64,000 nucleotides of DNA from Chlorokybus atmophyticus (lineage: Eukaryota; Plantae; Mesostigma and Chlorokybus algae). Where the stretch lies: positions 763,267 through 827,266 of the forward strand of contig RHPI01001116.1 of NCBI GenBank assembly GCA_009103225.1, given 5' to 3'. Made by a program: the position numbers and the translations under genes. Positions 1 to 64,000 of the stretch are shown here, one piece after another. Below the pieces are notes generated by a model. That model saw only the letters and a program-made list of their open reading frames with translations, searched no databases and had not been told where the DNA came from. Each line of letters starts with the position of its first letter. Within the stretch, counting starts at the first letter, position 1.

Positions 1-441
1 GTGTCAACAAGGAGGATATGCGCTGTGTGCCACCTCCTTCCTGACAGAAAAGACTCTCTGGCGATTATAGAATGCAAGCATCACAATTGTAAGCTGGAAT
101 ACGGGATTGGTTGCAATGACTGCATGTCAGAGTGTGTATTGGGTAGACAGCTACACCTGCCAATAAACCATTGCATATGCACGCTGTAGTGTGTGCATGG
201 TAATTGCATGCACGAAGCATCAGTGACCAGCTGGAGTTACATGTACAAACGCAAGCAGTGACATGCAGACTAAGATGCGGGGCTGTGCACAGCCTTCCGT
301 GACCCACGTCACGTTTTTTAGGTTGTGGAATTTCTTCACGAGGTGTGTGTAGTACAAGAACCACCTGCTAATTATGTACATGTTCGAGTGTTGATCCAGT
401 GACCACCCTTCAGCTATGGCCAGCTACCAGCCCTGACATTA

Positions 442-2009
442 CTACCCGTATGACCTGCCGTCCGCCCGCTTCTGCCCTTGAATTGTGATGCATACTTGGC
501 GAGGACCTCCGTAGTTGCGGTGCTCATTGAGGTACAATCCCTGCAAGCCAGCACCCAGACAATAAGCGACCACTCAATGACTGTCATCTGCACCCGTCCC
601 CAAGCAACGTCATGCCTATGCCTGGTCGACATCAAACCCTTGTGCACATTGTGGTTAGTATTAACGGGTTTAGGTGGATCAGGCTTAGTCATGACACTGA
701 TAACCACAGCGTGCTTGTTGAAGTCATGACTACGCCTTGGTTGTGGACGACGCATAGTCACAACACCAACCATCATAAGTATTAACGGGTTTGGGTGGAT
801 CAGGCTTAGTCATGACGCTAATAACCACAGCGTGCTTGTTAATGTCAAGACTACGCCTTGGTTGTGGACGACGCATAGTCACAACACCATCCATCATACT
901 GTCTGGTTGATATGCACAGTGGCTACACAAGGCATAGGCAGCAGGCAATCAAGTACCTGCCAAGTCCCAAGGTTCAGGCGGCCACTGCTGATGGGAATGG
1001 TGAGTGAGGCGCCCATAAGAGACGACTTGACGTGAGCTGGCATGTCATCGAGACCTTCGTCTAGATGTCTGTAGTGGTTGCCCTGAATGTATACCCAGAT
1101 AGGGTTAAGGTTGTGAGCAATCCCACAGCGGCATTGATGTAGTTACCTCTGGAACAATCTTGTCAAGGGAGTCTGCCAGGTCCAGCGGTACGTCCGGGCT
1201 TGCATTCTCGTTGATTGTAAGGCTTGCGGAAGTGTGAAGCACTGCACAAGAATACATGCTTATAACTTGCATCATGAATGGCACACAGTTCTGCACTCTG
1301 TGTAAATGAACACTGCGCACACGCCACACACATGTTCACATTGGGGGGGCAAATTCGCTGCCTACCGAAGAAGTTGGCCAAGCCGATTTCAAACTCTCGC
1401 AGCTCCGGGAGCTGTGCAAGAATGGGTCTTGTGATTACGTGGCAACCTCTGTCACACACGCATGGGGGGGTAAAGCGTGATGCTTGCATGCACTTGAATG
1501 CAGTCAACTGTCAACCCATTCAGCCAGCCAACGCTGAGTACCGAGTACATGTTCACCAGAACAGGACAGAAGCTACTACTTGCAAAGCCCTGGAATGAAG
1601 CAAAGGAGTACATCTGGCGCTGGACGCATACCGTTTGTAAGCAGGCAGCGTGATGGTTTTCTGAAACCACTGCGTGCCGGTGGTGGAGGGCACGGCTCCG
1701 CTGATAGACGCTGCGTTGCACTGGGCCCCGCCACCTGTCATCCGTCTTGCTTTGATCAGGTGCTTCACCTACGCGTGAGGTTGCCACATCATACATCACG
1801 ACTCAAGCTAAACTGACAGCATGCATGCTTGTGCAGCAAACCAAGCCACGCATGCAAGCACTGACCCTCAGCTGACTCCCGCCAACCACTGACACCTTCT
1901 CCGGCAACGCTGGCCTGACAAACGCAACACCCAAGAGCGCCCGAGACGACGACAACGACAACTCCCCTGCCACCGACACCCTCCCCACCACCGCCGCCGC
2001 CACCGCCAT
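442..2009 (-). CDS. yjbQ: UPF0047/YjbQ-family (secondary thiamine-phosphate synthase-like) protein, multi-exon, with probable plastid transit peptide
   Basis: Spliced exons read [28 protein letters not shown] | [32 protein letters not shown] | [42 protein letters not shown] | [23 protein letters not shown]...SYG*. These are UPF0047 hallmark motifs, with GT-AG junctions where checked. ATG at 2009 begins an Ala/Ser/Val/Arg-rich N-terminus ([26 protein letters not shown]). Confidence 0.9.
657..898. repeat. Tandem duplication, 2 x 121 bp, in the last intron of the YjbQ-like gene
   Basis: AGTATTAACGGGTTT(A/G)GGTGGATCAGGCTTAGTCATGAC...CATCATA starts at 657 and again at 778, with scattered substitutions. 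Confidence 0.9.
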
Positions 2010-2544
2010 CAGCGTCACAGTTGTGTCGGCAAATTGTGTGACGCTGATACTGCCGGCACTAGCGTGACGCTGACGCGCGTGACAAACACATCGAGTCAAA
2101 ATGATTGTGTAGACGCATTTGGCACGCGACGCTTTCTCGGCTCAGGCCAGAAGCGTGACGTGCTTGATAGCCTAGCACGGTGTCAAGTGATGTTCCAGCA
2201 TTGCAAAAATATTTCACCGCTCTAAGCCTGCCAGCTGTCGGCGTGGCCGTGGAGGAGGTCGGCGGAGGCAGAGGGAAGGGCGGTGGTGTGGACTGGGGCG
2301 TGGGTGGAGGCGCGAGAGGTGGTCATGGAGCGTGGAGCTGGCTACTTGGCTTGGTGGGGGCGGCCTGGATCTGCGAGGCGTTGTGTGGAGCGGAGTGAGC
2401 GGTAGTTGACTGTAGTGCACAGTGAGCATAAGGGGGGTTATGTTATGCAACCTGTGACCTTCACGGCGACGCCGCCGTTGACCGTCAGGACAACGACGAC
2501 ACCGACGTCGAAGACCACGCCGTCGACGCCTGTCTGCTGAGACG

Positions 2545-5500
2545 ATGGTTGGATGCTTCGACGCGTTTAGTTCCAAGCGTCAGCGGAAGAGGGCCGCTAC
2601 TGACACCGCTAAAGGTTACTGCCGCTAGCTGATGCCTGTGCAGAATTTTGAGTTGTTGGCTGAACATATTTACAACACTGATGTGAGCAATCAACCAATC
2701 AATCCGCTATTCAAGCCCCACACCACCCTAACACTACAGCCATCAGACGACAATATCTCGACGTTTCTTGCTTTCGTGATCGATCAAATCTTGGACTTGA
2801 CATGTGGTTGGAAAATCAATCTAGCTTGTTGCGTTTCTTGCTGCAGCCGCTGTTGGCGTGTCGCTAAGAGACGCCGACAAGGATGGTGATCTTGAGGAGT
2901 GGGCCTCGTACTGGAGGGGCTGGAGGCCGGTCCATGCCACCCTACATTCTGGCGTTTTGTTTGTAACCAAGTTGCACAAGGAGGGAGATGCGTCGCGAAC
3001 CTCCACGCGCATTGACCTGCAGGTCAAACTTGAGTCAGTCACACACATCACAATCTGCGCATGGCTTCTCTTGGTTTAAACGTGTCGCGCAAGGCCAGGG
3101 GCATTCTGGCAGTGTGCACAGATTACATAACATGTTCCTGGGCTAGTCATCAAGGTTGGGAGGGGTTGTGTGACTCGTTTCTGTGATGAGCAGGCCTGCG
3201 CGATTGTCAGTGGCGCCAACACTGTTGACGATGCCTCACGGTTTACGCTTGACAATGGTATTGATGTGTACCACTTTCGCACTGCAACTCCGGTAAGTCA
3301 TCAAGGAATGGTGGTCCACGTGTGTAATGTTGTAGACTCGTGTAGAGGTTCGATGTATGTCTGTTGTGCATCAGGAAGCAAGGGAGGAATGGCTAGCAGC
3401 TCTAAACCAGACAAAGCATTACTATGACCAGCTGGTGTTGCGCTCAAAACCTACAAGTCACGACAGAGGAGTCTTGAACACACTTTCAGGTACAACGAGG
3501 GTCATGCAGGCGTCATAGTGCACCCCCTTAGCATGAGTCCATGCACGCTAACTACAGCATCTATGGGAAGGTAATTAGCCAGGGTCCGCAGCACAGTGAG
3601 CAACAAGAAACACCCACTAACAAATACCTGCAGCTGACGTATGTGATGCACCATCATATGGGTACATTGGCTCTCGTGCATGTCCGTCTGGCATGACGGT
3701 TGCAAGCGACCAGAAGTGGTCTTACACGCTGAGGTCCAAGTGGCAATCACTTGCCATTGAGCTGCAGTGTGCACCGGTGGCATTGGTTCAACTCAGCATC
3801 TGTTCGCATGTAATGTACTTGACAAAACCGCTCGTTTTGAGATGGCGATTGTTTGCGAAAAGCAAGTTACATAGTGATACACAAGTCAGAGTTTCTCCGC
3901 ATCGTAGGGCATGTTGAGCTGCGTACAAATCAGAGTTCCTTCATGGTTAGGCAGGTTGTGAAGCTGATGATATCTCGCTGTGTTGTGTATGTTATGCGAA
4001 AACTCCATCCTTTTTTATAGGAAGGCAGTCCTCAGGTCAGATTGTGCCATCCCACCAGTTAGCACACAGGGTATCAGGTATCGCAAATTTGTTGACAAGT
4101 CGCTATGTTGCATGTGCTGTAAACGCAATCCGCACGATCTTAGGTGGATTAGTGTAGCCGTCACATGTGCAGAGTGTGAGGATGGTGTGATGGGTTGGGT
4201 ATTGTTTGCTGCATTCAACACATTTACAGCGATGTTGTAACAACCTGACAGTCAGACCTATTCATGTGGCACATGGACGGTCTGACTGTCAGGTTGTTAC
4301 TACAACGCTATATTGTACTTTACTTTGTTGCTGTGTTGCGGGGGCCTAATTAAAGTTTCAATCTGCTGGGTTCATGGTTGCTTTCTTGTGCAGGTGCTAC
4401 CTATGGGCAGACCACCACACTTTGGTACGATGCCCAAGATAAGTTGAGCCACAACCCCTCCATGTCCTCGCCGATTGCAGATCTGAACACATCCACCAGC
4501 AAGTACGAGTCTCTACTGGCAGAGTTGATACGCCTCCGCGAACGCCTGCAACGAGCCGACATGGCGACACTGGCGCGCGTAGAACGTCTGCTGGGTCGAT
4601 ATGGCAGCGGGGACTGGTCCACTCCGTTGGATGGCGCATCTAATCCAGGCCTGTTAGGTAAGGCTTGTTGCAACTCGTGCAGTAGTTTCCTTGCCATGGC
4701 TGCCTCTATTGCGGAGGGTCCTGCAGTAGGCTGTGATGTTGCGTAAGTCCACACTGTGGTTGCTATGGCACTTGTTCTTGTGAATGTACTGCTTGCCATA
4801 TGTCGCAAAGGAGCATACTTCCCATTGCCACAGTGCCACTCACCAGATTGGTACCTTGCTACAGGTGTTGTTTCACTTGCTCTCAACGTGTTGACCTGCG
4901 ACGGAGCGGATCATGCTCATTGCACTGTGCGTATCACCGAGCTAGAGAATAAAAATGAGCAGTTGAAAAAACGAATCCTTCAACTGGAGCGCCAGTTGGG
5001 ATATGCAGAGCATAGCAACCCCTCTCCTCATATCAAAGATCCTCTGGATCACCAAGTTGGTGAGCATTGCATTCGCTGCCATGTTGTTCTGAAGTTATCT
5101 GTTAGCAGTTGTGCACGGCACTGTAGGAAGCGTATGTGCAAATGCAGGTGTGGTTTGCATCTTGTTGGTATCAGTATCAACATGCTACACATTGCCATGC
5201 AGTGTCACTACGGGAAGCACCAGACTCCAATGGAGGCTGGCAAATTCTGGAAGAGATGCCGTCCATCTCGACACAGAAACCAAGGCGCTTGCGATTGCCG
5301 TACATGGCAGGCAGTCCTCCAAAAGCTTCCATCTGGTGAGTTGAGACTGTGGATACACAGTGTAACATGAATAAATGAGGTGGCTTTGCACTTGCAAAAA
5401 CGCTTGCATACTCATGATTTCCTCCCGTTATGTGTACCAGGTCCGCTTTGAAGGACTGCATTGGCAAGGATTTGACAAAAATCAGCTTGCCAGTGACGTT

Positions 5501-7115
5501 CAACGAGCCACTGACTTTGCTGCAGCGTAGTATGGAGGATTTGGAGTATCACTGGCTGTTGGATGCGGCAGCACAGGAAGATGACCCAATACAAAGACTC
5601 GTGTACATTGGCATTTTCTCCGTCAGTTTCTATTCCAGCATGGAGAGGCGACTCGGGAAGCCCTTCAACCCGCTGCTTGGTGAAACTTTTGAGTACGAAG
5701 ATTCTGACCGCAAACTGAAGTATATATCAGAGCAGGTCATACTCGCAATGCACACTTCTTCAGTGACATGGTGTCTGCGTTGTAGCCTGGTGCATCCTGT
5801 GTGTGTAGCTTGGGTGAGTGAGCTTCTGATGTTCAAGTGCCACTGCTGCAGGTGAGCCACCACCCGCCTATCTCTGCAGCGCACTGCCACGGGAACGGTT
5901 GGGATTGGAGCAGTTCCCTCCTCTTCAAAACAGCATTCTGGGGCAAGTCCGCAGAGCTCATACCCAAGGGTTGTGTGCGCGTCGCCATTCCGCGGTACAA
6001 TGAGGTGTACACATGGCAAAAGGTATGGTAGAAGAACACATATTGTGTTGGTTGTTGTAATGTCAGCAACCATTGGCCAGTGTAACTGATCTGGGGTTTG
6101 TGCGCCTCAGGCAACATCCTGCATGCACAATGTGATTTTCGGCACGATGTGGCTTGAGCATTATGGCGAGATTGTTGTGACCAGTCAAACGACCGGCTGT
6201 AAGGCACAGATGCGCCTTCACAAAGGCAGCGGCGATCGTTTCGCTCGCGTCACCGCCAATATACTTGGTGTGCAATTGTTGAACCACCGGTTGAGTGCAG
6301 CTTTTTCAGTAAAGAAAATCGCGCAGTCGACTGAAATATGCACTTTCTTGTGTGTTGGCAGACGCACAAGGTGAAGCAGTGCGCACACTTTGGGGCAACT
6401 GGAACCAAGTCATCTTTGAGGGTCCTGAGCCGGGTAGCAATGCTCTATCAAGGCTCTCCACCATGTCTTCTGCATCCAAGCTCTCTATCCTGCCTTCTAC
6501 AAGCAGGCTCACAACAGCGTTATCCGCCCAGTCACTTCTTGACTGCGCCCAGGCATCGAGCATGCAGCCCCATGAGGTACGGCCATTGTCGACATCTCTC
6601 TTGCAGGTTGATAGCATCAGTCTTTGTTAGCGGTTCTCAGGTTATCGTGGGTGTTCTTGACTGTAGGTTTGGCGTAAGAACCCGCCGCCTTCTGACCCGC
6701 GAGCCTCGCACTATCGCATGACAGAGTTTGCTGTCACGCTCAACGAGCCAGATGCCGATGTGGCACCCACAGGTTGGTATTGACATCTATTTTGGTGGCT
6801 TGAAACGAACTGGCTTGCATAGTATTACCAGATGCTGATCACATTGCTGATCATTCACATGCAGACTCGCGCTGGCGCCCTGATGTGCGTGCCATGGATG
6901 ATGGCGATTATGATAAGTCAGAGTCGGAGAAGAGGAGGTTGGAGGTGAAGCAGCGTTCAAGACGAACGCAAAGCAAAGCCGCGCACACTCCGCTCTGGTT
7001 TGCTGTTGACCCTCAGCGGGTGTCCGAAACGGACCTTGGCTGGGTCTACGGCGGGGAGTACTTCACAGCCAAGGCTCAACAGTTTGCAGATACCACTTTT
7101 CCAGATCTATACTAG
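2545..7115 (+). CDS. Oxysterol-binding protein-related protein (PH domain + coiled coil + OSBP domain), multi-exon
   Basis: Exon 1 MVGCFDAFSSKRQRKRAATDTAK splices in frame to the PH-like GDLEEWASYWRGWRPVHATLHSGVLFV. OSBP motifs: LKDCIGKDLTKISLPVTFNEPLTLLQRSMEDLEY, KPFNPLLGETFE, EQVSHHPPISA, DSRWRPDVRAM..GDYDKSESEKRRLEVKQR. Stop at 7113-7115. Middle exons (3300-4400) were not fully resolved. Confidence 0.93.
4237..4300. repeat. Perfect 22-bp inverted repeat (hairpin) in an ORP intron
   Basis: GTAACAACCTGACAGTCAGACC (4237-4258) and GGTCTGACTGTCAGGTTGTTAC (4279-4300). The 20-nt loop contains a further CATGTG/CACATG stem. Confidence 0.9.
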
Positions 7116-8656
7116 ACTAGGCGTAAGATCATTTCATGTGTTGCGATTGAACTGGCTTGAACTGGCTAGCATTGGTGATTGCCGTCTGACGGCACTTTTA
7201 GGGCACACACTGTGATTTTAATTCGTTGGGAAGGGGAATTGCACTTGGCACCCTCCATCTGCACATGGTTCCTGTGCCTCATTCTTGCTTGCAATAGAAC
7301 ACCTGTGTGCAGGTTTGCTTAACTTGTGTTTAGGCTCGCTTTATGACCACCTTGTGTATCACCTCTGGCGTTAGGGTTGGTTGCGGTGCACATGCCCACA
7401 TAGTAGTAGTGTGGGCATGGTTGGGTGCCGCCACATCATGTGGTTGGCATTGCATGTTCACGTTATTTTGCATGTGCGAGTCCCTCCTTGCATCTTTTGT
7501 ATGCACGCACTTGCATTGCACGTAAGATAGTGGTTGACAGGGCACTGTGTAAACTATTCCCCCTAGTCATGTTTATGCCGGTGTGTATGTGCTTGTGCCT
7601 ATTGCTACATGTAGTGTTGTGCTCTGTGGGTTAGCTTAGCACAATTGCATGTGTCTCATACCATATACACCCCATTGGTTTTTGCATTTGATGCAAATAC
7701 AGCCCCCATAGCATGTTCGCAACACACACAACCCACTACCAATCCCACTCGCCACGCCTTGCCTTGCTGTCGCTGCTGCATTGCTGCTGTGGTGGAAGTC
7801 CTGGACCCACTGGCTTGAACTACCGGCATCTATTGCTGCAGGTTTGTGCACAGTTGCTTTGCCATCCTCCCTGCCTCTCCCATCCCTCCGCCCCACTCAC
7901 ATGCACTTGATTGGCACAACGTTAGCTTGTAAACCCCTGGTGGAATAGGAGTCCCCCTGCTTGTGCCTTGTTGCTGTGTCCTATGCTATGCATCTGCCAC
8001 TCAGATAAGCCTTTTTAGGGATGTAATTTGGCACCTGTTTAGCAATTAACAAATTGTATTAACTGTATGTCGCTGAACCCTATCATCCAAACACAACAAC
8101 AATATGTCGACACCAGTGTCTAATGCAATTAATTAGCGCTTATCTGCATAACATGCTGAACATTACGTGTATGTTGGGCATGTCATGTGGCATGGTATAT
8201 GAGATAATATAATATTACATAACATTATCATACACAATTTTGGCCAGTGTTATACGTTATGTTATTATATGTGCAAATGTACATAATTTGCACATACAAA
8301 TGTACACACAGATGTACATAATACAAATCATGCGCTGCATGTGGCGATGAGCCACAAGCGCTTTTATGCACGCGTTTAGACTTTAACATCTCATTAATGA
8401 CAAATCATTAATGTACATGCTTCCTCGTTGCATACACGGCATGTGAACGTGCACATATTTATGCATGCTATGCTAACATCATGCTATATCTATCATGCAG
8501 CAAAAGCCCTCATACGCTTGTTGTATCATATACATTGACTGCACCATAACGCATCAACTGCAACCACAGTGCACGAGATCTACTAGGTGTACCATTAATG
8601 CTGATTGCTCAATAGTATTACCGTGTTACACGAAGAAGAGAAGCCCCCCCCCCCCC

Positions 8657-8991
8657 NNNNNNNNNNNNNNNNNNNNNNNNNNNNNNNNNNNNNNNNNNNN
8701 NNNNNNNNNNNNNNNNNNNNNNNNNNNNNNNNNNNNNNNNNNNNNNNNNNNNNNNNNNNNNNNNNNNNNNNNNNNNNNNNNNNNNNNNNNNNNNNNNNNN
8801 NNNNNNNNNNNNNNNNNNNNNNNNNNNNNNNNNNNNNNNNNNNNNNNNNNNNNNNNNNNNNNNNNNNNNNNNNNNNNNNNNNNNNNNNNNNNNNNNNNNN
8901 NNNNNNNNNNNNNNNNNNNNNNNNNNNNNNNNNNNNNNNNNNNNNNNNNNNNNNNNNNNNNNNNNNNNNNNNNNNNNNNNNNNNNNNNNNN
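8657..8991. other. Assembly gap (335 N) flanked by poly-C on both sides
   Basis: Run of N between C homopolymers. Confidence 1.
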
Positions 8992-9553
8992 NCCCCCCCC
9001 CCCCCCCCCGCCTGCTGTTGCAGCGTTAATCCACCCATTCCACTGTAAGTCAATTTATGCAACGCATAATGCTACTCGCATCACATTATTTGATCCATAT
9101 ACCCAATATCGCATCGGATGAAGGAGGAATCGCCCCTGCGCATCCAGTCAGCAGATCCTCCATCGACGTGGATGCCCGTTACGCACTCTGGCTGAGCCCA
9201 AATAAACACAACCCCACAAAGCAGCTCTGATCATTGACGCCAAACCTCTTCACTGCGCGGCACAGCACAATACGACGATCAAATCAGGAATCCGAAGCTA
9301 TGCATGAAAGCTTTGTTTGGGGGGTGGGGGGAGATGTCACTGCATTCAGTAGGCTAGTAAGTATTGAATTCACTCGAGTGGGGACAGCGGAGCTAGCTAG
9401 CTCCCCCCAGCTCAGCTGGCAGTCAGCAGTGTGCTGTGCATCCTTGTACTAGGTCACAACACCTTCACTACCTGGCATTGAGCAGCTTCTGGCCTAGCCG
9501 CGGCGCGACCACATTTCGCCCGCGTCCTCCTCCACCTCCACCTCGTCATCGCC

Positions 9554-12500
9554 ATGCAGGACCAGTCCCAGGATCAGGAGCAGAGGGACGATGTGGGCAG
9601 CGGCGTGCGTCCCCGCCGGGAGTTCCTCGTGGGCACGGGGGTGTCCACGTGGCAGAACTCGGGGGATCCCAACCCCACCAACTGGACCAAGTTTATGAAA
9701 AGGAGGAGGTGAGAGAGTTCGTGGGGAGATTTATGTGGAAGTGACAAAAGATTGATCACTGGCACACAGTACGTCAGTGTGTGGGGCGGCATTATAACCT
9801 GGATGCGACTTTGGGCCGTTAGATGATGATGGCCCGGTGTTTTGAACCACTGAATGCGTAATGACATTGGCAATGCAGTGAGTACATGAGTGAATGAGGA
9901 CATAAAGTCGAGCAGTGCAGTGGATGCTTGCATTGTTTCAAGCAATGGCAATGCGGGCATGGCATTGGTGGTACACCTTGGGGCATGGCTTTGGTGCGAG
10001 GTTGAAGTGTGGTAGTAATGGCGCAGGGGCAATGCCGCATGAATTTTTGCAATATAACCCAGATGAATCAACAACACCCAATGCAGTGCAGTACGACGCG
10101 ACGCTTTGCGTCACATCGGCAGCATTTACTCCACCACCCATGCATGCAACATGTGTATGAAGGCTTTTGGGACATCGGCAGCACAGCTTGAGCACTTAAT
10201 GCGCAAAGGGGCACACAGAGACACTTCTGGCTCTGTGCAGATGAAAACCAATGTGATGCGCAATCAATAGTGACAATTCCTTGCACAGGTTCTTCGGTCT
10301 GGTGCCTGCCATTGACGGTGGCGACGCCATTGGCAAGTCCTGCGACTTCTGGAACAGGTGCGCCACACACTCACATTGCACACACACACATTGCACACGC
10401 ACACCTTGCACACGCCAGCGCGCACACGTGCATGCAAACACAGCCGTCTCGCGCATATCCCGTACACACATGCACATTGCTGCGTGTGTGTGCATTCGAC
10501 ACTGTGTCATTTCAGCAAACCAGTGCATTGTGTAGACATTCACACAACAACCACACCACAGGTATGAGGAGGACATCGAGCGCGCGCGTGCCCTCAACTC
10601 CACCTGCTTCCGCCTCTCCCTCGAATGGAGCCGACTCGAGCCCATCCCAGGAACATTCGACACCACCGCCGCCGCACAGTAAGCACCACAACAACCAACA
10701 TGCCACTCATACACCCACCCACACACTCTCTCTCTCTCTCTCTCTCCCTCCCAGTTTCGAGTCCATCATCCAGTGCATCCGTAGCAAAGGCATGGAGCCC
10801 ATCGTGACCCTGTCCCACTTCGTGTACCCGGCGTGGTGGTTCGCAGAGGGCGGGTGGGAGAAGGAGAGCAACGTACCGGCCTTTCTGAGATATGCGGAGT
10901 GGGCTGTGAGACGGTTCCAACACCTGGTAGGGACAAGGGGCTCAGTGCGTGCAACTATTGAGTGACTTACTATCGGCCTGCGTGTATACGCATGTGCAAT
11001 GCGTACGCGTATGTGCACACACTGACCCATGACCCGTGTACATGTGCACACCAACATGTGGACACTTACACATGGGGCATGCCAGCACCAATAACATGCA
11101 AGCATGCATTGAGATCTGTGTGAGCATGTGTGCATGCATGGACACCCATGTGTGCACATGTACATGGGTAGCGTAATAGATTATAACATTGTCGTTTCAA
11201 CATCAGGTGCGCGTCTGGACTACGATGAATGAGCCCGGCATTGTCACATTGGCGTGTTACGTGGGCGGCATCCACCCTCCCGGCGCACGCCTGAGGTGAC
11301 ACCGACACACACACACACACACGCACACACACACTTGTCAATGTGCAACACATCATCCCAACATGGCATGCCTAAAGCCCACAATCACCCAACTCCCTCT
11401 CTCACACAACAGGTTCCGCCGCGCCGCGCGGGTGTTCCAAAACCAACTCATCGCGCACGCACGCGCGTACCGCATCATCAAAGCTCTCCCTGGGGGCGAT
11501 GACTTGCAGGTTTGAGTTGTGTGGGATTGGCATGCTGGGTGTGATGGTGGTAATGCGGGACTGGGAGAGCACCAACATCAAGTTATGTGTCTCAGGTGGG
11601 TTTGGTGCACAACATGATGGAGTTCCAGGCCGCGTACGAGGACAGGTGGTACTCGGTGCTGGCGCGCAGGGCGGCCAAGTTTGCTAACAACAACTGGGGA
11701 ACGGAGGTGAGGGGGAAAGAGAAAATGCGTTGGAAGCATGTTGGGTGCGCATGTATGCCCCGTGCATCTACCACTGTGCACGCATGCTTGTGCGTGCATG
11801 TGTCTGCACGCGCGTGTCATTTGTGTGCGTGCGTCTGTGTGTGTCCAAGCTTGCATGCGTGTGTGTACGTGTGCGTGTGGATGTGTCTATGTGTTTTGTC
11901 AACCAACCAACACGAGCGCGTGTGTGTGTGCAGACGTTGATGCGGTTTGTGATGACGGGACAGTTTTACTACAAGATCCCCGTCGGCAGGAGGCAGGCGT
12001 ATCTGCTCGAGCCTGGCCGTCTGCCTCTCCTCGACTGGTTTGGACTCAACTACTACTCGCGCAACCTCATCAACCCACTCTGCCAGGCACGACACACACG
12101 GTCATGTGTTCTGCATCATCAGTAGAACAACATAGTGCTCATGTTGATGTTGATGTGACATTTGTGCTGTTGTGTGCAGCCTACTGCTGGTCCAGGTGAG
12201 AAGATGACGGACCTGCCTTATGCGATCCACCCGCAGGGGCTGTACAAGGCCATCAGGGAGGCATCCGCACTCAAGGTGAGTTGTTGCTGTTGTTGTTGTT
12301 GTTATTGTTGCCGTTGTTGTATAAGAGTGCGTGTACGTGCGCGCATGCGTGTGCGAGTGTAGGGAGGCTTGAGGTGGTGATGCAGTGGGGTTGTGTGTGC
12401 ATCAGGTGCCCATTTACATCACAGAGTCGGGTTGTCCGGACGCCAAGGACGACGGCAGGAGGAAAGAGTTCATCACAAGTTACCTGCAAGAGGTACTTTC

Positions 12501-13460
12501 GCATCCTTGATTCATTGAACCCAACTTTTGAACCTCATAGGCGTTTGTCCTAACGCATGTCAAATCAACCGCACGAGCAATGACGTACAGGTAGGTTAAC
12601 CTCCAAAGCCAGGAATGGCATAGCAAACCACTGTTGGCTTGCAAGGGATATGCAGAAGTTGAACTTGTAGCCTATGAATATGAATATCACCCAACAATCA
12701 ATGCTGCGCAGGTGGAGAAGGCTGTGTCGGATGGTTTCGACGTGCGCGGGTTTGTGTACTGGACCCTCACCGACAACTACGAATGGTGAGCACACCATTG
12801 CTCTCATCACCACCGTTGCAAACAATACCAGAACCAACAACATGCCTATGCTGATAGGAATACGGGTTACACAATCAAGTTTGGGTTGTACGAGTGGAAC
12901 AAAGAGAAGCCGGAGGAGAGGAAATTGCGCGAGGGCTCCAAAGCCATCATCAAAACTTACGAGGTGAGTGCTTGAGTTGAGTTGTGGTTGTGTTTGTGGT
13001 GATGAGCGGGGGGGTGCTGTGACGTGTGTGTTGATGTGTGTGCGCATAGGATGTGAGCAAGCGCGTAAACGATATCCGTGCCAGCCGCACGCTCCACACT
13101 GAAGGGGACCTTCCCATCGTCCCGTCTCCAACATGGCTCAAGGCAAGTGTGCATGCACACACAGACACGCACAGACACTCATGCGTGCAAGCACGCATAC
13201 TGACGCATGGGCGCATGCGCATGCACGTGCATACACATACAGAGGCATGTGTGTTCTTATGCGCACACACAATCAACCCACTCTCTTCCCCCCCCCTCCC
13301 CCTCCAGCCTCTTCCGGAAGAGTGGTTCCGTCCTAAGCGTCGTGTTGGCGCGGTGCGTTGGTTAATCACCGCGCTGCCCGTGGCGCTCGCCGGGCTGGTT
13401 GTCGCGGTTGTGCGCGGGAGAAGTGATGTGGAGAAGAGCAGACACGCCAAGATGGCGTGA
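9554..13460 (+). CDS. Glycoside hydrolase family 1 (beta-glucosidase-like) with C-terminal transmembrane segment, multi-exon
   Basis: Motifs: FLVGTGVSTWQNSGD, YEEDIERARALNSTCFRLSLEWSRLEP, VTLSHFVYPAW, acid/base WTTMNEP, FGLNYYSR, nucleophile PIYITESG, RGFVYWTLTDNYEW, KFGLYE. C-terminal hydrophobic stretch VRWLITALPVALAGLVVAVV is followed by basic residues. GT-AG junctions where checked. Confidence 0.93.
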
Positions 13461-14755
13461 GAGGGGCACATGTGCCGTTGTCGTCGGCAGTGTTGTTGGG
13501 TATTACTATTGCTTCTTTATGCATTAGGCGTTATGTATCGCTACTCATATTTGGTACATGCTTGACGTTGTTGATGTTACCAGTTACGAGAGGAGTACAG
13601 GTAGAAGAAGGTATGTGAAACTGTGCAACTTTGCGCAGTGATAGACATTGTAAAAAGCTATAAAGCCGGTTGTCATTAAGTTCTTGGAAGAATGTACAAT
13701 TGCTGTATACATTGCAATTGGGTGTCGGTTATGCCTGCCATGCTGTACAGGATATACGAGGTGCTGTGTGGTGCAAGCAAAAACTGTCAATAAGGGTGAA
13801 ATGCAATAGGGTTTGTTAGAGTAGTACTAAGCTGCGGCACAGTCCAAACTGTCTGTGTTCTTTGATAGTACAATCCACAACCATTCTGGTAACGTGACTC
13901 TTCTTGCTTGGTCGCTTCTGCATTTGCTCTCACTTTGTTTGAGTATGATCGATGGTCGTTAAGTTTCCGCACACGCCCATGAGGTTGTGGTCTTAAAAAC
14001 CTGGGCTACAATTGAGACTCTGCATTATTTTGTCTGGGCGGTGTACAAAGCATGCAATGCGGAAGTGTGCACCAATGCGGAAGTGTGCAAGTGGCAGGAC
14101 TGACTGATCGCTCTCACTCTCTCTTACCAAAACAGCCAATCAAAAGCAGGACAGTGATGACGCATCTCAGTAGTACCCACAGTTATGACTGGTTGTTGTT
14201 GCGCTGGCTATTGTTTGGTTTAGCTGGTGTTGGTCGCTGCTGTGAACTGTAGGTCCAGTCATATAACACTAGTAGACTGGTATTGCTTTATATGTTTTGG
14301 ATTTCATACCCACAGCCAGTATGTCAGAGTGCTTTGGTTCGGGCGCATTACACTCTTATAGCATACCCTCTTCTGTACACACCCACTGAGAAAACGACAA
14401 CCAGCACATGGGGCCAGCGGGAAGCAGAGCAGCCCACATGCCCTTATGTGAGAACTAGAACCTGTTGAGCTATACAATCTAGGGTAGAGAACCATTACTA
14501 TAACTAGATAAAGGGGGGTAAAACAATCTGATTGTCAAGCTAACCTGAGGAAAATGACTAAAACTAACACTGCTCCACTGACAGCGCCCGCTAAAGGGTG
14601 CCAATCACATGCCATATGACAATGACAACCAATGGGCAGGATGACGGCTTAATGCTGAGGCCAATGGCTAGCAACAGCAAGGGCTTACATGGATAGACAG
14701 CCCTGTTGCTGGCTGGTAGGATTGACACCACAACGACAACATTGGGCAGGTCGGG

Positions 14756-17700
14756 TTACGGTGTTGTATCCAGCGAGGGCAACTCGGTGGGTTGACATCG
14801 CCCCGACCTTAGTACCATCTCCTGCAGCGTGGCGCCAAACACCCTGTCGCGCCTTAGGTCCTCCAGCGTGATGTGTACGCGGAACCGCCAGTAGTGTTTT
14901 GGGTTTGTTGGGTCGTTGATGGTCTCGTCCTTGGCGGGCCGGTTGTTGTACGCGTCGGAGAGTGCGAGGAGGTCCTGCAGTGGGAAGATGGCCCATATAG
15001 AGGGTGAGTCCAGGTGCTGTTGGACGATGAGGCTGGCGACGTGTGGCGTGCATGTCTCCGGCGGGTCTTTTCCCACTTCTTGGTGGAGTTGTTGGGCGTA
15101 GAAGCGACCGCTGCGAGCCTTGTCCTCCTCCCACCAGAACCGCGTGGTGGACGTGTCGTGGCACGAGGGCGCGCACACAGTGAGGTACTCGTACTCGTCC
15201 GGCGTGCCAAACTCCTCTGTGGAACTGTTGGGCATCCGCTGGATGCGGAGGCCGAGGAGGCCGAGCTCGTTCAACACGGGAGGCACGCAGTCGGGGATCA
15301 TGCCGAGGTCCTCGCCGCAGACAAGCATGTCCGACGACTTCATCAGCACAGGGAGCGTCTTCAGGGCGTTCGACCTCCACAACTCGTCCTGCCGCTCAAA
15401 GAAGTACGACTGCAGACAACAGCACGTAAGCAATCACACACGCCCATGCGCATATGCATGTGTGCACACAACAGACTCCTGCACTTCAACTACCCAGCAA
15501 ACACCCGCGCACGCACGCACGCACGCATGTGCATACGCACCCACGCGCACTCAATACACACTGATTGCACACATAACAAGCTCTACAACACTCCCAACTA
15601 GCACCTGGTACAATCGACGTAGGGCCTGCTTGTTGAAGTCATCCAGCTCTTCCCAGCTGGATGTCCGGAACATATGGATGGACGGGTAGAACAGATGCGG
15701 GTCTTCCGGATCTCGTAGCAATGCAACATTCTGTCTCAGAGCCATCAAGCCTTTCCGGATAACCTGCAACTCGAGCCGCAAGAACTCGGGGGCGCTCTCG
15801 TCCACCTTTGTAGCTTCCACGATCTTCTTCTCAGTGCTGTACTCTTCTTTCAACCTGCAACAAAACAACACAGTCAAAAATACTACACGCCAACAGCGCT
15901 TGCAGTGCACACAAGAATCAAGTCAGGAATCAACCTGAAGCGTTGAGGTGCAAACTCCTCGAGGTACTTCAGCGTGACGTCATGCGCTCGTGGTCCAAAG
16001 GTGTCCTGTATGTGTTGCCACCTGATATACGGCATCGTGAGACGGTCAAAGTCCCACACGCCCTGCGACTCCAACTCGCTCTGGGTGAGGGGAAGCGAGG
16101 GGCGGAACCGGCCCAGGAGACCGGTGGTGCAGTGGCCCGGAATCTCCCATATACGGAAGAACCCGAGGATGTGGTCGATGCGGTAGGCAGTGAAGTACTT
16201 GGCCATCTGCAGACACGTGTTACAGTGCGTGTGCGCCAGTGCGCGTCTGAGACAAGCCGTTGCGGACTCGAGGACAAAGGAGTAATGTCATGTGGTCAGT
16301 GGCTATGCATCATCACCTGTGATAGTCTTGACCTCCACCATGCGTAATTGTCTTTGGCCATCTCTTCCCAGTTGTATGTTGGAAAGCCCCAGTTCTGACC
16401 ATTGGGATCGAAGTAGTCCGGCGGTGCCCCTGCTAGGACGTGTCACACAACATGCCCTCAACATGAAGTGATTGCATGCTACATTTACCTGTTGACATGT
16501 GCATTCTGAAGAGGGTTGGGTAGAGCCAGGTGTCCACGCTGGCCCGGTCTACTCCTATAGGCAAGTCACCCTTCACCACAACCCTGTGGTCACGTGCATA
16601 CTCGGTGGCCTCTAACAGCTGTGTGACAGAGCAACCATCGTTAACATGCGACCTGTTCCCTCCTCCTCAACAACACGTTGTCCGTTACCTGTTGATGCAA
16701 TTTGAACTGCAGGTAGTACTGGAAGGCAATGGCTGCGTAGTGGTCAGTCCCGGGTGCGGTGAGGCGGTCCAGCTGCATAGAAGGTGTCAACACAGCAAAA
16801 TCCAACAGAACTTGTGACGAAACACCTCACCTTCTCACTTGTGACATTTGCATATGAGCCCCAGTTCCAATGTTCTGATGACCCAAATAGATTTCGCAAG
16901 AAGCAGAAAGCAGCATATGGTTGTAGCCATGCCTGCACGACGTATATTATGAGTCCAACACATAGTTGCCATGCGAAGCTGTGTTGACAAGCAGTGTTGG
17001 AAGCAGGTGGTTGTATATAAGGCGCAATAGCAGGCACACACCTTGTTGTCTTCGTAGAATGCCTTGAACTCATCTGTTTCAAGATCAGAGCCTTTATGCA
17101 AGTCATAAACCTTGCGAGCAATCCTCAACTTTGTCTGCATCGTCTTCTCATAGTCAACATGCTCCTGATCCAGCTCTTTGCGAGCGCTCTCAATCTCTTC
17201 CTGCCAAGACGACACTTCTTGTATCATGCCAAGGATACCAAATGGCAAGCAGGGGAGCAGCAGCGGCGATGAGTGTGTATGTGCCACCCCTCAGCAGATG
17301 CTCAAGTCACACACCCGAATGTCAGTTGGAAGATCAGGCGCCAAAGCTTGCAAGCGCAGATAGAGCGGATGAAGTGCGTACACTGATAGCGAGCTGCACA
17401 ACAACGAGAGAAATGGTTGATTAGCCTAAACGCACGACAACAGGAGACCAAGAACTGGTACACTGCTCTGGATGGCAGACGATAGCGGTCACATAAGGTA
17501 GACACTTACGCCCACACCTGACAATAAATGCCTACTGTGCACGCGCTCTTGAGCATGCATATGGGACGGAATGGACAGCTATGCTTACCTGTAAGGGTAT
17601 GAATCCCACCACATCTGATGGACAGATGTGTCGTTGATGGGAAGAAGCTGTATCAACCTGAATCCCCAAGTCTGAACACACAGCAAATGGTGCAAGTTAT

Positions 17701-19923
17701 TAGTCAAACAAGTCGCACTTCGCAAAACCACGCACAGTTCCCTTAGCATCAACTGGCTGAAACGTACATCAGCCAAATCGACAAGCAACTTGAGATCGAG
17801 GAACTCGCCAGCACCCACGCTCTCTGTTGTGCGCATAGAGAACACCGGTATGGCAACACCTGCCCCTCGCCAAGGAACCATCTGCAGCAACGGATGACAC
17901 GTTATTCGCAGTTTGGTTGTGCTTTGTTTTCCACATTTCAGCCTGCCTTTACCGGATAGATCAGTTTGACACTCACTTCTACACTTTTGCACGAACTATG
18001 GCAATATTGGGTCGCGACAATGTATAACATGTGAGGCCCAAATCACAGAGAGCCATGACTGAGAGTGTCTCGGTGAGGCTCATACCCGCACGTGTGAGTC
18101 CTGCACGACAAGCATGTTTGCACGCTTCGTGCACTTCTCATCCAACACAAGCTCCCGGTCTGGTCCCTGCTCGTGGAGCTCCAGCCCTTCCGCATCCTTC
18201 AGCGAGTACCGATACGTGTGGTCTAATTAAGGACACGCACAGCTATGGAGTAATAAAACACGGACATGAACAAACCCACAAGACGCATGAGTGGATATCT
18301 TATGGGGAAGTGGCTACGCGAGAACACGGCCTCCCCTCGCCAGTAAGGCGTGTCTTCGTACAACCGCAGCGCGCTGCACTTTGCCCATTCACCCAGCACC
18401 TTATTACTGCCCGCCACATACACCTGAGAACATTTCCAAAAGCGGTGTTTGATGGTCCAGGCCTAAGCACTACGCAGGTTACTCTTCTATTTCAAACGTC
18501 GCTTCACACAACACCGCCACAGCTGCGTGCCTGAAACTCACCTTTTGATCGGGTTCCAACTGCGCGCACGCCACCACAAACCGGACCAACACTTGATCTG
18601 GACAATGCTCTTGTAAGTGACAGACAGACAAAACACATAGTTGCTAAAATGCCCCATGGCCACAAGCCCTGCTCAGAGTGACAGCAACCACAATGTTATA
18701 TGTGGTGTTGTACGTTTCTTCCAAACCTTGTGAGTCTGACACTGATGGAGTCGAGGGCAATTCTTCCATGATTTGGCGCTCGCGATTGCCGAAAACCACC
18801 TTCTTGAATGCTGCTCGTCTAAGCAGGTTTTCGGGTGCAGCACCTTCCTGCAGTTCAATGCAGGAGATGCCTTTCAACAACCGTTTGAACAATTTGTCGA
18901 GGACCAGTACAATAACCAAACCCAATTGGCGTACCTGCCAAGTATCATACATGTCGACTACATCACCATCCTTGAGATGCTCCGGAAGGACAAACTTGCG
19001 CATGTCACCAGCTTCCCATTTGAGCACGTTCATTTTCTCGTCCACGAGCACGTACTGGTACTCGACGGGCGCGCCGGCTGTGACTATAGTAGTTGCTTGC
19101 CAGTACAGCTCGTCTCCCTTGTGAGTGGGTGTCATCCACAACCCCTGCGCATAAGAATTGCTGTATGGAGAAGAAAACCTAGCGAAGCAAATGCGCACAC
19201 AATTGCAGCAAACCATGCAGCTACCGTCAACAGATCACGTTCAAACAAAACTAAGCATTGCATATAGTGAAGTAGCCGGCAACTCGCTATCAACGGCGTG
19301 CAGCAAGACTTGACCCGAGTGTGAGACAATGCAATCATCTTGGTGGAAAGCAACATTGCACAAACGCCAAGCTGCGTGGACAAGTTCACAGAACACTCAC
19401 TGCAGCTGCACAACCCTAACTGAGCTGCCCACTGCCAAAGCGACCGAGCATGTTCCACTGACCGGATGGTTGTTCGCAAAATGCAATTGGGCCTGGAGAG
19501 AAGTGATTTGCATAGGAGAGACACAACAGAAGCTTACCACTGCGGCAACTAGCATGCGAGACCACGACAAGCTTACATGCATGCAATGCACCATTCCATT
19601 GACCATACGTCAGGTAACTGCTTCATCAGCTACGACCCAACCTCTCCGGCCCAATCCAGTGCAGAGGACAGCTCCAGCGGCATGCTAGAGAGGAGACACA
19701 TGCACACACGCTCAAGCAGCACCTTCTTGACGTTGCCGCCGCCCAAGACCTGGCTGGGTCCACAGACCATGAGGTTCTGTCCCCAGACTGTCATGAACTT
19801 GATAGAGAAGCGCAGCGCCACCCGCTTCTTGATGATGGAGGAGGGAGCGATGCTCGACCTCACAGATGGAGACGACAGCGGCGCCGCCGCCTCCTGCAAC
19901 GGCGGCGCCATCGCCACCACCAT
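14756..19923 (-). CDS. DPE2: 4-alpha-glucanotransferase DPE2 (two CBM20 modules + GH77), multi-exon
   Basis: CBM20-like VALRFSIKFMTVWGQNLMVCGPSQVLGGGNVKK and GLWMTPTHKGDELYWQA...YQYVLVD. GH77 motifs: WRGAGVAIPVFSMRT, IQLLPINDTSVHQMWWDSYPY, YFTAYRIDHILGFFRIWEIP, VCGEDLGMIPDCV, CHDTSTTRFWWEED, TINDPTNPKHYWRFRVH. Start at ATG 19923 or 19911. Confidence 0.95.
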
Positions 19924-20230
19924 CGCCGCCCAACTCCTAGACGCCGCCACAGCCACAAAGACACATTACACAGCCGAGACTGACTCACCAGCTCACGCAA
20001 CACACTGCATTGACCATGTGAATCAACCATCACCTGAACAAGTGAACTAAATCTAGAAGTGTATGATTCATAATACTGCTGCAAGCAAACAGAACAAATA
20101 TCTGCAAAAAGAATCTATGCATGATCGCTGAGTTTGTTGGCGGCGGCGTTGGCGGGGACGGCGGCGGTGTCGTCAGGGACATTGTGGTTGTCGTCGTCGT
20201 CCTGCTTGAGGAGTCGCACTGGCCTCTTGA

Positions 20231-21521
20231 ATGATGCAGGTTGCGGTGCTGCCCGCCGTTGTAGCTGCGCCTGTGAGCGCCAGATGGACGGGGGTGGCGA
20301 GGATGTCGTCGCCGTCGTCGTCCAGGAGGGTGGCGGCGACGACGACGTCATTGTCCTCTTTCAGCGGCAGGAGGCTTTCGCTGCAGTTGCGGCGGAGTCA
20401 ACACCCTCGTAGCGCACGCGTGGTGGCCATGGCTGAAGGCGTCCCTGCTGCCAAAGAGGAGGTGGAGGTGAAGGCAGAGGAGGTGAAGGCGGAGGCGGAG
20501 GCGGAGGTGGAGGTGGAGGAGGAGTGCGACCTCGCGGATGCCCCCAGCGTCCCCGCCGCCGACGCCACCGACGAGCCCGACTACGAGATCAGAGAGATCA
20601 ACAAGGACAACTTCCATGAGATGGTCCGCAGCGCAGGCACCAAGCTGGTCGTCGTGGACTTCTTCACAGACTGGTGCGTGGGCTTTGTGCATGCGTGGGT
20701 TTTTTCCTTCTTGCATGCTCCGGCAGACACTTCAGTGCATGTCCTGTGCACGCGCGTTCGTATGTTGCATTCCATGTGCGTAGTAGGCAGTTTCTCCAAC
20801 CGAAACACGCGACATGCTTGCTGCGAGCAGCACGAGTGCTATGTTGCATCATGCGAAACTTCATGTTTCAAGCTTATTACAGCTGATCAGTACATTGCAA
20901 CTCACACAGCTGGGCGCCATAACCATGCTTCGCGCTGTTGTTGCAAGCAGTCTTGTCCTCCAGTCCATATGCAGAGCAGTTGGAATGCAATGCACCAATT
21001 GTGAGTACGACTTGTGTAACTCTGTGCAACAGAGCTTGGTTGCGTTTACAACATGGTTGCTGGCGTTTTTCATGCGTGTTTGTGTCTTTGCTGCCTTGAT
21101 GGTTCTTGCATGCGTTGTGGATGCTGGATACTTTTGTCATAGCTGCTTATTTTCTGCGTGCAGGTGCGGTCCGTGCAAGTTGATGTACCCAAAGCTGGTT
21201 GAGCTCAGCAAGGACTACGCCGGGCGAGTGACCTTTTTTAAGTTCAACTGCAACCAATACAACAAGGTCAGTGATAATGGTCTGACGTTTGCATGTTGTC
21301 GCACACTCTGCGCGCGCGCACATTTGGCACAGCAGCAAGTATGCACATTGTGTGAACATGTTGGGTTGTTGTGTGTCTCCCAGCCTATCGCCAAGGAGCT
21401 TGAGATCAAAGTTGTCCCCACCTTCCATGTTTACAAGCGCGGCGAGCGCATCCAGGTTGTGGGCGGCGCGAAGCTCGACAAGATTATTGAAGCCATTGAC
21501 GAGTCCCTCACTCCAGCTTAG
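20231..21521 (+). CDS. TRXf: Chloroplast thioredoxin f, 3 exons
   Basis: Transit peptide, then LVVVDFFTDW|CGPCKLMYPKL...FFKFNCNQYNK|PIAKELEIKVVPTF. The WCGPC active site is split by an intron, and the extra Cys in K.NC is typical of f-type thioredoxins. Confidence 0.92.
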
Positions 21522-22340
21522 ACTTCTCCAGCATCGCTAGATGGTATGGCAAACAGCTGCGATACATTGACCTCATTATCAGTTATGGTTGTTGATCAAG
21601 CAAGATATAAGCAACATGTTTAAAGCAGCGTGTGACAGATGGTTCACGTGAGCGCGTGCGAGGGTGTCTGCCTCTGTGCATGCTCATGTATGTGTACAAT
21701 AGATAGTATGGTACATTAGTCACATGCAAGGTGTCAAGCACACATGTGCTTGTTTGGTATTGTCATGCGTGTAGGATGATTTGCATGTGGCGACGGTCCA
21801 TGCATGCCTTGATGCATCCTCACTACAATAGTGACACCGCTGCTGACATGAACCTTCCAGCAGGAATTAATTATTGGTCAGCGGTCTGCAACTTGCTGTG
21901 TTGCTGTCTATCCCTTTGCAAGTCACACTCCGCAGGGCAATCGGGTTCAGGGGGGCCATAACACTTGATGTGAGAAGCACGTTGGGAAATGTTTGTGCCT
22001 TTTTTGCAGACCACGCTTTGCTGCTGCAGGCATGTCATGGGATGCTTACCTGCCCACAATCACAAGGTTTGGGGCAGGTACACAATACGCGTGCACTGCA
22101 TGGTTGGTCGTGAAAGTCATTATGAAGTCATTAGGCAACAGGGATGTGCAAGGTAGCAGTCACAGCGCAAGATATAAATAAATCGCTGCCCCCTCAGTTA
22201 CTAGCTACTATTGGGAGCGATTTAAAAACAAAACTGGGTTTGCTGGAGATTCGTGCAAAGACCATCCCACTGCTGGTGTACAGGACTGCACAAGGCTGCA
22301 GCATTGATAACCAATCACTCCACAAATCTATTTAGTACAA

Positions 22341-25300
22341 CTATGCATCATAGCCAAGCTGCACCCTCTCCAACACTGCAGTGGTCAACGCACTGTCATT
22401 ATGCGACGTCACGGCCAAACCCGCGGTGAAGGGGGCAGACATGTTAACAGGATTGGGTTGTTGTGTCGAGACCAAAGTCCATGCAGCCCCGTCGCTAGAG
22501 ACATAACCCGACACTTGGGTCCTATCGGCAACTATGCGGACCCAATCCCCGGGTCCCCCTTTGCGGGTCCTAATTGAAGAAGCCTCCCCATAGTTTTGTG
22601 TCCTCCATTGGAAGCCGTTACCCGCGCCAGGACTCACCCACATCATCGCGTGCTCTTTACCTGGGTACGCGTCGGCACGTATCATCACGCCCGTTTTAGC
22701 AAACGGGTTGGTTGGTAGGATTGAAGCCACCCTCGCAATGAGTGTTAATGTGTTCACAGGTTGCAACCGCACGTAAGCATAGTGGAACTCGTCGGTCGTG
22801 AGCCAGATATCCGTCCCCGAGGCGCGGATAGTGAATGTGTCTCCTTGTTGTTGGGTGCTTCCCGCTAAGCCAACGGACCCAACATCACGGCGGGTCCACA
22901 CTAACACGGGTGGGGGTGGCGGTGGAGGTGGGGGAGGTGGTATCATCTTTGGAGGTGCACTTGTTGCGGGTGCAGTGGCGGGTGCAGTGCTTGTTTTGAC
23001 TGTAAAGTGGCTGAAGTCCGCTTGTCCAAGCACCCGATTGTCGTGGCTCGTGACGGCGAGTCCAACATATAGTCCAGCTAGCGTCCCCGCAAAGTTGCGC
23101 ACGCTCGGGCCTATTTGCTTCCACCTCACTCCATCAACAGCCCCGTACGCAGTGATACTATTCTTACTCGCCGTCAAACGGACCCAATACTGACTGCTTG
23201 CTTTGGGTCCGTTGTAAAAAGTTGGGGTCTGACCCTTTGCAGCACGAACCTGAAACCCAACACCGTTTGCGGCCGACACGAGCACCATCGCGTGTGCCGA
23301 AGACGGGTACAACCCCACTCTGATCATGATACCCGCCTTGGCCCACGGGTCCGTGTTGGCTATGTTGGACACATACGCGTAGACCTCGAGTGTATCAGCC
23401 ACCCCAACCTTCAGATACGCATAGTGGAAGGCGTCGGCACCCTTCCATATGTCTCTCCCCGCACCCGACACAGTGATAGTACTAGCATCACTACTCGACG
23501 TGAACGCCGATCCGGGGAACCCAACATTCCCCACATCCACACTATTCCACCCCTCCGGCAGCCCCCTCGACGTGGCATTGTACGTGGCAGTATACACTCT
23601 CTTGCCCGCCATCGCTGCTTGCACGTTGTGCACGCGTTCCAACCCGTCGTTCCAACCCACGAAAGCGTACAGCACGCCGTTGAGAGCAAAGCTGTCGGTG
23701 GCGCCGAGGGTGATGGCGGAGTTGGCTAAAGAGGGTATGTGGAAGGGAGAGCGGTGCGTGGTGGAACCGGCGGTGAGGACGGCGGCCACGGGAGTAGACT
23801 CCAACTGGACCTGGAGAGGGTAGGTGAGTGAGGGAGGTGTACAAGATGTGCATGCCTGTGTGCATGTGCGCGCATGTGAGCGTGTGTGTGCATGCTTGGG
23901 GTGCACACGTGAGCATGAGTGTGTGCACATGCACGTACGCATGCGCATGCGCATGGGTGTGATTCTGCGCTGTTTGTGTGTGCACACACACAGACACACG
24001 CACATGTCTCTTTATGTGAGTGCACGCGGACGTGCGTGCAAGCTTGCACACATACACATGCGTGCGTGCGTATGTGCGTGTGTGCTTGCATGTGCGCGTG
24101 CATCTGCGCGCGCTTGCATGCACACACGCATGTGTGTGTATGTCTATGCATACGTTTGTGCATGCATGCGCTAGCTGCGGGTAGCAAGCAATCCAGACAG
24201 TCATATATCCAACCTGCACGACGATCGGTCGTATGAACACGCTGGTGCTCCCGCTATACCCCTTCTCCGTGGTCACCTCCAACCTAATCTCCAGGTACGC
24301 ATAGTACTCGTGATCCGGCGCGTTGAAGCTGAACCCGTTCCCGTCCATCTCCATGTAGTAGTGCAGGTGACAGGCGTCGGCGTGAACGGCGTCAGCGCAG
24401 TGGTGGATGAGGAGGGTCCAGTGGAGGAGGTCGGAGGAAGGGTGGGAGGAGGTGCCGGACACGGAGATGGACTCGCCGACGAACCAAGTCTTGGTGGAGG
24501 GAGGGGAGAGGATCACCGGGAAGGGTAGATCGGATGCGGATGCAGCAACCTACACAACAAAGGTGTGGGTACAAGTTACCACACACGCGCACGCATCATA
24601 ACACAACATGGACTTGTTCGCACACTCTCCCTCACGACTCACTTGTATGGTGGTCGATGCCGTCCTCGTGTTCCCGTTGGCAGTCAGCCGCAGCGTGACG
24701 GTGTACGTGCCCGGCGTCCTGTACGTCCCCGAGAGCGCCACGGCGTCGCTGTCGCCGAACACGCCGTCGCTGTTCAGGTCCCAACTGCGAAGAAGAGACA
24801 CGCCCTGCAATTGGGAACAAGTTGGCTCATGGTAATAAGTTGTGTGGGTGTGTGTCTTACCGCGGGGCCAATGGATGAGCTGCTGTCGAATTTTACGGAT
24901 AAAGGAGCCGCCCCTAGCGTTGTATTCGTGGTGAAGAGTGCCAGGAGGAAGTTCTCGCTCTCGTGCGTGAGGCGATAGATCGTGCCAGCTGAACAAGAGA
25001 TTGACAATGTTGTGTTACAATAAAAATAACAACACTATAATTCAACCCTACAACAAAGCGAAGACTGTAGATTGTACCTTGTATGTCGACAACGTACAGG
25101 CCCGAGTCACCCGGCGGCCCGCTTTGTATGTCCACGACGCCGATATCGTCAAGTGCAGTAGCTGTCTGCAAGAGCCAGAGACACACATGTTGGGTTTAAG
25201 AGAACATTATCAAGTTAGCAAAAACATTATCACACACACCTTTGTGCTGTCGGGATCGCCGTTGGCATCGAGAGGCATCGACCACACGCAGCGGTTGGCA

Positions 25301-27677
25301 TAATCACCAAAGAACATTGCACCCGTCAAGCCCGGGAACTTGCTGCCGCGGTAGAACTGCACACCCGTGGAGGCAGCAGACTTGAACCCCCTGAACCACA
25401 CACAACCACTCATGACGGCACCATACGCACCCACACACCCACACGTGCGAACACCCGCGTGCATGAACACGAACACGTACATGCGCGCGTGCACACATGC
25501 AGCCACTCTACGTGTGCCTGTGCGGAGAACGCGCACACCCACACCCAAACCCACACACAACACCAACTCCATCCCCTTTTCTTACTTGGCAGCGAGCGTG
25601 CACCCATTCTGCATGTTGGTGGGCAGCATGGCATGTTTCCACGCAAAGTAGGGCGGCGTCCCGAACGACGGCTGCCCAGAGTACAGCTTGTTGCACAGGG
25701 CCAGGTTCACGCTCTGGTAACCGGCCTGGACGCCGTCGCCCTCGTAGCAGGGCCAACCTGAACGCAAGGTGCAGGTATGTGTGGTGAGGGGGGCAGAAGA
25801 GAGTGGAAGGATAGATCGGTATGAGTAATCCTCCAACACAACACGTATGTACGACTTGGAGCCAAAGCATAGAGCCAGTAGCCAGTAGGTCAGGCGTGTT
25901 ACTGATGGCTACTGGTAGCAGCAGGTTGGTTGTGGGTATCGTAGCCAGTAGGTTAACTGCTTGTGCACAAGTGCTGCTGCCAGTAGCAGCAAGCTACACG
26001 CCTTTACTGGTTGTCCCAGCGCAATGTACCAGTAGCGATGCTACTGGCATTAGCGCTAGTGGTGCAAGTAGTAGCGCCTACTACTGGCAACAAGCCTCAA
26101 TGCCGATAGCACTGCTGTGGTAGCATTGCTGCCAAAACCAAACCACTACCGCCAGCCACTGCAATACCAAACATAGCATACATTGCACCTGTGCTCCACT
26201 CACCCAAGTTGACTGCGGCCGTGTTTGCGAGCGGGTTCCTTAACACATTAATCTCCTCCCAATCATTCCACCCAACATCCCCGTGCCACAGCTCCGTCTG
26301 GTTGCTGCGGTTGCGACGCCACGTACCTCTGAACGGGTTACGAAACCCAAACCTGCGCGCGTACAGAGGGTGAGTGAGGATGGTACCTCTCATGTGTGGG
26401 TGTGGGTGTGCTTACGCGATGATGCGGCCCTTGTCGGGGCCGAGTCCCGCGCGCACGAGGGGGTTGTCCGGCATTGCGTTGCCGTTGTCGTCCAAACGGA
26501 GGAGCGTGCCGTCGTACGAACCAGACCAAGTAGGCGCCCTGTGAAAGAATACGTGTACGTGTGTGTGCGTGTATGTGCGCACGATACAGACGTGCACGCT
26601 GTGCCAATAGTACGCACACATGCAGGTACTACAACACACATTGTCACACACACATCACCTCCCCCACCTCCCCTTCCCCTCTCACCTCGTATTCAGTTGT
26701 TGCGACCGTAGCGCCCCTCCCTCCATGGTGATCATCCCCTCCACTTGATCCCCTCTCCAATCCCCACAATCACTCGCCAGCTGTCCATAATCCACGACAC
26801 TCGGGTTGGCCCCTTCCCCCGCCGACACGTACACGACCCCCTCATCGTCCACAAACACATCTCCAATCGAGTGAGTAAAAAACTCCTGACACCACTTGAG
26901 GTCTAACAAAACTTGTTCACTGGTTAGAACCGTGTTGTTGGGGGAGATGGTGAATTTTGATAGGCGGCCGTTGCAGAGGCAGTAGCGGTTGGAGCAGGTG
27001 CTGGAGCCGAAGTAGGAGGAGTAGAGGACGAAGAGGGTGAGGAGGGAGGAGGGGCCGGGGAGGGGTTTGAGGGCGAGGCCCAGGATGCCGCGGTCGTGGA
27101 AGGCGTTCACCTGAGGTGGGGGGAAGTGTTGGGTTGTTGATAGGGGGTAGTTGAGTAGATATGTGTGTATATGAGTATGTGTGCGCACGTGGTCGCGTGG
27201 GTACACACACATGAGCGCGTGCGCGTGCGCGTGTGTACGACTGCTCGCACACGTGTGTGAGCGCGCATGCAAGTGCGCGCACACGTGCCTGCGCGCGTGT
27301 GTGCGAGTGTGCGCGCGTGCATATGTCTGTGTGTGCGTATGTCCGTGTGTGCGTATGTCCGTGTGTGTTCAACATGTGGGTGAATGAGTACAACTCACTT
27401 GCTGGAAGAGATCCATGAGTAGCGTCGGGTTGTTATTATGATAAATATCTTGATGTACGTAAATCCGTCCCTTCTTCTCAGCAACAAAGGCGCGCCCATC
27501 CGGTGAGAAGCGCACGCACGTTGGCTCGTCGTGTCCCGTGAATATTGGCAACGCCGAGTACCCGGCTTGCCTAGCTGTGATGATCGCATGGACATTGCTC
27601 ACGAGTATTGTAGTGATGATGAAGGTGATGATGCATGTGGCGAGGAGGAAGTGGGGTGGAGGAGTTGCACGCCGCAT
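22341..27677 (-). CDS. Secreted PQQ-dependent sugar dehydrogenase (glucose/sorbosone dehydrogenase-like beta-propeller) + PKD + two DUF1349/ConA-like domains; 11 exons
   Basis: Signal-peptide-like MRRATPPPHFLLATCIITFIITTILVSNVHA. Propeller motifs: PTCVRFSPDGRAFVAEKKGRI, DRGILGLAL, WCQEFFTHSIG, EGGALRSQ, FGFRNPFR, GDVGWNDWEEIN, NLGWPCYEG, FFGDY. PKD: WDLNSDGVFGDS...YRTPGTYTVTLRLT. PDHEYYAYLEIRLEVT. Two repeats of W...DVG.VG..GS...G..DIW..DxFHYAY...N.DPWAKAGIMIR separated by a poly-Pro linker. All 10 introns read as GT-AG and preserve the frame. Confidence 0.9.
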
Positions 27678-29993
27678 GGTGGGAAGAGATAAGGGTGAGA
27701 GCTAAGGTGCTTGGTGATGGTTTATCTGGTCTGGTTAGGGGAGTGGCAGCCCTAGTGCTTGGTCTTGCTTACTGGTCATCTGCAAGAAGAAACAACGCTT
27801 GTGGAACTGAAGAGTGACTAGCAAGTGGGTCTGATGCTGACTGTGTGCGTTTATGTGCATTTGTGTGCATTTGATTTTGTTTCAGTGCCAGAATAATACC
27901 GATTGGCATATAGACTTGACACTCGCATTGTGCGTGAGGAATACTGCGGACCAGATTGCAAAGTGTTCTCAATAAGCCGACAACGCAAACAAACAAACAC
28001 CTCAATGCAGCCTTTGCTGAGGACGTTATGTGTAGTACACTTGACGCATGCACGCTCAGCAGGCAATGCGACCCCTTAGTCAGCAGCCTCATTCAATGTC
28101 TAACCTCCTGTCGACTCCTCCTTGATTCTTTCTCAAACCACAATACCCAACCCAACCCAAGTGCTGCGCCTCTGTTTCACCTGCTGCCGCCGCTACCACT
28201 GCTGTCGCTGTCCAGCCATCACTGGCTTCAATGACATACCGGTAGCAATCCACTCCACCGCGTAAACTACTTACTCACCCCTGAGCATCATCCTCAGCAT
28301 CAGCAGCGGCTGCGTCGTTGTTGTTGTCGTCCTTGCCGCCGCCCGCTGGCTTGCGTGGCAGGCGCCAGGCGGACGCTAACGCTAGTCTCGACAGCTTTGC
28401 ACGTTAGCAAGGCCTGGCTGGTTTGTCAACGTCGACGACTTGACCAATCTGCAAAGTCTGAATCCGGTGGGTACTTACCGAGATCAGAGGAATTGTATTA
28501 AGAAACTGAAAGCGTTTGTTTCATGCTATTATGCACAACTGGCGTGTGTCGGTCATTGGGCGGAGCGCGGGTCAGCACTTCATAGTAATATACTTTTAAA
28601 GATTGACGTCGTCATGACCCTACTGTTCGAGTAGGCCTTTTGTTTTAATAGGCCTACCGTTCCATTCGTTCGCGCATGCGCATGGCATGCCTGTCGCATA
28701 CGACAAGCCTGACTGGAATCTTCATCATGACTTTTGTGTCGATTCATGATTGGGTAGTCCCCTTTGAAGGAGGCCCCTTCGCTGACCAAGCGCGTGGCGG
28801 TGCGCGTGCGTTCCTTTGCCTTGCTTGGTCCCGCCAGTCAGCCTGCCGCCTAGTGGCTTGGCAAGCAGCTTTGCATGTCGTGTTGAAGGAGGCCTTTACA
28901 ACATCATGACGGCCTGTTGCTTCATCACGCAAGGTATAAAGTATAAGTCGTGTGTGGTAACACAATGGAGCAGTCACTGCGCACAACAAGCTCAACAAGC
29001 ATACAGTAGGTAAACTTGGCCAGCGCACTTTGATTACAAGCATATAGTAGGTAAACTTGGCCAGCGCACTTTAATTACAATAGGGACTTTACAAAGATAT
29101 GTGCTCTATGTGCACTATGTGCTAGTAGTAAATGCAAATAGAGCGGGGCAATAGGCAGCAATGGCAAGTAATAAGTGCGTATCAGCCAACAAACTCTTGA
29201 CTTTACATACTTGCTATAATGTTGCTTTGTTCCCACCTGATTTGCCTTTCTTGTTGCTTGTTGTGCTTTGGCGACAGGCACCGTTAGAGGCCACTCATTG
29301 TGCATCTGCTTGCAGCTTTACAAAGTCATAAGGAAACTTTATGCTACCGCTACACTAGTGCTCTATGTTCGTGCAGTGCGGTGTGTGGCCAGGCAGCAAG
29401 GATTTTGTATAACTGACCTGTGGACCAGCGAGGGACAGCAACCGGTACGTTGGTCCGCTTGTTAACGCATTTCCTTGCTGCTATACTCTGCCGGGTGGAG
29501 TATGGCAGCAAAGATTGCGCAGTGCATTGCAGTGAAATGCATCACTACACGATTAGTGCTGTGTAGGATGCAAAGCCCCCCGGCCCACTGGCACTCCCGC
29601 ACCAGCTGGCAGTCTTTATTGCGGCTGTAGGATAATGGTCTTTTATTGCATCAATCCAAAACTTGCGACTGCCGCAGTCGCAAGTCTTAGATTGCATAAG
29701 ATTGAATCTTATACAGCCCACTGCCCATGCAACAGTTGTGTCACTCGCAGGCATGCACGTCTATAACGATTGTAACGATTATGTGCAAAAAAAGACAAAA
29801 GACCAAGACTTACATACACAATTGCAATGCGCATGCACAATATAACTTTGCTTGACAGCATCTTTCATGCCTATCCATGAGTCATTATTATATCATTGCT
29901 ATATTATTTTAAAATCGATTGTAACCTGTCATTTGCTTTGTAATTAAAGTGCGTTTATTAGCTCTTTCATGAGATCCTTATGTTCAAGGGGGT

Positions 29994-30498
29994 TGTCACG
30001 AATTGGGATAAATTGTGACAGACCTCACTCATGGTGTCTTTTACTACCATAGCCTAGTGGTCGGGCCCCGATTGTTACAATGGTAACGGAGCTTGACGTC
30101 TCAGGTTCAATTCCCGTAGGGGACTGAGGCAGATCCAAGGCAAAAACAATAACATTTGGGGCGGCTTGCCCTAGGCTGGGCGCGGGATCACGACCTGCGC
30201 ACCGAGCCAGTTTAACCAAAGGCCGCGTGAGCGGTCGCGCGGCGATGGCAGGTCGCGCGGTGAGGGTGGCCGATCGGTCGGTCAGGACCGTTCATGGGCC
30301 GGATCCAACAGGCCGCGGGCACACCGATCGTGTTACGGCCGCAAACACGGCGACGTGGGCTAGTGCCTCATTGGATTATGAGGAACTCATGGGTTAAATT
30401 GGGGAGGAATGTCACGAATTGGGATAAATTGTGACAGACCTCACTCATGGTAGTGTCTTTTACTACCATAGCCTAGTGGTCGGGCCCCGATTGTTACA
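29994..30498 (+). mobile_element. TRIM (terminal-repeat retrotransposon in miniature), copy 1, complete with TSD
   Basis: LTRs at 29994-30079 and 30410-30498 (TGTCAC...GTTACA). PBS-like TGGTAACGGAGC follows the 5' LTR and PPT GGGGAGGAA precedes the 3' LTR. TSD GGGGT at 29989-29993 and 30499-30503. No coding capacity evident. Confidence 0.92.
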
Positions 30499-32524
30499 GG
30501 GGTAGTGAAAACTTTTAATATTATTCATCTTTGTTTTAAAGACTTAAATGTAGATAATGTAAATGCAATATGTAATACATTACACAACAGTTATAACACT
30601 AAAATACATACCGATAATGGCGGTCATAATTTTTAACACTTGCAACACTTATCTTTATATTAATGTCATGCATAAAGCTTCAACGTTTATCGTAAAAAGG
30701 ACAATGTTTTCGACATTATCAATACAATTATCACATGCATATAATTGAGTCGCACTTGTTATATTGACGTTGCTGACACCGATAGTGCCAAACAGCGGCA
30801 CTTTCTCATCAATGCAAACATTACCGTAGTGCCACGAAATCTTTGTAAAATAATCAATTTGGCAAAGGTACTATACGAAACCTGTGCTGTTTTTGAATGG
30901 CCGAGTTTATGCATCCATGACTTTAAACTAGAATGCATAGGTTAATGGGGTTTTAACGAATATTAATGAAAATTTTGTCGGCGCCTTTTATGAAGATTTC
31001 ACTACAGTAACAATGGTGATAGCATTGCATTCACTCACTATCTCTATTGTTTGCAATGGCGTAACCAGTGCCAAACCATTTGTGATAGTGCAAACCTTGC
31101 TATTGAAGTGCAGTGTTACCTCACGACCGCTATCAATGACAATGCACCATCTGCAATGTTGTAACGCCACTCGCTGTCGCTGTGCAATTGCATGAATCCA
31201 CATGCTCTGCGTTATTGTGATTGTGTCGCCATAGCGCATAGCCCGTGTGGGCAGGTAATTGACCACCAACAAGCATGTGTACTGCGTAGGCAGCTACGCA
31301 TGCTAGCATGTCATTGCATACACACTTTGTTGCATCATGCTGTTATGACGCATGCATGCATGCACTCATGCTAACTTCAGCACCATGCATACTCACCAAC
31401 ACATTACATTCAACACCGTCAGGCTATGTGGTACTTCTAACTTCATTACTTTAACATGCAACCCACAGCAGCAGACACTGTAGTAGTAGTACCTGCCACA
31501 CGCCCGCACGTGTGCATGTTTAGCGGGGAGGTTGAGAATAGTGCATCAAGATCTAAGACACTAATAGTTTGGGTGTGAATGAACAGTGTGTGTAGCCCGT
31601 GGTGGTGTATACAAACATGCTTGCATACGGTATGAGGTAACATGCACAAACAATTAACTAGTCAATCACACACATGACAACGGCAACCAAAACTTTTGAC
31701 CGGGGGGTGTAGTTTGTAAGCCAACCAACTAGCTCAACCACTAGCCTATGTGCGTGTGTGCAAATTCAGTGGGTAGCAAGGAGATGGCAAGGATAGTGTG
31801 GCAACCTGCAGCAGCCGAGGAGCGAGGAGAAAGGGTGTTGAGTGTGGGCGTGTATGGCGCTTGTGACAGCCTGAGGTGCAATGTGTGCAGCGTGCTGTGC
31901 GTGCGTGCTGGTGCAGCGCGACAACCCCGACAACCCCCGCGCCTACCGCCCCCACCTCACCGCCCAACTCTGCCACAACAACCACAACAACGACACACTG
32001 CGCCAGTCACAGTGACGCGATTAGGATTGGGTTTGTAGCCGTTAGTGCACATTGGTCAGCCCATCATCACAGATTGTGTTAACCGCAGATTTGCCAGCAG
32101 CACCGTCACTCACTCACACAAAATGCCATAGTCCATCACAACATGCATGTCTATGCATGTTGTGATGGACTATGCAGCAGCAAGTATCAGTGAGCAAGGT
32201 GGCATGCATGCTGATGCATATGTTGTTTTGTGTGTCATGCGCGTCTACCACCGCGCGCATATCCTGTATACAACAATGCCACACATGCGAAGCATGTATG
32301 ATACAACACCCCGTACACATGCGAACATCATACAAAAAAGTGCCGGAAGGCAACGTGCCAAGTATGCCGCGCGCACGCATGTACACATCATTGTCAACTT
32401 GTACAATAATGCATTGACAAAGTGGTGAAGCACTTATTTCATGCTGCCTGAGCATGCATGCACACACAATCATCAAGGACATCAAGGACAAGGCAGCAAG
32501 GCGCAATCAGATACCCTCAACACA

Positions 32525-32806
32525 AGCAACCACGGCGGTGTACATATATACACATATATATATGTATATATGTATACATATACTATATATATATGGTATA
32601 TGTATATATAACATGATATATAGATATATATATATATATATCATATATAACCACATATATATATATCGTGTATATATATACATGTACGATATGTATATAT
32701 ATATGTGTATACGATATATGTATATATATATACGTATTCGATATATATATATATACGGATTCGATATATATATACGTATACATATATATACATACATATA
32801 TATATA
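32525..32806. repeat. Degenerate (TA)n/(TACA)n low-complexity tract
   Basis: TATATA/TACATA runs. The Y/I-rich ORFs here are artefacts. Confidence 0.95.
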
Positions 32807-33261
32807 CAGTCTACCCTCGCTGTAATCACGCTCTTTCCTATGACATCCTCCCAGTAGTGACAATTTTTAAGCGAACCGATGTACATGTGGCAAAGTTCAA
32901 CCTTTTTAGTGACTATCACACTCGCTGCAAGGACCAATGGCGCCAGTAGGGAGCGTCATTATAAAGAGGGTATACATGATGGACTTCATTGATTGGGGTT
33001 TGCAATTTTGTAGGTGCAACGATTGGTGCAAAGCTTGCACCAACATTGCAAGCCACAACTAACCGCTGTCTCCATATAGTAACCAGCTGTCACTGCATAG
33101 CAAATATCAAATGTATAAATACCTCGCTACAATGACATTATGTTATTACAACGAGGTAATGCGGTCTAGTGACCACTGTTTTTACATCGAGGTAGTGACA
33201 TCCTCTATGTAGTGACAATTACGCTCAAAACATACGTGGTCACTACATTGAGGGTAGACTG
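32807..33261. mobile_element. Tc1/mariner-type MITE inserted in a TA microsatellite
   Basis: TIRs CAGTCTACCCTC (32807-32818) and GAGGGTAGACTG (33250-33261), each flanked by TA. Internal repeated GTAGTGACAATT motif. No ORF. Confidence 0.8.
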
Positions 33262-33668
33262 TATACGATATATATATACAAATATACATATATATATCGT
33301 ATGTATATGTAGTATTATATTGATGTTATAGTATAACAATGGTCTGATTGTCACTGCTCTGCAGCTGCGCACGAGCATGAGCGGGCGCTGGCGCTGGAGC
33401 GGGCGCTGGCGCTAGAGTTAACAGTCACTTGCTGTTGCTAATGTTGTTGCTCATGTTGTTGCTGAAGTTGTTAACTATGTAAGGCTTTGGGTAGGACGTC
33501 TGCAAATGTGTATTGTGACGTTGTATAGCTTTAGGTAGGGCATCTGCAAGTGTGTATAATTATGTGAGGTTCAACCATGCTGTTTGGAGTTTGAATGCCA
33601 AATCACAGCGCTATGAGCATGATCAATTGATAGTGTTAATCTTGGCACAATGGCATTATCTTTACGCC

Positions 33669-33965
33669 CATGCCAGCACTGGCACAAGAAGACCATGTGC
33701 CAGTGCTGGCATGCATGTGGTTCGGGTTTTGTGTTTTTAATACTTTTTTTCTTTAACTAGTACTGGCACAACTCGGCCGTGCCAGCTCTGACTCCATTTT
33801 CGGCATGCCAGCACTAGCACAACACTACTTGTGCCAGAGACCAATTTATGAATTAGCGACCGGTGCTGGCACAAGCGGTTTTGTGCCAGTTTTAAATGGT
33901 TTGGAGCCTAGGCCCGAAAACCCCGTGCCAGTACTGGCACAAACAGTTTGTGCCAGTACTGGCAC
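33669..33965. repeat. Cluster of (G)TGCCAG(T/C)ACTGGCAC palindromic motifs
   Basis: 18-bp stem CATGCCAGCACTGGCACA/TGTGCCAGTGCTGGCATG (33669-33713). The perfect palindrome GTGCCAGTACTGGCAC occurs twice at ~33924-33965, with further half-sites in between. Confidence 0.8.
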
Positions 33966-33974
33966 GGCCTGCAG

Positions 33975-34547
33975 GACCCATGTGTATATCATATATATAT
34001 ATATAGTATGTATATGTAGTATTATATATATGTGATATATATATATATACATCTCATATATATACATATATCGTATATATATGTATATATATATGCATAT
34101 ACACGCATATATACATATATACATGTACATATACATATCTATAAATGATATACGTATACATATACACATATATACATACATATATATACATATACATATA
34201 CATATATATATGATATATATAGATATATCGATATCGTATATATATTTATAGTATATATATTTATAGTATATATATATACATACACGTATATATATATGTA
34301 TATACATATATTTATATATATATACACATATACAGGTATATATATACATATATATATACTTGTACACATATATTTACACATATATGTATATATGTATATA
34401 TATACATGTACACATATATTTACATATATATGTATACATGTATGCGTGTGCGTGCGTGCGCGTGCACGCGCATGTGTGTGTGTGGCAACAAAGCCAAGAC
34501 TACGCATGTGCAAGCTACGTAAATATGTGTGCGTGTGTGTGCGTGTA

Positions 34548-34641
<94 letters not shown>

Positions 34642-34652
34642 CGTGCGTGTGA

Positions 34653-34684
<32 letters not shown>

Positions 34685-34720
34685 GTGCGCGCGTGTGTGT
34701 GTGTGGCAACAAAGCCAAAA
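33975..34720. repeat. TA-rich low-complexity tract followed by (GT)n/(GCGT)n microsatellites
   Basis: Direct inspection. Pure GT run at ~34551-34632. A duplicated GTGTGGCAACAAAGCCAA.A.TACGCATGTGCAAGCTA segment occurs near 34478 and 34700. Confidence 0.95.
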
Positions 34721-34772
34721 ATACGCATGTGCAAGCTACTTAGATAAGTGACTGCACAAATGACCAACTAAG

Positions 34773-37700
34773 CTATTCTCCAACATCTTTCCTGTTCTTG
34801 GGGCGCAGCACTTTAGTCAGCTCTGCTACAGTTAATGGTCTGGTGCCTTTGCCGTTTGCAGTTGGCTTTTGTTGCTCTTGCCGCTGCTGATGCAACTGTT
34901 GTGTTGCCATGTATTCGCTGATGTCCCGCAATGCCGCCAACTCCTTAACAGCTTTATACAGGACATTGCGCTTGCCGTATTGCTTGCGCATGCGCTCATC
35001 GCCGCAACGCCAAGTGGACTTGAACTTGTCATCCAAGTCGCGGAATGCCGGCCCACCATTTATGCCCATCGTGTATTCTTGCCACACCGCCACCACGGTT
35101 GGTAAGTCAATCTTCATTCTATACTTGGTGGGTACAGAGGTAGTGGCGACAAAAGGTGCTCATTGTCGAGTAACGTTATCGCCTGCTGCTGATGATGGAT
35201 CAGAAGCACGACTGGGATCATTGGCACGTGCGCGTTTGCGTGCCGGTGATGGTGCGGACGGTGCCTCTTCACGAGCAGCTGTTGATGCCACATCTGCAGG
35301 CAAAGACACCCCCATACCGGCACCTAGTTTTCGCACCAAGTCAGCCACAACCTTCACTTCTGCCTGTGTCGCCGCAAAGCCAGTGTCGATAGCTGTAATG
35401 ACACGATGGAGCTTGCAGGCGACGTCCACAATGCGGTCTTTAGTCACGGTCATCAATGCGTAGTTGCCGCGCATGATGTGCGCTAGCTGCGCGACCACAA
35501 CATTGACCTTAAGAACCATTAAAGGGACAAACACACATTGTACAACATCAAGTCAACCAAGCAGTTGTGTGTCATACCTACCCGGTCCGGGCAAATCTTC
35601 ATAATGCGGATTTGCTTCTTGCATAGACTGGTCGTGAGCGGCGACGACGGTGTTGGTTCACGCATTGAACTGTGGTGTGTTGAACAGATCGCGATCACAA
35701 ACTGATAGGTTTGTGCAGCCGTATGTGGTACCGTCGCGCAGCTGAACAACCTCGTTGCGCATGATGGCATCCTGATAAGCAATACACAACACTCACGGAC
35801 TGCACTTGTTGATAAAAATATACACATGCTTACATGTCCGATAACATCTCGCAGATAATCCAACATGAGAACATGCTTGTATGCAGCATAGTCTCGTACC
35901 TCGTCGGGACCATCGAAGCATCGCTGCAGGAATGCATGTGTAAAGCGTGTGCCAACAGTAATACACTGCGACAATTGGTTGCATGTTGCGAAGCAAACAC
36001 CTCTCAGAGTGAGCAAGTTATGTGCAAAGAAAATCCAACAAAAGGTACCTGCATGACAGAGGCAAGATGCTCCTTCAAATGTGGAAAGATGCACTTACGG
36101 ATGTTGTCGGGTAAGGGAAACCGTGACCGGGCAAGCACATGCTTATGCTCGTGACTCTGATGCCCATAACCCGATATTACAGCACAAGTACCCACATGGA
36201 GCTGTGTCACATTTATTGAAGTGCTCGTTGTTCCACCGCCCATTTGGCTTGATGCCCTCCTCACTTGCCCTATTAACTCAGTGCAAAATTGTGCACATCA
36301 TGATAATGGCGCAAAATAGTGCAAACTCAACCGGCATTCATGGCTTGCTGACTCGCTTCTTGCGCGGGGCATGTACTTTGGCGCGGCCGGTGACGATGCC
36401 ACATTTTCTAAATGCTTCGCAGGAGTTCAAGTATTGGGTTTGTAACTGATAGACTTTTCAGTCCTCTCCTTAGGAAACAATGGCTCACCATACCTGGATA
36501 CATTAACAAATAAGCATTGTATGCAAGCATGGTGCTATGCGCATGCCCGACCAGAATTGTCGCGATTCAAAAGAAGGAAATGGGCGTTGCGCGATGTGGT
36601 ACTTGTGGAAGAATGTGAATGCCAGCGCATTGTGCATGTCGCATATGGGATTCCAACGTCGCAACCCTCCGAAGTATTCAACATTGCCAATCTGCACACC
36701 AACATAATGAAATGGTTGTAACAGAAGTTGTACATGATTAAAGCTTAAGTCTTCTAACAAAATGCAAATGCACACCTTATTCATTTTGCCATTGCGCAAT
36801 ACAAAGCAGAGTATCACGCCTTGATCAGGTCCCAAGCACCGAGTCCCCACATCATACTTGTACAGGTCGCATTCTTCTGCTGCCCGGACAGCATCACCGC
36901 GCGATAGACAAGTATAACGCATTGCCAGATCCAACCTGCGCACGCAGAAAGAATCTGCCAATGTCGACGGTGACACTCCTCTTGATATACAATGTCTACA
37001 AGTTTGCAACCCCGCAACATAGCAGAGGGCATAGCAACTGCCGAGCTCTCAACGCAGCGGCTTGCTTCGCAATGTTGGTAGTGTTTGCACTTTTGTGAAG
37101 CCAATACTCGTTCATGCTCTGATACTGAGCAGGTGTGTAACTTTCTGCAGCCGTCGCAGCTAATCAATCCTTAAACTCCCTGGTGGTATAAGCAGATCAT
37201 ACTATTGACTTCAAGACAAGCATCAAACTTTGTGCAATCAAAATGACACTTACAGTTTGGCGGTTGCTGATATACTTTGCCGTGCGGTCTGCAGGATTCG
37301 TTGGATGATGGGAATGCTGCGCAAGTTAATTGTATAGAGCCATTGCCGTCTTGCATTGCCTGGTCTTTTGCGGCGTCCTGCAAACTCTTCATGCAGTTCT
37401 CCAACTTGTTCCATGCCCACTCGTGGTGCTCAGTCATGAAGCGTTCCACAATGCTTGCTTCAATGCGCATGGACAGTTGATGGCGAGTGTACCACTCCTA
37501 CAATTGTTCTATTCGTGAGACATTCAGATCCATAACAGTTCGCACTTGCCATTGTCTAGCATTACAAGTCTATACCCTCATACAATCGCAGTCCTCACTA
37601 ATATTTCACACTAGTATTGGCCGGGCGTTCTTTTTGTTATCGGTTCAATATATCTGTCACTGTTGGCACACGCGGTGCACAATTGCGGGATGAAGGCATC

Positions 37701-38655
37701 TCGCGCTCCTCTGCTTTTTCAGCTTCTTGCTCGCTGCTCATGTTGACCTGCAACCCGAGATGGCATTACAAATTGTCCTGCAGTACAAGACATTACAGCA
37801 GAAGGCAAGGCTTGCCATGAACGCTTACTTGTATGCCGCCAGCCATGGATGCCAATGCCGCCAAGGGCAACCACACAGAAGTTGCATTGAATGCAGATTG
37901 CTTGGTCACTTGTGTTGACAGCGCTTGCGCAGCAGCTAAGGTGAAAGCAGGCAGATGCGCGATTGAGAGAGACTTGGAATCTCTCCATCGATATGCCCTT
38001 TGTCCAACAACTTCGTAACCGCTGCAAACTCAATGCCGTCCTCAAAAGCCTTGGACACGTGCAGCCCTTGCAAGCTGCTTAGGATTCTCACATGACGCAA
38101 AGCCATGCGCCAGGCCGTGATCATGCATTGATGCATTGCAATAGTTAGCAATTGGTGCAGCAAGTGCAATGACAACTACACATGCGACAGAATGCATGCG
38201 CAGTAGTTGCAGATGTATACACATATAGAAGAGACGCAGTAGCTGCTGCTGCAGACATTTCACACTCCTATGCTAAACAGCTGCGCAATCGCAGACACAC
38301 GTATACGCACACATGCCACACCAGGCGCGCAAGCAACACACGTGCACACAACCGTCTGCTGACCTGTTTGAAGCCTGTGCGCGGAGATGTTGAAGCCCAC
38401 TAGTCAACCTTCAACACGCTTTGCATGACCTACACCGCAGCATCAAGGACTTGATGCACTGAAGTTGACACCGCAACACATGCCTGCAACTGTTGCCACA
38501 ATAATTGGCTTGTAGCAGCAAGTACCTGACTTGCATCCTGGCAGACAAAGCTCCTCTCTGCTGACTCTGCCACTGCGCCACCCGGTCATTTGCAAAGCAC
38601 AAGTTGGCCATCAGGGCATGCTGTAGGCTCCGAGCGGCCGCTGACCAAACGAGAC
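34773..38655 (-). mobile_element. Decayed Crypton-like (CryptonF-type) tyrosine-recombinase element: NDC10-like YR domain + GCR1_C domain, intron-containing
   Basis: LAMRYTCLSRGDAVRAAEECDL (box I Arg), NGKMNK..GNVEYFGGLRR, DMHNALAFTFFHKYH, KVHAPRK (HxxR), GRWNN, and GCR1_C-like LPTVVAVWQEYTMGINGGPAFRDLDDKFKSTWR...KQYGKRNVLYKAV. A frameshift follows GRWNNEHFNK and the 5' exons contain stops. Element ends were not defined. Confidence 0.8.
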
Positions 38656-39048
38656 ATATGCACGCATTTTTGAACAGTTTTGTCACTGACAAGCACACAA
38701 GCGCACAACGCAGTCGCTACTGCTGATAGTCACACGCCTATGCTAAACGCACACATAAGAGACACAAACATGCACACAACGATGTCGTTAACTCGGAAAC
38801 TATTGATGCTAGTGCAATCTCACATGCCACACGCGCACACACACATGCACACATGCACAAGTCAAGCAAAACGTCGGTGTGTGCGTGTGTGTGTGTAGTC
38901 AAAGACATAGTCAGATGCACTCTAGAACAGACACACGCACCTGAGACCAACACACATGCACAGACAAGCATTGTATCAATCAACGAGCTGGTGAACAGGA
39001 AAAAAATAAGGGATAAAACACAGTAAACTAACCAGTGCCGCCGCTTCA

Positions 39049-39070
39049 CCCTAACCCTAACCCTAACCCT
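39049..39070. repeat. Short interstitial telomere-like repeat (CCCTAA)x3.7
   Basis: CCCTAACCCTAACCCTAACCCT. Confidence 0.7.
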
Positions 39071-39982
39071 CTACCCACTACCGGGTACACTATCACCACG
39101 GATGGCTCTGCCGCCGCCGCTTTCTTCTCCTCCCCCGCCGCTAGCAACGCCGCGGCCGCTGCCAGCAACGCCACAGAGTAAAATTGCTGATATCAGAGCC
39201 TCAGGAGGAGCTCGATATTACTAACTTACAACTGATATCCGAGTCTCAGGAGAAGCTCGATATCAGTGACTTATGACTGATATAAATTATGGTTAGGTTA
39301 GGGACTTATTACGTCCCATACACTGACCGACCGACAGAGACGCTGAGCGTCTCGGCCACACATAGCACACTGTCTCGTGAGACGCTTTGCATTTGGAGGT
39401 ACGTATACGGACCAGGCAGTCCTGGTCCGCGGGGTACGGACCAGGTATGGTCCGCCGGGTCCGTGAAAGGACCATATATGGTTATTGAACGTCAAGCCGT
39501 GTGTCCTTGAGACTGCGTGCAGAGTTCAACCACACTTAAACTGTAGACATAAGGGGATTCGTTATGTAACAGATCGCACGTATGTAGGTGCTTTTGGATT
39601 GCGAACAACGTTCAGCACATGTGCTGCCTTGTATGCATAATGTACTTTGATTAAACTTTATCCTTGAGGGTGTTAGACATCATTGTGTGGAATACATCGC
39701 TTTTTCTCACCGTGCCTATGTGAGTCTCATTTATTGTGATATGTTGCCGTGTGGCAGTTTCGTGTGTATCATAAACTCTACTATAATTTCAACAATAACT
39801 GATACATTGACAGAGGTGCAAAGAAAAATTGTGGCACTGTAGAAGTATAGGTATAAAGTTGTTTCAACATACTGTGCAACCCACTTCATACACAAAATCA
39901 TACAACTTGGCCGCAACAGCTGCTTGCTATATCGCACACTACTTTTGGTGTGCGTTCCTTGCATGCCTACGGGACAGGAGAA

Positions 39983-40275
39983 ATGTCCGCTATGTACAAT
40001 GTATCATACAGTGTATGGGTGCATGTTCCTTTGGTGCAACGGATTCAGCCAACATTGATAAGCGACATACAACTTGAGCACATCTTGCACTGACTATGCA
40101 TGCGCGTAAGGCTTGCAACTACTAGCAACTTCGGCTATGTCCGCTATGTACAATGTACCATACAGTGTATGGGTGCATGTTCTTTTGGTGCAACGGAGTT
40201 AGCCAACATTGTTAAGCAACATACAACTTGAGTACATCTTGCAATGACTGTGCATGCGTGTAAGGCTTGCGACTA
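39983..40275. repeat. Tandem duplication, period 154 bp
   Basis: ATGTCCGCTATGTACAATGTA.CATACAGTGTATGGGTGCATGTTC...AAGGCTTGC.ACTA starts at 39983 and at 40137. Confidence 0.9.
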
Positions 40276-41890
40276 TTTTGCCACAATATTTATGACATAT
40301 GAAGGTGGAGAGTCGGAGCATTGGCTGCGGCGGTGCCGTGCTTTGCAGTCTGCGTGCACAACTGCGAAATATAAGCGCTCGCATGCACTTGGTCATTACG
40401 AGTCCCTAGCGGTGAGTGAATACTTATGTGGGCATACAAGGAGCGACGTTGCGCAGCGTTGAGTGAGCTGCTGACTCGCCCACTTTTACACTCACTGCCT
40501 TGCTCACTTACTCACTCACCACATATTTGCCTAACTCGTTTATTCAGCAAGCAACCACTTATGAACACATTCACACTTGCAATCACTTACGCATCCGCTG
40601 TTTTGATGCTGACCTACTCATAAACACTCGTGCTCACCCATACAATCACTCATGTATCAGCTCTTGCAGCGAGTCAGTCAGCAGACCAGTGCATGAGAGC
40701 GTGGGTGCAGACATGAGGCAGAAGTGTGTGATCCAACTAATTCATGAATTATGTGGCAAATGAATGAGCTGTTAAGCAAGGAGTTGAACAGGAGTCCAGC
40801 AAATGTTCAGGCACCAACGAATGTGTGTGCAAGACACAGCACATAGAGCACGCACATGTCAAGACACGTATGAGCGTGTACGCACTTATGAGCGTGGATC
40901 AATGCAAGTACACTAAACGCTGCGGGACACCCAACACAACTAGTGTAGAGACATGCGCGCGCACACACAACCGGGTTGCGGCCACAACCTATCCAAAGCA
41001 ACCCAAGTTAATAAAATAACTTGATGCTTGCTTGTCCCCTCACACGCACCTTACTCTTGGCGAGCTTAAGGATCTTTTTACTCACACCCCGCACACACTC
41101 CACCACCGAGTCCTCACACAAGACTGTGAAATCCAACCATTTTAACGGCTTCACTGTGTACACATGGGATCACGTGACTGCGTGGGCGTGCGCGATTGTG
41201 AGCATGCGTGCATATGACTCCATTGCATTGTCCTAAGATTGGATTACGCGTACAGAGTTTGTGCAAGCACCTAGCGCAACAATTTGAACAGACACGCCTG
41301 TGTATGCTTGCACTGGCCGGATGCGATGCGCCCGGCACACAACAATTCCTTGCAATTAACTCCTTGCGGTGTGCAAATACATGCCCTACTTCCGACTTGC
41401 ATTCACCAACCACTGGCTTCCTCAGCGCGGCAGGGCCGCGTTTGGCACATGTAATACTACCGCTTGCGGCAATGTGTTATATACTAGTATGAAACATTGT
41501 CACACCAAGCTACGTACTGTCATCCCTGCAGCAATACTTCAACAGCAAATGGCATCATGCATGCGGCTAGCACATGTGCAACAGCAAATGAGTTAGCTTG
41601 GCGACGTGCTGCAGTACATGTACTGCAACAGCAAATTTGAAGTATACACTACCAAGATCACCTTGTTGTTGCAAATGGCTGCAGCATTGCTGCAATGCAC
41701 AGCTGTGCATTGCAGACTGCATGTCAAGTACACACCCCTGCAGTCATAAGTGAGTGCAGTGACATTAACTACTTTTCTACTCTCTACTAACAGCAAAATC
41801 GTCACACCAAGCTATGTACTGTCATCCCTGCCTATCGTTGCACAAGCATACTCACATGCATGTCAGCAGCATGCAAACACGCCTACACAA

Positions 41891-42690
41891 CTACACTGCC
41901 GCAGCTGCCAGCACAGCGTCCGCTTTCGCTGTTGGCGCCGCCGTCTGGACCGGACCCCAGCCTGGTACTGCCGCTACGATTGCCGCCCCCCGCTCCAGGA
42001 TGGTGATGCCCTGGGCGCGCTGCAGCGCGCATGACACGCGCTGCCGGTACAGAGCCAAGTAGCCCACTAGCCTGCGCAATTACAGGTCACGTGCAGCCAG
42101 TGCCCTCCTAGCGCATGTGTCGATGACGTCGTGAAAACTCTGGCCCAGGGTGCCGTGCGTCTCGGCGGCGAGGGGATGGAAAGTGTCGGCGGCGGGGTGA
42201 TCGTTGTATTTCCGCCGCTTCGCCTGTTCCGCCGCCTTCGCTGCACCTCCCGGTTGCTCGCATGCGGTGATTGTGACATCCGAGAGCATGCGCGTATCTC
42301 GACCGGGTTTAGAGGCCACCAAGTCCACCCGCCTCCCCCTCGTCTCACCCGGCAGTATCGGCATAAAACCGCTCTGCTCCCTACTGACCGAAAACTCTGC
42401 GTCACGCATCACACCATATACCTCATCGCGCAACGCGTCATGCGTTGCCGTGCGGCACCTCCCCAAGGGGCAGCGGAGTAGGTGCGCGCCCTCGCCCGTG
42501 AGCGGCCCCCCGCATAAGCAGTGCTCGACGTTGACCAACAGTGGGTGCGGTAGTCCTAGCAGCGTCCTGAGCGCGGTCCGGAAGATGTCGGCGGAAATGC
42601 GTAGTGCCGGGAAAAATGGCAAGGCCGACAGCCATGTGCCAGCACCGACACCCGAAGCTGATTGGCGCCGCGCCCTGTCGGTGATAGTCG
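41891..42690 (-). mobile_element. 3' fragment of an RLE-type (CRE/R2-like) non-LTR retrotransposon
   Basis: GAGTWLSALP, IFRTALRTLLGLP, CCHC-like CLCGGPLTGEGAHLLRC, THDALRD, RRVDL...DVTI (PD-D-like), AEQAKRRKY, FHPLAAETHGTLG, RQRVSCALQRAQG. No RT domain is visible, consistent with 5' truncation. Confidence 0.8.
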
Positions 42691-43724
42691 CGGAGTGACA
42701 TTAACTGAACACATTTGCTGCTACTGAATGCTACTGTTTTTGGTGACCGTGGCAACATGCATGCGCAAACCCTGTTTGTAATTGTCTTCACCATAACAGC
42801 TGATGGTTTCAAACAAGTGTTGGACCCAGTTCGATAACATCACACAATCAATGCATGGCCTAGCAGTAACAGCGCATAGGTCTAGACACACGCCCATGTG
42901 GGCAGCCAAGGAGCTGGAGCTGGAGTCACCTTCCTTGCCCCGCCTGTAGGTGATTACCAACTGCATATTGACTGCTGCATGTCCAATGGGGTAGAGGCAG
43001 TAGATTAGCGTGCTAGTAGTAGCCCGGTGGTCAACTAATTGTCATTTGTACGACACCTTGCATGTGTTGCTGCGTGCTGACGGAACCACACGTTATGCAT
43101 GCGCATGCATGTCCTGCATTTGATGTACACTTGACATGCATGCAGTATGAGCTGAAATTACCTGCACATAACTTACGCATACATTGCGAACCAGCCATAG
43201 CCGGTGACATTGTTGTTGGAATGTCTAGCCTTTCTTGCTGTTTAGTACAAGTACAGTACGGTACAAGTACAATGGTGCAATATCACATGCACAATACTGC
43301 TGATCATTGATGCAAGCGGACATGCAAACTCGCATGCAAGTGAAATGGCAACAGCGGACACCGCAGAAGACACTACCACGACAGCCACAACACAGCGTTA
43401 AGGAGCTCGCGTTCAGGCCACGGTGAGAGTAAGAAGACCATCACACCATCACCATCAATACTCCCACGGACAGTGTACCAACTTCACAGCCATAAACATC
43501 CACGGAAGAGGAGTGCTAGGACGCTTGATGACCAATACAGCCTCAAAATGGTGGCTGCAAAACACAAAAGATCAATAAATAAAACACGACACATCGACAT
43601 ATCATTCCAACTACATGCTTCAAGCATACCAGTTCGTTATACTTCATGTGAACTTGCAGGCCAAAGGTCATTCCAATGCACTCCAGCATGCGCATCTGCC
43701 CCCTATCCAACTTGTCTTCAAAGA

Positions 43725-44228
43725 TGTCACGAATTGGGATGAATTGTGACAGACCTTACTCATGGTAGTGTCTTTTACTACCATAGCCTAGTGGTCGGGC
43801 CCCAATTGTTACAATGGTAACGGAGCTTGACGTCTAAGGTTCAATGCCCGTAGGGGACTGAGGCAGATCTAAGGCAAAAACAAAAACATTTGGGGCGGCT
43901 TGCCCTAGGCTGGGCGCGGGATCACGACCTGCGCGCCGAGCCAGTTCAACCTAAGGCCGCGTGAGCGGTCGCGCTGCCATGGCAGGTCGCGCGGTGAGGA
44001 TGGCCATTCGGTCAACACCGTTCATGGGCCGCATTCAACAGGCCGCGGGCAGACCAATCGTGGTACGGCCGCAAACACGGCGACGTGGGCTAGTGTCTCC
44101 TTGGATTATGAGGAACTCATGGGTTAAATTGGGGAGGAATGTCACGAATTGGGATAAATTGTGACAAACCTCACTCATGGTAGTGTCTTTTACGACCATA
44201 GCCTAGTGGTCGGGCCCCAACTGTTACA
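43725..44228 (+). mobile_element. TRIM, copy 2 (same family as 29994-30498), fused to a Gypsy LTR remnant
   Basis: LTRs at 43725-43813 and 44140-44228, with the same PBS, PPT and internal sequence as copy 1. Its own flanks (AAAGA / ATCTT) do not match. Confidence 0.92.
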
Positions 44229-45158
44229 ATCTTTCGCTCTGGCAGCTGCCCCGGCAGCGGCGGCGGCGGTGGCGTTGGCTGGCTAGTGGTGGTGTTGGGG
44301 TAGGGGATGAAAAGGGGGCGGTAGCACCCCTCCTCCTTACAGTTGGTATCGGAGCACGAGCGGCAAGGGGCCTGTGGGAGGGGCGGCGGCAGGCTGCAGG
44401 GGCGGCGGCAGGCGGCGGCAGGCGGCAGCGACGTTAAACTAGGGGTAGCTAAAGTGTTTTATGTTTTAACTATAATACTTAAACGCTGCTGCTGGTGCCT
44501 AGCCTAGCCTAGCCTAGCCTAGCTTGCCATGCCATGCATGCCATGCCTAGCCTAGCATGCCTGTCATAGTCTAGTTTGTTATTGTGTGAAGGGAGCCGGC
44601 CATTCATGCATATCCTGAAGCATTGCATTGCAGCACAACACATAGTAAACATACATTGATTGTATTATATTGTGTGTGTACCACCACGTGGATTCGTGGT
44701 GGTGTAAGGGTTTTTCTATTAATTTGGAAATTCCCTTGGGGGGGGGGCAGTTCGGTGGCAACATCGACTGTCTCAGTGCCGCCATTTTGTGCGGTGAGGC
44801 CGCCAGAATTTTTTGAGCGGCCGATATCAAACTCACCATTCACAACTGGTCGATATCGGCCTGTAAGGTCGATTTCACGAGATTTTGGCACCCTGTGTGT
44901 CAATCACAGTTGTGAATTGTGCTGGGTTGTACAAAGTGAAAACTTTGAGAAATCATAAATCGTGAACCGTCACGTGGATTCGCGCACGGTTTGTTGCAAA
45001 GTGAGTGTCTAGTTGAGAGGTGTGTGGAGAGCTCTTTTGGGGCTGTATACTCCACCGTAACGCCTCAAAACTTGACGAGACAAAATCATTAGATTTTGCA
45101 TGTATTGCAGTGCACAATCTGAGTACTTGTGCACTTGCTAACGGCTGTCTTTGGGCAG

Positions 45159-46622
45159 ATGTCTGACCAAGGAGAGGGAGGTGAGAAGTACTTTACCGTC
45201 CCTACCTCATCGTCATCATACGAACCATCAAGTGATGACAAAGTGAGAGACTCGGACACGAGTGAGAGCTACAAGCTCACTGAGAGTGACAAGGAGGAAG
45301 CTGCGCAGGATAGCGAAGCTTCTCCCGATCAATCTACTCAGAGTGGGCCAGCTACAATGGACACACAGCCTGTCATTGGTGGGGCTACTGAGAAGTATGC
45401 GCGAGAGCGCAAAGCCTTGATCGATGCTCACCCACAGCTTCGTCAGGAAGTGTGGGATGCATGGGCACTAAAGGTTCGTGATGGCTATGCAACAGATTTT
45501 GCCACTCTCCCTCGCGCAAGCAAGAAGATGGTGATCCGCATGATTGAGCACGAGTTGACGAACAATGTTCCGCCACTCGTGCGCGGTGATCCGAAGGTGG
45601 CTGCTCTGATGGCTGTTTACGATAGGCCGCTCCCATACGAAGGGAAGCGGATGGCGTTTGAGGCCTTGGCCAATTTTATGGTTGAAACGCAGCAGCGCTG
45701 CAAGGATGTGTTCTGGTTTTTGGGACCTGACTTGGAGAACAAGTTGGTTGCTCCAGTAAAATTGGAGGCACGCCTCGACTCGATGCAGGCGGAGTTGGTG
45801 GCGTTGCGCCAACAGGCGGCGGGTGCTACGTCATCGGTTGGTGCATCAGTGGGGCTGCCAGTTACGGCATTAAATAAACTGGAGAAGTTCAAGCCTAACG
45901 GCAGTGTGAACATCCACGACTGGGTAGTGACTGTTGAACATTATCTGACAGCACTAAAGCGCCCGGTGAGTGAGCACGTTGCGGTTGCTGAGTTGCTGAT
46001 GCCATCTGATGCTCTCGCCGAGTGGGCGAGACAGACAGAGAACGGTGCTGCCAAGACAGTCGAAGCACTGTTCCAGTTTCTGACGGAACGTTATGGTGGC
46101 ATGGATCCGGCTACTCAAGCTCGCAACAAGCTCATGAAGTTGCGACAGAATGGTCGGGCAGCTTCAGCCTATCTGCAGGAGTTTCAAGCGTTGGTGGGTC
46201 GTGCTAACAGCGGCCTCATGCCCATGGACAAGGCCGAGCAGTTTGAGTTGTACAAGCGCGGCTTGGATGCGCGTGTGCGCGATATGCTGCAATACAACAC
46301 TGTGACGGGGCTTCCTTGGGTTCCTAACAACTTGGCACAACTACAGAAGTTGAGCGTGTATCTGTTTAGTGATGACGCAACAGTGCAGGACAAGTCACAA
46401 GTGACAGAAACTGCCAAGTCGCAGGGGGTTGGAGGAAAGCGTTACTCTCAGCCAAGTGCGCATGTGGCGAAGAAAACAAAGATGTTCGCGCCTCGTACTG
46501 GTGCTACGTCTATTGGTGGTGCAGCTACTGCGGCTCGCACCTGTTTCATCTGTCATCGACCTGGCCATATCGCAAAGAACTGCCCGACCAAGGGGAAGGG
46601 CAAGGCCAAGAAGGTTGAATAG
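45159..46622 (+). CDS. gag: Retrotransposon Gag with CCHC zinc knuckle
   Basis: Intact ORF with capsid-like LEKFKPNGSVNIHDWVVTVEHYL, ARNKLMKLRQNGRAASAYLQEFQAL, and knuckle CFICHRPGHIAKNC. Confidence 0.88.
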   Translation: MSDQGEGGEKYFTVPTSSSSYEPSSDDKVRDSDTSESYKLTESDKEEAAQDSEASPDQSTQSGPATMDTQPVIGGATEKYARERKALIDAHPQLRQEVWDAWALKVRDGYATDFATLPRASKKMVIRMIEHELTNNVPPLVRGDPKVAALMAVYDRPLPYEGKRMAFEALANFMVETQQRCKDVFWFLGPDLENKLVAPVKLEARLDSMQAELVALRQQAAGATSSVGASVGLPVTALNKLEKFKPNGSVNIHDWVVTVEHYLTALKRPVSEHVAVAELLMPSDALAEWARQTENGAAKTVEALFQFLTERYGGMDPATQARNKLMKLRQNGRAASAYLQEFQALVGRANSGLMPMDKAEQFELYKRGLDARVRDMLQYNTVTGLPWVPNNLAQLQKLSVYLFSDDATVQDKSQVTETAKSQGVGGKRYSQPSAHVAKKTKMFAPRTGATSIGGAATAARTCFICHRPGHIAKNCPTKGKGKAKKVE

Positions 46623-46933
46623 GATTACGCCATGACTGATGTAGATGTGGTTGATAACCAGTTGCTTGTACTAGTAGCAAACTGGTTTGCTGAGCTGTCT
46701 CAGGTGCATGTAATGACACATGCATGGCAAGCACATAGCGAATTGCCGCTTTTTGATATTGAAAAAGTGGAAGAGAATGCTTGTGTGTTGGTACATGTTG
46801 AGTTTAACATGCTTACTGAAGTGCACACTTTAACTAAGCTGCAAAGTAAGCACAGAACCTTGAGTGTTGTGGTAATGGTGCCTATGAGTATAAGTATCAT
46901 GGCCTATGGTTAAAACACACTCGAGGGGGGACT

Positions 46934-49900
46934 GTGTTGAAGCAATTTAGCAAGCGTGAAACAGGGACAGTGCGATTGTCAGCAATATTGATCAACTCTT
47001 GCGTTAGTCACGGACTCTTGGCTACGTTTCAAGGACGGGTAGTACCTCGATTGTGGACATTTAAGGGTACAATGCAGGGGATTACTAGTTCGTTCTTGAT
47101 TGACACTGGTGCGACACACAACTTTGTTGAGGAACAATGGGTTGTTCGCAATAAATTATCGTGTAAACCCTCAGCATTTTCAGCTGCCGGCGCAGGGGGT
47201 GCGTTGCTAGTAAAAAGAGAAATAAAAATGAAGGTAAAGATTGGTAATTATCATGCCAACCTCACCTTCATAGTGGTGTCCATTAACATAACTGGTGTTG
47301 ATGTGGTGCTAGGACAGGAATGGCAGGATAATGTCAAAATGACATTGGATACTGGTGCACGATTGTGCACAGTGAAAAAGGGTCGTAAGCGTGTAACGCT
47401 GTCTGTGAGAGGGTCACATAGCTTGGAACAAGTGCAAGTTGATCCTGCGCTCCTGACTGCACTCCAAGTGAAGCGTGCTTTGCGTAAAAACAGACCAGCT
47501 TTCTTGGTGCACTTAACATCATCCGATGACTTTGTGCAAGGCAGCACGGAAGGTGTTGCAGACATCATTGAGAAGTATCAGGAGATATTCTCAGATGAGT
47601 TACCAGGCTTACCTCCTGATCGAGGTGTCGGGCACACAATACCTTTGATTCCTGATAGTGAGCCTCCATTTCGTCCTATATATAGGTTGAGCCCTCGTGA
47701 AAAGGGGGAAATGGAAACACAGACAAAGGAGTTACTGGAAAAGGGATTGATTGAACCAAGTTCTTCACCCTTTAGCGCACCCATCTTGTTTGTTATGAAA
47801 AAGAATGGGAAGTTACGCATGTGTGTAGATTATCGTGCTCTAAACAAAATCACGGTAAAGAATTGATACCCGTTGCCAAAGATTGATGATATGTTTGACA
47901 AGTTGTCGGGGAATGCGTACTTTAGTACGTTGGACTTGACAAGTGGATATCATTAAATCCGGATTCATCCTTCAAATGTCTATAAGACTGCAGTTAGAAA
48001 ACCAACGGGTCATTATCAATACAAAGTGTTACCTTTTGGATTGACTAATGCACCCGCCGTGTTTCAGAAGGAAATGAACGAAATATTTGATGATATGCTT
48101 GGCAAGCATGTCATGATTTACTTGGATGACATTATTGTCTTCAGTAAAATAAAGGATGAGCATAGGCAACACTTGGAAGCGGTGTTTGTAAGGTTGCGCA
48201 AACACCGTCTGTTTGCAATTCTCACAAAGTGTGATTTTTGCAAAATAGAGTTGCCTTTCCTTGGCCACATTGTGAGTGGTGCAGGCATCAAGCCTGACCC
48301 TCGCAAAGTGCAAATTGTGAAAGAATGGCCACAACCTAAAAATGTCCATCAACTAAGGTCGTTTCTAGGGTTGGCAAACTACTTTCGCAAGGTCATGATG
48401 GGGTACTCTACAGTTGTCATGCCTATGACCAAACTGTTGCGTAAAGATTCCCCGTTCACGTGGACGACAACACAAGAAGCTGCTATGCAACAAGTGAAGT
48501 TGGCTTTGACATCAGCACCGGTGTTAGCATTGCCAAATTGGGAAAAACACTTCACAGTGGTCAGTGACGCATCAACACTTGGGTGTGGTGCGGTACTATT
48601 GCAAGATGGCAGACCTTGTGCGTACGAGAGTAGGAAGTTCATTCCTGCAGAGGTGAACTATACTACGTCTGAGCAAGAACTATTGGGTATAGTTCATGCT
48701 CTTGAGACATGGAGATGTTACTTGGAGGGTGTTCAGTTCACTATTGTGACTGAAGGCACAACCCGTTGGTGTATTTCTCAACATAACAAAACTTGTCGAG
48801 ACGACAAGCGCGCTGGAATGAGTTTTTGTCCAGGTTTACCTTTGATTGGGTGTATCGGCCGGGCAGAACCAATGTGGCGGACCCTTTAAGTCGTTGCCCG
48901 TCATTATTGGCGGTGATGCGTGCGCAAATACTCGCAACACGCAGCACATTGTCTCCTGATGATAAGTTTGTGCAAGCTGTTGTACAGGGGTACACTTCGG
49001 ACCCATGGTTTTCGGTTGCAAAAAACTTACAAAAGCTTGACAAGCGGGACAATTTGTATTACATGAACAGCAGTTTGGCAATACCAAACCATGCTGATTT
49101 GCGCATGAAATGCATAACGGATGTTCACGATCCACCGTATGCTGGGCACTTTGGGGGTCGCAAGACTACCAAGGCAGCGCAACAGTTGTACTGGTGGCCA
49201 TCGTTGCCTGTTGACGTGAAGCGCTATGTTGACACGTGTGATAAATGTCAGCGTGACAAACCTTTACGTCAAAAACCCTTTGGGTTGCTGCGACCTTTGC
49301 CTGTTCCTGATGGCAAGTGGGAAAGTGTGAGTATGGATTCAATCACTGAGCTCTCTGAGACAGTGTTAGGACACACTGCGGTTGCAGTTTTTGTGGACCG
49401 TTTGACAAAAATGGTTCACATTGTCCCTTGTCGCACGCAATATGCTCCCGTGAATTAGCGATGGTTTTTGTCGCCTCTGTATTTAAGTTGCATAGCTTGC
49501 CTCGCAACTTTGTGTCTGATCGCGATCCGCGATTTGTGGCTCAATTCTGGAAGTCGCTATGCAGCTTCTTACATATTTAGCAGAATATGAGCACAGCTTA
49601 TCATCCACAAACGGATGGTCAAACAGAGCGCGTCAATCAAGTGATTAAAGAAAGCATTCGGCATTATGTGAGTCCGAACCAGTCTGATTGGGATATCTAT
49701 CTTCCAATGGCTGAGTTTGCGATTAACAATGCATGGCAAGAGAATGTGCAGGAAACTCCATTTCTCTTGAATTATGGAGTGCATCCAATGAGTCCTGCGA
49801 GTATTAAGTTGCCCGCTACCGACATAACTCGCGTACCTGCAGCACGCGAGATGGCTTCGGCCATGCAGGATATGTTAGCGTTGGCAAAGGCATGTCTGCG

Positions 49901-50396
49901 CGCAGCGCAAGACAGACAAAAAGCCCATGCTGATGCACATCGCAGAGAGGCCAACTACGATGTGGGCTGTTCAGTGCTTTTGCGCACTAAAAACATATCC
50001 ATCAAGGGAGTGGGTACCCGCAAGTTTTTCCCTCGCTGGATAGGCCCTTTCAAAGTGACTGATCGGGTCGGCACTCACGCGTATCGGTTGGACTTGCCAA
50101 AATCGATACGCATTCACAATGTGTTTCATGTGAGTGTACTGAAACCGTATCGTTCCGACGGTCGGGTTCAACCTCCTCCACCCCCGGTCGCAGTGGATGG
50201 CGACGATACTTTCGAGTATGAGGTGGAAGCAATCCTAAGTCACCGTAAGCCTCGACGCGGACGCGCGCTGTCTTACTTGGTGAAATGGAAAGGGTATGGT
50301 GTTAAACACAATACATGGGAGCCCGAAAGGAATCTTACCAACTGCCAAGAGATTCTTCGGGGGTACTGGAGTACTGTGTCCGCACGCGGACGGTAA
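46934..50396 (+). pseudogene. pol: Gypsy pol (protease, RT, RNase H, integrase, chromodomain), disrupted
   Basis: [57 protein letters not shown]...CDKC, WESVSMDSI, YHPQTDGQTERVN, YEVEAILSHR...YLVKWKGY...NTWEP. Premature stops at ~47864 and ~47952, and frameshifts near 48770 and 49455. Confidence 0.93.
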
Positions 50397-53300
50397 AAGG
50401 GTGCTTGCAGACATCTTTACCGCTTCGGCCCCGATTCTCTCGCTGCTTTTGTTTCGCAACTCGTGGTGGGGCTTTGCTAACCCTTTAACGAGGACATTGA
50501 ACCTAAGTGGGGGGGGGGGGGGGGGGGGGNGGGGGGGGGGGATGTAACGGTGTGCTACCTCCATAGAGGTTCCCCGCCCTTATTTAGGTTTAAATAAGGG
50601 TCCCAACGGGATTATGTAGCCTGTTAAGCCTTATTAAGGCCGTTAACCTAGTGTTAACGGCCTAATGCAATGTGACTTAACTGTGACACTGATATGGGCG
50701 TGAGACATGAGTCTCACGCCGATATCAGCCGCATGGCGGCACTGCTAACGCAGTGGCCGCCATAGCCAGAGCATCTTTTGCTCTGGCAGCTGCCCCGGCA
50801 GCGGCGGCGGCGGTGGCGGTGGCTGGCTGGTGGTGGTGTTGGGGTAGGGGATTAAGGGGGCGGTAGCACCCCTCCTCCTTACAAAAGATGTTGACAAGAT
50901 CGGTAGAGGGCTGACTGTCGGCATGTACTTAACCAGAGAGCAGCGAGTACTTGCTAGCGAGCCTGCAATACACAGTTTGGGATTAGATGAGACGGCAACA
51001 GTTGTGACAGCATATACACACACGCCCACGCGCCGTTTCACTTTTGCGTGCGAAAGAGGGGGAAGGGAGGAGCTGAGGATACTCTACCGTTTGGCACAAT
51101 TATCAAGTTTCTGTGGCTTCGGGTTGAGACCTGGCAGACAATTCGTGTGCTGGCAAAAACACTCCTTGAGGTAACGAACCTCAGGAAGGTTGGCAGCCAG
51201 AAGAGCTTTATAAAAAGCCGTTCTAGACAGCAGTCTGACCTTGGGGTTACTTGTCTCCATCTTTGCCTTCATCTGGTTCTCAAAATGCCCCGCCAAATGC
51301 ATATGTAAGCCACAACCTCGACACACTTCATGCTCATAAGAAGTACCTTGCAATCCTCTCTACCGACTGCATACGTAAGCCACGGCTACAACACACTTCA
51401 TGCTCAAGAGAAATACCTTGTAAACCTCTTGCTGCAAAGATGCCTTTCAATTTAAGAACCCGCAATTGAAGATCTTTGCAGGCGGTTGTTGCTTCCAACA
51501 GTTGATCACGAGTGATCCGCAGAATCTGTTGAAGAGCAGCAGAATGCCACCAGGCCTTTTCGGTTGACAATTGCATGGCCACAACCTGGTTCTTCTCAAA
51601 GCTTGCAAGCGCGGCCAACAACAGCTTCTCGGTAGCATCCAAGCTGCGTGCGTCACCATTACAAATGTCAACGAAAGCCGGTCTAAAGACCTCTTCGCGA
51701 GTCTCCTGCAAGCAACCACTCAGCCGTCACCAACAAGAACAAGCCAGTCACTATGTAGCAGCAATAGCAGTATCCACTGTGACATCTTAACTATATCACT
51801 TACTCTGCATGGAACCGTGGACAGTGACCGCATCCAGCCTGCTCACAACACAGACATTGGGTTACTAGCGTCAACATTATAATGAGGCATCAAGTGCCGT
51901 ATGTGTTGTCAGCGCACTTGTGTGTTTGCGACTATAGTTACGAAGGCAACGAGAGACAAAGCTGGAGGCAAGGTCGCAAGGAAGTTACGTCACACAGTAG
52001 GTATACTGTATTAGTAAAGTGTACTGCAGTAGAATATAATTTGATATGGTGAGAACGAGCTATAGTAACAATACACCGTCATCACAATGTGCTTTTCCCT
52101 TTCTCCCTCCTCACCTGGCAAGGCAACAGCGAGTGGCGTTGTGACCTCTGCGCGGAGCCTGCTGTTGTTGCCAGTACCTACAGCGTGCAGACGCCGCAAC
52201 AGCGGCAAGGCACGCAGCATTTCGCCTCCTCAACCAGCTAGCCCAAGCTCCACCAGCGCCTGCTCCTCTTATTCCTACTCCTACGCCGCCAAGGACAACA
52301 CTGGCAAGTTGCTCTGTTGGAACTGTTCTGCGAACAATAAAACAATCGAGGGTTAGGGTTTGTGGCGTCCAGTTGGACGCGCTGCTACTACAACTGCTAC
52401 AACCGTAAATAACTGTACACAGCTGCATTGCAACTGCCACGTACCATCGTGTACACTAGGGCAACGTGGGGCAATTGGCGGCACCGAACTTTGTCACTTA
52501 ACCAAAGGCGCAGCCAAGACCGGGAGCCGCTGAAAATTCTGTGCCTTTGTATGTGATGAGAAACCAGATCAGAGTTGCTGAGTTCAAAAAAGTTGAGTTG
52601 CGAAGTGAGCGTGTGACTAAGTGCTGGCAGGATAATACAAAAAGAATGCATCTGTAAGACAGATCTATGTACATTTACATACCAGTGTTGTTCAAGCTTA
52701 CTTCGTGTGACTTCATAGACATAGCCAAACCTTGAGACGCTGGCAACTCTGTCTATGACATTGTATGTGACGCAACCAGTGTGTGCTAGAGAGCTGAGCT
52801 TGCAGTGCTTGACCGTGCAAGTGAGTGCTGACAGTGCAATTTGCATGCATCTGAAAAACAAAGATTTGTGAGCGATTGTGTCTGGGCACATACCAGTATT
52901 GTTGGAGAGACACCACATGTGGTGGAAGGTACACGGCCCCAAGTATTCAGACGAAGGCAAGAAGGGTGGCTGCATTTTTGCTGCACGCGAGTTGATCCCT
53001 GAACACTTGTGCCCGCAATCCTGTCAAGCAGGCAAAAAAACCTCACGTCAAAGGTGATGAACTAGATATGCAATGCTTGCACTGAACATGTAGCAAAGCT
53101 TTACAAGTTTACCAGTAAAAGCTTACAAAGCCACAGCGGGAAGTAGACATCACGACACACAGGCATCACGGAATGAGCCAGACATTGCACATGCTATGGA
53201 TAAGTCAACAATTGCTTATTTGGTAAGGTAGATGAGAGTCAACCAGCTGCAGGTGGCAAGTCACGAGATGGTGGCTTGGGTGAGGAGACAGCCACGCCTG

Positions 53301-55046
53301 TAGTGTTAGCACTTCCGCAACAGGCAGCGTCCGCCAAGCAACAGCACCATAAACAACCTGTTGCACAAAAGACGCAGAGTCAGCTAAAGCAACCGATGCA
53401 ATCGGCAACTTGGCACCACTAGCCTACAGCAGCTGCAAAAGCTTGCGAGTCTGGGTGTGGAGGATGGGGGAGGCTCTGCCAGCAGGGAGTCGCCGCCGCC
53501 GCTCAGCACGCGCCAAGCCTTGGGCCGTGGGGCGACGGCTGCCAGTGGATTGCAAGCAGCGCCAGACCAGGGTTGGCAAAGCTTGGGGGCTCGGAAATGG
53601 CAGGGCAGCGACCTAGCGCCAGCGCCAGCGCCACCAGGCTGCCAAGCCACATGCTTTGACAACCAAGCCGCACGGCGCCACCATCGCCGGCAGCTCGGCC
53701 ACCGCCATCACCACAGCTGCCAAATTTCTTGCATCGTGTGCTGGCTTGCAAGAAAGCCCTCCTGGAGAATAGATTGCCGTTGGATTGATTGTCGAATCGC
53801 GGCGGCCCGCCGGCGGGGGAGTCGAGAGCGTTGATTCGATCGCCTTGTCTCCAACATCGTTATGCTTTTGTGTTTTGGGGTGGTTCAACCACCATGGTTG
53901 GCATCCAATTGGGCGCCTTGGTTCGACTGTACGCGGCTGCGTTGTCGCAAGCAATTACAGTCTTTGGCGGTTATAATAATCACGTTTAATCTCCGATATG
54001 ATATTCAGGAGAATGATATTCTCTTAATTAACATTTCTTTCATAACACTTACAAGACTAAATATGCTATAATTGAGGGCTTGTCTATTACCCTTATGCCA
54101 CATTACATGCTAATTATATCCTGATGTGGTTAGTATTACATATATATGGATATGTGGCATAACATATTGCACATTATGTTGGTTGCTGATTATGTACTAC
54201 AACGTATATGATGTGTATGTTGTGAGCAAGGTATTCCGCGGTTACCGGTCTAGCCCCACTGAACAATTTGAGCCACCTCATTTTTTATTACAAATTGGAA
54301 TACCTTCTTGAACGTCAAGAAAGCAGGCTATCAACATTTGCCACTTAAATATTTGTTCTTTTACGATTTATGATATTGACGGGGTACTTCTCAATAATGA
54401 AGTATCTTAGCAAGGGAAGCATGTATCATGAGCCGCAATGGTTCATTGGCAGATACACGATAATGTGTGTGATACAAGATCTACAGTAAAAAATGTCTTT
54501 TATTACAATCTCAAGCTCGAATTAGGCTAGTGTGCGCGTTAGGGGATGTCTGATAGTTATGGCTGTACCTTCACCGGAGACGTACACTAATTATTTCCGA
54601 AATTACGATTAAATACGGTGTATTTAACCGAGACCCTCAGTGACGGCAGTACTAATATCATTGTGCGTAACGTGTAGTATACAATGCCCAATGTGGCATT
54701 GTAAATTTACAATCACATTATAAATAAAACTACATATAATGACATTTGGACTTGGGCATACCGAGTATAAGCAAGCAGTGTTTGTTTGCTTCACCATGCA
54801 TGAATAAAAGCGTGTTGGTGATAATCTTTGCGGCATAATATATAGTGCGCGTATGTGTACATGTTTGCGCAGGCAAGTGCATATATGCATGAAGGGCCTG
54901 TGTGCGTGTGGTGTCAATGATGTCACTATCAATTAAGCTGAACAGAATCAGTGCAATACCATGCTTACACACGCTTTACAATACAATACACACATGTTTA
55001 TCGAACCATCTATGTCACTAGCTCAAAGCTGTACAAGAAGAGCTAT

Positions 55047-57000
55047 CTACTTGAAAAGAGCTGTAATGGCCTGTGGGTCTGGCAAGTTCTCAAGCTGATC
55101 AGTCATGATTGCAGCTACTTGACAGAGCGGCTTTGGTAAGTAGTCTAACAAGTTCTTTTCAGAATAAGCGGTTGCAATGGCAGAGTGACGGGTTAGCACA
55201 CACTGGTTGAAGTAATTGTACAATGACTTTGCCACCCTATCAACCAGCAACTTACCACGCCGCTTGCTCCACACGCTTGACCATACGAAGTTGCGCTCCC
55301 CATCAGTTGCCGAAGAGGGGATGGATATATCCATCTCTTGCTTTGAATGCTATATAGCATTCAAAGCAACCCTTTTGCAATGCAGGGCATTTCATCACCA
55401 CAATTTAACCACCAAGCTTGAAGACATGGAGGTCAGGTGACCCCTGGTTGCAGTGCATGATTGGGTATGCCCAAGCTGGCGGGATTGTTGCGCAATGTTG
55501 TAAATTGGCGAAGAGCCATATTCTGATTCGGGCATGCATCACAAGAGCCAGCGTCTGCATGCAGACCATGGTAAAAATCCATATGTATACAACACATGCG
55601 AAACCAATCAACTTTATACCTCTAGCAGACTCTCGACAGCTGTGCGCTCGCGCTGAAGGATGGTTCCAATTGTCACATGATGCTTACGGTCCAGCAGAGC
55701 TCCAAGAATGAAAGCATCGTGCCACCCATATATAGTCCTTCCTGTCCTTCCACACGCTATGCACACGTGGAAGGCCATTCTCCAAGCAGTCCAAGCTAAT
55801 CGAAACATCAACGGCGAGCTGCATGTTCTCAAGTACGTAGTTTGCATCATCGACAATTGCGTGGTCGGCCTCCAACATGTCAATGCCATGGCAAAATGGT
55901 TGGAGAAACCTTATAACTTGTTGAACGTTTGAACATACCCCATGGAAGCTGTCGCTCAACACTTTTACCTTGTTGTTCTTGGCTTTAATGCGGCCGCTGG
56001 GTGTCACACCGCTCTCCAAAGTACATGAACTTCTGTTTTGAAAAGAGAGACTGTGTAACATACGGTAATGACTGGCAAACCGCGTGTTTGCTGGCATTTT
56101 CAGCTCACGCTTCACCTGCAATACAAGGAACAACATCAATGTGATGACAATATGTCATTCCAAATGCTAACAGCCGTAGAATGCACAATAGCAGGGTTGA
56201 CAGAGGACTCAGTAACTCGTTGCACTGTGCGCGCATGCTTCTTTATAAAGCATGAGGTTTGCTGTTGTGCATACACTACTTGACGACATGTACCGCTTCT
56301 TCCGAGATTAGCTTGACTGCTGGGAGCTTGCCAAAGTTGGTGAGGAGAAGATTAAGCACATGACTGACGCAGCGCAAGGTGATCAGCTTGGGCATCATGT
56401 ATTGCAATATATAAACGCGGCATAATGCCTTTTTAACTGATGGTGTATCTCTCACAAATGCCATTAACTTGTCCACAAAGGCATGCTTCCCCACAATGAG
56501 CCATGTTGGCAATCAGCTGTACACACAGTCCACGAAGTCAATCAAGCACATGCATGTGCAGTGCACAACACACCAATCATTGTTACATGCATTGTCAATC
56601 AGGCAGCAATTGAAAGTAAAGTCAATTTATGGTTAAGCACTGCAAACATCAGTGCATTGGCATCGAAAATCTTTCGCGGTTTCACCTTGGCTAGCTGAAA
56701 CGCTAAACTACCCGATAGCAACAAACGAACACACATGGATTCACGCGCGCGCGCACATACATATTTGCAGTGCTCACCTTTTTGCAACACTTGCGGGGGC
56801 CTTCGAGCGGGCTGTTTTAAGCAAGACATGGGATAGCTTCACGGACTAAGTCCTTGCGTAGCATTGAGCAGCGCGACTTCTTTCGCACAAGCAGCCCAGC
56901 ATCATTCACGACGGGCGGCTGCACGGTTATTGCCGAGCGAATGGAAGTCCATTGCCACCAATGTTTTGAATGATGCTGCAAGCGCACACAGGCAGCATGC
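55047..57000 (-). pseudogene. hAT-family (DUF659-type) transposase remnant
   Basis: CVSHVLNLLLTNFGKL, LKMPANTRFASHYRMLHSL, CPALQKVAL...PSSATDGERNF...SKRRGKLLVDRVAKSLYNYFN (dimerisation domain). Many stops and frameshifts; TIRs not found. Confidence 0.72.
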
Positions 57001-58099
57001 CAGTAAGCACATGGCAAGGACAAGATGGGGGAAAAGAATTTAATATATATAAAACTGTGCACACGAGTGGCCTGCGTGGAATCAGAATCTTGTGTAATAT
57101 TGCACAACAGCGCCATACGATGATGGCGTCGAACAAGCAAGCAACACCTAACACACCTCTACACGCCTACAACAAATGCAACTCAACCGACATTTGGGTT
57201 CTCTCCCTATTCTTGTCCCTATCATTACCACTATCCCTCTCCCTATACCCATATATATGAGATACAGGCTATACCTATCCCCCTTGTGTTAACGTCTATC
57301 AACATTATCATTGTCGATTGTTATACTTGATTACCAACACTATGTCTACCATTATCCCTTTGATTACTATCACTATCCACGAGTTTTATCGCATTATACA
57401 TATTCTTATCACTATCCTTGATGAAGGCTTAAAAGTCATTATATTTACTGAATGTTATGAAACCAACCGCGGTAGTGTTTGGTATTCTCTCCCAATCGCT
57501 CTCCGTACTTTTGGGATCCCTATTCCTAACCCTATCCCCCCTTGTGTCTTTTGTAAAATAACGAAATAGTGATAGAGTCTCATTATCTCTATTACCATCC
57601 CTTTCAATATCCCCATCACCTCTGCCAATGTTTGGGTCACGCGCACGCAAATAAACCTACGCTACACACGCGGCAGGCGCAACCTAGCACTGCAGAGCAG
57701 TACATTAAGAACGCCTTGGTGCACATAATGCATCAACATGGTCGGTATGCACAAATTGTAAAGTAAATGAAATGTCGATACAGTTGGTTACCTTTCAACA
57801 TTGACAGCCCAAACATTCGTTATGTTATTAAGAAGAAGTTGTCTTTGTTTCCATGAGCGAAGGATCATGTCAAGCTTATTACCATGGTATCCGTGCTTAC
57901 TATCCATGTTGCATAACGTCAGTATAACCGCCATACGGACAGGCGGCACAGGCGGGGGATGTCAGCCATGTCACGTGACATGTGCGGTCTTAACTTGGAT
58001 CAGCTGTTCTCTGTCTCTCATCTCGCGCAGCCTGGCCTGGGCGTGGCCTGGTCGTCGTCGTCGTGGGCGGCGGCGGCGGTGGCGGCGGAGGGAGGAAGG

Positions 58100-61026
58100 A
58101 TGTCGTCGCATTCGTTGAAAGCGAGGACGTGGGCGGCCGGTGCGGGTGCAGGCCCGTACGGGGGCACGATCTTGTCGTCGTCGTCGTCGTCGGTGAGGCT
58201 GGTGTACGGGCCGTTCAACCGCTGGGTGCGAGCACATCCTGCCGCTGCCTGCGCACTCTCCACCTGCACCCTACTCCTCGTGTAAGAGTCAACATCAAAC
58301 ACATCCAACAAAAAGTACTGCTTGTTGATCATCACATACTGGAAGCGGAGGCAAGGGGAGCGTGGTATGATCAAATCCATGTCTTGAGATTGGTGCTCCG
58401 TCACTATGCTGTACAACATCAACCGTAGCTGTTCCGTTACTTTGTTTGAGCTTGTCATGTAATAGTGTGACGGTCACAACCATCGTCAGGATCTCACCAA
58501 CACAGTGAGTAGATCTCACTGTGTTGGTGAGATCCTCTCACTTCAGATCGATTGATCCAGATGCTGCACAGCAGTCAGATCCAAGGGAAGCTCCCCAGTT
58601 CAAGTGCCCTTGGGACATCTGACTGTGTCATCACAGCTCTTTCACAGGCAGACATGCTGTACTAACTGATCACCATGCCTATAGCAGTACACTGAATCAG
58701 TAAATGTCCGGTAACCCACGAACATATCGTCGCAGCTGCAAAATGCAGACTCCTGAAACTCCTGTGATACAAATCAGATCATTGTTGCCAGCAAACTTTT
58801 GATATAGCAACAGCAGATGTGGATCCAATCAGACCTAATCTAGAACACACACACGCAGGTTGCTGGTTGCGGGCGTGTTCGAAGCCTTGTCATCCTCCTA
58901 CACCCACACCACAGACACCTTCGTCGAGTCCACGCGCCGCTTCCTCCGCGAAAGCCGCGCCGCTTCCAACATCACCCTCGCCCACATCTGCACGAATAAC
59001 AACAACAATGACCAGTCCAAACTGGTCCTTGTCACAGGCGCCGCAGGCTTCGTAGGTGAGCTGTGATACATCAAACACATTCACATTCTGACATCAGGGC
59101 TGAAGATGTCCAACATGATATGCTTACATCAGGTTATCATGCGGCGGTTGCGTTGCGTGGTGCGGGTGTACGTGTTGTTGGGTTGGACAACTTCAACGAC
59201 TACTACGCTGTTGGGTTAAAGCGCAAGCGCGCGGAGATGCTCGCGCCGCGCGGCGTGTACATCGCCGAGGGGGACCTCAACGACGCAGACCTGCTGCGGA
59301 CACTCTTCGACACGTGCGCCTTCACGCATGTGCTTCATCTTGCCGCACAGGTGGGACATGTTGGTGTTGTTGTTGTTGTTGGTGGTGGCACAATCAGTAC
59401 TGATGGGTACCATGTGTGCAGGCGGGTGTGAGGTATGCTGTGAAGAACCCGCAAGCATACATCAAGAGCAATGTTGCGGGGACGGTGTCGCTACTGGAAG
59501 CAATGAAGGTGCGGGCTCATGTGTGTGTGCGTGCGTGCGCGTGCGAGTATGCGTGCGTGTGCGTGTGTGACAACTTTCTGTCACTATCAGAATGCGGGCG
59601 ATAGACAGCCGGCTCTGGTGTTTGCGTCGTCGAGCAGCGTGTACGGCTTGAACACAAAGGTCCCGTTTTCGGAGGAGGACAGGACCGACAGACCAACCAG
59701 CCTGTACGCTGCCACAAAGGTAGTGCAAAGGAGAAAGATGTTACTGTTATTCAATGTGGCACAATAATGCTCATGTCGTACAAGTGGTCTCATGCGCGTC
59801 TCTCTCCTGCAGCTGGAAGATGAGCTGCTTGTGCACACTTACAGCCACATCTACGGCCTGTCCGCCATCGGGTTGAGGTGAGTGGGAGAACGCAACAACC
59901 AGAACATTATTAAGTGAGCACTTTGAGTCAATTATGTTCATGGATATGCGTGAGTGCGCGTGCCTGCATATGTGCATTTGCGCGCACACACAGGCAAGCA
60001 TGCACTCACACGCACACACACACATGCGAAGGCAGTGTTCTAATGACGCACATGTTAGGTTCTTCACGGTGTACGGGCCATGGGGCAGACCAGACATGGC
60101 CTACTTCTCCTTCACCAAAGCCATCCTTGAACAGCAGGTACAATGGGGATAAAACAGCGATGGCCGCTGTGGCATACATACGCATAACAGGGCAATGCTA
60201 ATTGTTGTGTTCATGCATACACAGCCAATAAAGGTCTTCCGCACTGCGAGCGGAGGAGAACTGTTGAGAGACTTCACGTATGTTGATGACGTGGTTGCCG
60301 GCATATTGAGCGCCATTGACAAGGTGAGGCAAATATCGACTATTTTGGTGTGCATAAGTTGGGTTGATGTGAGTGAACCCCAAACCAACATGTGTGCATT
60401 GACATTAGGTCCCGAAGAGTGGCAAGACTGGAGACAAGGGCTATACGAGGATATACAACATTGGCAACACCAAACCCGTGACGGTCACGCAGCTCGTCCG
60501 CACCATTGAGACCCACGTTGATGAACCCGCCACCATTGAGTAAGTAAACCACATCACTACCAACGACAACATAATCAGCCAAGCCAATCAACTTGACATC
60601 CGCAGATATGTCACTATGGACGACACGGGAGATGTGGAGTTCACGCACGCCAACATCACACGCGCGCACACCGAGCTCGGGTGCGTGGGATGCATAGCTT
60701 TATCACACTCCTTCTGTCCCTTGCATTGTGCCTGTGCGTGCCTGTGTGCATTTGTGCACATGTGCCTGTGCGTGTGTGTGTGTGCGCGCGGGTGCGTGCG
60801 TGCATATGTGTGTATGTGTGCGTGTGTTTGACATATCATGACAACCTTCGTGCTCATGCATCGCAGATACGAGCCCAAGACAGACTTGTTTTCTGGTTTG
60901 AAGCAATTCACTGCGTGGTACCGTGGCTACTATCAGGAGGAGACGCTGCGTTCTGTCCGGCAGACGGGCACCGTGTTGAGCGTGGAGGGAACGCGTGCGA
61001 GTGCTGATGGAACTCAATCGCGGTAA
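58100..61026 (+). CDS. GAE: UDP-glucuronate 4-epimerase (GAE; type II membrane SDR), multi-exon
   Basis: N-terminal hydrophobic segment, [104 protein letters not shown]. Junctions read as GT-AG. In-frame upstream starts are possible from 57959. Confidence 0.95.
58488..58536. repeat. Perfect 22-bp inverted repeat with 5-nt loop in GAE intron 1
   Basis: AGGATCTCACCAACACAGTGAG-TAGAT-CTCACTGTGTTGGTGAGATCCT. Confidence 0.92.
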
Positions 61027-61520
61027 CGAGGAATCGTGTTAGTAGTACTGTAGTTTTATGGTGTTGTATCCGGTGCACATTGCGCCGGTATGCGGCATGT
61101 ACTAGCATTGTAGTATATATAGCATAGTATTCGCTATTTATGTAATAATATTATGGGGTAAGGGGCTGACAAGTGTTCGCGGAGGTGGTTGTTGTTTCAC
61201 CAATGCAATGAAGACTTACGCTGGCAATGCCTATGTATGTGATACATTATTGTATTGCAGAGCTGAAACTTCCGGGATGCGGTGTTATTAGCTATAAAGA
61301 TGACCATCACAACAACATAAACTATAACGATGATGGCAGCGTGCAGCATGGCAATAGCGGGTCCGCAGCATCTCACTATTATACTGCAGTTGCCAAAGCT
61401 CAACCAATGGTAGGATGTTGACATCATAGCCGATAGTCAAGTGACGTGCGCTTTATGGTAATTTTTCTCAAGTGGAGATGCAATTATAACTTTAATAATA
61501 TTGAACAATTGTCATACAAC

Positions 61521-62560
61521 TTAACAGCACGTGAAAGTTTTGCAGTCGCATGTTTTAATCAGCATCGACTCCTCTATGTGATTCGGAATTGATGTAAATG
61601 CGGTGTGCATGTAACTTGCAATCACAATGCCATCAAGTTGCATTGCTCGGCGTTCTCCAAAAATGTCTTTTTCTGCGATTGAGACCATTGCATTATTGGG
61701 CCATCCACCTCTAATGTATGTTGGCATGATGATGTGCCATGAGCAAGAGTGCTTACATGTCCTTATAATGGATTGCCAAATTGGTGGCCATTGCTATCCA
61801 GAGGATGCAGGAGGCTTGGGCTTCATCTGTGTCGGACGTAACTCATTTGCCATGAGACGATGCATGCCTTTTCATTTTGCTTAATTTGTAAGCAATCAGT
61901 GTGTTCCTCTATTATCTAACCATTGCGCTTGTGCAATACAGATTGAAAACATAAAGGCATGTTGAAAATATCAGGTGTGTTAGAGCTATTTATGATGCGC
62001 TTGAGTACAGTTATTAAGCACATGCAATCAGCACGCAATATTTACATTTGTGTGTGTAGTGCAAATGTATATATATATGTACATATATATGTATATATGT
62101 ACACACGCATGTATGTAATTATAAATGACATATACACAATACAATGCTTGTCGTAAGGTTAGTTAAAAAAATAACAATTGCACAATCACACAGCAATAAG
62201 TGCTCGTATTTACTTTTATAAAAGAAATGATGGTTTTGGCTTTGAGCGCATATAGCCAAGTCGTGTGCAATGTGTCATTTAGGCCAAGTTCATGGCATTA
62301 ACATATGACTCATTTGGGAAAGCTATCACAATCACACTTAAATAACTTTGAAACAAGATCTGTTATTGTACACATTGCAAATGTTATTATTAAGTTGTCT
62401 AATGCAAACACGCAGTGTGTACTCATAATATAATTCAGTGCTATATCAAATACTTGAGCTCGCTAGAAATGTGAAATACGCATAAAAGTAAACGGTGCAA
62501 ATGATTTGGCAATGAGCATGTTAACTTCAATCGATATGTAGGTGATAAATTGAATGCAAC
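61521..62560 (-). pseudogene. Possible highly decayed Mutator/MULE transposase fragments
   Basis: Frame-shifted fragments FITYISIEVNMLIAKSF / PNHLHRLLLCVFHI (CxxH-like) and WPNNAMVSIAEKDIFGERRAMQLDGIV resemble MULE motifs. AT-rich with many stops; weak. Confidence 0.3.
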
Positions 62561-64000
62561 TGTTGATGATGTACTATCTACTACTACAGTTTGTGCTACG
62601 AACGTTTATAAACATATTAAGGGTCTGACTTGCTTACGCTGTTGCATGATACATACATTTCGCTTATCAGCATATTGCGTCATAATATAGACACACCTTA
62701 CCAAGTATAGCTTTACGTGTATATGTTATTGAACACATAGATGTCAAATAGCAGATAGTAGACTGATAACTGTCCCTGCAGCATGCATTATTCTACGCAG
62801 TGTCCAATGGGGAAATGCGTTGGGCGGTTAAATAATTATGGTAGTGGTATTATTGAAGATCGAAGCCTTATTTGCATATCATTGTCAAACTTTGCCGATT
62901 AAGCCCCACCTTGTATTTTGCCCCTCTACCTGAAACCTTATTTGACCCTTTAATTTTTATTGCTATGTGACGCATCGATGATTGTAACTTCTGTACCATG
63001 ATTAAACTCAACAATGCATTATCACATCATGATTACAATACTTTGGCTTGATATTTCCTTCAAGATCAACACAAGCACACTTGATAGACACATATGCACC
63101 ATATATACATGTATATAACAAGGGTTAACAATTGTGAATGCATGGTGTGATAACAAGGTAATGGTATCAGTCTTAATGACATATGACATAATGAATTGAT
63201 TTAAAAAAACGCATATACATTATGCATATCATTTCAATGCATAACGTATAATTTGATCATGCACATGTTTGGCATGCACATAACATGCATATAATGACAT
63301 TTAGCTGCCCGCCTTGATGCAAGCGTATACATACATTTGAACAATCTGTCAATATGCATGGTATATATTGCCGTACACATATAAACACATCCTGCTTGCG
63401 AAAGACGTATTTACATATGATTTGAGCTGCTTCCCTTGATCTAAGCACCATTCGCACACCTCAATGTATGCACAACCATTGTGAGCCAAAGTTTTGCTTA
63501 CATGGAGCTCGTATTGTACTGGATGACTTCAGCCAGAGCGACATCGACTTCATTTAGGGAAGTCAACATCGAGTCTCACAGGGGTTTAGTTCATCATGAT
63601 TAACATGATGATGCGCCGCTTTGGCTCTGCACCAAAAAGGCCAAGGCAGGCAACCGGAGCAGGAAGCTAAGCACAGCGCCCCGCGCAACGGATAGAGCCC
63701 AAACAGCAACGCGCAGCGTTCTGGGCTGTCAGACGGTCAGGAGTTCGTTCTGATCCGTCGCGGCCGAATCCACGTGATACGCTCCCCACATCACCCTAAC
63801 AAACCAAACATCATAGCCACATGCTGGCTCGTAATTTATGAGTCATAAAGCCCATTCTCAGCTACATAGTGTTAACATCGAATGTCATAACCTGTTGTTA
63901 TGCAGGGAGGGAATGAGGTGGAGTCATCAGGCAGCGCTTACCTCAATCAAATTGGGTAGGGCAAGGCAAGGGTGGGGATTAGGAAGAAATTCCGTACCTG

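Follow-up and report, generated by a model that had tools for sequence, protein, structure and literature searches.

Complex LTR insertions formed before integration have been documented (Sabot & Schulman 2007, BMC Genomics 8:247; PMC1950507). In these complexes, two element bodies lie within one 5-bp TSD and are read as the product of a fused daughter cDNA that integrated once, an arrangement like that of the unit described here. Their parts belong to the same family, with three LTRs of which the middle one is common and the outer two are near-identical, and they are explained by template switching between RNAs in the R region. Chimeric and tandem TRIMs form a second related group, described from sugar beet (Mob DNA 2026, PMC13570524) and pear (Cassandra, PMC4079214); their LTRs were donated by other families, recombination or template switching has been invoked for their origin, and by description they are TRIM-TRIM hybrids. 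A third process is autointegration, known from Ty1 and from Arabidopsis SISYPHUS, in which integrase moves the CA end of a cDNA into retroelement cDNA inside the particle, the entry points being spread along the element. Plant VLPs contain such products in abundance (PMC7197481), and those known are circles formed within one molecule, which fail to integrate. Most TRIM families have no known autonomous partner, and the partners proposed so far rest on sequence similarity (bioRxiv 10.1101/010850).

The locus considered here lies in a 64-kb stretch of the Chlorokybus genome (the window), and its features are listed in Table 1. A unit of 7,159 bp (43725-50883) is flanked on both sides by AAAGA, and consists of a complete 504-bp TRIM directly followed by a chromovirus of the Gypsy group whose 5' LTR is missing its first 230 bp. 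The outer termini are base-perfect, TGTCAC... being contributed by the TRIM on the left and ...CTTACA by the chromovirus on the right. The sequence across the inner joint is GTTACAATCTTTYGCTCTGGCAGC, with an ambiguity of 1 nt, as A44229 can be read either as the LTR base or as the base of the TRIM U5-PBS spacer. The 24-mer spanning the joint occurs once in the window, where none is expected by chance. The TRIM lacks a separate TSD, since its left flank is AAAGA and its right flank ATCTT (44229-44233). The Gypsy element alone has none either, as no Gypsy left terminus is present in the window, and LTR positions 1-230 are absent from the window outside the 3' LTR. All coordinates in the preliminary description proved correct base for base, and direct reading and alignment bear out its account of a TRIM flanked by AAAGA and by an internal position of the Gypsy LTR (equivalent to 50773), of a 5' LTR reduced to positions 231-341, and of a single AAAGA bracketing two unrelated TG...CA ends.

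Table 1 Features of the composite unit and its flanks (positions within the window).
Feature	Position	Strand	Basis
Left TSD copy, AAAGA	43720..43724	+	direct reading; same as 50884-50888
TRIM 5' LTR, 89 bp, TGTCAC...GTTACA	43725..43813	+	direct repeat with 44140-44228
TRIM internal region, non-coding	43814..44139	+	sequence; no ORF of >=80 aa
TRIM putative PBS, TGGTAACGGAGC, 1 nt past LTR	43815..43826	+	matches Gypsy PBS at 11/12
TRIM purine tract, GGGGAGGAA, closing the internal region	44131-44139	+	sequence
TRIM 3' LTR, exact terminal ...GTTACA	44140..44228	+	direct repeat
Inner joint, TRIM terminal A / chromovirus LTR position 231	44228..44229	+	alignment to 3' LTR
Chromovirus 5' LTR remnant, LTR positions 231-341	44229..44341	+	aligns with 50773-50883
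Chromovirus putative PBS, TGGTATCGGAGC, 2 nt past LTR	44344..44355	+	sequence
gag ORF, open, Retrotrans_gag, CCHC zinc knuckle	45159..46622	+	Pfam, translation
Broken pol	46850..50396	+	Pfam, translation
Protease in pol	46850-47863	+	Pfam
C-terminal half of RT domain and RNase H	47957-48886	+	Pfam
Integrase zinc domain	48787-49455	+	Pfam
Integrase SH3 and chromodomain	49581-50393	+	Pfam
Polypurine tract, poly-G run	50508..50542	+	sequence; single 'n' at 50530
Full chromovirus 3' LTR, 341 bp, TGTAAC...CTTACA	50543..50883	+	sequence; ends ...CCTTACA
Right TSD copy, AAAGA	50884..50888	+	direct reading

As in an ordinary nested insertion, the exact end of one element is joined inside the LTR of another. 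Unlike ordinary nesting, however, the inner TSD is absent, only one part of the interrupted LTR is left, and the sole TSD brackets both elements. The unit agrees with the complexes of Sabot & Schulman in having one TSD around the whole, but differs from them in having unrelated outer LTRs, a truncated LTR and no common internal LTR, and in its joint, which is free of homology and placed at a complete TRIM end (alignments between the TRIM and Gypsy LTRs score no higher than shuffled sequences). Compared with the sugar beet and pear chimeras, a TRIM is here combined with an autonomous-type chromovirus, each supplying one outer terminus. Both complex LTR elements with a single TSD and chimeric TRIMs are thus known already, and the unit is a variant of them.

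The first element is assigned as a TRIM based on its two short direct LTRs (89 bp, differing at 5 of 89 positions), TG...CA ends, total length well below 1.5 kb, PBS, polypurine tract and lack of coding capacity. A second copy in the window (29994-30498, 93.5% identical) has GGGGT at both flanks, and this clean TSD fixes both the TRIM termini and the TSD length of 5 bp. Within the window the PBS motif is confined to the Gypsy element and the two TRIMs. Searches for a tRNA or Rfam match within the TRIM and for tRNA genes in the whole window gave none. The second element has the gag-protease-RT-RNase H-integrase order and C-terminal chromodomain of a chromovirus (Pfam matches to Retrotrans_gag, zf-CCHC, Asp_protease_2, RVT_1, RT_RNaseH_2, Integrase_H2C2, SH3_Tf2-1 and Chromo), although its frames are broken (pol shows three or more frame changes as well as in-frame stops) and the integrase catalytic core (rve) was not detected there by Pfam. 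Two complete LTRs and a TSD of its own are lacking. The 5' LTR remnant is 94.7% identical to the corresponding part of the 3' LTR, with 4 substitutions and one 2-bp indel over 113 positions. A shorter LTR starting near 50779 was also considered and rejected: no polypurine tract is found there, the homology runs 6 bp further left, and a poly-G tract stands immediately before TGTAACG at 50543. Protein searches with gag, whole and by region, returned no relatives, and no identical protein products are on record for two ORFs; for the RT/RNase H region the only relatives returned are from other algae and plants (at most 58% identity), the nearest being algal Gypsy RTs.

A TSD common to both outer ends makes entry as one molecule the most economical reading, and the unit was probably generated when integrase inserted a composite cDNA in a single event. 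This linear molecule would have had the TRIM U3 terminus at its left end and the chromovirus U5 terminus at its right end, and a staggered cut at AAAGA would have given the single 5-bp duplication. It could be argued that the two AAAGA copies match by chance and that the ends have separate histories, for instance through a larger rearrangement which removed everything to the left of a nested TRIM. The match is indeed of 5 bp only and many windows were examined. For a pre-specified pair of 5-mers, however, a chance match has a probability of about 1/1024, and the rearrangement must in addition end exactly at the first base of the TRIM. The reconstructed empty site (CTTGTCTTC-AAAGA-TGTTGACAAG) moreover forms a 6-bp inverted repeat with the TSD at its centre, and in this it resembles the other targets: each of the three integration targets found in the window is the centre of a short inverted repeat (a post hoc observation, n = 3). 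We therefore regard a fortuitous match as very improbable. A paralogous uninterrupted site (CTTGTCTTCAAAGATGTTGACAAG) was sought in the window, and none was found.

Another possibility is that two independent insertions used the same pentanucleotide (AAAGA-TRIM-AAAGA-Gypsy-AAAGA), after which the middle AAAGA and LTR positions 1-230 disappeared, through a real deletion or because a short-read assembler mis-threaded the TRIM to LTR position 231 via the junction of another nested locus. The nature of the assembly lends this some weight, provided that the window belongs to the published one. The published Chlorokybus genome is a short-read Illumina/BGI assembly scaffolded with mate pairs (PMC7027972), and the single 'n' at 50530, within the polypurine tract and thus inside the unit, marks an assembly join, leaving the unit's interior unverified. 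Among the listed contigs of two public runs over 43200-45200, which are short and cover a small share of this region, none bridges 44228|44229 or the left junction, and other copies of both the TRIM and the Gypsy LTR are present. Scans of metagenomes with the junction 24-mer and with an LTR-PBS 27-mer gave 0 matches each. On the other hand, this scenario demands base-exact reuse of a target by two elements, together with either one specific mis-threading or a deletion whose end point is exactly the terminus of the TRIM. The outer junctions carry unique flank sequence and hence were not invented by the assembler. Double use of one target, with the loss step in either form, is improbable. A contig from run X2, whose match begins exactly at 44229 and which continues leftward as canonical LTR (GCCATAGCCAGAGC), confirms where the breakpoint lies relative to intact copies of the LTR. 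The single-entry reading, drawn from one locus, is robust to most assembly errors.

The position of the inner joint bears on how the two cDNAs came together. The chromovirus 3' LTR folds into a hairpin array, in which the hairpin GCCAGAGCA/TCTTT/TGCTCTGGC (50765-50787, 9-bp stem) holds the equivalent of the joint (50772|50773). The joint thus lies at the apex of a palindrome in the LTR, and its TRIM side is the exact CA end. No TATA-like motif is found about 30 bp upstream of LTR position 231. The combination of exact CA end and palindrome apex fits integrase-type joining better than template switching, and a homology-driven switch was rejected, since TRIM/LTR scores equal those of shuffles and the only shared word, an 8-mer, lies elsewhere. 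Of the joining routes proposed in the preliminary description, the integrase-type one is hence retained and homology-driven template switching is without support.

The inner joint too, then, would most likely have been made by integrase, by transfer of the CA-3'OH from a completed TRIM cDNA to the tip of the hairpin in the chromovirus LTR. The version we tentatively prefer, at well below even chances, is a heterologous autointegration of TRIM cDNA into the cDNA of a helper chromovirus in one particle, in which the 230-bp LTR stub would drop out and chromosomal integration would use the two free ends that are left. While known autointegration products are intramolecular, the event proposed here would be intermolecular, involving two cDNAs and a product that then integrated; we found no genomic precedent for this route described in the literature. 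Somewhat less likely is a joint inherited from a nested progenitor copy, with aberrant reverse transcription of a read-through transcript started in the TRIM. A joint made without integrase, by an end-to-end template jump of RT or by cDNA end-joining, seems a rather poor candidate.

The same hairpin-apex position would suit any nesting made by integrase. The principal alternative is a conventional one, in which the chromovirus inserted at AAAGA, the TRIM later inserted into LTR positions 231-235 (TSD ATCTT), and LTR positions 1-235 were deleted in place. A 3-bp microhomology, TGT, occurs at exactly the points needed (TGTAAC at the Gypsy start, TGTCAC at the TRIM start), so that a conventional 235-bp deletion by illegitimate recombination reaches the same structure. 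Deletions flanked by microhomology are given as the accepted route of LTR-element decay (Devos et al. 2002, as cited in PMC1950507). Both end points must nevertheless hit element termini to the base, and by our estimate the required deletion is one among several thousand possible 3-bp-microhomology deletions per 1-kb region. The TRIM LTRs are also no less diverged (5 of 89 positions) than those of the Gypsy element (4 substitutions and 1 indel in 113, or about 5 of 113), which fits elements of the same age, although this test has little power. Nesting followed by deletion is, on balance, unlikely. With one locus only, and with a TGT microhomology that leaves the conventional route available, the idea that the cDNAs were joined and then integrated as one molecule is kept as the most economical reading of the TSD.

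It had also been proposed that this chromovirus is the autonomous partner of the TRIM. The cis signals are consistent with this: the PBSs are identical at 11 of 12 positions, the terminal hexamers agree at 5 of 6 positions at each end (TGTCAC and TGTAAC at the 5' ends, GTTACA and CTTACA at the 3' ends), and both have 5-bp TSDs. Given such similar ends and near-identical PBSs, the two elements could share one integrase and one primer tRNA. PBSs, terminal hexamers and 5-bp TSDs of this kind are common to many LTR elements, and the Gypsy copy at this locus is broken, so the partnership, as judged from the sequence, is suggestive only. If true, composite entry would be a different and more direct type of evidence for a partner, as both DNA copies would have shared an integration complex; in addition, it would widen the 'complex' class of LTR insertions from same-family to heterologous fusions, and make integrase-mediated joining of cDNAs a source of chimeric retroelements. 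Should such chimeras recur in Chlorokybus, they would offer direct physical evidence as to which TRIM is packaged by which autonomous element. At present the unit is one locus, old and degraded, in an assembly probably built from short reads; it offers a well-defined lead that is cheap to test. The element is now dead, with LTR divergence of about 4-5%, a broken pol and two unlike R regions; because the R regions of its two ends differ, canonical strand transfer is impossible.

Re-reading the sequence and aligning its parts bore out exactly the preliminary description of this stretch, in which a TRIM, a small non-coding LTR element, is joined to a Gypsy-type chromovirus inside one target site duplication (TSD). 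The TRIM has a short purine tract directly before its 3' LTR and no coding capacity, and is followed with zero gap by the truncated 5' LTR of the chromovirus. The body of the latter is ordered gag-protease-RT-RNase H-integrase-chromodomain, and its RT is closest to those of Gypsy elements from Closterium and from other algae and plants, with at most 58% identity. The first 230 bp of the chromovirus LTR occur only once within the window. The AAAGA before the TRIM (43720-43724) is identical to that after the chromovirus 3' LTR (50884-50888), and this sole duplication at the locus brackets both elements together.

Coordinates of the chimeric unit, the second TRIM copy and the inverted-repeat targets.
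Feature	Position	Description
TRIM	43725-44228	504 bp, TGTCAC...GTTACA, 89-bp direct LTRs
TRIM LTRs	43725-43813 + 44140-44228	89 bp each, direct repeats
TRIM PBS	1 base 3' of TRIM 5' LTR	TGGTAACGGAGC
Truncated chromovirus 5' LTR	44229-44341	113 bp, aligns with last 111 bp of 341-bp LTR 50543-50883
Chromovirus PBS	44344	TGGTATCGGAGC
Chromovirus 3' end	50543-50883 (LTR)	poly-G polypurine tract, then full 3' LTR, TGTAAC...CTTACA
Second TRIM copy	29994-30498	93.5% identical; same first and last bases; perfect TSD GGGGT/GGGGT
Inverted-repeat target, whole unit	43710-43724 + 50884-50898	6-bp arms
Inverted-repeat target, second TRIM	29983-29993 + 30499-30509	4-bp arms
Inverted-repeat target, chromovirus LTR	50765-50787	9-bp arms

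The terminal bases and duplication of the second TRIM copy fix the TRIM termini to the base and show that the family makes 5-bp TSDs. The chimeric copy is therefore truly without a TSD of its own (AAAGA on one side, ATCTT on the other), and the chromovirus is truly without a left terminus. The match of a contig from one of the public sequencing runs (X2) starts precisely at 44229; leftward the contig continues as GCCATAGCCAGAGC, which is canonical LTR sequence and places the inner breakpoint relative to intact LTR copies.

Since each outer junction (flank to TRIM on the left, LTR to flank on the right) contains unique flank sequence, the assembler cannot have invented them. If these junctions are real and the identity of the AAAGA pair is not due to chance (approximately 1/1024 for a pre-specified 5-mer pair), the integrated DNA had the TRIM U3 as its left end and the chromovirus U5 as its right end, a conclusion which is independent of the content between the ends. 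That the whole unit entered the chromosome in a single integration is, in our judgement, somewhat probable, and every alternative requires base-exact coincidences. Ordinary nesting of the TRIM at LTR positions 231-235, followed by a 235-bp deletion ending exactly on the first bases of both elements, is a real rival because the TGT start common to the two provides a 3-bp microhomology, but by our estimate this deletion would be one among several thousand equally microhomologous ones in the region, and we consider such a history unlikely. Two insertions at the identical pentanucleotide, combined with a deletion or with mis-threading of the assembly, appear more doubtful still, and it is highly improbable that the TSD match is due to chance and that a rearrangement stopped precisely on the first base of the TRIM.

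The inner joint (44228|44229) contains the complete TRIM 3' LTR, including the CA at its end. Only finished cDNA or an integrated copy has a right end with all of U3-R-U5, so template switching, offered as one option in the preliminary description, fails in its simple RNA-to-RNA form. The TRIM and the LTR share no homology at the joint, their local alignments scoring no better than shuffled sequence, and the only match is in the PBS (11/12). Within the LTR, which folds as a series of hairpins (MFE -180.9 kcal/mol, z = -9.2 against shuffles), the joint coincides with the apex of one with 9-bp arms, GCCAGAGCA-TCTTT-TGCTCTGGC. The hairpins are near-continuous and perfect along 50543-50883, for example at 50577-50600, 50637-50663, 50689-50728 and 50765-50787. 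In the chromosomal targets, both that of the whole unit (CTTGTC-TTC-AAAGA-TGTT-GACAAG) and that of the second TRIM (TTCA-AG-GGGGT-AG-TGAA), the insertion site is likewise the centre of an inverted repeat, which may reflect a target preference of the integrase; the background frequencies are 0.017 and 0.12, respectively, and 0.03 within the LTR for the LTR site, in a post hoc comparison of three sites. Read on the opposite strand, the hairpin loop TCTTT gives the TSD AAAGA, and the TSD site and the hairpin both contain the 7-mer AAAGATG, in opposite orientation (approximately 1% by chance, post hoc).

The TRIM CA end, the homology-free joint, its position at a hairpin apex and the inverted-repeat targets fit a joint made by integrase. 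Two routes to it remain. TRIM cDNA could have been transferred into chromovirus cDNA within a shared particle, after which the 230-bp stub would have been lost and the remaining ends integrated into the chromosome; plant VLPs contain abundant autointegration products (PMC7197481). In the other route, transcription of a nested progenitor copy would have started at the TRIM promoter and run through the chromovirus, and reverse transcription of this RNA would have involved several non-canonical steps. An RT end-jump or end-joining may also have produced the joint, since A44229 can be read in two ways, as LTR position 231 or, in an unprocessed TRIM end, as the spacer base between U5 and PBS.

The proposal that the chromovirus is the autonomous partner of the TRIM accords with the near-identical PBS, a motif found nowhere else in the window, with the similar terminal hexamers (TGTCAC/TGTAAC and GTTACA/CTTACA) and with the 5-bp TSDs made by both elements. 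Given these, a single integrase and a single primer tRNA could serve the two, but plant LTR elements commonly have features of this kind. A stronger argument for the partnership is the chimera itself, valid only if the single integration holds. Pre-integration fusions of LTR elements, each under a single TSD, have been described in Triticeae, rice and maize (PMC1950507); those complexes are of the same family, with three LTRs and homologous outer LTRs, whereas the Chlorokybus unit combines a TRIM and a chromovirus, each contributing one outer terminus. In sugar beet, chimeric TRIMs carry LTRs of other TRIM families (PMC13570524). In the literature we found no case in which a TRIM and an autonomous-type chromovirus are joined and each supplies one outer terminus.

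The LTRs of the chimeric TRIM differ at 5/89 positions, and in the overlapping 113 bp those of the chromovirus show 4 substitutions and one 2-bp indel. These comparable divergences indicate similar ages, the TRIM not being detectably younger, in a comparison of low power. The LTRs of the second TRIM copy are identical except for one 3-bp indel, making it much younger than the chimeric copy; the family was still active once the chimera existed. In-frame stops interrupt the chromovirus pol after 46619 and again between 47864 and 47956, its frame changes near 46850-46910, 48787-48886 and 49359-49580, and the integrase catalytic core was not recognised in it. With two different R regions, the unit could not have replicated canonically even when new.

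Contigs of public runs matching parts of the stretch are short and none bridges the junctions, protein searches yielded no sister copies, and metagenome scans gave 0 matches. A single "n" at 50530, in the poly-G polypurine tract (about 34 nt) just 5' of the 3' LTR, marks a join inside the unit. This is typical of a scaffold join without detected overlap, and the link from the Gypsy body to the 3' LTR thus rests on pairing information. For the published Chlorokybus genome, Illumina/BGI short reads were assembled and scaffolded with mate pairs (PMC7027972). Contigs of X1 and X2 (both public runs) from other Gypsy leader copies skip 44401-44680, which contains CTAGC/CATGC microsatellite-like repeats, and 45037-45150 (280 and 114 bp), so the leader of the chimeric copy differs from its relatives by indels.

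To the left of the unit, an ORF of 180 aa on the minus strand (42080-42622) carries a Cys/His-rich motif (HCLCGG...RCPLGRC); it resembles the C-terminal portion of a non-LTR retrotransposon ORF2 and suggests a TE-rich, apparently non-coding neighbourhood. Short tandem duplications are found at 51293-51429, 39983-40275 and 657-898 (units of approximately 70, 154 and 121 bp, 81-94% identity), one of them lying 400 bp beyond the right end of the chimera. A long microsatellite block of the (TA)n/(TG)n/(GCGT)n type (32500-34750) lies between the two TRIM copies.
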